NCBI GenBank assembly: GCA_030614005.1 | Contig: JAUWKS010000018.1 | Span: 26,068-58,067 of the forward strand | Direction of reading: 5' to 3' | From: Candidatus Heimdallarchaeota archaeon | Lineage (GTDB): Archaea; Asgardarchaeota; Heimdallarchaeia; JABLTI01 | DNA length: 32,000 bases | In this document: piece after piece, positions 1-32,000 of the stretch | Layout of the letters: each line of letters opens with the position of its first letter | Numbering within the stretch: the first letter of the stretch is position 1 | Notes under the pieces: model-generated | Told to the model about the DNA's origin: nothing | What the model saw: only the letters and a program-made list of their open reading frames with translations | Databases searched by the model: none | Program-made: the position numbers and the translations under genes

Positions 1-282
1 TATTTTCACACCCCAGAACCTATGGAGTTCAAAATAGAAGGTACATATGCTGAAAAAGATGCTAAGGTAAATGCAGAGAAGGAGTATGAATGGGTGCATA
101 GCCTATCAGATATTATTAATGCTCTCTTAAATGCAGGATTGAAACTTGAATATCTGAATGAATATCCGATTACAGTTTATGATGCATTCCCATTTGCTAA
201 ACAAGATAAAGATAGCTATTATAGATTGAAAGATCAGAAAGCGGAAATCCCTTTGATATTTACAATTCGAGCAACAAAATGA
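1..282 (+). CDS. C-terminal part of a class I SAM-dependent methyltransferase (5'-truncated by window edge)
   Basis: Frame is open from base 1 (YFHTPEPMEF...). YEWVHSLSDIINALLNAGLKLEYLNEYP and the PLIFTIRATK end match the C-terminus of a common class I methyltransferase family. The SAM-binding motif lies outside the window. Confidence 0.65.
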   Translation, partial: YFHTPEPMEFKIEGTYAEKDAKVNAEKEYEWVHSLSDIINALLNAGLKLEYLNEYPITVYDAFPFAKQDKDSYYRLKDQKAEIPLIFTIRATK

Positions 283-420
283 GATTTTAATAGGAGTACC
301 TCTCATCCCCAAAAACTTTAAATTTAGCTAAATAATTTTCTAAAAGTTGTAGCGAAGTACTGACTTAATTATAGTATATATAATACACGGATATTACAAT
401 GATTTGTATATCTGTTCAGG

Positions 421-434
421 GAAAGGTATTATAA
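421..434 (+). promoter_or_regulatory. BRE/TATA promoter of the 67-aa gene
   Basis: GAAAGG followed by TATTATAA, about 40 nt upstream of TTG 475, with SD GAGGAG at 462-467. Confidence 0.55.
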
Positions 435-474
435 TTGCAAATTTAAATTCCAACATTTAAAGAGGAGCGCAAAA

Positions 475-678
475 TTGTCGAGCAAAAAATCCAGGGATGA
501 ATTTAACAAGGAACTAGTTGATACACTCCAAAAAATCGTCAACCCTAGACGGTTAAATCGAATCTATGATAAAGTAATTTCCTATCAACAAAATGAACAA
601 TCGTATCAACGACAACAAGTTGTCCTAGGCGTTATTCAAGAATATATACAGGAAATTGATTGTTATCTTCAAGAATAA
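475..678 (+). CDS. Small helical hypothetical protein (67 aa)
   Basis: Has its own BRE/TATA, an SD (GAGGAG) 7 nt before TTG, and a T-rich tract after the stop. No family recognised. Confidence 0.7.
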   Translation: MSSKKSRDEFNKELVDTLQKIVNPRRLNRIYDKVISYQQNEQSYQRQQVVLGVIQEYIQEIDCYLQE

Positions 679-779
679 CACCGTTATTTTTCTTTTATAT
701 ATTATATATTTAAACCTGTACTTTCTTAGTTATTTTTTTTAACACAAATTCCATAAATGATAGCGCTTTTTCTATACTG

Positions 780-1619
780 TTGAAAAGTATGATGGAAGAT
801 AATCCTGTATGCCTAGGTCTTGAAAATATTACTTCAATAACTCCTACAATTTGTTCACTAATGGATGTACGTCTACCTGATATTTCCACAGAAGATGTTA
901 TTGATGATATTTTATCTATTAGTAAGAAGAAATTGGAAACTGTTGTTACAAAATGTTTAGTGTACGCTCCAGACGGAATTGGTTATTTCTTAACGATACG
1001 GTATAAAGAGCAATTCAAAAAAATGGATGATATAGCTCCCTATAGTATTCGATTATGTTCCGTTTATCCTCCAAAAACACCCATTTGTTTTGCTTCAATG
1101 TTTACTGGAGCGTTACCCCAAATTCATGGTAGGGATAGACCTGATAGAACCGTTCTAAAATGTGAAACTATTTTTGATACTTTTATTGAAGCAGGAAAAA
1201 AAGTAGCTATTGTTGCCGTGAAAAATTCCAGCATAGATTTGATTTTTAGAGAAAGATCATTAGATTATTTCACAGAAATAGATGATGAAAGCGTAACAAG
1301 AAAAACAATAGAATTGCTAGAAAAAGATCAGCATGATCTACTCGTTGTTTACCATCAAGAATACGATGATGCATTACATCAAACAACCCCTATTAGTGAA
1401 GATGCTTTAATAGCAATGAATAATCATATTGAAAGTTTCATAAAATTGGGTGAAGCATTCAATACTCATTGGAGTAAATACAATCGATTGTTGCTTTTCA
1501 CGCCTGATCATGGAGCACATATCAATAGAGAAGATGGTCGAGGTACTCACGGAAGTAACATTCCAGAAGATATGATAATTAGGCACTATTATAATATAGA
1601 AAAAGGGAAAAATGATTAG
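780..1619 (+). CDS. Alkaline phosphatase superfamily protein (nucleotide pyrophosphatase/phosphodiesterase-like)
   Basis: PDGIG (first metal Asp), SVYPPKTPICFASMFTG..P..HG (Thr nucleophile region), EYDDALH, TPDHG and THG metal ligands. Confidence 0.85.
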   Translation: MKSMMEDNPVCLGLENITSITPTICSLMDVRLPDISTEDVIDDILSISKKKLETVVTKCLVYAPDGIGYFLTIRYKEQFKKMDDIAPYSIRLCSVYPPKTPICFASMFTGALPQIHGRDRPDRTVLKCETIFDTFIEAGKKVAIVAVKNSSIDLIFRERSLDYFTEIDDESVTRKTIELLEKDQHDLLVVYHQEYDDALHQTTPISEDALIAMNNHIESFIKLGEAFNTHWSKYNRLLLFTPDHGAHINREDGRGTHGSNIPEDMIIRHYYNIEKGKND

Positions 1620-1825
1620 TATATAAAATCCGTTAAAAAATAATGAAAAAAATTGCTTTTTTCTTAATAAATAAGGGATAAATATTTTAATTTACAGCTC
1701 TATCTAAGGTTTAGGATTAGCGTGAGTGCATTATACCAATATTTTAAGAAAAAATTATTGACAGAACTTCAATATGACTTTCAACCCTTTTAGCGAGAAA
1801 GATGACGGATGGGTTTAAATGACTA

Positions 1826-1846
1826 GAGAAGGACAGTGTCCTTCTC
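1826..1846 (-). terminator. Perfect 9-bp inverted repeat at the 3' end of the SDR gene
   Basis: GAGAAGGAC-AGT-GTCCTTCTC overlaps the SDR stop codon. Confidence 0.45.
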
Positions 1847-2942
1847 AATTCCTTGTTTTGCGTGGTTCTGATTGTATTTGTTTTGTGGTTGTTTTGGTTG
1901 ATATTTTGGTTGGTTTTGAACGCTTTGTTTTTGTGATTCTTCGTTTAGGCTTAAGATAGGCCTTAATAGCTTTCATGTGACTTTTGTAATGAGGTGATTT
2001 CTTTAACAACCAGCTGCGAACTGCTGGTCTACAAATTATGGCTAGAATTCTTGCAAAAGCTAAACGCTTCTTAATGTATTGTAAATAGTCATCAAATGTA
2101 TGTTTTTGATATTGCAATATTCTTTGACTTTCTGTTGTATCCATATATCCACAATGGAATGGTTCATTTCCAAAAGCATAATTTGGTAATCGACCTATTC
2201 CCATTGCTTCAAGCAATCGTCCGACAAATTCTTCATATGTTAATCGGCATTTTTCTCCGCCTGCAATATGGAGCGTTTTCCCCCATACTTCATCATTTGT
2301 TGTTGCTCGAGCCATTGCTAAACCGGTATCTCGAGTATCTGTATGCTCAAAAGGTGTGTCTATAGGGACGTCAAACATAATTGGGTCCAAACTTAGATCG
2401 ATAGGCATAATTCCGCTGAATCTAAAAATTGTCCAAATTAAACCAGAGTTTCGCACCATTTCTTCACATTTAATTTTATGACGAGCATAGTGATCGTGCG
2501 AACTTGGATTTAATTCATCAGTTACTTTGATGACATAATCCACCCCTTTTTGTCTAACATCGCCGTAGATTGCAACAGATGAACTGAAGATTAATTTGGG
2601 TGGTGTCTGCTGTTTTTTCATAGCCGTGATTAAGTTTCTCGTGCCCCCAATATTAATTGGTTCTGCGAATTCAGGTTTGATGTTTGCTAATGGTGGGATA
2701 ATTGCTGCTAAATGAATAACAACATCCATACCTTCTACTGCTTGTTCTAAATCTGATAAGTTGCGGAGATCACCCCAACAAATCTCAACTTTATCAAAGT
2801 GTTTTTTGTACCTTTTTGCTTTTCTCTTATTAGCTTTCGTGGGTATATCAAAACATCTGATATAATGTTCCATTTTAATTAATTCATTTAATGTACTTGT
2901 TCCAACATTTCCAAATGCACCTGTGAGTAAGATTTTAACCAT
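1845..2942 (-). CDS. Extended SDR, NAD-dependent epimerase/dehydratase family, with basic C-terminal tail
   Basis: TGAFGNVG Rossmann motif, HLAA, FSSS and YARHK (YxxxK). SD AGGAGG upstream. Confidence 0.92.
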   Translation of the reverse strand: MVKILLTGAFGNVGTSTLNELIKMEHYIRCFDIPTKANKRKAKRYKKHFDKVEICWGDLRNLSDLEQAVEGMDVVIHLAAIIPPLANIKPEFAEPINIGGTRNLITAMKKQQTPPKLIFSSSVAIYGDVRQKGVDYVIKVTDELNPSSHDHYARHKIKCEEMVRNSGLIWTIFRFSGIMPIDLSLDPIMFDVPIDTPFEHTDTRDTGLAMARATTNDEVWGKTLHIAGGEKCRLTYEEFVGRLLEAMGIGRLPNYAFGNEPFHCGYMDTTESQRILQYQKHTFDDYLQYIKKRLAFARILAIICRPAVRSWLLKKSPHYKSHMKAIKAYLKPKRRITKTKRSKPTKISTKTTTKQIQSEPRKTRN

Positions 2943-3055
2943 ACATAGGCCTCCTAGATTTTTTGATGCATTTTGAATTTACATACTATCTCTGTGCCAT
3001 TTCTGTTTAATTAATAGTGCAATTCGATGTGTATGTAACCGCAATGTTAGATTCA

Positions 3056-3212
3056 CTAACAGGGACCTACACCACCTTTGCTGCTAGGTATAATAGAAAC
3101 GATTGATTACTTATTCTGCTACTAATTTAGCGATAAGAGCTAGCAAATATTGATCGGTGGTAATATGTGAAAATTGGAGGAAACTCGGGGAGGGTAAGTC
3201 CTACCAAGTTAG
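3056..3212 (-). ncRNA. Candidate structured RNA (nested multi-stem) upstream of the SDR gene
   Basis: On the minus strand, nested helices CTAAC/GTTAG, GGACTTAC/GTAGGTCC (one G-U), ACCACC/GGTGGT, TTTGCT/AGCAAA, plus inner hairpin CTTAT..GCTA/TAGC..ATAAG. A TATA box (TTTAAATA) sits about 28 nt upstream. Confidence 0.35.
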
Positions 3213-3239
3213 ACCTCTGACTAAATATAGACTCTTTAG

Positions 3240-3254
3240 TATTTAAACCTTAGT
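3240..3254 (-). promoter_or_regulatory. Minus-strand BRE/TATA
   Basis: Reverse complement reads TTACTAAGG-TTTAAATA, resembling the tRNA promoter in this window. Predicted start site near 3214. Confidence 0.45.
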
Positions 3255-3352
3255 AAAAAGGCGGAAATCTATTAAATAGCATTTTTAGGAATATTTCATC
3301 CGAAGACTAAGTGTTTTAAGAGAGAAAAACATAGTATTCCTTGGTGATCACT

Positions 3353-4243
3353 ATGGAAATTACGCACATTGGAAACAGAGGAATGGTATTTACTTTTGAC
3401 GATCTTTCTTCACCAGATTATGCTTGCCCAACAAATGTTTATGTAATTCACACCGGTAAGAGTTTCTTTATCTGTGATACTTTTCTCGGTCCTGCTTCAA
3501 TGAAAGAAGTGAAGGAATATTTGGAAAAGGAATACGGAGAAAAAGAATACATTATATTCAATAGTCATTCTCATTGGGATCATCATTGGGGTAATAGTGC
3601 CTTTCCAAAATCCAAGATCATTGCTCATGAGTTGTGTATGGAAGATATGCGAGAAAATGCTGAGAGCATACTTGAAAAAAATGCCAAATTCAAACGTGGA
3701 AAAGTAACCATAACCTATCCTAACCTTCTCTTTAAAAACAATCTAAACTTTGATGAAGAGCAGATTTTAATTTTCCACAGTCCAGGTCATACACTAGATT
3801 CAAGTTCCTGCTATGATTCCGCAGATAAAGTTCTTTTTGTAGGTGATAATCTTGAAGAACCAATTCCATATATCAATTCTAATTTAGAAGGTCTCAAAGT
3901 ATATATTGAGTCTTTGAAATATTACACTTCTCTGAACATTGATGCAATTGTTCCGGGTCATGGTCAGGTATCAGACAAGTCTCTACTTGAAGCCAATTTG
4001 CACTATCTTGAAAATTTCCCAAATTTAGCTGAACTTATTGATATTGAGAAACAGGGTAAATCTTTCTATATTGTTCATCTTGCAAATCTAAATAGATTAG
4101 CAACAATTTATGCTGACGAGAAGAATAATCTAGAGGCTCTTAAATATTTCAAATTGCTACTTGAGATTAATGAACAAGTAAACCTCTATGAAGAAGAATC
4201 ACTTAAAACCATTAACCAAAGAATTAAGGATTTGGATAAATAA
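3353..4243 (+). CDS. MBL-fold metallo-hydrolase with C-terminal TPR-like helices
   Basis: SHSHWDH, PGHT, VGD and PGHG motifs. ATG 3353 chosen because SD GGTGA lies at 3343-3347. Confidence 0.9.
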   Translation: MEITHIGNRGMVFTFDDLSSPDYACPTNVYVIHTGKSFFICDTFLGPASMKEVKEYLEKEYGEKEYIIFNSHSHWDHHWGNSAFPKSKIIAHELCMEDMRENAESILEKNAKFKRGKVTITYPNLLFKNNLNFDEEQILIFHSPGHTLDSSSCYDSADKVLFVGDNLEEPIPYINSNLEGLKVYIESLKYYTSLNIDAIVPGHGQVSDKSLLEANLHYLENFPNLAELIDIEKQGKSFYIVHLANLNRLATIYADEKNNLEALKYFKLLLEINEQVNLYEEESLKTINQRIKDLDK

Positions 4244-4391
4244 TCTACTTAGTATCTTCTATTTCACTTTTTATCTTCTTTTTTGTTTAAAATGCTAACA
4301 AAGTTCAAGTTTTTAACTAATTCGTATAATTACTTTTATTATTCTAACCAACCAATATTTATTGGGAGATAGTATTGAGAGGAGAATTAAG

Positions 4392-5681
4392 TTGAAGAAG
4401 CAATTATCTAGATACAGTAAAAAATTATCTATTTTATTAATTATTTTAGCTTTAGTTTTACCAAGTTCTTTTCTAAATATACTTGGGAAAAATTCCAACA
4501 ACAACTATTCGGGTTCAATAAATAATATGGGAGCTCCATCATTCCACTATATGGAAATGGAAGTAAAAGATGATTTAGTAATACTATCAACATTTGGTGA
4601 TTACTGGGAAATATGGAACACATCCGATCCCAAAAAACCTTTTCTAGTAAAGACCATTCATTTTGTCTCTGATGGTCTTGAATTTATTTCCGATATGGAA
4701 CTGATCAATAATTATCTTTTTATCAAATTTCTTAATCAAATAACTATTTATGATTTAGCAGATCCAACTAATCCAAATAACATCACAACCTTTTCTAGTC
4801 CATTTTCTAATATCGTAGAAATTCATATTGACAACGATTTTCTTTATTTACTTCAATATGTGGAACACTTGGATTATGTCACTTCTACACTTGCAATATT
4901 AAATATAAGTGAATTAAATTCAATTCAACTCTTAGGTGTTTATAATTCAAGTATACATCACACTTCTCCTAATTGGCATCGGAATTATGATAGATTATTA
5001 ATCAAAGATAATTTTGTATATCTAGTGTGCCCTGGAAATTATTATCCTGTTGAAGTGGATCCCGTTCTGGAAATAATCGATATAAGTAATAAATCGAATC
5101 CACAAAAAATGGGAGAATTTGTTTTGCCTTCCAGACCTTATTCTATTAGATTACGGGATGATTTTGTATTTATTCCAACACGTTATGATAATCTTCAAAT
5201 TGTTGATTGTTCAAATCCAAGTTCTCCCATTAACGTCTCAAAATTCGATAATTATGAATTAATATCTGATATCGAAATATACGATAATGTTGGTTATCTT
5301 GTAACATCAAATAAATTGATTATTTTAGATATAACAGACGTTGAAAATATACTTACTCTTGGAGAGTACACAATAAGAAATCAAGGTAACACTTATTTCA
5401 GTTATCTCAAAGTGCAAGATGACATCGTTTATTCAATTGGTCCTTCCGAACATGATGATCGCTATTTTTTCATTTTTGATTGCACAGATTTAACAAATCC
5501 TACAAAATTCTATCCAAGGGGGATACGAATATCTTCTGAGACATTATTTACATTAACAATAATTTCTACATATGCTGGGATAATTCTGGGACCGATTTTA
5601 ATTATTGTTGGTCTCTTTTTCTTGGTTAGGAAATTAAAACAAAGAAAAATAAAGGCTTACCAAAATGAAGAAAAAAGTTGA
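4392..5681 (+). CDS. LVIVD-repeat surface protein with signal peptide and C-terminal TM anchor
   Basis: Repeated L-x-I-[YVLIF]-D-[LICV]-[AST]-[DN]-P-x-x-P units, N-terminal hydrophobic helix, C-terminal TM followed by a basic cytoplasmic tail. TTG 4392 follows SD GAGGAG. Confidence 0.85.
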   Translation: MKKQLSRYSKKLSILLIILALVLPSSFLNILGKNSNNNYSGSINNMGAPSFHYMEMEVKDDLVILSTFGDYWEIWNTSDPKKPFLVKTIHFVSDGLEFISDMELINNYLFIKFLNQITIYDLADPTNPNNITTFSSPFSNIVEIHIDNDFLYLLQYVEHLDYVTSTLAILNISELNSIQLLGVYNSSIHHTSPNWHRNYDRLLIKDNFVYLVCPGNYYPVEVDPVLEIIDISNKSNPQKMGEFVLPSRPYSIRLRDDFVFIPTRYDNLQIVDCSNPSSPINVSKFDNYELISDIEIYDNVGYLVTSNKLIILDITDVENILTLGEYTIRNQGNTYFSYLKVQDDIVYSIGPSEHDDRYFFIFDCTDLTNPTKFYPRGIRISSETLFTLTIISTYAGIILGPILIIVGLFFLVRKLKQRKIKAYQNEEKS

Positions 5682-6261
5682 TCTTGGAATAGTGTTTGGT
5701 TTTGTAACCATTGCACTATTTTTTACTTCCCAATTATTAATTATAAATGAACTTGGTTTTAAAACCGGTTTATCTTTTGAAGATGAAGATATTATCATAA
5801 CAATAACAGGTGACAACGCTTTTCTCTTAGCTCGTTATGGTTTGAAGAATTTTGGTGAATTAGATTTTTATATAATTTCACTACCATTTGCTAGTCGTCC
5901 TTGGGATATCAATTTAACTTTTAATGGGTTACCGTTGGATTATTCCTGGATTACCAGTAGAATTTCTTCTGAACCGGAAATATTCGATACGATACTATTT
6001 CGAGTGGAAATCGAACCTAACCAAAAGGGGGATGTTCTTGTAAGTTACAAGCGAAACTATGATTTAGTGGTAGCTGAAGATTCTTCTTCAATTGTTTTCC
6101 GGTATATTGTTGGTTCAACAAAATCTTGGGGGGAACCATTAAATTTCGCTCATTTTGAATTCTGGTTACAAGGGAATGAATCCGATACTTTGCTTGAATC
6201 TCGAGATTATACTGATTGGATGCCGACAGAAACTTTTCTGTTTTTCGAGTATCTGCTTTAA
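5665..6261 (+). CDS. Secreted or membrane-anchored hypothetical protein, possibly DUF4424-like
   Basis: N-terminal TM/signal. FRYIVGSTKSWGEPLNFAHFEF resembles the Y-x-L-x-T-x-x-x-W-x-x-P-I strand of DUF4424-type proteins. Overlaps the upstream gene by 17 nt. Confidence 0.6.
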   Translation: MKKKVDLGIVFGFVTIALFFTSQLLIINELGFKTGLSFEDEDIIITITGDNAFLLARYGLKNFGELDFYIISLPFASRPWDINLTFNGLPLDYSWITSRISSEPEIFDTILFRVEIEPNQKGDVLVSYKRNYDLVVAEDSSSIVFRYIVGSTKSWGEPLNFAHFEFWLQGNESDTLLESRDYTDWMPTETFLFFEYLL

Positions 6262-6315
6262 TTCTGGTGTCACAAAAGCAAGTATTAATAATAGTAACAC
6301 TGATTTTTACAAGCA

Positions 6316-8034
6316 ATGTCAGAACAAAGGTTTCCTTATTTGAAGTCGACTTTAGTAAGCTTTGGTTATTTTACCAACAACCTTACGTGGTCCGTTTTCA
6401 ATATCTTTGTTCCATTATTCCTAAGTGATAATTTAAAAGCTATCCTTGGTGATGTTCCTTACATCAACACACTCATTGGATTAATAATGATTTTAGATAA
6501 TATTGCATCTATTCTTATTCAACCTTACATAGGAGCATTATCTGATCGTACTTGGATTCCAAAATTAGGGAGAAGAATGCCCTTTGTTATTATTGGACTC
6601 CCACTTGCAGCATTTTTCTTTGGGCTTATCGGTACATTTCAATCAACAATGTTTGTCGTTTTAATCGGTATTTGTGGTTTTAATATTAGCATGGCATTTT
6701 ACAAGTCACCAGTGATGAGTTTAGTTCCAGATTTACTTCCAAAGGAGTACAGAAGCCAAGGTGCAGGTGTTCTCAATGTTGTCGGTGGAGTTGCGAGCAT
6801 ATCAGGACTCTTAATTGTTTCAAGTTTAATGGTTAATCATAGCAAATTTGCATTTTGGGCACTATCGATAATAATGATTATTTGTTTGGGTATTTTGTTA
6901 CTGACAGTTCGCGAAAAGAAAGACGTCGAAATTGTAAAAAGAGATGAGAAAATTGGACTTGGTACAACCCTTAAACGAATAGTGAAAGAACGAAATTTAC
7001 CTCTAATATTCATGTTACTCTCTGTTTTTTTCCATACTGCTGGATATAGTGTTGCTGAAACATTCATTAGTAGGTACTCAACTGATTTACTAGGGTTCCA
7101 TTCTAGCACAGCTGGACAAATTTTAGCCGCTTTCATCGGCTTTTCGGTCATTGCAGCTTTGCCTGCTGGTCTAGTAGGTAAAAGAATCGGTGCATTAAAT
7201 GCTGTTATTATTGGTGTTGTCGGTTTTACAGTCTCATTAATTCCTTTGACTATTATCAGCCTTCTTCCTGATCTAAGTATTATGAAAGATGTTTTGACAC
7301 TTAATACTATGCAGTCACCAATATTTACGTGGCAATTTTTGTTCTACTTTCTATTAGTATTCACTATGGGATTCAGTTATTTATTACTATCAATTAATTC
7401 AATAGTTGTTATTTGGAATCTTGCACCCGATAAAGAGACAGCAACGTATACTAGCTTTTTTTATGTTGCTTTACATATGGCAGCAATACTTAGCCCATTT
7501 ATCGCAGGGGTTATTTTCGATTTATATGCACTAAATTCATCAAAGAATGGCTCTGATTTCTCTGGTCTAAGAATTATGTTTGTGTATGTTATTGCCTGCT
7601 ATTTGTTTACAATCGGCTTTATTTCTCTAGTAAAGATATTTAGGAATAGACAATTGAAAGAAATTGAGGATAAAGATACTTACATACAACAACGTTTGGA
7701 GCAGAAGGAATATCCTCTACAATACATTCCAATGCTTCTCTTTGGTATAGGTACGCGAAGGCGGAAAGTAATTCTTGATTTGCGAAAAGAGCATCACGAA
7801 GAACAAAAGGAAATGGATGAACAAATTAGAAAGCTGCGAAAAAAGCAAATGTTTGTAGCAGAAGATTTGCCTGATGATGCTAAAGTTGTAGATGAACGCC
7901 ATAAGAAAACAATTGCTGATCATAGACAAATGAAGAAAGAAATGGTAAAGGAACAAAAGGAAAAAATAAGGGAAATGAGACAAGATATCATTGATGAGAA
8001 AATAAAGAAGAAACTAGAAGAAGAATATGATTGA
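6316..8034 (+). CDS. MFS transporter (GPH/SLC45-like sugar-cation symporter) with long charged C-terminal extension
   Basis: IQPYIGALSDRTWIPKLGRRMPF loop motif, 12 hydrophobic segments, LVPDLLPKEYRSQG. About 130 aa of K/E/R-rich tail follow. Confidence 0.9.
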   Translation: MSEQRFPYLKSTLVSFGYFTNNLTWSVFNIFVPLFLSDNLKAILGDVPYINTLIGLIMILDNIASILIQPYIGALSDRTWIPKLGRRMPFVIIGLPLAAFFFGLIGTFQSTMFVVLIGICGFNISMAFYKSPVMSLVPDLLPKEYRSQGAGVLNVVGGVASISGLLIVSSLMVNHSKFAFWALSIIMIICLGILLLTVREKKDVEIVKRDEKIGLGTTLKRIVKERNLPLIFMLLSVFFHTAGYSVAETFISRYSTDLLGFHSSTAGQILAAFIGFSVIAALPAGLVGKRIGALNAVIIGVVGFTVSLIPLTIISLLPDLSIMKDVLTLNTMQSPIFTWQFLFYFLLVFTMGFSYLLLSINSIVVIWNLAPDKETATYTSFFYVALHMAAILSPFIAGVIFDLYALNSSKNGSDFSGLRIMFVYVIACYLFTIGFISLVKIFRNRQLKEIEDKDTYIQQRLEQKEYPLQYIPMLLFGIGTRRRKVILDLRKEHHEEQKEMDEQIRKLRKKQMFVAEDLPDDAKVVDERHKKTIADHRQMKKEMVKEQKEKIREMRQDIIDEKIKKKLEEEYD

Positions 8035-8171
8035 TTGTTCTGGTTTTAATTTTGCAATACTATCAGCTTTTTTCTAAATAATTGGCATTGTTTTTTTTCT
8101 GATAGATTCATTGCTAGGTTTTAATACTCGATTGCACCAAAACCCTTTGCTATTTATAGTGGGGCATACTA

Positions 8172-9131
8172 ATGAGTGATGTTGAAGATTATGCTATTGT
8201 AGTTGAGGATTTGGTCAAAAAATATGGTGATTTAATAGCTGTAAATAATCTCTCTCTAAAAATAAAGCGAGGCGAGATTTTCGCTTTTCTTGGTCCGAAT
8301 GGTGCTGGAAAAACTACTGCTATTGAAATTCTTGAAGGTATTAGGAAAAAAACCAGTGGGAAAGTTATCGTTTTAGGAAAAGATATTGACAAACGAAAAG
8401 AGCTCGACCAAATAAAAAAAATCATTGGCACATTACCACAAGAATTCAATACGCATCTGAATTTAACAGTTAAAGAGAATCTTAGATTTTGGAGTAGAAT
8501 GTATGGGAAAAATATTCCAATTGAGGATTTAATAGCATTAGTTAAGCTTGAAGATAAAGCTAATGTACAATACAAAAATCTTTCAGGTGGTTTAAAACGT
8601 CGATTAGGTATTGCAATTTCACTTGTAAATGATCCTGAATTAGTATTCTTGGATGAACCTACAACTGGTCTTGATCCTCGTGCAAGACGGGAAACTTGGG
8701 AGATTATTAAGGGTCTTAAAGAACAAGGTAAAACGATTTTTTTGACAACTCATTATATGGAAGAAGCACATGTTTTAGCAGATAACGTTGGTATTATTTA
8801 CAAGGGAGAAATAATGGATATTGGTACTCCTACTGAATTAATCGATAAGCATGGTGGCGCTAACAAGATAATTGTTCGATGTAATGATCAAGAAACTCGC
8901 GATCAAATTTACAATATTCTCTTTGAGATGGGTCCTTTGGAAAATGACGATGGTGACATTGTTATTTCTGCTAAAAAGAAGGGAAGTATTTCCAAAGTGG
9001 TTGATTTACTTGAAGAAAATGATGTACCCTATTCTGATATAGTAACTCAAAGACCAACTCTAGAAGATATTTTTCTTACTCTAACAGGTGAGATATTGAT
9101 CACTTCAACAGAAACAGAGGAAAAGACTTGA
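8172..9131 (+). CDS. ABC-2 type exporter ATP-binding subunit
   Basis: Walker A GPNGAGKT, signature LSGG, Walker B LVFLDEPT and H-loop TTHY. Confidence 0.95.
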   Translation: MSDVEDYAIVVEDLVKKYGDLIAVNNLSLKIKRGEIFAFLGPNGAGKTTAIEILEGIRKKTSGKVIVLGKDIDKRKELDQIKKIIGTLPQEFNTHLNLTVKENLRFWSRMYGKNIPIEDLIALVKLEDKANVQYKNLSGGLKRRLGIAISLVNDPELVFLDEPTTGLDPRARRETWEIIKGLKEQGKTIFLTTHYMEEAHVLADNVGIIYKGEIMDIGTPTELIDKHGGANKIIVRCNDQETRDQIYNILFEMGPLENDDGDIVISAKKKGSISKVVDLLEENDVPYSDIVTQRPTLEDIFLTLTGEILITSTETEEKT

Positions 9132-9141
9132 GAGTGAAGAA

Positions 9142-10350
9142 ATGCCAGAACAAGAAACCTTCACTAAAAAAATATACTTGAGCCTTCGACGAATTTATGG
9201 TCAAACAGTAAGCACAGCAATACGTTGGGTTCGTTCAGGACCTGCATTGTTTTTCACATTTATCTATCCAATAATAATGATTCTTTTGTTTGGTTATATT
9301 TTCGGAGCAACAGACGATAGTTTGTATACATTGAATTACCTAAATGAAGATGTATATCAAGTTGGAGACAATACCTATGCTTTCAATCCCGCAAATCAAA
9401 TTTTACAAAATCTAGGATTAAATAACGATACACTTGCAGAAAGTTTGAACCTAAAATTGGTACAAGCATCTATTGAAACTTCATCAATTACTTACAATGA
9501 TTGGATGAAGAATAATGATATTCCCTATCTCTTGGTTATTCCATCTGGTTGGTCTGCTGCAGTTAATGAATCCAAAGTAAATGCGACAGCTCCTCAAGCA
9601 CTGATTGAATACTATTATGATCCCTCGTATACCTCTTCTAGCATCGTTCAAAGTATTATTGACAATGTTTTACAAGAAATGAACATAGCTGAATTTAGCA
9701 TTCCAACAGTGGTGGATGTTGTTGCAAGTACAACACCAAATAGAGAAGGATTAACTTACATAGATTTCATTGTTCCCGGTATGATAATGGTTACTATTTC
9801 AACTTCCAGTATGATGGGCATGGTTTCTATGGTTACAGAAGACCGGCAAAGTGGGAAAATAGATAAATATTCTGCCTCTCCACTTAAGAAATGGGAATGG
9901 GCATTATCACATGGATTGTGGCATACTTGTACTAGTTTTGCTATTTCAATTTTATCAGTCCTAACAGGTTGGATAGTTTTTGGTTTTCAATTGTCAACAA
10001 TTCATCCCTTAATGATTGGTGTTCTAATATTTGGTTCAATGACTTTTACTGGATTAGCTTTGGTGATCTCTAGATTTGTTAAGAAAACAGAAGCTGCAAT
10101 GGCTGCGACAATGTCTTTTGTTTTCCCTCAAATGTTCCTTTCAGGTGCGATACTTCCTGCAGAGATTATGCCAGATTTTATGCAAACAATTGCAAAAATC
10201 TTTCCACTTTATTATGTAAGCGAAGCAATGCGCAATATGATGTTGGAATCAACTTTTCATCTTGCATGGGTACCATTAGGTATTACCATAGGTATGGGTG
10301 TGGTGTTCTTTACAGTAGGGTCTATAATTACCGATTGGAGGAAAGAATAA
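9142..10350 (+). CDS. ABC-2 type permease with large extracellular domain
   Basis: One TM, an extracellular domain, then five TMs. YIDFIVPG, FPQMFLSG and PLYY motifs. Confidence 0.92.
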   Translation: MPEQETFTKKIYLSLRRIYGQTVSTAIRWVRSGPALFFTFIYPIIMILLFGYIFGATDDSLYTLNYLNEDVYQVGDNTYAFNPANQILQNLGLNNDTLAESLNLKLVQASIETSSITYNDWMKNNDIPYLLVIPSGWSAAVNESKVNATAPQALIEYYYDPSYTSSSIVQSIIDNVLQEMNIAEFSIPTVVDVVASTTPNREGLTYIDFIVPGMIMVTISTSSMMGMVSMVTEDRQSGKIDKYSASPLKKWEWALSHGLWHTCTSFAISILSVLTGWIVFGFQLSTIHPLMIGVLIFGSMTFTGLALVISRFVKKTEAAMAATMSFVFPQMFLSGAILPAEIMPDFMQTIAKIFPLYYVSEAMRNMMLESTFHLAWVPLGITIGMGVVFFTVGSIITDWRKE

Positions 10351-10362
10351 GGAGGAATAGCT

Positions 10363-11634
10363 ATGAAAAAAGACACAAGCATTCAGATAACCAATGAGGA
10401 TTCTAAACAAAGCAAAATAGCTTTCCTTACAAAGATACAACTATTTCTAAGAAGAGTTGGAGCATATATTGCTGCTGCGTTCATAGACTATAGAAGGTCA
10501 CCTTTGACAGTATTTTTCTCAGTTGCCTATCCGATAATTTTAATTCTACTTTTTGGAGCAATTTTTGCAGATAGCAATAACTCGTTCACTGCTTTCACAG
10601 TTTATGTGCAAAGTGAAGGAGATGAGGGATATGTGATTTCTCCAGTTCAGACACTTAATTTTACGGATGATCTCATTAATGCTTTGCAAACAATGAAAAC
10701 AAATGACAGTGAATCACTATTTGATGTTCATTTCATCCCACTAACGAATGACCAGAATGGTGCTATTAATCCTGGTGACTATCTTGAGGAAGTCCAAGGA
10801 TACATTTCTCTAGTAATACCCTTTAATTTCACTCAAGAAGTATTATTTAACCCGGATGTAACAAACCTTCAAATAATTCTGGATGAAAGTTCACAATCAG
10901 CATCTATTGCTTACAGTATTATTAGCAGTGTGATCTATCAATTCAATTTAGGTGTTTCAGGTTATAATGAAACTAAGATTGGGTTAGATACTTTTGATAT
11001 CTATTTGGAAGAAGAAATTGCTTACTTTGAATTTCTAATTCCTGGTATGATTTGTGTGGCACTGATGAATAATGGTGTAATGGGTACGATTAATAGATAT
11101 TCATTCTTTAGAAAACAAGGATTCTTCCGAAAACTATCAGCATCACCAATGAATAAAGCAGATGTTGTTGTTGGTGAAACTTCTTGGCAATTTGTTCAAG
11201 GAGCGATATCAATTATAGCTATTTTACTTGTAGGTTGGTTGGTATTTAAAGTACCGAGTGGAGATTTCAGTTGGATTATTAGAATTCTCGATTGGAAGAT
11301 TATTCTAGTAACAATATCAGCAGTTATGTCATTTGTTGGTTTGGGAATGATTGGATCAAGGCTCTCCAAGAATCCTGATGCAGCAACAGCTCTTGGCAAT
11401 TTCCTTACTTTCCCGATGATGTTCTTGAGCGGAGCATTTTTCGATGTATCTGGTGTGCCTGGAGTAAATGTCATATCAAAATTGTTACCCTTAACCTATT
11501 TGATAGATGCACTCCGTGCGACAATGATAACGGGAAACGTATCCATTGCCTGGATTAATATTGGAATAAGCTTTGCATTTGGAACTGCTTTAATGATAAT
11601 TGGCATTCTAATTACAAAACTAACAGAAGAATAA
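10363..11634 (+). CDS. ABC-2 type permease (second, paralogous)
   Basis: YFEFLIPG, FPMMFLSGAFF and LPLTY motifs; same topology as the preceding gene. Confidence 0.92.
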   Translation: MKKDTSIQITNEDSKQSKIAFLTKIQLFLRRVGAYIAAAFIDYRRSPLTVFFSVAYPIILILLFGAIFADSNNSFTAFTVYVQSEGDEGYVISPVQTLNFTDDLINALQTMKTNDSESLFDVHFIPLTNDQNGAINPGDYLEEVQGYISLVIPFNFTQEVLFNPDVTNLQIILDESSQSASIAYSIISSVIYQFNLGVSGYNETKIGLDTFDIYLEEEIAYFEFLIPGMICVALMNNGVMGTINRYSFFRKQGFFRKLSASPMNKADVVVGETSWQFVQGAISIIAILLVGWLVFKVPSGDFSWIIRILDWKIILVTISAVMSFVGLGMIGSRLSKNPDAATALGNFLTFPMMFLSGAFFDVSGVPGVNVISKLLPLTYLIDALRATMITGNVSIAWINIGISFAFGTALMIIGILITKLTEE

Positions 11635-11800
11635 TGCAAAAATCTTTCAAAAAGGAGGATTTTTGTCTTAACTCTTTTTTGAGAATAAACAATTTGTTAT
11701 ATAATTAATGAATTATTGTGTTTAAAAAACAATCTTTTCTCTAAAAATCAAATCTTTTGCTTAATTAATTAATTCTCTTATTCTTATCGTTCTTTGCCAC

Positions 11801-11819
11801 AAAAATAAGCTATTTATAT
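11801..11819 (+). promoter_or_regulatory. BRE/TATA promoter of the uDENN-GTPase-7TM operon
   Basis: A-rich BRE followed by TTTATA at 11813-11818. SD AGGAG at 11856-11860. Confidence 0.5.
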
Positions 11820-11870
11820 CGTTTCTTGCAACTAATAAGAATATACTATCGTGAAAGGAGAATAAACTTT

Positions 11871-12362
11871 TTGAAACCACTAAGTCTCTGTTTAGTTCAA
11901 ATGGGTGATAAAGGATTGGAGATGGTGTCCTCACATCCCAAAGTTTTACCAAAGGAAGTTCTGAATGAATTGACCTACAAGTCAATGCCTATGGGAGCTA
12001 AAGCAGGAGAATTTGCTTCCTCCTCTGTAGGTGATTTATTTTACTCAAGTTATATCTTTTCTTTGCCAAGAGAAGGGTCTCGAGACAATATTTGTGCTAT
12101 AATTGCTGTTTTTAATGACATGAAGTACAATATTGACGGAATTAGAAAAATTTTCTCGTTTTTAATTAAGGAATTAGAAACAAACACTCTCCTAAAATTG
12201 GATCTAATAGAGGAAATATTGCCTAATCTCTATAATGGTTTTAGTAAAGGAAATATTCGAATAAAAATTAGCTCAGTAGCGACAATAACAATTGATTTTG
12301 AAAATAAAACAGAAGAACCGATTGATGAAACAAATGTTCTAGAAGACGACTTATGGAAATAA
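11871..12362 (+). CDS. uDENN/longin-domain protein (FLCN/SMCR8/NPRL2-like), candidate GAP
   Basis: LCLVQMGDKGLEMVSSHP beta-hairpin, helix ending YKSMP, then YSSYIFSLPREGSRDNICAIIAVF. TTG 11871 preferred over 11826 because of the promoter and SD positions. Confidence 0.7.
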   Translation: MKPLSLCLVQMGDKGLEMVSSHPKVLPKEVLNELTYKSMPMGAKAGEFASSSVGDLFYSSYIFSLPREGSRDNICAIIAVFNDMKYNIDGIRKIFSFLIKELETNTLLKLDLIEEILPNLYNGFSKGNIRIKISSVATITIDFENKTEEPIDETNVLEDDLWK

Positions 12363-12390
12363 CAACTGTCTAGAAAAGGAGTGTGAATGT

Positions 12391-12930
12391 GTGTCATTTC
12401 TACGAAATCTCTTCAAAAGAAGAACAAAAGAAGTCGATATAACGATTTGTGGTTTAGCCAGCGCAGGAAAAACAACTATTGTGAGATATCTTGAGACTGG
12501 TCAATTTGTGGAAACACAACCAACAATGGGTATCAACCGTGGTGAGACAATTAAAGTTGAAAAACTTGAAATAAATATTTTTGATCTAGGTGGGCAAGAT
12601 GATTTCAGAGTTCTCTGGCCCGAAGTTAATGAAAATTCAAATGGCGTAGTTTTTGTTGTTGATAAACACGATGCAATGAAATTTGAAGAGGCTCGTCTAG
12701 CATTTCAAGAAATTGTCAAATCACAAATACATGAAGATGTTATTGTACTTATTTTATTACACAAAAATGATATTCCTGGAGGAATGGCTCGAAGCACTTT
12801 CATTCAAGACTTTGATTTAATTGATTTATCATTTAAATGGGCATGCTATGAAACTTCTGCAAAAACAGGTGAGAACATCTTCGAAGCATTCAGATGGTTT
12901 TTTGATCAATTAATGGAGGAATCTTCTTAA
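12391..12930 (+). CDS. Arf-family small GTPase
   Basis: N-terminal amphipathic helix MSFLRNLF, G1 GLASAGKTT, G2 PTMG, G3 DLGGQ, G4 HKND and G5 SAK. Confidence 0.93.
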   Translation: MSFLRNLFKRRTKEVDITICGLASAGKTTIVRYLETGQFVETQPTMGINRGETIKVEKLEINIFDLGGQDDFRVLWPEVNENSNGVVFVVDKHDAMKFEEARLAFQEIVKSQIHEDVIVLILLHKNDIPGGMARSTFIQDFDLIDLSFKWACYETSAKTGENIFEAFRWFFDQLMEESS

Positions 12931-13784
12931 TGGCCAACGCTTTAACATGGTTTTATATTATTTTTTCATGGTTAACAGTAACTGTGAATATTGTATTGGC
13001 AGGTGCTTTACTTAAAAACTTCCTCAATAAAAAAACTACAGGAACGTTAATTCTATTTACATCCTATCTAATAATTGGTATTAGTACTATTTTCGGTGCA
13101 ATTCTTTACACAGCAGAATATTTCGGAATCGGAATTGAGTTTGTAGGTGTAAATCAAACAATGGGAACAGTTCTTCCAGTGGGTGCATTGCTCCTAATCT
13201 ATGTTTTCACTTGTAGGCACATTCTTAGAGATAATGAAATGGTAAAATCCATGCATTTGATAATCATTTCTGTTTTGATTGGTTTTATTTTGGCACTTTA
13301 TTTTTTGGCTATATTTGGAATCACACAACCAGATGGTTTCATATTTGCAGAAGGTCAAAGTCCATTATGGTATCAAATAACTAAAACCGATGTTCCAAAC
13401 ACAAATCTATTTAGCTTGACAATAATTTCTACTACTTTAGTTATTACTGCAATTCAAATATATATCAATACTAGAATTATTGTGAGAGCATTTATGCTCT
13501 CTCGTAGAACCGATAAGATTATTCGCAAACGTGGTCTGCAAATGATTGGTTGGGGTTTAGTTATTTATATTGTAGCTGGAATTATTCTTGCTTTAGAATT
13601 GGTTATTCCTTGGTCTGTAGGTAGTTTTGCCCCTACTATTTTCTGGACTCTACGAAAGACGATATTCTTTGCTTCATATGTAGTCCTTTACTTGGGTTGG
13701 ATTATGCCCGACTGGTTCAGAAGACGTCTACGAGGAAAAACTTGGTTTGAAATGCAATATAAAACAGTCACAAAACAGTCTTAG
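12930..13784 (+). CDS. Seven-transmembrane protein of unknown function
   Basis: Seven hydrophobic segments by eye, basic loop between TM5 and TM6, C-terminal YLGWIMPDWFRRR. The start overlaps the GTPase stop (TAATG). Confidence 0.85.
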   Translation: MANALTWFYIIFSWLTVTVNIVLAGALLKNFLNKKTTGTLILFTSYLIIGISTIFGAILYTAEYFGIGIEFVGVNQTMGTVLPVGALLLIYVFTCRHILRDNEMVKSMHLIIISVLIGFILALYFLAIFGITQPDGFIFAEGQSPLWYQITKTDVPNTNLFSLTIISTTLVITAIQIYINTRIIVRAFMLSRRTDKIIRKRGLQMIGWGLVIYIVAGIILALELVIPWSVGSFAPTIFWTLRKTIFFASYVVLYLGWIMPDWFRRRLRGKTWFEMQYKTVTKQS

Positions 13785-14012
13785 GGGAAACATTCCTCTA
13801 TCTCTACTTTTTTTGGTTTTGAATATTTTTCTACAAGATGTTCTGTATCACTTTTTTGTTATCAATTGCGATGTCTTTAAATAGATGATTGGTGACTACT
13901 CTCTCGCTGGTTAGATAATCTCTAATCAACGGTGAGTGAGTTGACCTAACTCGGTTTTTAGAGTTTAAAATTCGAAGTGGATTGTGAGTTGACCGACCGT
14001 CCCTCTACTAGT

Positions 14013-14296
14013 TCACTGTGAATCAACTAGGTGAATAAAATGTATAAACAAAAACAAGAAATTCGTAATGAATTCAGAAAAGTGCTGGCTAAACCAGGAA
14101 TTGAAGTCCATCGAACATTGAAATAAATAAATACCAAATACCGAAAGGAGAAACAAAAAAATGACAAATAAAAACCATAAATCAAGTAGAAAAATCAATA
14201 CAAGCATTGCAAAGGCAAGAAATGAGAGCCTAAATTTGAATTTCCATATTGTGATTAACAAATAGAAGCAATGAGAAAGATACTAGTTAACAGCAC
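14013..14296 (-). pseudogene. Small two-TM membrane protein, possibly frameshifted near 14262
   Basis: The 82-aa ORF (14013-14261) has T at codon position 2 in 34 of the first 48 codons, versus 23 and 20 at positions 1 and 3 (hand count). An upstream GGAGATGA SD and GTG 14296 (MLLTSIFLIASI) join it if one T is restored. Confidence 0.4.
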
Positions 14297-14478
14297 TAGC
14301 TAATCATCTCCCATTTCACCTATACATTTGCAAACAGAAAATTGAGTCAGAACAGAGAACGGATCAAACCGTTAGTGATCAAACATGGATGCCTGCATTG
14401 CAGGTGTTCAACTTGATATTTTCAGCTAATTTTACTTCAAAATTAACCTATTAAGAAAAAGTTATTGAAGGTAAGAAA

Positions 14479-14500
14479 GAGGAATCGGGAAAAATTCCTC
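14479..14500 (-). terminator. Hairpin downstream of the HAAS gene
   Basis: GAGGAAT-N8-ATTCCTC, followed on the minus strand by T-rich sequence. Confidence 0.4.
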
Positions 14501-14512
14501 CATCTTCCTTCC

Positions 14513-15706
14513 TTATTTTTGTGGGAATCCATCAAAACCTAGCCGAGTCATTCGAATGAAATCAGATAACATCTTTAAGATTGTTCCACCAATTACTACC
14601 CACACAACAATTGTTGCTATGGTTTGGAAGGTATCTGCAGTGATATAGGTTTGAACGAATCCAAATACCCAATCATAGGCAATTTCACGTCTATAGAGAA
14701 TTGCATGGTAAAGTGCGATATTAAATCCTTGAGGTGCAAGGCCAAGAAAGAGTAATGCTTGTTGTAATCCAACTCTTCTGCCGACTAAAGCTTGGAAGAA
14801 GCGTATGAATCCTAATACCAATCCTGTTACACCTGTGAGTGCAAACCAGATTTTCAGTTGATCTGGTAGAAAGTCTAGGAATGGCATGAAAGGAAGAATT
14901 ATTGCTATTACACCAAATGCTATGCCCATAATTCCTTCAGAAAGATAATCTTTTCCAAGATGTTTATGTCGTTTTCCCATTCTAGGTGTTGGTTCTGTAA
15001 TAGTTCTTACAGGTCTTTCCTTTACCACTTGTGGTTCTATAACTGGTTTAGTTAGCGGGACTGTTTCATACTTTTCTTCGTGAATAGAAGCTGCACGTGT
15101 ATCTTCCTTCTTTGGTTCGTCTGCTGCTCTAAATCTATCAAAAGGAATATGAAAAACAAATCTCTTTCCTAACCGATCGAAATCTTCTGGTAGATATCCT
15201 TCATGGGATAGATAGATGAATTGTACTGTAATAAGTACTAAAGCAATTGCAACACTCATCATTGAACCTGATATCCAACTTGAAAATAGCTCTCCAACAC
15301 CAATACTACCATTGACAGTTGAAGGTATTCTAGTAAACATTACTAAGAGATTAATTCCAAGTAGTACTCCAGCAACGATATAGACAACTTTAGTGTAACC
15401 TGTCCACAATTCCTCTGTGATGAAGAATTTTGGTTTGCCTCGTCGTTTGTATTCTCCAGCAATTTTGCTTGGAGTGCCCATCTGATCAATGACTTGTTTT
15501 ATATCCTCTATTGATGGTTCTTCTCCATCAGCCAATTCAGTTGCTCTATCCCAAATATGGGTTTCAAGCTCTTCTAGGATGTCAACTACATTCTTTTTCT
15601 CATCTTTTAACCAGAATGGTAGCTTTCTTTCAACTTCATCCAAGAATTCTTTGACAAGTCTTTGATCTTCGCTTAAATTTTCTAAATTATTTTTGTTTTC
15701 ACTCAT
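14513..15706 (-). CDS. HAAS-domain membrane protein (PadR partner)
   Basis: N-terminal FLDEVERKLP..DILEELETHI..G..IDQMGTPSKIAGEY matches the HAAS signalling domain. TM helices and a Pro/charged loop follow. Lies 4 nt downstream of the PadR gene. Confidence 0.8.
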   Translation of the reverse strand: MSENKNNLENLSEDQRLVKEFLDEVERKLPFWLKDEKKNVVDILEELETHIWDRATELADGEEPSIEDIKQVIDQMGTPSKIAGEYKRRGKPKFFITEELWTGYTKVVYIVAGVLLGINLLVMFTRIPSTVNGSIGVGELFSSWISGSMMSVAIALVLITVQFIYLSHEGYLPEDFDRLGKRFVFHIPFDRFRAADEPKKEDTRAASIHEEKYETVPLTKPVIEPQVVKERPVRTITEPTPRMGKRHKHLGKDYLSEGIMGIAFGVIAIILPFMPFLDFLPDQLKIWFALTGVTGLVLGFIRFFQALVGRRVGLQQALLFLGLAPQGFNIALYHAILYRREIAYDWVFGFVQTYITADTFQTIATIVVWVVIGGTILKMLSDFIRMTRLGFDGFPQK

Positions 15707-15710
15707 TACA

Positions 15711-16241
15711 TCACGCCCTCTGACTAATTAACTCCTCTACAAAAATACCACAAACTTCGCAGTATTTTGCATCAACATCCAATTTGATTTGATTTGCACA
15801 GTTAGGACAATACATAAACTCATCTTCAGGGAGATCGATTCCAAACTCCATCAAAGGAGATATTGCTTCAAGAAGTTTAGCAAAAAATCCTGTCATATGA
15901 TTTAGTAGTTTATGTCCTGCATCCGTTAAGATGTAATATCTTCTCGGGCGGCCCGTTAATTCTTTCTTTTCAGACTTGAGAACTCCACCTTTCTCCATTT
16001 TTCGTAATAGTGGGTACAATGTTCCTTCCTCAATAATCAGTACATTGTTTGTTTCTTGTTCTAATTCTTTTAGTAATTGATATCCATAGATTCCTTCATC
16101 GGGATATCGTTTGAGGATTTGTAATACCGTAACGGTAGATATTCCTCGTAGTAATTCTGATTCAAAGCTTTCAACGTATGTTCTAAAGTGGTCATTGCCG
16201 ATCAATGCTTCCGGGTGGAATGATTTTACTTTTTTTAACAC
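15711..16241 (-). CDS. PadR-family transcriptional regulator with C-terminal zinc ribbon
   Basis: YGYQLLKEL, EGTLYPLLRKME and RPRRYYILTDAG, then CPNC...CEVC. Confidence 0.92.
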   Translation of the reverse strand: MLKKVKSFHPEALIGNDHFRTYVESFESELLRGISTVTVLQILKRYPDEGIYGYQLLKELEQETNNVLIIEEGTLYPLLRKMEKGGVLKSEKKELTGRPRRYYILTDAGHKLLNHMTGFFAKLLEAISPLMEFGIDLPEDEFMYCPNCANQIKLDVDAKYCEVCGIFVEELISQRA

Positions 16242-16297
16242 GAGTATTCGCCTTCTTTTGTTATATTGTTTAGTATTGCTGTTATATTATTGATACA

Positions 16298-16318
16298 ATA
16301 CTATACCACATATAGTAT
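16298..16318. promoter_or_regulatory. Probable PadR operator palindrome
   Basis: Perfect ATACTATA-CCACA-TATAGTAT lying between the minus-strand TATA box (16325-16332) and the expected start site of the padR operon. Confidence 0.6.
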
Positions 16319-16419
16319 ATGCTATATATAAACATTCACATTTCTTGGAAAAAAAGAAATAGCAAAAAATAGTGAGCTACAAAGTAAAAATATTTTAGGT
16401 GGTAGGTGGTAAATTATGC

Positions 16420-17424
16420 ATGCGTCTATTAGCAATTGCAGATACACACTTTGGATTTGAATCAGGTAAATCCGCAGAAGCTCGAAAATTTACTTATGAA
16501 AGTATGTTCAATAAATTTGAAGAAATAATTGCTATTGCTAAAAAGCAAAAAGTAGATGCGATTTTGCATGCCGGTGATTTTTTCAATAGAAGTGCACCTC
16601 GAAAAAAAGTGCTAAAGAGATCCTATGAATTGGTTGAGAGAATTTTACTTGAAGACATTGATTTTCTGGTTATCCCGGGTAATCACGAGCGAGCTAAGTT
16701 ACCTGAATCTTTATTGAGCTTTCATAAAAAAAGCCATTTCTTCAATAAATTGTTAAAAGTTGACTTAGACCAGTGCTCTATAGTTGGCTTTCCCTTCATA
16801 CGGAATGATCCACAATCTGTGGCAGAAAAAATCAATAAATTACTACTTGCTGAACATAAAAAACCTAATATCGTACTGTGCCATCAATTATTTGAGGGTG
16901 CAACGTTTGGTCCACATCAATTTGTTTTTCGAAAGAATCATGGAACAATTAACATAACTGCTGCTTTCGAAGATGTTTCTCTAATTATTTCTGGTCACAT
17001 TCATCGTGCTCAAATTCTTTTTGATGGCTTAGTCGTTTATCCGGGTTCAATTGAACGAACAAGTTTTCTTGAATTTATAGAACCAAAAGGCTATCTAATG
17101 ATTGATATTGAATCAAATTTTATCAAAGTGGAATTTCATACTTTGACATCACTACCAATGAGTGTAATTGAATTACCAGTACGCAATATTGACCTTGACT
17201 ACGATTCTTTGCTCTCTGCTATTAAACCCGGTCTTCATCGAACCTTATTACGATTAACTGGTCGAAAATTAACTACTGCTGAAATAGAAAATTTGAGAAA
17301 CTTTTTCCCCGCTAACGAATATCCTTTATTGGTTGTTAGCCCTCGTTTGTCTGAATTTTCTCTAAAACCACTCTATACGAATAATGTTCCATTTGATTTT
17401 CCTCCTTTTGTTAAAAAATATTAA
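16420..17424 (+). CDS. Mre11/SbcD-like calcineurin-type metallophosphoesterase (DNA repair exonuclease family)
   Basis: ADTH, AGDFF, PGNHE, CHQ, SGHIH and YPGSIERTSFLE motifs. ATG 16420 follows AGGTGGT. Confidence 0.88.
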   Translation: MRLLAIADTHFGFESGKSAEARKFTYESMFNKFEEIIAIAKKQKVDAILHAGDFFNRSAPRKKVLKRSYELVERILLEDIDFLVIPGNHERAKLPESLLSFHKKSHFFNKLLKVDLDQCSIVGFPFIRNDPQSVAEKINKLLLAEHKKPNIVLCHQLFEGATFGPHQFVFRKNHGTINITAAFEDVSLIISGHIHRAQILFDGLVVYPGSIERTSFLEFIEPKGYLMIDIESNFIKVEFHTLTSLPMSVIELPVRNIDLDYDSLLSAIKPGLHRTLLRLTGRKLTTAEIENLRNFFPANEYPLLVVSPRLSEFSLKPLYTNNVPFDFPPFVKKY

Positions 17425-17606
17425 ATTTTTTCTTTTTTCAACTTTAATTAGCAACGATATAAGTCTTTTTCAAAAAAATGAGGCTTTCTTCTTAAACGAT
17501 TGAGAAACGATTCTGAAAATTATGTGAATTCTTATATAGCTGCTCTAATATTGTTCTATCAAGACTTCGTGGAGATTTAGTTCATATTTTAAAAATGGTG
17601 ATTTTT

Positions 17607-18513
17607 TTGAGTGAAATCAAAATACAACATATAAAAGTTACAAAAAAATATCATTGTTCACCGAAAAATAGGTACAGGATTAAATGAAGGCAATATAATT
17701 TGTATAAATAATGATCTAGGATTAATTTTTGTTGATGCAGGACGTGTTGCACAAGATGCAAAAAAATTCCGAGAGGAAATGGAGAAGAAATATAATAAAA
17801 AAGCCAAGTATCTTATTTTAACCCATAATCATGACGATCATACTTTCGGAGCAGAAGCATTCAAAGATCTACCAATAATTTCTTCACAAAAAGCATTTGA
17901 TGATTATTACGAAATGAAAAAAGAAGGAAAGCTAAGTTTAGAATATCGTCAAGGGTTTATCAACGTAATTAAAGAAAAAGCAGCAAACGGTGAATTTGAG
18001 CTCTTGGAATCTTGGCACAATGATTTTGCTCCTAATTATTTAGCTGCTAATTTATATCCTCCAACTTTAGCTATTTCTGTAGAAATGAAACTCGGTTCAC
18101 CAGAACAACAATTATTTTTCAAAGTTATCGGTGGACATACAGACTGTTCTGCATTTTTGTATTATTTACCCGAAGATATTCTGATTGCTGGTGATAACTT
18201 TAATTGTGAACATGCACAAAATTCTGGTTGCATGCAAGCGGGAATGAATGACAAAGGTATAGCAATTCTGAAGATGTTTGAGGATCTTAATCCTAAAAAA
18301 GTTATTCCAGGTCATGGTCCAGTAGTTGAAGTAGATTATATCAGAACCTCTCGTGAATATTTTTCTAATATGTTTGAAAAATTGAAAGAGCTTAAAGAAA
18401 ATGGTGTTTCTCTTGAAGAAGCATCCAAACACCCCAGTTTGCCTGAATTTTTTGACTATGAAAAACACCGGCAATGGGATCGTATTATGTCAAGCTGGTA
18501 TACGCAACTCTAG
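17607..18513 (+). pseudogene. MBL-fold hydrolase with a one-base frameshift in an A7 run near the 5' end
   Basis: THNHDDH, GGHT, AGD and PGHG motifs. The frame is open back to 17635 and contains strands GNIICI and LIFVDAG. SD GGTGA plus TTG 17607 join it if one A of 17642-17648 is removed. Confidence 0.7.
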
Positions 18514-18520
18514 TTGCGGG

Positions 18521-18588
18521 GGTCAAATTGAGGTTGGGCATCATTCATCTTCGAGTATGGTGCCTGCCTCCCAATGATCTATTTTTTT
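18521..18588 (+). terminator. Long irregular hairpin followed by T7
   Basis: GGTCA/TGATC, GAGG/CCTC and GGGCATCAT/ATGGTGCCT helices with G-U pairs, then TTTTTTT at 18582-18588. Confidence 0.5.
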
Positions 18589-18601
18589 CAAAGGTGATTA
18601 T

Positions 18602-18757
18602 ATGAATTATAGATTTGTTAAAGGAAAAGTCAATGCGTTAGGTGTAAAGAATGTCCTCAAAGTAGGTTTTAATCCAAATAAAACATGTAACTTTGATTGT
18701 GTATATTGTATTGTTGGAAGAACGAATAAATGGTTGAACAATCGATTAGAGTTCTAA
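18602..18757 (+). pseudogene. Truncated radical SAM gene (51 aa, CxxxCxxC only)
   Basis: SD AGGTGA, then MNYRFVKGKVNALGVKNVLKVGFNPNKTCNFDCVYCIVGRTNKWLNNRLEF*. It stops where the convergent GH57 gene ends. Not in the ORF track. Confidence 0.8.
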
Positions 18758-19915
18758 CATTATCTCTGTTAAACGTTCTTCAACTTTCCAAATCCGACCT
18801 TTTATCCAACCGCATCGATCTAGCATTGCCCTGTATGTGTTCTCATTAGAGAAATCTTCGTGGTATAATGCTGCGTCTGTAAGTTCTCGATAGATTGCCC
18901 ATCGAATATCATCTAATTTTTTCACTTTGATTGCGATAATTTCGTCTAACAATTTCTGTTTTTTCTTATCTTTATTTTCATTAACTGCTTTTTGTAGCAC
19001 ATCTTCTAATTTAAAGTAAAGGTATTCGATACGATGATACATTGAAACAGTTTCATTGCGAGCAAACCACATCTCAATAATCTTAGAATGTGGGAAGAAA
19101 ACATTAATACTTCGAGCCCAGGTAGTAACTTCTTCATTTTGATAAAATTTAGCTTGCCCCTTGTATTTTTTGACAACATCTTCTGCTTTCGAGAATTGAA
19201 CATTGTATTTCTCAAAATTCGTTAAGAAATATTCCAGAAATTTGAAGGAATCAGCTCCACGATGGTGACCAAAACATTCCAAATCGCATCCAATAGTTAT
19301 TGGTCCATTTCGTTTACCAATAGTTTCAAGTAACCATTGACCATTGGGAAAATTGCTGTCTGAAAAATGCCAACTCAAAGCTCGATTGCGAGGGAGAACA
19401 AATATCTCCTTGCCAGAGTCGAGTTTCCAAATTCCTTCAACATCATCAGTATAAAATGAATTGTGAACGCCTTCTACTATTGTATAATCAATATCAATTT
19501 CTTCAAGGAGATGCCGTTTGGAAGCAGAGAACACTAATTCTGAAGGAAACATACCACGCATTTCTTTACCAAATAAGTCTTTGACCATTTTTCTATGATG
19601 GTAAAATTGTTCCTTAATGAATCCATCATCCGTGAAAACTAATGGTGCATGATAAAATGGAGACAAGAGTATTTCAACAACATCGCGATTAACAAGTTCC
19701 TTTAAAGCATTGATAAGAAAGTCATTATTTGTTCTTTCAAACCATTGAATAACGCTACCTGTTAGAGAAAGGTTGATCTTGAATTGATGCTTTTTACTTA
19801 ATTCTAGAAGCATTTTGAAAAGAGGACCATAACTTTGCCAAGTAATTTCTTTAACAATAAATTCCTCGTTATAATATGGCTGGTGTCCATGAAGGAAAAG
19901 GACGCAATCGGTCAT
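18746..19915 (-). CDS. Glycoside hydrolase family 57 (alpha-amylase-like)
   Basis: HGHQP, NLSLTG, PFYHAPL, PSEL (nucleophile Glu) and DLECFGHH (acid/base Asp). ATG 19915 preferred. Confidence 0.88.
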   Translation of the reverse strand: MTDCVLFLHGHQPYYNEEFIVKEITWQSYGPLFKMLLELSKKHQFKINLSLTGSVIQWFERTNNDFLINALKELVNRDVVEILLSPFYHAPLVFTDDGFIKEQFYHHRKMVKDLFGKEMRGMFPSELVFSASKRHLLEEIDIDYTIVEGVHNSFYTDDVEGIWKLDSGKEIFVLPRNRALSWHFSDSNFPNGQWLLETIGKRNGPITIGCDLECFGHHRGADSFKFLEYFLTNFEKYNVQFSKAEDVVKKYKGQAKFYQNEEVTTWARSINVFFPHSKIIEMWFARNETVSMYHRIEYLYFKLEDVLQKAVNENKDKKKQKLLDEIIAIKVKKLDDIRWAIYRELTDAALYHEDFSNENTYRAMLDRCGWIKGRIWKVEERLTEIMLEL

Positions 19916-20044
19916 TTCATTATTCTCCAATTGATTTAAACTAGTGTATAAATATACTAGTTGCAATAAATTAAAAATTCATTGGATATAACAATTTTCA
20001 TAGAGCAATTAGAATGTGAAACGTTTCTTTAAAGGTGAAAGTAT

Positions 20045-20656
20045 TTGACAGACCAACAAATCAAAGATAACAGAAGTATGAAAGAATTTGCTTTAGACAC
20101 TCTCGAGACAGTGATATGCAATTTTATGATTTCATTGCAAGGAATAGAGCCTGAAAATATTACCAAACAACTCTCTGAAGATAGTAATCATATCTTTTGG
20201 ATACTAGGGCACTGTACGTCACATATCGATATAGTCTTTGGATTACACTGTCAAGGTAAGGGTTTATTATCAGAAGAACAACACAAACATTTTAGCTATG
20301 GAATTGCTAAAGAAATTGCTCACACGAAACCTGCAATATCCTATTATGATTTCATGGAACTATTTCTGAAAATAACTGAAAATACATTTGACTATCTGGA
20401 AAAATTACCCGAAGAGAAATTTAGAGATTTACCTCAAAATCTTGGTGAAAAAAGCTTCAAAGAATCAATTTTCATGGGTGTTCAAAGAGTAGCTCTTCAT
20501 TTAATGGGACACATGGGGCAAATAACTATTATTAGAAGAAAACTAGGAAATCCTGTTTCGATGGGTTTTGTTGCGGGTATGAAAAGAGAATCTCGAAATT
20601 CGATAAATGACAAATATATTAAATGGTGGAATGAGAATAAAGAAAAATTCATCTAA
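20045..20656 (+). CDS. DinB/YfiT family protein
   Basis: NHIFWILGH and HLMGHMGQITIIRR His triad. SD AGGTGA. Confidence 0.85.
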   Translation: MTDQQIKDNRSMKEFALDTLETVICNFMISLQGIEPENITKQLSEDSNHIFWILGHCTSHIDIVFGLHCQGKGLLSEEQHKHFSYGIAKEIAHTKPAISYYDFMELFLKITENTFDYLEKLPEEKFRDLPQNLGEKSFKESIFMGVQRVALHLMGHMGQITIIRRKLGNPVSMGFVAGMKRESRNSINDKYIKWWNENKEKFI

Positions 20657-20697
20657 AATAAATAATATTGAATTGAGCGGTTCCAACCATTTATTTT

Positions 20698-21108
20698 CTA
20701 ATTTTTATGTGGTGGATATTTCGCTTTTAGTACAAGATTGTCAATATATGAATTGATCATATCACGATTCACATCATCAGGATCACAAAGTAAAGCTCGC
20801 TTAAATGAATTGATAGATTTATGGTATTCACTGTTTGATTTGAAAGAATGAGCAATGGTGGACCAAAAGGTAAACATATCACCTGGTGGGTTATCCACTT
20901 TTTCCATACATACAACTGCTTCATTCAAGTTTCCCAGAGATTTATTACAAAGAGCCAATTGGTAAAGAACATCTTGATTATCAGGTTCAATTTCAGATGC
21001 TTGTTCTACAAGCTTGTAGGCTTGTTCATATTTCTCTTTCTGGAATGCAACTTTTCCTTGCCCTAAAAGGGTGTTAACATCGGCATTATTTGTCAATCTC
21101 ATCTCCAA
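20698..21108 (-). CDS. TPR-repeat protein
   Basis: About three TPR units, e.g. GKVAFQKEKYEQAYKLVEQASEIEPDN and SFKRALLCDPDD. Confidence 0.85.
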   Translation of the reverse strand: MEMRLTNNADVNTLLGQGKVAFQKEKYEQAYKLVEQASEIEPDNQDVLYQLALCNKSLGNLNEAVVCMEKVDNPPGDMFTFWSTIAHSFKSNSEYHKSINSFKRALLCDPDDVNRDMINSYIDNLVLKAKYPPHKN

Positions 21109-21180
21109 TTATTTTGTAATTAATCAATTAAAAAGTCTTTTCAATGCAAAGGTCAAAATTCTGTGTGGTCGTTTTCATCG

Positions 21181-21195
21181 AAAAGGTTTTAAATT
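21181..21195 (+). promoter_or_regulatory. BRE/TATA promoter of tRNA-Trp
   Basis: AAAAGG-TTTTAAAT about 32 nt upstream of the mature tRNA 5' end. Confidence 0.65.
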
Positions 21196-21226
21196 ATTTC
21201 AATTCAAAAAATTATAACACTATTAC

Positions 21227-21398
21227 GGAGTGGTAGTGTAAAATACTGTTCGAAAGAACAGTATTCACAAAGCCAGGCAGCACGGCAGGCTCCAGAAGTA
21301 ATGTGAATTTAACTGACCGTTTGGGATGATGTAGTTCCGGAGCGGTGCTCCATAGTAGAGAAACTTGCTGGTCGGGAGTTCAAATCTCCTCCACTCCA
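21227..21398 (+). tRNA. tRNA-Trp(CCA) with two introns (21241-21271 at position 14/15; 21296-21362 at 37/38)
   Basis: Acceptor GGAGTGG/CCACTCC with discriminator A, D-stem GTGT/GCAC, anticodon stem GCAGG/CTTGC with CT-CCA-G (anticodon 21292-21294), T-arm GGGAG-TTCAAAT-CTCCT. CCA end not encoded; T-run terminator follows. Confidence 0.93.
21296..21362 (+). ncRNA. Intron-encoded, partly degenerate box C/D-like guide
   Basis: D' CTGA (21313-21316), CC-GTTT-GG, C' ATGATGT (21326-21332), then TTCCGGAGC (21335-21343), complementary to the anticodon region with one mismatch. Confidence 0.55.
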
Positions 21399-21597
21399 CT
21401 TTTTTACTCTTCACTTCAACAGCTATTGAAAAACATACTATTCTAATTAAGAGTTCAAAATTTTATAACCAAATATCTACAAATCATTTCAGACAAAAAA
21501 TATTTTTTGCTCTGCCTTTTCAAAGTAAAAAAAAGAATCTTAAGTAGCTACGAGCAAATTGCTAAAAGAGTTATATGAATTTTGGGTGAAATATTTT

Positions 21598-23721
21598 ATG
21601 TCTACTAATAAGAGTGCTTTATTCAAAAATTTACTACTATTTTCCGTGATGTCCATCTTATTAATCCCTTCAATACATACAGGGAAAGCTCACGGTACAA
21701 ATTCTAATATAATTAGTTCAGCAGATGAAATAGAACATATTTTTTATCTTCCTCCTCAATCGAGTGAAGATAATTTAATCGCTGGTGAATTTCAAGAATT
21801 CAATACTTTCCTTCCTTCAGCTACGAGAAAGAAATGGACCATAATGACATATATGGATGGAGATAACAATCTCGAAGAAGCAGCAATAGATGATATTGGT
21901 GAGATGGAACGCGGTGGAGGTTCAGTTGACGATGTTAATGTTATAGTCCTAATTGACCGTATTGATGGTTATGATACCTCTAATGGTGATTGGACTGGAG
22001 CAAAAATATACGATATAGAAACAGATACGACAAATGACATCGATTCATCACAATTGGTCAATATGGGTGAGCTGGCTATGGATCATCCTACTACTCTACA
22101 GAATTTCATTGAATATTGTTTTGCTAATTTCCCTGCAGACTATTATTGTTTGAATATTTGGGATCATGGAGCAGGTGTCTTTGGAGCTTGTTCAGATGAT
22201 ACTTCTGGTGGTGGTTTACTTACAATAAATGAGATTCAATCAGCAATTATTGGGGCAACAACTACTTACCCTGAATACATTGATATTGTTTCTTTTGATT
22301 GCTGTGTTATGAATGTTCTAGAGTTAGCATATGAACTAAGAAATTCATGTGACTATTTGGTTGCTTCTGAAGATAATATTCCATTTGATGGTTATGATTA
22401 TGAAACTTTGATTTCAGATATTACTTCTAATCCTGATATGATTCCGGAAGATTTCTGTGAAGCAATTGTTGACCAATATGGTGGTCAATATCCTACAGAA
22501 GAATCAACCTGCTTGTCTGCAATTAATATTTCAAAAATTGATCAAATAATGACTCATCTCGATGATTTGGCAACAAATCTATCCTATGGATTATCGAATT
22601 ATAATTACAAATACTTACTTTATCAAGCAAGAAGTGCATCTCGAGCATTTTCTGATGGAGCTTTCGTTGATATTGTTGATTTGTGTGAAAAAATCAATAA
22701 TCTCTTTATTAATACAAAATTAAATTCTGTTGTTACTGCATTGATAGATGCAGTTGAGGATGCTGTTTTCTCTAATTGGCAACATACTAGTTACTTATCC
22801 ACTGCTCATGGATTGTCTATATTCTATCCAATAACAGATTATCAATTACCTGAGAATGTTATGAATAATTATGCAGATAGAACAGCCCATTTCACAGGAA
22901 TGGATTTACAACAAGATAACCAATGGGGCGAGTTCATTCGTTTATGTTATAACATTTATTCTCTCGTCGCTCCTGAATATCCTGATTTTATTTCATTAGA
23001 AACTCAGACACAAAACACCATTACTGAAAATTACATTGATACTTATTTGATAAGTATCCAAGAGGAAGAAGTATACGAATTGAGCTGTATTATTGAATCT
23101 GGTGATGCTGATATTTATCTCTCAACAGTAACCTCTAGTGGTTATTCAATTATCATTGGAAGTTCGCTGGTGAACCCTGATGATGGTTCAATAGAGCTTT
23201 GTAGAAGATTTCTTCCGGCAGCAGTGTATACGATTATTGTTTTAGGTGTTGGACCAAGTTCACAATATTCTTTTGACATAAGTGCTTATACAATTCCAGC
23301 CTTAGATGTCAAAGATCAACAAAACACCACTGGAGGATCGGTGTATGGTGAAGATGGGCATTTTATTCAAGATCTCCATCATTATTATACTGTTGATTTA
23401 AAGAAAGATATCTACAGTATTATACTCAATAATTCTGCAACAACGAATTACTTGATCAACATTTATTCACTTGATTGGGAACTTTTAGACAGTCTTTCAC
23501 CTGCTGGTTATGGAAACGGCTTACAACTGCTTTTCAATAGCACCGAAGAAATGACAATTATTATTGAGGTATATGCTTTTGAAGGAGCGGGAAGTTTTGA
23601 GCTTGTAGTTCTCAGCTCTAAAGGATTAGGCTTCTCAATGGTTGCTGTATTGCTTCTATCGGTAACTGCCATATTAACAATAAGCTATATTCGATCAAGC
23701 AAGAAACAAAAAAGAAATTAG
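21598..23721 (+). CDS. Clostripain-family (C11) cysteine peptidase, secreted and membrane-anchored, with C-terminal beta-sandwich (PPC-like) domains
   Basis: WTIMTYMDGDNNLE, WDHGAG (His) and FDCCVM (Cys) motifs, signal peptide, C-terminal TM plus KKQKRN. ATG 21598 follows GGGTGA. Confidence 0.9.
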   Translation: MSTNKSALFKNLLLFSVMSILLIPSIHTGKAHGTNSNIISSADEIEHIFYLPPQSSEDNLIAGEFQEFNTFLPSATRKKWTIMTYMDGDNNLEEAAIDDIGEMERGGGSVDDVNVIVLIDRIDGYDTSNGDWTGAKIYDIETDTTNDIDSSQLVNMGELAMDHPTTLQNFIEYCFANFPADYYCLNIWDHGAGVFGACSDDTSGGGLLTINEIQSAIIGATTTYPEYIDIVSFDCCVMNVLELAYELRNSCDYLVASEDNIPFDGYDYETLISDITSNPDMIPEDFCEAIVDQYGGQYPTEESTCLSAINISKIDQIMTHLDDLATNLSYGLSNYNYKYLLYQARSASRAFSDGAFVDIVDLCEKINNLFINTKLNSVVTALIDAVEDAVFSNWQHTSYLSTAHGLSIFYPITDYQLPENVMNNYADRTAHFTGMDLQQDNQWGEFIRLCYNIYSLVAPEYPDFISLETQTQNTITENYIDTYLISIQEEEVYELSCIIESGDADIYLSTVTSSGYSIIIGSSLVNPDDGSIELCRRFLPAAVYTIIVLGVGPSSQYSFDISAYTIPALDVKDQQNTTGGSVYGEDGHFIQDLHHYYTVDLKKDIYSIILNNSATTNYLINIYSLDWELLDSLSPAGYGNGLQLLFNSTEEMTIIIEVYAFEGAGSFELVVLSSKGLGFSMVAVLLLSVTAILTISYIRSSKKQKRN

Positions 23722-23840
23722 CCGATAAAGAACTGAATCCCTCATTTTGTGTAGGATTTATCCTTACTTTTTTTAATAGAATAAAGAGAATTTATTCTTA
23801 ACAACATAGCTTACAGAAAAGAAATTTTGCTGTGGTAAAT

Positions 23841-24572
23841 ATGACTGTAAAAATTGTTCTAATTGAACCTCAAGTAGAAGGTAATATAGGTGCTATTGCC
23901 CGTGTTATGAAAAATTTTGGTTTTAAAGACTTAATTTTAATCAACCCACAAGCGGAAATACAGGGTGATGTTTTTCGTTTTGCTATGCATGCCAAAGATG
24001 TTATTGAAAGCATGGAGATTTATGATTCCCTTGAAGAATTTCTTCCAAAAGTATCTTATGTTGTTGGTACTACCGCAAAGATTACAACAGATAGAGGGTC
24101 CACAAATGCAAGGATCGCGGTTAGCTCTGATGACTCATCCCTTGCAAATATTATTGCCTTCAAAGATGACATCGCTATTTTATTTGGAAGAGAGGATAGT
24201 GGTTTAACGAATGTAGAGATCAATTACTGTGATATGACAATACACATACCAACGTCAGAAGAATATTTAGCATTAAATCTTTCACAAGCAGTAGCTATCA
24301 TCTTATATTCATTGAACTCTCTTAAAGACAATCAAGATAAATTTCAATATAGGGAAGCCACGAAAGATCATAAGGAAAAGTTGCTTTTTTGGTTTGAGAA
24401 GAATGTCTCTGTTTTAAATTTCCAAGATTATAAGAAACGACTTTTAGTTAGACGTTTTCGTAATATAATTGGAAGAGCTTTTGTATCTGGAAAAGAAGCA
24501 ACTTCACTCATTGCTGTTTTTAGTCGTTCTTTTAATCGAATTACAGAATACAATGAATTAGACAAGAAATAG
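23841..24572 (+). CDS. trmJ: SPOUT RNA methyltransferase, TrmJ/LasT family (tRNA position-32 2'-O-methyltransferase)
   Basis: VLIEPQVEGNIGAIARVMKNFG, LFGREDSGLTNVE, IPTS..Y..LNLSQAV. Confidence 0.85.
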   Translation: MTVKIVLIEPQVEGNIGAIARVMKNFGFKDLILINPQAEIQGDVFRFAMHAKDVIESMEIYDSLEEFLPKVSYVVGTTAKITTDRGSTNARIAVSSDDSSLANIIAFKDDIAILFGREDSGLTNVEINYCDMTIHIPTSEEYLALNLSQAVAIILYSLNSLKDNQDKFQYREATKDHKEKLLFWFEKNVSVLNFQDYKKRLLVRRFRNIIGRAFVSGKEATSLIAVFSRSFNRITEYNELDKK

Positions 24573-24656
24573 ATGAATAAAATAACTTCTCTGATACTTT
24601 GCTTTCTTTTCACAACAAGATTATTAATATAACTAATAGAATATTATTCGATACGA

Positions 24657-24845
24657 ATGACCTTTTCAATTATTGTTTTTGTTCCAGAAAATAAGGAATG
24701 GTGTGTTGCTGTTCAATTAAAATTTGTTGCAGTCAGTACAGTTTTTCCTTCTACTCAGGTTGATGTTGGAGCACTAGCAACCTAAATTTATTGTAATACA
24801 TCACGTAACAATAATATGAAAAAACAGACAGCACACCAGCAATGA
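24657..24845 (+). pseudogene. Decayed N-terminal remnant of a DUF1028 (Ntn-hydrolase-like) gene
   Basis: MTFSIIVFVPENKEWCVAVQLKFVAVSTVFPSTQVDVGALAT*IYCNTS parallels the DUF1028 start MTFSIVA.DP..GE.GVAVQSKF.AVG..VP.....VGAVATQ, with TAA 24783-24785 at the Gln. Not in the ORF track. Confidence 0.75.
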
Positions 24846-24851
24846 TGAAAA

Positions 24852-26168
24852 ATGGATGTTCAATTATCAGCTTACAAAAATCTCTTTTCAGAGAAGGATA
24901 TAGGAATAGTTTTTCGCTACTCTCGAGCAAATATCTATTCTTACCATGCACTAATTGGTTCTCTCGAGATACATCCACAGCTTGCAAACATTCCTGTTTT
25001 CATACCATCTCCTGACAATTTTCTCGCAGAAATAAATCGATTGTTATCTATCGAGGGCTATAAGAAATTAGTAGTTGGTTTATCCCTACACACTTTCCAA
25101 CTAGATGAAAATATTAGAGTTATTCAAGAATTAAATCAGCACCCTAATAGAGATAAAATATCGATAGTTGTTGGAGGACCTCATCCAAGTGCCAAACCTA
25201 AAGATTTGCTCAGCAAAGGTGCTAATATCGCTGTTGTGGGAGAAGGTGAGAAAACCTTTCCGGAAGTTATTACAAAAATAATTAATGAAACATCTTTGGT
25301 TTCTCAAAAAGGAATTGCTTTTCTAAACGAACACGATGAAATAGTTGTTCAACCTCCAAACAATCTCATAAATCTTGATGATTATCCACCTTTTGCACCT
25401 ACACATGAACTCTATTCTGCTCTCGAGATAACTAGAGGATGTAATTACCTTTGCAAATATTGCCAAACTCCATCACTTCTTGGAAAAAAAGTTCGATATA
25501 GATCACCTCAAGAAATAATTAAATGGGGTAAATTTCTTCTATCAAAAAGAGATAGTTGGGATTTTAGATTTATCACTCCAAATGCTTTTGGTTATGGGTC
25601 AAAAAAAGCATCTATGCCAAATATTGCTATGATAAAGGAATTATTATCTGGATTGAAAAATCTCAAAGCTAAAAAGAGAAGGAGAATATTTTTCGGCACA
25701 TTTCCTTCTGAAGTTCGACCGGAATCTGTCACAGAAGGTACTTTAAATCTTACAAAAGAATATTGCGACAATGATAATCTTACGATGGGCGCTCAAACTG
25801 GCAGTCCACGGATAATGAAATTAATTCGTAGAGGTCATTCAATCGAGCGTGTAGTTGAGGCTGTTGATTTGGCAATTAGTTTTAACTTTAAAATAAATGT
25901 TGATTTTATTATTGGTTATCCTGAAGAAACCGAAGAAGATCAGCATTTGACTTTAGATTTATGCAAGAAATTGATAGCTAAAGGTTGTAAAGTGCATATG
26001 CATTACTTGATTCCTCTCCCTGGAACAGACTATGCCGAAGTAACACCTACACCTATTGCTCCTGAAATATTGAAAGTTCTAAGAAAGTGGTCTAATGATG
26101 GAACAATTTTTGGTTCATGGCAACATCAGCATGACCTTATTACTGGAAATATGAAAAGAAAAGAATGA
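24852..26168 (+). CDS. B12-binding domain/radical SAM protein (TIGR04013-like)
   Basis: VVGGPHPS and AVVGEGE cobalamin-domain motifs, EITRGCNYLCKYC, FGTFPSEVRPE, and GAQTGS. Confidence 0.9.
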   Translation: MDVQLSAYKNLFSEKDIGIVFRYSRANIYSYHALIGSLEIHPQLANIPVFIPSPDNFLAEINRLLSIEGYKKLVVGLSLHTFQLDENIRVIQELNQHPNRDKISIVVGGPHPSAKPKDLLSKGANIAVVGEGEKTFPEVITKIINETSLVSQKGIAFLNEHDEIVVQPPNNLINLDDYPPFAPTHELYSALEITRGCNYLCKYCQTPSLLGKKVRYRSPQEIIKWGKFLLSKRDSWDFRFITPNAFGYGSKKASMPNIAMIKELLSGLKNLKAKKRRRIFFGTFPSEVRPESVTEGTLNLTKEYCDNDNLTMGAQTGSPRIMKLIRRGHSIERVVEAVDLAISFNFKINVDFIIGYPEETEEDQHLTLDLCKKLIAKGCKVHMHYLIPLPGTDYAEVTPTPIAPEILKVLRKWSNDGTIFGSWQHQHDLITGNMKRKE

Positions 26169-26176
26169 CTTAATAT

Positions 26177-26530
26177 TTAATCTTCAACAGGTTCTTCTTC
26201 ATCAATATAGATTGTTCTGCGGATAACTACCTCAGATTCACTCCAAGTTTCGCGAGCCTTTCTATCGTACTCCTTTTTACGATATTTTTTATCAGAAAGT
26301 AATTGCAAGTACACTTCTTTTCCTTCCCCTGAAAGAGCATACATTCCCCCTGCATGACAAGTAACGATTTTATAATTTCGAAACTCCCGGATAATAGCAT
26401 TTATGGTTAGTGGACTAAGCTTTGTGATATCCACTAGCTCAAGTTTATTGCTTATTTCTTTATCTCCAAGAGCTCGAATGATATCACGTCGAGCTTGAGA
26501 ACGAAGCGGATCCTTCTTGTATTCAGTCAT
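26177..26530 (-). CDS. Winged-helix DNA-binding protein
   Basis: ARRDIIRAL..ELVDITKLSPLTINAIIREF..YKIV..GGMYALSGEG. A minus-strand TTTAAATA at 26583-26590 favours ATG 26530 over 26575. Confidence 0.7.
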   Translation of the reverse strand: MTEYKKDPLRSQARRDIIRALGDKEISNKLELVDITKLSPLTINAIIREFRNYKIVTCHAGGMYALSGEGKEVYLQLLSDKKYRKKEYDRKARETWSESEVVIRRTIYIDEEEPVED

Positions 26531-26622
26531 TTTACCACAAGTTCTCCTCAGTGAGAGGGTAAGTAACCCTCCCATTTTTGTCTATTTAAACTTCTTTCTC
26601 ATTGCAATAACTAGTTGAAAAG

Positions 26623-28953
26623 CTATTTCTTCTTGATATTGAATTCTGTTTTGTGCTTCTTTGGGCAAGTCGCTATTACAATGAGCTTCTTTTTGGTATA
26701 AAGATCAATCATAGTTGGATTGAGCGTTTCTGAGTCGCATTTTGAACATTTTAATTCTAGAATGTCTTCTTCAGGTTCATCTGCATCATCATCTGAAAAT
26801 CCAATAATGTTCTCTTCATGGTGGTTTTTACATCTGACTTTTAGAACATTAAAACCAAGCATATCATTGTAAGATTCTTGTTGCCAAACAATTGGTGCTC
26901 CACATGTTTTACATTTCAGTTCTGGTTTTTCTTCTTCTTCCTTTTGTTGTACGACAGATTCCAATGAAATATTAGCAATAAGCTCATCATGTTTTAGTCC
27001 AAAATTTTCCAATATCATGCCTTCCCCAATAGCCATTTTGGAATCATCTTTCATTATTAGAGTGATTTCATCTGAATGCTCGCTAATTACTCCGTCAATA
27101 AGTTTTGAATATTCACTAATAGCTTGCTCAAGTCTACTTGTAATTTGAACGAGATTAAGTTTGCCTGAAGTTGCTTCTTTACTTATGCTCTTCAGCAAAG
27201 TTTGCAGTGCTTTTAGAGCGGAAGAATTCACTGGGAATTTCTTCAGTTCTTTACTAAATTCATTAATTGCCTCACCAGTATCTTTTGCGAGATTTTTAGC
27301 AAATTTCTCTAGGTCTGACATAGCTTTATTTGCTTGTTTAATTGTTGGTTTGTATGATGGTCGTCGGTATCTAGAGATTTTTCCTTCAAGGTTAGGATTG
27401 ATACTTATACCCAAACCTTCTGAGTATTTCTCTTCAAATTGAGCTATAACTTTCGCTGCTTCTGCTAAGGACGATTTCAATAATTCTTCTATTTTCTTTA
27501 AAGGTATATGATCATCTAAATCAACTTTTGCTATTTTTATTAGATCGCTGTCTGCTGGTATAGCAATTGATTCTCCTTCTCCCAAGAATTTGTTAATATT
27601 CTTAATTCTCTTAATGTGTTTTTCTTGTGTATCATTAATATCAACAGCTATTTCTTTTAGAAGCAAATTGAGCGTTTTCTTATAATCAAGCAAATTGGGG
27701 ATTGTTTCTATTGCTTCAATTAAATTGTTTGGATCCATAGCATTTTCTTTTGTTTCTTTAATTAAATCCAATAATTTCTTAGTATCTTTGCTCAATGCTA
27801 CTTGCTTTGTATAGCTGCCTAGTTTTTCTTCGAATCTTCCATAAGTACCTTCATAGGCAGCTTTTACCATTTTAGTTGCTTCTGTGAGAATTTTCTCGTC
27901 ATTTATCAATTTTTCATGCGGATCCTCAGCAACAACATCAATTATTCTTACTAAGAATTTAGCAGCCGAAATGATTTTCTCAGACGCTTCTTTCATTGTA
28001 TTAAAGAGTGCATTGTCCATTTCTGGTTCCAAATTATACAAGCTCTCAATTTGAGAATATATTTCTGCTGTATCGCTCTCAAGTTCTGCTTTTATTTGCT
28101 GAATATAGCTCTGTCGTGTATCACTTAAACGATGATCAATTTTTCGGATAAATTTCTGTGCATCCTTGAAAACTTTGAAACCTTTCGTTGGCCAGGTTTC
28201 AACCATTTCGTCAACTTTAGCACAATTTTCTTTAATAAAAGCATCAAAAGCTGGACTTTCTCGATAATTATTGAGCTTTATTTGATAACGCTCATACACA
28301 TCTTCAAAGGCTCGAGAGTGAGCTTTGAAATCTCTAATAAGATAGTTTTGAGCTTTTTCTATTATTTCATGGTACGTTTCACGATAAGCTTGAATATAAA
28401 CTACTTTTTCATCTCTATTCAACAAGCTTCTCTTAATCTTCAAATGTGACTTGATTTCTTCTTCTAAAAGCTCTATTTGATGTTTAATATCTAGAATTTC
28501 TTTTTCAATTTTGACTATTGGAAATCCTAGTTTAAGTTTAATATCAATAAGCATTGCTTCAACAGATTCGTTAATTGTTCGTAAAATGTCTGGTATGTAA
28601 CAGAGTACATCCATTGCATTTTTACCAATTTCATCAGTATTTTTTGGCAGCACACCAATGAACGAACGATCAATCCTCTTATTTTGCATTTTTATTTGTT
28701 GAGTTTCTTCTAAGAATTTTAGATTATCTTTAGATATTTTTGCAAAATTTACTATCTTTTCCCAAGATTGGTTTTTTCTCTCTTTTTTCAATTCGGAAAT
28801 AAAGTGGATCAAAGCTGGAAACTTCTCACCTTCAAAGGCGTCCTTATCTCCTTGAGCCATAGCTGAAAAACGATCTAATTCACGTACAATTTCGTCCAAT
28901 TCGCTTAGAATTGTATTCCAATCATCTTTCTCAACATTTTGTGGTTTTGACAT
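26623..28953 (-). CDS. Large alpha-helical/coiled-coil protein with two C-terminal Cys3His-type zinc modules
   Basis: About 670 aa of K/E/I/L-rich helical sequence, then CKTC...CKNHH, an acidic linker, and CSKC...CPKKH. Confidence 0.85.
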   Translation of the reverse strand: MSKPQNVEKDDWNTILSELDEIVRELDRFSAMAQGDKDAFEGEKFPALIHFISELKKERKNQSWEKIVNFAKISKDNLKFLEETQQIKMQNKRIDRSFIGVLPKNTDEIGKNAMDVLCYIPDILRTINESVEAMLIDIKLKLGFPIVKIEKEILDIKHQIELLEEEIKSHLKIKRSLLNRDEKVVYIQAYRETYHEIIEKAQNYLIRDFKAHSRAFEDVYERYQIKLNNYRESPAFDAFIKENCAKVDEMVETWPTKGFKVFKDAQKFIRKIDHRLSDTRQSYIQQIKAELESDTAEIYSQIESLYNLEPEMDNALFNTMKEASEKIISAAKFLVRIIDVVAEDPHEKLINDEKILTEATKMVKAAYEGTYGRFEEKLGSYTKQVALSKDTKKLLDLIKETKENAMDPNNLIEAIETIPNLLDYKKTLNLLLKEIAVDINDTQEKHIKRIKNINKFLGEGESIAIPADSDLIKIAKVDLDDHIPLKKIEELLKSSLAEAAKVIAQFEEKYSEGLGISINPNLEGKISRYRRPSYKPTIKQANKAMSDLEKFAKNLAKDTGEAINEFSKELKKFPVNSSALKALQTLLKSISKEATSGKLNLVQITSRLEQAISEYSKLIDGVISEHSDEITLIMKDDSKMAIGEGMILENFGLKHDELIANISLESVVQQKEEEEKPELKCKTCGAPIVWQQESYNDMLGFNVLKVRCKNHHEENIIGFSDDDADEPEEDILELKCSKCDSETLNPTMIDLYTKKKLIVIATCPKKHKTEFNIKKK

Positions 28954-29233
28954 TTGCTGGCCTCTAGTACTTAATTAAAACAAGGCTATTTTTCTTTATA
29001 AGATTCTCATTCTCTGATAGATAGCTCTCATTTTAGGACATACCAATTTTATTTTTAAAAGTATGCTTCGTTAACTACACTATATTCTTCTCTTAAATAT
29101 TTAAAAGTAGCATATGAGTAGAAATAACCCCTATTCTGATTCTTCTCAGAAGATTCCAAAACACAAGAAAAGATTAAAAAGCTATTATGAACCTTTAAAG
29201 TAAAAGCAAGTCAAAAATAGATTGTAGTGCAGG

Positions 29234-31402
29234 TTGGTATTATTGTCGCAAGTAAAAATATTCTTTAGCCGAGTCTGGAACTCCATTGACTCACGATTCA
29301 GCAGACCGCAAGTGAAAAGAGAACATCTATTAATTTATGCAAGCTTAGTTCTAATTCTCGTCGGTGCCTTCTTACTTAGAATCTTGCCTTATTTAGAGAC
29401 TGAAATGCTCTTAAAAGGATTAGATCCCTGGGTACAATATCGTTGCGCACTATATTTAAATGAAAATGGGCTGGGCGCTTTTTTCAACTGGTATGATCAA
29501 AGCACTTGGTATCCATATGGACGATACATGGGGCAATCAATGTACATTATTATTCCAATGGCCGCAGTATTTGTTTACAAAACTGCTCTCTTTCTAGGAA
29601 TAAATATATCCATGTTAGCCGCTTGCTATTTCACACCTGCTATCTTTGGTACTATTACCGTTTTTGTTATTTACAAATTAGGTGCAGTAATACATTCAAA
29701 AAGAACTGGATTATTCTCAGCGTTCTTTGTTTCAATGGCAATAGGTTTTATGAGTAGATCTATTGTGGGATTCTTTGACAATGAATGCGTCGGAATATTA
29801 CTTATGTTTCTCACGTTTTACTTCTTTGTAAAAGGTTTAACGAAGGATAGTATGATAAATAATGTCTTCGCTGGAATATGCCTAGGTTTACTAACTTTAA
29901 GCTGGGGTGCATTTAGATATGCATATGGCTTTTTAGCACTTTATGCATTAGTCATGATTTTACTCAAAAAATATTCACGAAGATTACTGGCTACTTTCTC
30001 AGTAACAATTCTATTAGGAATAACTATTGGTGCACTGATCCCAAGAACAAATGTTTCATTTGCAATTTCAACTGAGCAACTTATTCCTATTATAATGATA
30101 ATTGGTATGGTTATAATGACCGTCTATCAAGAATTGAAGAAAAGCATTGCAGTAGAGAAACTTAAGAAAATAGTTCAATATGCCACTCTTGGAGTAATTG
30201 GTGCTGGAATCATAGCAGTTATTGTGCTTTACTTTACCGGGGATATTGATCCCATAGCAGATAAGTTCTTGAGAACAATCCTCCCAACCTTAGCAGAATC
30301 ATTGCCACTTATTGAATCCGTTGCAGAAAACCACACATCTGCTTGGGGAACATTATTCTTCAATATCTATATCATGACATTTCTACTTCCAGTTGGTTTC
30401 TATTTCTGTATTAAGAAACCAAACGAGAAAACAGTCTTCTTACTTATGTTGGGACTTACTGGAATTTATTTCGGTGGTTCAATGGTAAGGTTGTCTCTCA
30501 TCTTAACACCTGCAGCAGCACTTGTAGCAGGATATACCATAGATGAAATTTTGAGACCTTTCGCACTCATAAACCAAGACCGATTTACAATCTCACGAAG
30601 AAAGAGGCGCGCAACAAAACAAATTGGCAAAGATTTGATTTCCGTTGCTTACATATTTATGGCCATTGTCTTAATGATGACCTCTATCTTTGGAATAAAT
30701 ATGATTAACTTATATTACGTTCAAAATCATGAGTTAACACCGTTGCTAACTAACCCGCAAAATGGGCAGCAATTCTACGCTCACGATTATCAGGAAGCTT
30801 ACCAGTATATTAGTGAAAATATAGCGCTATATAGTATCGGAGAAAAACCGCCTTTAATTATGAGTTGGTGGGATTACGGTTATCAATTAAGAACCCTGGG
30901 TAACGCTACGGTAATGGTAGATAATGCAACCATAAATTCAACGCAGATAGGTATTGTAGGAGCAATGCTGATACATAATGAAACTCACTCGGCAAAACTC
31001 TGTAGACAATATGGTGTTGATTATGTATTTGTATTAAGTCCTGGAAAAATTGGCAGCTCAGGCAATGATATTGCTAAATCCACTTGGATGATGCAAATTT
31101 CTGAGGAACATTCCCCAGATCTAGGAATTGTCTATGCAGATTATTTCAATGAGGATCCAGAAGGCGAAGAAGCATATGGTTTCACATCAGCCTTTTACGA
31201 TTCATTGATCTATAAACTCTGTGCCTATAAACTAAACGCTGATGGCACCTATGGTACTGATCCAAGCGCTGGCGGTGTTGCTCAATGGCGTCCAAATATG
31301 GGATTAGTTAATGCTCCAGATGTCAATGAAGCTGATTTAACGCAATTCAGGTTAGTATTCCAATCTAAGTTTGCATTGCTTCGAATATTTGAAGTGTTAT
31401 AA
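29234..31402 (+). CDS. aglB: Oligosaccharyltransferase STT3/AglB
   Basis: DPW, GFFDNE, SVAE, WWDYG, DNAT and DIAKSTWM (DK motif), with about 13 TMs. Confidence 0.95.
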   Translation: MVLLSQVKIFFSRVWNSIDSRFSRPQVKREHLLIYASLVLILVGAFLLRILPYLETEMLLKGLDPWVQYRCALYLNENGLGAFFNWYDQSTWYPYGRYMGQSMYIIIPMAAVFVYKTALFLGINISMLAACYFTPAIFGTITVFVIYKLGAVIHSKRTGLFSAFFVSMAIGFMSRSIVGFFDNECVGILLMFLTFYFFVKGLTKDSMINNVFAGICLGLLTLSWGAFRYAYGFLALYALVMILLKKYSRRLLATFSVTILLGITIGALIPRTNVSFAISTEQLIPIIMIIGMVIMTVYQELKKSIAVEKLKKIVQYATLGVIGAGIIAVIVLYFTGDIDPIADKFLRTILPTLAESLPLIESVAENHTSAWGTLFFNIYIMTFLLPVGFYFCIKKPNEKTVFLLMLGLTGIYFGGSMVRLSLILTPAAALVAGYTIDEILRPFALINQDRFTISRRKRRATKQIGKDLISVAYIFMAIVLMMTSIFGINMINLYYVQNHELTPLLTNPQNGQQFYAHDYQEAYQYISENIALYSIGEKPPLIMSWWDYGYQLRTLGNATVMVDNATINSTQIGIVGAMLIHNETHSAKLCRQYGVDYVFVLSPGKIGSSGNDIAKSTWMMQISEEHSPDLGIVYADYFNEDPEGEEAYGFTSAFYDSLIYKLCAYKLNADGTYGTDPSAGGVAQWRPNMGLVNAPDVNEADLTQFRLVFQSKFALLRIFEVL

Positions 31403-31406
31403 ACAA

Positions 31407-31440
31407 AAAGGGTAAATAGTAACCCTTTACCTCTCTTTTT
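31407..31440 (+). terminator. Hairpin plus T-run after aglB
   Basis: AAAGGGT-N8-ACCCTTT, then TTTTT at 31436-31440. Confidence 0.4.
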
Positions 31441-31543
31441 ATTATTTTTATTGGCAAATGAAGTACGTTTAAATGTAATTCTGTTGTCTTTCAAATAACA
31501 ATCACTAATCACAAATGAATAGTAGGGAATTTGTGTGAACGAA

Positions 31544-32000
31544 ATGCTAAATCGAAGATTAGCAACAAATGAAGAAATGTTTCTCAAAATAGCAAAGCTT
31601 GGTTTTGTTACAAGTGTATTCACAAATATAGTGTTTCTTGTTATCCTAGTGTATGTACATAAATTATCAATAAATGGTGCTTTTCCTTGGTATGAATGGG
31701 AACTAAGTGAATTAGTCCTAAATGGACAACCAAGTAAACTACTCTTTGATTTAGCCATAATAATAAATGGTTTGGGTTTATTTTGTACGATTTATCCATT
31801 ATCCTTTTTCTTGATAAATAAGAAAGTCAAAATCACTTATTTAATAATGGCTTCTATCGTTTCTCTCTCTTTGATCTGCATAGGTGTTTTTCCTGAAGAT
31901 GATTTTGAGATAACTCACTATATTATAGGGGTTGTATTCTTCTTATCAGCTAGTGTAGTTATCTGTTATCTTTCAACAATTTTCATAAAGAAAATAGTCA
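31544..32000 (+). CDS. DUF998-like membrane protein (3'-truncated by window edge)
   Basis: Translated by hand from ATG 31544: ...FPWYEWELSEL...LFDLAIIING...IGVFPEDDFEITHYIIGVVFF. Frame is open to the window end; absent from the ORF track. Confidence 0.75.
   Translation, partial: MLNRRLATNEEMFLKIAKLGFVTSVFTNIVFLVILVYVHKLSINGAFPWYEWELSELVLNGQPSKLLFDLAIIINGLGLFCTIYPLSFFLINKKVKITYLIMASIVSLSLICIGVFPEDDFEITHYIIGVVFFLSASVVICYLSTIFIKKIV

Follow-up and report, generated by a model that had tools for sequence, protein, structure and literature searches.

Do three adjacent genes in a Heimdallarchaeota genome encode a membrane-coupled GTPase switch, and if so, which protein plays which part? The question arises from a 32,000-nucleotide stretch of DNA (Candidatus Heimdallarchaeota archaeon, GCA_030614005.1 JAUWKS010000018.1:26068-58067; hereafter the window), in which a sequence-only reading had proposed a self-contained cassette of a seven-transmembrane (7TM) receptor, an Arf-like GTPase and a longin GTPase-activating protein (GAP). 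No published description of a longin / Arf GTPase / 7TM cassette was found in the literature. DNA carrying the cassette has been recovered in marine-sediment and cold-seep metagenomes, and no RNA data set was listed as containing either the cassette or a 1-kb piece of it.

The three genes lie in the same direction on the plus strand at positions 11871-13784, in the physical order longin, GTPase, 7TM, which is the reverse of the order in which their products had been named. Gene A (11871-12362, TTG start) encodes an NPRL2-like longin of 163 amino acids, gene B (12391-12930, GTG start) an Arf-family, ArfR-type small GTPase of 179 amino acids, and gene C (12930-13784, ATG start) an orphan 7TM protein of 284 amino acids. 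The TTG codon corresponds to the homologous MKP.SLCLVQMG position at which orthologues of gene A begin, mostly with ATG. A TATA-like box (TTTATAT, 11813-11819), the candidate archaeal promoter of the cassette, is located 3′ of an A-rich BRE-like stretch and ∼50 nucleotides ahead of the gene A start. The intergenic region upstream of the cassette is 76% identical to that of a locus from the same genus (L003). A scan for sigma-70-type promoters found 13 sites where 13.2 were expected, and is uninformative because the host is an archaeon.

Genes A and B are separated by 28 nucleotides, and genes B and C share a TAATG overlap (gene B stop, 12928-12930; gene C start, 12930-12932). GGAG ribosome-binding sites are found at 11857-11860, 12378-12381 and 12915-12919, each 9-10 nucleotides 5′ of a start codon. 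At the B-C junction (12915-12932), GGAGG within the 3′ end of gene B followed by TAATG indicates translational coupling. Directly 3′ of gene C is a terminator-like element (13782-13820), made up of a hairpin identified by a terminator scan (13782-13800), seven T residues (13808-13814) and four more (13817-13820). Thus the single candidate promoter, the gap with its Shine-Dalgarno sequence, the stop/start overlap and the terminal T-run noted in the sequence-only reading are all present. A defence-system or mobile-element reading was discarded, as PADLOC returned no matches and integrase and transposase genes are absent among the inspected neighbours.

The same arrangement recurs in many other loci. 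Our census covers 38 loci that hold a full-length member of the 7TM family, distributed over two families of the class. In all of them, bar one cut by a contig end, a co-directional longin gene lies directly upstream of the 7TM gene. The GTPase gene sits between the two (A-B-C) in 28 of the 38, and 9-10 loci are A-C. The 28 A-B-C cassettes repeat the order and the tight spacing, with 11-29 nucleotides between A and B (69 in one case) and about −1 to 24 between B and C, where the starts of C in orthologues are approximate; this recurrence is far beyond chance. At L003 the TAATG overlap of B and C is identical to that in the window. Between the two families gene order is kept even where the 7TM proteins are only 30-34% identical and the longins 40-50%. 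Synteny had been suggested earlier as a check on the cassette, and the A-B-C order holds across orthologues and paralogues alike.

At one locus (L033) the wider neighbourhood is also kept, with an ABC-2 transporter upstream and PadR/HAAS and metallophosphoesterase genes downstream, so that simple vertical descent accounts for part of the synteny among orthologues. Conservation between families could likewise partly reflect general synteny, but the evidence from paralogues is free of this objection. The source genome contains three A-B-C copies (the window cassette, C74 and C18) and two A-C copies (C10 and C16), all five in unrelated flanks. The two closest paralogues of gene B in its own genome are the GTPases of other cassettes (64% and 47%), and the third closest (39%) lies outside any cassette. 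Moreover, all 10-11 clades of the gene C tree recur in independently built A and B trees, and the cassette has therefore been duplicated as a unit. These data show that the three genes are one operon-like unit, inherited and duplicated as a block. The self-contained cassette proposed at the outset is real and conserved, and its longin, GTPase and 7TM proteins very probably form a functional unit.

Gene B had been read as an Arf-family GTPase, and its profile matches bear this out. It matches the Arf model PF00025 at E 4e-37 (127.8 bits, cut-off 22.3), with lower scores for SRPRB (E 5.6e-8, 32.8 bits, cut-off 25) and for G-alpha (PF00503, 32.2 bits, below the cut-off of 48.8). Its best sequence matches in the PDB are eukaryotic Arf1 proteins (E 7e-29 to 3e-28), and GerdArfR1 (8OUN) is matched over the whole length at E 2.8e-27. 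The protein begins with an amphipathic segment, MSFLRNLFKRR, that lacks Gly2, and it carries a GLASAGKT P-loop, a DLGGQ motif with intact catalytic Q69, and the G4 and G5 motifs HKND and SAK. Across 14 orthologues GLASAGKT, T45, DLGGQ with Q69, and SAK do not vary, and G4 is HKND in the source genus and NKSD in the other family. The start of the protein, MSFLxxLFK in the orthologue alignment (M1, F3 and F8 invariant, L7 nearly so), resembles those of ArfR and Arf1. On these motifs and matches we assign gene B to the Arf family, ArfR type. The subfamily to which it belongs is defined by its cassette.

The Asgard ArfR or AArf proteins (HodArfR1 and GerdArfR1; PDB 8OUK-8OUN) have the same amphipathic N-terminus without the myristoylation Gly, and Gln at position 69. 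These GTPases have been shown to be true Arf-family switches, Asgard Arfs bind membranes and can deform them in heterologous cells (PMC11914678; bioRxiv 10.1101/2024.02.28.582541), and membrane binding of ArfR requires the N-terminal helix (bioRxiv 10.1101/2024.02.28.582541). The searchable text of the ArfR papers mentions no gene neighbourhood, membrane partner or GAP, and that of the preprint never uses the term GEF.

Gene A has no Pfam match, and searches with Pfam, NCBIfam and PADLOC gave nothing meaningful; its 28 homologues are all from Asgard sources. Its structural model (pLDDT 74.6; topology β-β-α-β-β-β-α-α) matches residues 5-160 of a GATOR1 chain with a VIA Z of 16.5 and an rmsd of 2.8 over 144 residues. 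We presume that this chain is NPRL2, because the top five entries for the model in the AlphaFold DB Swiss-Prot set are NPRL2 or its fission-yeast homologue Npr2 (best E 4e-7). Weaker fold matches include FLCN (Z 11.7), SMCR8 (Z 9.6) and generic longins (Z 8-10), with the longins of adaptin small and medium chains among the matches at Z 8-10. The fold is closest to the GAP-type longin group of NPRL2, FLCN and SMCR8, and NPRL2 is the best of these. A search of the gene A family profile against solved structures gave no sequence match even at E up to 10. Of the earlier description "uDENN/longin" the second term stands, and NPRL2-type longin is a better label than uDENN. Homology of gene A to the small longin/roadblock-like genes found ahead of more remote 7TM relatives gained no support (hhalign probability below 1%).

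In eukaryotic GAP longins, two different longin subunits that carry additional domains act together as a heterodimer. Gene A is a single domain, and the cassette lacks a second longin gene as well as DENN or NPRL2-specific C-terminal domains. The loop between strands 1 and 2 contains an invariant M-G-x-K-G, including invariant G15, and reads M-G-x-K-G-L, with Leu where the GP motif of GAP longins has Pro. R71 (codon 12081-12083), a candidate arginine finger located at the β4-β5 turn, is present in 35 of the 36 longins, and the A1 orthologue alignment shows no variation at N73. Correspondence of R71 to NPRL2 Arg78 is compatible with the aligned ranges (model 1-144, chain 5-160), which are not a residue-level alignment. 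R71 is also retained in A-C cassettes that have no GTPase gene, and its role therefore need not concern the cassette GTPase. The acidic C-terminal tail ends in DDLW, and (D/E)(D/E)(L/V)W is found at the C-terminus of 35 of 36 longins. Published work places a GP motif just ahead of strand 2 as a mark of GAP longins, and reports GAP-type longins with an arginine finger in Heimdallarchaeia, leaving the partner GTPase open (PMC12290439). The proposal that gene A is a longin GAP fits its fold, which is of the GAP-type NPRL2 kind with a conserved Arg, but the GP motif is only half kept (G-L).

Gene C belongs to no Pfam or NCBIfam family. Its model (pLDDT 86.4, pTM 0.82) has seven long helices and an additional helix 8 (H261-268). 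The segments assigned to the cytoplasm (loops 1-2, 3-4 and 5-6 and the tail) have a majority frequency of 0.83 and 20 Lys plus Arg residues, against 0.42 and one such residue in the outer segments. Thus the predicted topology is N-out/C-in, with a basic, conserved inner face and variable outer loops. The cytoplasmic motifs are NFxRKKTxGT in loop 1, R-H-I-L-x-D at the end of TM3 and in loop 2, RRTDKxxRKRG in loop 3, and GWIMPDWFRRRxRGKTWFE in helix 8 and the tail, and the transmembrane core holds the conserved polar or charged residues R242, Y46, Y250 and Y254. In two separate clades of 7TM proteins without a cis GTPase, the GK(T/A)W motif that follows helix 8 is lost or disturbed, and the remaining cytoplasmic motifs are retained.

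The gene C family is small: a set of 1.84 billion proteins holds just 77 representative clusters of it. Every one is stand-alone, and no fusion of the 7TM protein to a GTPase, a longin or an output domain was found among these representatives. A single match of 398 amino acids from this fusion search has no informative neighbours. Outside its own family, the best structural neighbours of gene C are prokaryotic HisKA_7TM-like modules, both in AFDB clusters (E 1.5e-5 to 1e-4, TM 0.63-0.70) and in the ESM Atlas (TM 0.62-0.67), where the neighbours are fused to GGDEF, HD or HisKA outputs. A language-model comparison gave a weak lead toward prokaryotic 7TM signalling modules. Homology to HisKA_7TM (PF16927) was nonetheless rejected at profile level, with an hhalign probability of 1% against 12 true members from the same archaeal class. 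A rhodopsin reading was likewise set aside, since TM7 lacks the conserved Lys (K243 varies in distant members) and the rhodopsin KR2 is merely one among many matches at Z 13.

The suggestion that the cassette resembles a GPCR-G protein-GAP circuit holds for topology and for the conserved inner face of the 7TM protein, but finds no support as regards descent. GPCR family models gave no match at E up to 10 in 31 members of the gene C family. Structural comparison with class A, C, D and T GPCRs yields VIA Z values of 14-15 (13.0 for KR2), where helical models reach about Z 14 through arrangement alone, and Foldseek gives E values of about 1e-2 with TM 0.44-0.54. GPCR homology is unsupported because a sequence match is lacking and only the generic 7TM fold is shared. 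A cluster of Asgard and eukaryotic proteins labelled 'class C GPCR' has been described (bioRxiv 10.64898/2026.10.28.762692) and may or may not correspond to the gene C family.

Complex prediction, another of the checks proposed at the outset, weakly supports a contact between the 7TM protein and the GTPase. The 7TM protein scored against GTPase plus longin gave an ipSAE of 0.48 (runs 0.48, 0.50 and 0.47), compared to 0.09 for the best of three controls, that in which the GTPase was replaced; when the score was calibrated, 58 of 80 solved complexes and two of 110 mismatched pairs attained the mark, with only seven of the 80 and both mismatches at 0.60 or under. At least 77% of contacts are common to the runs, and the partner pLDDT is at least 80.

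We propose that the cassette is a membrane-coupled Arf-family GTPase switch with a 7TM input and a longin regulator, a reading that we consider about an even bet. The assignment of a specific role to each protein is slightly more tentative. The 7TM protein would span the cell membrane, N-terminus outward, and present its conserved basic face, formed by three loops and the helix 8/tail region, to the cytoplasm. This face would dock the GTPase, whose amphipathic N-terminal helix would also bind the membrane. As a receptor or platform, the 7TM protein would act as the membrane-side input that sets where the GTPase is active and probably in which nucleotide state, with exchange-factor activity as its likeliest role. 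Its variable outer loops would bring inputs specific to each paralogue, although they may vary simply from absence of constraint. The longin would be a soluble regulator of the cassette GTPase. Its likeliest activity is that of an NPRL2/FLCN/SMCR8-type GAP, which would use Arg71 beside the Gly-rich loop between strands 1 and 2. The longin may be anchored through its acidic DDLW tail on the basic 7TM face, which would explain why its gene remains next to the 7TM gene in cassettes that no longer have a GTPase gene.

Other arrangements of the same parts have to be considered. The 7TM protein could be the target of the switch, a transporter, channel or enzyme-like protein controlled by ArfR-GTP, with the longin setting the state of the GTPase from a cytoplasmic cue, as NPRL2 does in nutrient signalling. 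The evidence for a unit (complex prediction, census and congruent trees) fits this equally well, and the polar and charged residues in the transmembrane core would suit it. Asgard NPRL2-like longins fused to two-component domains (Liu et al., bioRxiv 10.1101/2020.10.19.343400) suggest that the longin side can carry the input. However, the Pfam and NCBIfam searches gave no transporter or channel family, the closest structural matches are to receptors and to 7TM modules of the sensor type, and conservation is centred on the cytoplasmic face rather than on a pore or pocket, so that we regard this arrangement as unlikely. We think less still of a membrane-remodelling or sorting unit, wherein ArfR-GTP inserts its helix and recruits the longin as an adaptor of the σ/μ-adaptin or SNARE-longin kind, with the 7TM protein as cargo or cargo receptor. 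The Arf identity and amphipathic N-terminus of gene B, the membrane binding and deformation by Asgard Arfs in heterologous cells (PMC11914678; bioRxiv 10.1101/2024.02.28.582541) and the adaptin longins among the gene A matches speak for it. Against this, gene A is far closer to NPRL2 than to adaptor or SNARE longins (Z 16.5 versus 8-10), there is no coat-like partner in the cassette, and up to five 7TM paralogues per genome, each with a private longin, suit specific switches better.

Two further readings seem very improbable. An SRP-receptor-like device, with the GTPase in the role of SR-beta, the longin in that of the SR-alpha SRX domain and the 7TM protein as a membrane anchor or translocon-side partner, can draw on the SRPRB match of gene B, on the presence of the SR-beta/SRX complex 1nrj in the Foldseek list of gene A (E 0.07), and on the placement of ArfR, Arf and SR-beta in one clade (Vargova et al.). 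Yet the Arf score of gene B far exceeds the SRPRB score (127.8 versus 32.8 bits), gene A resembles SRX only weakly in fold compared with NPRL2, and a multi-copy cassette restricted to two families is unlike a core targeting machine. That the genes are uncoupled neighbours held together by inherited synteny finds its argument in the wider conservation at L033. Against it, paralogous cassettes in unrelated flanks keep order and spacing, the longin adjoins the 7TM gene across the census with its one contig-end exception, the A, B and C trees are congruent, and TAATG and GGAGG couple translation of the genes.

The strongest form of the receptor-input proposal holds that the 7TM protein is a genuine archaeal receptor that directly catalyses or gates nucleotide exchange on the Arf GTPase, and that the longin is its arginine-finger GAP. 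We hold this to be improbable, on a par with the 7TM protein as target. If true, a complete, self-contained receptor / G protein / GAP circuit would exist in the archaeal lineage nearest eukaryotes. The SLC38A9-Rag-GATOR1 nutrient switch would then have a forerunner or sister there, and the same might apply to the coupling of 7TM proteins to G proteins at large. More broadly, if the proposed roles hold, control of an Arf-type switch by a membrane receptor with a longin GAP predates eukaryotes.

The GTPase genes of a cultured Loki strain are generally not found in operons with regulators, and their partners are therefore hard to predict (Tran et al., PMC10933270). The cassette is an exception, in that a co-duplicating linkage pairs an ArfR subfamily with an NPRL2-like longin and a membrane protein, and it offers named candidates for the proteins that regulate archaeal Arf GTPases and partner them at the membrane. 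The sensor-GTPase-regulator idea already has a prokaryotic precedent in the actinobacterial conservons, which comprise a sensor kinase (CvnA), a roadblock/MglB protein (CvnB), CvnC and a small GTPase (CvnD) and have been explicitly likened to GPCR/G-protein signalling (PMC4316618, PMC13621833, PMC13343842). Both are multi-copy prokaryotic operons that join a membrane sensor, in the cassette a putative one, to a small Ras-superfamily GTPase and a regulator of the roadblock superfamily. However, the 7TM protein has no histidine-kinase domain, the cassette has no CvnC-like (DUF742) gene, its GTPase is Arf rather than MglA-like, its regulator is a longin rather than MglB/roadblock, and its hosts are Asgard archaea rather than Actinomycetota. 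The resemblance is an analogy of design and not homology of the gene set. HisKA_7TM (PF16927) and similar modules, the structural neighbours of gene C, sit ahead of histidine kinase, GGDEF and HD outputs, whereas gene C has no Pfam match and is never fused to an output domain.

Among eukaryotic systems, the GPCR / G-alpha / RGS set shares with the cassette an N-out/C-in 7TM protein that has a helix 8 and, where TM3 meets the cytoplasm, a conserved basic motif (R-H). In both the inner face is conserved and the outer face variable, and 7TM and GTPase genes are coupled, the candidate GAP being a further protein. The cassette differs in that its GTPase, a small Arf, has no helical domain, in the absence of beta/gamma subunits, and in having a longin rather than an RGS protein as candidate GAP. 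The C9orf72-SMCR8-WDR41 complex acts on Arf GTPases. This complex and FLCN-FNIP (Arf1 and RagC, respectively) share with gene A the longin fold and a catalytic-type Arg beside the strand 1-2 loop, for which R71 is the candidate in gene A, but gene A lacks the Pro of the GP motif, a DENN domain and a second longin subunit.

In lysosomal nutrient sensing, SLC38A9 is a membrane sensor and GEF, and Arg78 of NPRL2 is the GAP finger. SLC38A9 / Rag / GATOR1 (NPRL2) is a closer eukaryotic parallel than GPCR / G-alpha / RGS. There are differences here too, as gene B is Arf-type and single-domain and not a Rag with a roadblock dimerisation domain, gene A is a lone longin without NPRL3, DEPDC5 or the NPRL2 C-terminal domain, and gene C is a 7TM orphan unrelated to SLC38 transporters. 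Nevertheless, both systems combine a multi-pass membrane protein, a small Arf/Rag-like GTPase (RagA in the eukaryotic case) and an NPRL2-type longin, and gene A keeps an Arg at a turn that, by aligned ranges, is compatible with the place of NPRL2 Arg78.

The strongest result of the analysis is the linkage of three genes encoding a longin (gene A), an Arf-family GTPase (gene B) and a 7TM protein (gene C). In profile searches (E 1e-10), full-length relatives of gene C came up only in two families of the class Heimdallarchaeia, in 8 of the 11 other genomes of one and 9 of the 30 of the other; about 320 further genomes across the phylum yielded none. A synteny search, the check proposed in the sequence-only reading, bears out the gene order. 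In a census of the 38 loci that hold a full-length gene C family member, a gene A relative lies directly upstream on the same strand at every locus except one cut by a contig end. At 28 of the 38 a gene B relative lies in between, while 9-10 are A-C pairs, and tight gene spacing is kept across the cassette loci.

Three A-B-C cassettes and two A-C pairs occur in the window's own genome, and their flanks are unrelated. The two nearest paralogues of gene B in this genome are those in the other two A-B-C cassettes. The next-nearest genes resembling ArfRs, the Asgard Arf-family GTPases, are G000:C9:70311-70925 (39% identical to gene B) and G000:C73:19161-19700 (34%), and neither has a longin or 7TM neighbour. 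Clades read from the gene C tree all reappear in separate gene A and gene B trees; thus, by these phylogenies, the cassette was copied whole and its copies diverged, giving about eight to ten lineages in a single genus. Such duplication rules out plain inherited synteny as the explanation of the linkage, although the orthologous locus itself does show inherited synteny. The A-C types form two clades nested among A-B-C types in the gene C tree, which is unrooted, and this nesting suggests that they arose by loss of the GTPase gene.

All three genes lie on the forward strand, with gene A at 11871 (TTG) to 12362, gene B at 12391 (GTG) to 12930 and gene C at 12930 (ATG) to 13784. Gene A could also start at an earlier TTG (11826) or a later ATG (11901), but the start equivalent to 11871 (MKP.SLCLVQMG) is used by 28 of 28 homologues, mostly as ATG. 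A TATA-like TTTATAT (11813-11819) is read from the sequence, and gene C is followed by a hairpin (13782-13800, from a terminator scan) and a T7 run (13808-13814). Genes A and B are 28 nt apart, the gene B stop and gene C start overlap as TAATG, and GGAG lies 9-10 nt 5′ of each of the three starts, that of gene C falling within the 3′ end of gene B. The sequence-only reading named a promoter, three co-directional genes, a 28-nt gap with a Shine-Dalgarno sequence, the TAATG overlap and a T-run; all are present, the promoter as a candidate, and its description of the sequence is therefore correct. Only the gene order in its title differs from the DNA, which reads longin, GTPase, 7TM.

Upstream of the cassette (window 8172-11634) is an ABC-2 type exporter set of an ATPase and two permeases. 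Downstream, on the opposite strand (14513-17424), a PadR-like regulator and a HAAS-type membrane partner are followed by a metallophosphoesterase. A related genome has these flanking genes around its orthologous cassette too (locus L033, GCA_011364945.1); its 7TM is just 38% identical. Positions 13785-14520, 3′ of the cassette, share 84% identity over 736 nt with the same-genus locus L003, which exceeds the 7TM gene (74%) and about equals gene A (83%); Rfam gave no match in this segment. It holds two small forward frames with good ribosome-binding sites, of 28 aa (14040-14126) and 34 aa (14161-14265), which may encode unannotated small proteins that accompany the cassette. The first also occurs 3′ of the cassette in L033 (59%/22 aa) and in L001 (43%/21 aa), with a common K.L.KPG(I/M)E motif. 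ARAGORN and Rfam at gathering thresholds found no tRNA in the whole window, including 21236-21275, although a heavily interrupted gene would escape them.

Decayed-looking paralogous cassettes were observed in related genomes at L015:940-1458 (an in-frame stop in the GTPase), L017:1501-2265 (two TAA stops in the 7TM) and L037:323-1730 (GTPase and 7TM frames split); these may be pseudogenes or assembly errors. Distant 7TM relatives of about 245 aa occur in other families of the class and phylum (loci L021-L029, for example L025:605-1788), with profile E values of 1e-4 to 1e-11, mostly over helices 5-7. Each is preceded by a gene of ~147 aa, often overlapping or 12 nt away, and no GTPase gene lies between them. 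These upstream genes show sub-threshold longin/roadblock Pfam matches and share the terminal ..LW of gene A; a comparison of their profile with that of gene A was negative. A broader pairing of a small longin-like protein with a 7TM is a lead only.

The identification of gene B as an Arf-like GTPase is upheld by its Pfam Arf match (E 4e-37; 127.8 bits against a cut-off of 22.3). Ras, Roc, SRPRB and Gtr1_RagA score far lower, and the G-alpha score falls below that model's cut-off. By sequence, the solved structures nearest to it are those of eukaryotic Arf1 proteins (E 7e-29 to 3e-28) and 8OUN (E 2.8e-27), the latter reported as full-length GerdArfR1-GDP (Vargova et al. preprint, bioRxiv 10.1101/2024.02.28.582541). 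Aligned across 14 orthologues, the P-loop, switch I Thr, DxxGQ with Gln69 and SAK are retained, as is an N-terminal MSFLxxLFK without Gly2. Judged by sequence, the latter is the ArfR-type amphipathic-helix signature, which the same preprint reports to be required for membrane binding. The G4 motif (window 12757-12768) is HKND/HKCD/HKAD in this genus, whereas the other family and other paralogue lineages carry canonical NKSD/NKAD; this distribution marks the His as a recent substitution specific to the lineage rather than a Rag-type hallmark of the subfamily. In total the genome has 44 Arf model matches, of which several lie in frames of 310-350 aa and may represent fusion proteins.

Pfam assigns no family to gene A, yet its model (pLDDT 74.6) has the longin fold that had been claimed, its elements running beta-beta-alpha-beta-beta-beta-alpha-alpha. 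Beyond this core come a small hairpin and then an acidic tail, disordered, with a helix at its end. GATOR1 chains lead the Foldseek PDB matches (E 1.8e-6, TM 0.71), ahead of Lst4, FLCN and a Lokiarchaeal roadblock-longin. The best VIA match is likewise a GATOR1 chain (residues 5-160; Z 16.5, rmsd 2.8, 144 residues), taken to be NPRL2 from the Swiss-Prot match; FLCN reaches 11.7, SMCR8 9.6 and adaptin/SNARE/TRAPP longins 8-10. NPRL2 also heads the matches to Swiss-Prot models, the proteins of fly, human (residues 6-162 aligned), cattle and mouse and the fission-yeast homologue Npr2 taking the first five places (E 4e-7 to 5e-6). The predicted fold therefore identifies gene A as a stand-alone NPRL2-like longin, a class reported to be abundant in Asgards (Liu et al., bioRxiv 10.1101/2020.10.19.343400).

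Conservation in gene A is strongest in the M-G-x-K-G-L-E loop between strands 1 and 2, the MPxGA..GDF loop, R71/N73 in the beta4-beta5 turn, the PNLY helix and the C-terminal (D/E)(D/E)(L/V)W. The strand 1-2 loop adjoins the strand 4-5 turn in a longin sheet. The same side-by-side geometry is described for a GP motif beside the Arg finger (PMC12290439); gene A has the Gly of this motif and lacks the Pro. Going by the aligned ranges, R71 is a candidate equivalent of Arg78, the catalytic arginine finger of NPRL2 in GATOR1.

Neither Pfam nor NCBIfam assigns a family to gene C, singly or across 31 members. A confident model (pLDDT 86.4, pTM 0.82) shows seven long helices and two more, one short (261-268) and one terminal. 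Lys and Arg number 20 on loops 1-2, 3-4 and 5-6 plus the tail against 1 on the opposite side, and the N-terminus is therefore outside. The seven helices and their orientation agree with the proposed GPCR-like 7TM protein, but identity as a GPCR in the strict sense is unsupported: Foldseek gives E of about 1e-2, and VIA gives Z of 14-15 against GPCRs of several classes (rhodopsin 13.0), the level this tool reports for helical bundles generally. The best neighbours in AlphaFold DB clusters and ESM Atlas are prokaryotic 7TM modules (E 1.5e-5 to 1e-4, TM 0.62-0.70), many of which carry a HisKA_7TM annotation or are fusions with GGDEF, HD or kinase outputs, and a language model gave a weak lead in this direction. 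Compared profile to profile with true HisKA_7TM domains of the same class, gene C gave a negative result. The gene C family is small, with 77 representative clusters in a set of 1.84 billion proteins, and every one of them is stand-alone. Majority frequency is 0.83 in cytoplasmic segments, 0.59 in helices and 0.42 in outer loops (entropy 0.70 in cytoplasmic segments, 2.04 in outer loops), the pattern that a conserved cytoplasmic partner would produce.

Association of the three proteins was assessed by one complex prediction, in which the 7TM was the partner scored against the GTPase together with the longin. The ipSAE of 0.48 (runs 0.48, 0.50, 0.47) stands above the controls (0.00, 0.00, 0.09), and the verdict was ‘weak support’. 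In calibration, 58 of 80 solved complexes and 2 of 110 mismatches reach the ipSAE mark; at 0.60 or under it is reached by 7 of the 80 and by both mismatches. Contact agreement among runs is at least 77% and partner pLDDT at least 80. The 0.09 control is the one with the GTPase replaced, a drop that hints at involvement of the GTPase in the predicted contact. GK(T/A)W after helix 8 offers a further hint: it is kept in all A-B-C copies and lost or disturbed in both A-C clades (two events), where other cytoplasmic motifs of gene C are retained.

The analysis supports the three-gene unit well; which way the signal passes, and the enzymatic roles, we infer. The cassette would be a membrane-coupled ArfR switch, in which the 7TM is the partner on the membrane side, as a receptor or platform whose most likely task is control of exchange or of GTP-state docking, and the longin regulates the ArfR, most likely as a GAP acting through R71. 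The acidic DDLW tail of the longin may tether it to the basic face of the 7TM, which would explain the pairing of these two where the GTPase gene is gone. The main rival to this switch makes the 7TM the regulated target. A role of the cassette in trafficking or cargo is less likely than either, as is an SR-beta/SRX-like reading.

A search of the full-text literature found no description of a longin/ArfR/7TM operon, and gene neighbourhoods and membrane partners are not mentioned in the accessible text of two ArfR papers. In strain MK-D1, GTPase genes are reported to lie generally outside operons with longin or roadblock genes (Tran et al., PMC10933270), and the client GTPase of Heimdall GAP-like longins is left open by the authors who describe them (PMC12290439). 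The Asgard-eukaryote structural families in a 2026 preprint include ‘7TM proteins’ and a ‘class C GPCR’ cluster, neither described further in the text available (bioRxiv 10.64898/2026.10.28.762692), and overlap with the gene C family is possible. The proposed likeness to a GPCR-G protein-GAP circuit holds insofar as a 7TM, an Arf GTPase and a longin are linked, but SLC38A9/Rag/GATOR1(NPRL2) is the nearer eukaryotic parallel, ahead of GPCR/G-alpha/RGS. The nearest prokaryotic parallel, in design, is the actinobacterial conservon, which is described as a multi-copy set of sensor kinase, roadblock, GEF-like protein and small GTPase and has been likened to G-protein signalling (PMC4316618, PMC13621833, PMC13343842). 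The cassette itself belongs to none of these systems.

Follow-up and report, generated by a model that had tools for sequence, protein, structure and literature searches.

Organization of the locus

The window analysed here is a stretch of 32,000 nucleotides of DNA from a Candidatus Heimdallarchaeota archaeon. It carries three adjoining genes on the forward strand that are considered below. The first (P0001; 11871–12362, +) has a TTG start and encodes a stand-alone longin protein of 163 residues that is NPRL2-like in its predicted structure. The second (P0002; 12391–12930, +) starts with GTG 28 nt downstream of the longin gene and encodes an Arf-family GTPase of 179 residues. The third (P0003; 12930–13784, +) encodes a seven-helix membrane protein (7TM) of 284 residues, and its ATG overlaps the stop codon of the GTPase gene (TAATG). 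A run of seven T residues lies 3′ of the third gene (13808–13814, +) and is a possible archaeal terminator.

The start of the longin gene was placed at the TTG at 11871 on the basis of the N-termini of its homologues, which read MKP(L/V/I)SLCLVQMG, and of a Shine–Dalgarno-like AAAGGAG at 11854–11860 (+), located 10 nt ahead of this TTG. A longer open reading frame start at 11826, present in the ORF track, is ruled out by the same N-termini. All of the named homologues come from Heimdallarchaeota or ‘Asgard group’ metagenome-assembled genomes (MAGs). Counted from the TTG, the residue that an initial annotation of this DNA had singled out as a possible arginine finger is correctly numbered Arg71, and its codon is the CGA at 12081–12083 (+). 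Arg71 is regarded as a candidate finger because of its conservation and its position in the complex model described below. It lies in a segment flagged in that annotation (12033–12110, +; residues 55–80), which consists of strand 4, the loop PREGSRD and strand 5; residues 63–78 translate as FSLPREGSRDNICAII. Two further elements recur in the analysis: the β1–β2 loop from M11 to L16 (QMGxKGL; 11901–11918, +), where G15-L16 stand at the position of the ‘GP’ of relatives, and a conserved loop past helix 1, from M39 to A45 (MPMGAKA; 11985–12005, +).

The GTPase was readily classified, with a match to the Pfam Arf family at E 4e-37 and with eukaryotic Arf1 as its top matches among PDB sequences (about E 1e-28). 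Its motifs are the P-loop GLASAGKT, DLGGQ (residues 65–69), HKND and SAK, and its N-terminal amphipathic helix, MSFLxxLFK, is conserved. The observation in the initial annotation that the catalytic Gln of DLGGQ is retained was borne out, as Gln69 (codon CAA, 12595–12597, +, read from the sequence) is invariant in 35 relatives. Thr42 stands three residues ahead of the switch I Thr45, at the position where G-alpha proteins bear their own Arg, and it is therefore plausible that an Arg is supplied to this GTPase in trans. By our numbering, the P-loop residues 23–24 correspond to the G12/G13 positions of Ras. The AF2 model of the membrane protein (pLDDT 87) has seven long helices; its matches in the PDB were weak (E 7e-3, TM 0.4–0.6), all of them to GPCRs, and are not relied on here.

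Fold and family of the longin protein

The longin protein was modelled with AF2 from an alignment of 34 homologues (pLDDT 74, pTM 0.68). DSSP assigned strands to residues 5–12 and 15–22, a helix to 28–38, strands to 48–53, 56–65 and 73–81, and helices to 88–104 and 110–126 of the model, and this ββ-α-βββ-αα order is that of a longin domain. The core is followed in the model by a β-hairpin (128–142) and then by a disordered tail, which carries an invariant Trp at its end (DDLWK). Arg71 is placed in the β4–β5 loop, between the strands 56–65 and 73–81. A roadblock or MglB-type fold was considered and rejected on topology, as the model opens with the strand 5–12 and its core closes with two helices.

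Structural comparison pointed consistently to NPRL2. The top Foldseek matches in the PDB were the NPRL2 chains of GATOR1 (E 1e-6, TM 0.73). Among the Swiss-Prot models, NPRL2 of fly, human, cow and mouse came out on top, with TM up to 0.74, rmsd 2.7–2.8 and query residues 2–143 on NPRL2 6–159, while NPRL2, Npr2 and TUSC4 dominated the named matches among the AFDB clusters (TM 0.65–0.73 for NPRL2). VIA-align gave Z scores of 14.0–16.7 against NPRL2 over 142–149 residues (rmsd 2.6–3.8); its best alignment superimposed 144 of 145 model residues on NPRL2 5–161 with an rmsd of 2.6, the hairpin past the core included. Lower Z scores were obtained with a Lokiarchaeal Roadblock-Longin protein (13.1), NPRL3 (12.3), folliculin (about 11), the longins of DENND1 and DENND10 (about 10), chains of the C9orf72–SMCR8 complex (9.6–9.8), and the longins of SNAREs (Ykt6, Sec22), AP sigma/mu and TRAPP (8–10). 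A literature search found no papers on the solved Lokiarchaeal Roadblock-Longin and LokiRagM structures. By these predicted-structure comparisons P0001 is specifically NPRL2-like, with the hairpin as part of the likeness, beyond what a generic longin would give.

A comparison with the longin domains of NPRL2, FLCN and SMCR8 had been proposed in the initial annotation as a check of the fold, and in Foldseek the fold came out longin-like. The annotation had called the protein a uDENN/longin domain. The longin part of this identity stood, by the DSSP order and by all of the top structural matches. The Pfam uDENN profile (PF03456) gave no significant match, its score being E 0.2 in one distant family member. 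Likewise, the description of the protein as a stand-alone version of an FLCN/SMCR8/GATOR1-type domain was right in so far as NPRL2 ranks first in structure, but FLCN and SMCR8 are not the closest.

Sequence searches assigned no family to P0001. There was no match in Pfam at E values up to 10, and searches against NCBIfam, against PDB sequences (phmmer) and against the PDB by profile returned noise only. A Pfam scan of 46 family members and seven distant ones gave nothing usable; the best match among the 46 was the C9orf72-like family (PF15019), at E 0.029 in two members. NPR2 (PF06218) had no significant match in P0001 or in the 46 family members. In one related Atlas cluster PF06218 is found on 19% of the members, which we note as a lead only. 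The P0001 family carries no name in the databases searched.

Conservation of Arg71

Arg71 is kept in 33 of the 34 close homologues. In these sequences M11, G12, G15, P23, K37, P40, F63, N73 and I74 do not vary at all, and conservation of M39 and A43 is 90% or higher. The nearby R67, examined as an alternative finger, varies freely among the homologues and was dropped. A family tree was then considered that had 64 members, including the paralogues of this genome and members from another Asgard class, and the position of Arg71 is occupied by Arg in every one of its major clades. The initial annotation had named variation of R71 among orthologues as evidence against its reading; R71 proved to be conserved, and its control R67 variable.

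The Arg was lost in one clade of eight members (E, E, L, Q, Q, K, E and K at this position) and in three single sequences. The Q10-M11-G12 motif and N73 have likewise gone from the Arg-less clade, and the three members of this clade with enough sequence context (L011 of this genome, P0086 and P0079) all lack an adjoining Arf or 7TM gene. As the clade represents essentially one evolutionary event, this evidence is suggestive only. Positions 15–16 are G-P in the basal clades (LGPEI, MGPKI, KGPEV), N-P in another clade and G-L in the clade of P0001. With respect to the published ‘GP’ motif, the Gly (G15) is thus invariant in the P0001 subfamily and the Pro is Leu.

Predicted complex with the GTPase

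The complex was modelled with two copies of the longin protein, the GTPase, GTP and Mg, with a separate alignment for each protein. The ipSAE for the longin–GTPase pair was 0.75, compared to 0.01 for the best of three controls. This mark was attained in 58 of 80 solved complexes and in 2 of 110 mismatched pairs, figures that apply only roughly here given the custom alignments and the ligands. At least 94% of the contacts agreed between runs, and the partner pLDDT was at least 86. Because GATOR1–Rag, FLCN–Rag and C9orf72–SMCR8–ARF1 have already been solved, the good score may in part reflect the predictor's memory of these structures and may show likeness only. The second longin copy was placed in contact with the GTPase at residues 33 and 36 only, and the score covers the GTPase alone. 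The model supports, rather than demonstrates, binding of the longin protein to the GTPase.

The longin side of the modelled interface comprises residues 11–16, 36, 39–45, 64 and 70–74, and the GTPase side comprises residues 23–24 (P-loop), 41–50 (switch I) and 69–72 (switch II, with Gln69). The predicted contacts of R71 are with S24 in the P-loop and with residues 41–44 of switch I. The longin loop 11–16 is predicted to touch GTPase residues 69–72, Gln69 included, and the loop 39–45 to touch switch I residues 43–49. The most conserved residues of the longin protein coincide with this modelled interface. The predicted placement of R71, judged by its residue contacts with the GTPase, is that expected of a finger-type GAP.

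The same interface could also be read differently. The longin protein may be an exchange factor or a nucleotide-state-specific platform, similar to TRAPP, Mon1–Ccz1, DENN or Ragulator, with Arg71 serving in binding, for example to the backbone of switch I and the P-loop, rather than in catalysis. An interface made of the P-loop and both switches is typical of exchange factors too, longins of DENND1 and DENND10 turned up in the structural comparison, and small-GTPase regulators with a longin or roadblock fold are for the most part exchange factors or scaffolds (PMC10933270). Against this, the GAP subunit NPRL2 and its partners clearly outscore the other structural matches, the high-scoring complex model held GTP and Mg, and a conserved loop Arg beside the β1–β2 Gly has been described as a signature of GAP longins but not of other longins (PMC12290439). 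We consider an exchange factor or platform unlikely.

Conservation and distribution of the cassette

The order longin, Arf GTPase, 7TM recurs in one close relative and, in other MAGs, at three diverged loci that are paralogous or orthologous. The initial annotation had taken the neighbouring GTPase to be the likely substrate of the longin protein, and this gains support both from the Arf-family gene being a conserved operon partner and from the complex model, in which its P-loop and switch I touch R71.

Six longin paralogues are encoded in the source genome, which is 3.6 Mb in size and 90% complete. Arf and 7TM genes come after three of them; two more, which keep the Arg, have the 7TM gene directly after them with no GTPase gene in between, and one is solitary and lacks the Arg. 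Adjacency of a GTPase gene is thus not obligatory for an Arg-bearing longin.

Of the two neighbours, the 7TM gene is kept more constantly, at five of the six paralogous loci compared to three of six for the GTPase gene. This would fit a longin protein that is an adaptor or effector, connecting the GTPase in its GTP-bound form with the 7TM protein or with the membrane and leaving hydrolysis and exchange unchanged, and the disordered tail with its terminal invariant Trp could serve such a protein as a docking motif. However, an adaptor has no reason to place an Arg at the P-loop and switch I, and it leaves unexplained why the Arg and the switch-binding motifs decayed together upon loss of the cassette. 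We regard an adaptor role as distinctly improbable.

The longin family was found in 26 of 200 sampled genomes of the phylum. Three of the taxonomic families represented lie in the same class, and two lie outside it, where 13 of 40 and 1 of 3 genomes, respectively, carry the longin. In the distant genomes the gene order is longin, two 6–7TM proteins of ~ 215 residues, and an Arf-domain protein of ~ 300 residues with a C-terminal extension. From this co-occurrence in another Asgard class, with the order changed, it follows that the three gene types have stayed together across deep divergence. The C-terminal extension of the distant Arf-domain protein may be roadblock- or longin-like, although this comes from a weak Atlas lead only.

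Proposed correspondence with eukaryotic finger positions

The FLCN, SMCR8 and NPRL2 strings cited in the initial annotation were compared with the PDB chains, and all three were correct. Folliculin 154–175 includes the finger R164, SMCR8 138–159 reads HLTLYDLEARGFVRPFCMAYIS and includes R147, and NPRL2 62–92 includes R78. A second stretch of NPRL2 (residues 6–37) includes TLGPKITYQVP. A gapless offset of +7 pairs S70-R71 of P0001 with S77-R78 of NPRL2, while G15 and P23 fall on G20 and P28 at an offset of +5. We infer this register, which is compatible with the ranges of the structural alignment (model 1–145 to NPRL2 5–161). An hhalign comparison of the family profile with the verified 31-residue NPRL2 fragment gave no meaningful alignment, so the pairing of R71 with R78 rests on structure and motif. 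The equivalence of R71 to R78, R164 and R147 is drawn from the shared loop, the SR(D)N/SRN motif and the complex model.

Taken alone, the likeness of such a short string to the eukaryotic fingers is not significant. Cadherin repeats, too, contain by chance a string of the form F.LPR....DNI. The large proteins that turned up in the representative matches (P0071, P0093 and others) are cadherin-repeat proteins in which the short strand motif was matched repeatedly, and they were discarded as false positives. The significance of the correspondence derives from fold, Arg conservation and gene context, not from the short string.

These chance occurrences, together with the lack of any link to NPRL2, FLCN or SMCR8 by sequence methods, are what would be expected if Arg71 were purely structural, for example in a salt bridge that stiffens the β4–β5 loop. 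Its likeness to a finger would then be fortuitous, and the neighbouring GTPase may not be a target of the protein. Such a coincidence is, however, hard to reconcile with a fold match over about 145 residues that includes the extra hairpin, with synteny kept across classes, with a complex model that scores well against its controls, and with a conserved surface that is also the predicted interface. We hold a purely structural Arg71 to be very improbable.

Relation to known systems

The best structural match of P0001 is NPRL2 (yeast Npr2), the catalytic longin of GATOR1/SEACIT and a GAP for RagA/B and Gtr1. The two proteins share an Arg at the end of the β4–β5 loop, in the context SRDN in P0001 and SRN (R78) in NPRL2, and the conserved Gly of β1–β2, which is G15 in P0001 and G20 of TLGP in NPRL2. 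In contrast to NPRL2, P0001 is a stand-alone protein of 163 residues without the C-terminal NPRL2 domains, without partner genes for NPRL3 or DEPDC5 and without a Pfam NPR2 match, and has Leu in place of the ‘GP’ Pro. The systems also differ in their GTPases, as the neighbour of P0001 is of a plain Arf type that lacks the roadblock domain of the Rags, and the P0001 gene lies in an operon.

The arrangement of a small platform-fold regulator encoded beside a Ras-superfamily GTPase is familiar from MglB–MglA and from the actinobacterial conservon, the operon of which includes a membrane sensor. These regulators follow the roadblock order and open with a helix, and MglB supplies no Arg finger, MglA having its own. 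In P0001, by contrast, the fold is that of a longin, and it is the regulator that carries the Arg.

Folliculin–FNIP, a GAP for RagC/D, and C9orf72–SMCR8, a GAP for Arf1/6, are like P0001 in the longin fold and in an Arg in the same loop, and the targets of C9orf72–SMCR8 belong to the Arf family (PMC12290439), as does the GTPase encoded next to P0001. The structural match to both is weaker than that to NPRL2, and both have DENN domains and are heterodimers, unlike P0001.

Within the Asgard archaea, proteins named ‘Folliculin/SMCR8 longin domain-containing’ and the NPRL2-like longins of Liu et al. have phylum, fold class and the Arg in common with P0001, and basal members of the P0001 family carry a true GP. 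The Asgard AFDB entries under the former name have a TM of 0.46–0.47 to the P0001 model; on this measure, as given by the AFDB entries of that name, the P0001 family is separate. NPRL2-like longin asCOGs in Asgard archaea were described by Liu et al. (2020, bioRxiv 10.1101/2020.10.19.343400), and Asgard longins with a GP motif and an arginine finger are in print (Traffic 2025, PMC12290439), with 15 Asgard longin sequences in Supplementary Data S1 of the latter. The same paper describes the GP motif beside the arginine finger in SMCR8, C9orf72, FLCN and NPRL2, and puts it forward as a proposed feature of GAP longins (PMC12290439). It has also been proposed already that Arg-bearing Asgard longins are possible GAPs for ArfR or Rag-like GTPases (PMC12290439; bioRxiv 10.1101/2020.10.19.343400), and the question is raised whether ArfR or Rag/Gtr GTPases are their partners (PMC12290439). 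The concept of an Asgard arginine-finger longin is, given these two reports, not new.

The novelty of the present analysis lies in an unnamed family of NPRL2-like longins, in the conserved association of these with an Arf-like GTPase and a 7TM protein, and in the geometry predicted for the complex. A gene-context analysis that pairs such longins with a GTPase was not found in the text of the Traffic 2025 paper, of two Asgard Arf papers or of Tran et al. 2024, and the NPRL2/longin passages of Liu et al. name other operons than longin–Arf–7TM (bioRxiv 10.1101/2020.10.19.343400). Asgard Arf-like GTPases have been shown to act as membrane-binding switches with very low intrinsic hydrolysis. A structure-based search of Asgard proteomes for Arf GAPs by Zhu et al. 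(2025) returned none that was convincing, and the identities of the AArf regulators, in their words, ‘remain to be established’ (PMC11914678). In MK-D1, according to Tran et al. (2024), GTPases are generally found outside operons with longin or roadblock genes, and this lack of operons hampers the matching of GTPases to regulators (PMC10933270). The present locus offers a matched pair of one small soluble longin and one Arf-like GTPase, and hence a candidate archaeal factor for switching off an Arf.

Proposed mechanism

On balance, we lean towards reading P0001 as a candidate GAP of the arginine-finger type, with the adjacent Arf-like GTPase as its substrate. In the proposed mechanism P0001, a stand-alone longin of the NPRL2/FLCN/SMCR8 type and probably a dimer, would dock onto the GTP-bound form of the GTPase encoded downstream. 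Switch II, with Gln69, and switch I would be gripped by the β1–β2 loop (M11–L16) and the 39–45 loop. Arg71 would project between the P-loop and switch I into the nucleotide pocket and there, as an arginine finger, would speed GTP hydrolysis. The 7TM protein would most likely be the membrane site or the input of the switch. If the GAP activity is real, catalysis by a longin arginine finger would predate the eukaryotes, and its ancestral form would have been a single-domain protein.

Several observations run against a GAP. Eukaryotic longin GAPs are heterodimers within large complexes, while the cassette has a single longin gene; P0001 carries a Leu where the GP motif has its Pro; two of the six paralogous loci are Arg-bearing with no intervening GTPase gene; and longin and roadblock platforms in general are mostly not GAPs.

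The candidate GAP can also be imagined as one part of a complete membrane-anchored switch. Here, a GPCR-shaped 7TM protein would load or recruit the Arf-like GTPase, and a dimer of the NPRL2-like longin would switch it off through Arg71. Duplication of the whole block would have produced up to five parallel channels per cell. Such a system would be an archaeal forerunner of the eukaryotic logic of membrane protein, small GTPase and longin GAP at the lysosome, as seen in GATOR1/FLCN with Rag and in PQLC2 with C9orf72–SMCR8 and Arf. We offer this larger scheme as speculation that is unlikely to hold in full. The five 7TM proteins of the source genome are mutually homologous (E 1e-17 to 1e-58), and among 28 small-GTPase matches in this genome the GTPases of the three cassettes take the top three places, with two orphan close paralogues ranking next.

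Paralogues of the longin and possible Rag-like features of the GTPases

The source genome of the window, G000, carries six paralogues of the longin, on contigs C18, C74, C10, C16 and C21 (loci L007-L011). Three of the six stand in a complete cassette, in which a longin gene, an Arf-family GTPase gene and a 7TM gene follow one another. Two more are longin-7TM pairs, in which the Arg is kept and the GTPase gene between the two is absent. The sixth stands alone as an orphan, and the Arg, the QMG loop (Q10-M11-G12) and N73 have all been lost from it. Two orphan Arf-like GTPase genes are also present in G000, at C9:70338-70862 and C73:19170-19697 (E 1e-56 and 3e-49), ranking next below the three cassette GTPases, and their products might be the partners of the two longin-7TM pairs that have no GTPase gene of their own.

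The G4 motif of the cassette GTPase (residues 124-127; 12760-12771, + strand) reads HKND instead of NKxD. The first position is H in about half of the close relatives and N in the others. HKxD is the form of G4 found in the Rag/Gtr GTPases, and its occurrence as HKND in a GTPase adjoining an NPRL2-like longin is notable.

A different layout is found in genomes of another Asgard class (loci L012, L013, L016 and L018), where the longin is followed by two 6-7TM proteins of about 215 aa each and then by an Arf-domain protein of about 300 aa; in L013 this cassette occurs twice, in tandem. Over its C-terminal 120 aa this Arf-domain protein appears roadblock- or longin-like, as judged by the pattern of its sequence and by a weak lead from the Atlas, and such a C-terminus would give the protein a Rag-like architecture.

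Large proteins among the representative matches of the longin homologue search (P0071, P0092, P0093, P0097 and P0108) were rejected as false positives that make the family count too high. These are giant cadherin-repeat proteins, and they score as homologues only because a single short strand motif, F.LPRD..QDNIYEI, recurs in them in up to 14 repeats.

Gene neighbourhood, the 7TM protein and the longin tail

Upstream of the cassette lie an MFS gene (6316-8034) and then an ABC transporter ATPase gene with two permease-like genes (8172-11634). The MFS gene of the close relative (L001) is immediately 5' of the longin gene, so the ABC ATPase and permease-like genes represent an insertion or deletion difference. 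The downstream PadR-family regulator and HAAS-domain membrane protein (14513-16241, − strand) occupy the same position in the relative's locus.

The 7TM protein (12930-13784, + strand) was modelled confidently (pLDDT 87). Besides its seven helices, the model has two short ones at the C-terminus, and the loop that leads to helix 5 holds a short hairpin. Its matches in the PDB were weak (E 7e-3, TM 0.4-0.6), and the top 50 were without exception G-protein-coupled receptors. The protein has two conserved motifs, CRHILRD where helix 3 ends and a C-terminal Y.GW..P.W..R.R.K.W.

The tail of the longin (residues 143-163; 12297-12359, + strand) is disordered and acidic and ends in DDLWK/R with an invariant Trp; it may act as a motif for docking to the membrane or to the 7TM protein. 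A distant longin clade ends in KGSFF in place of DDLWK/R.
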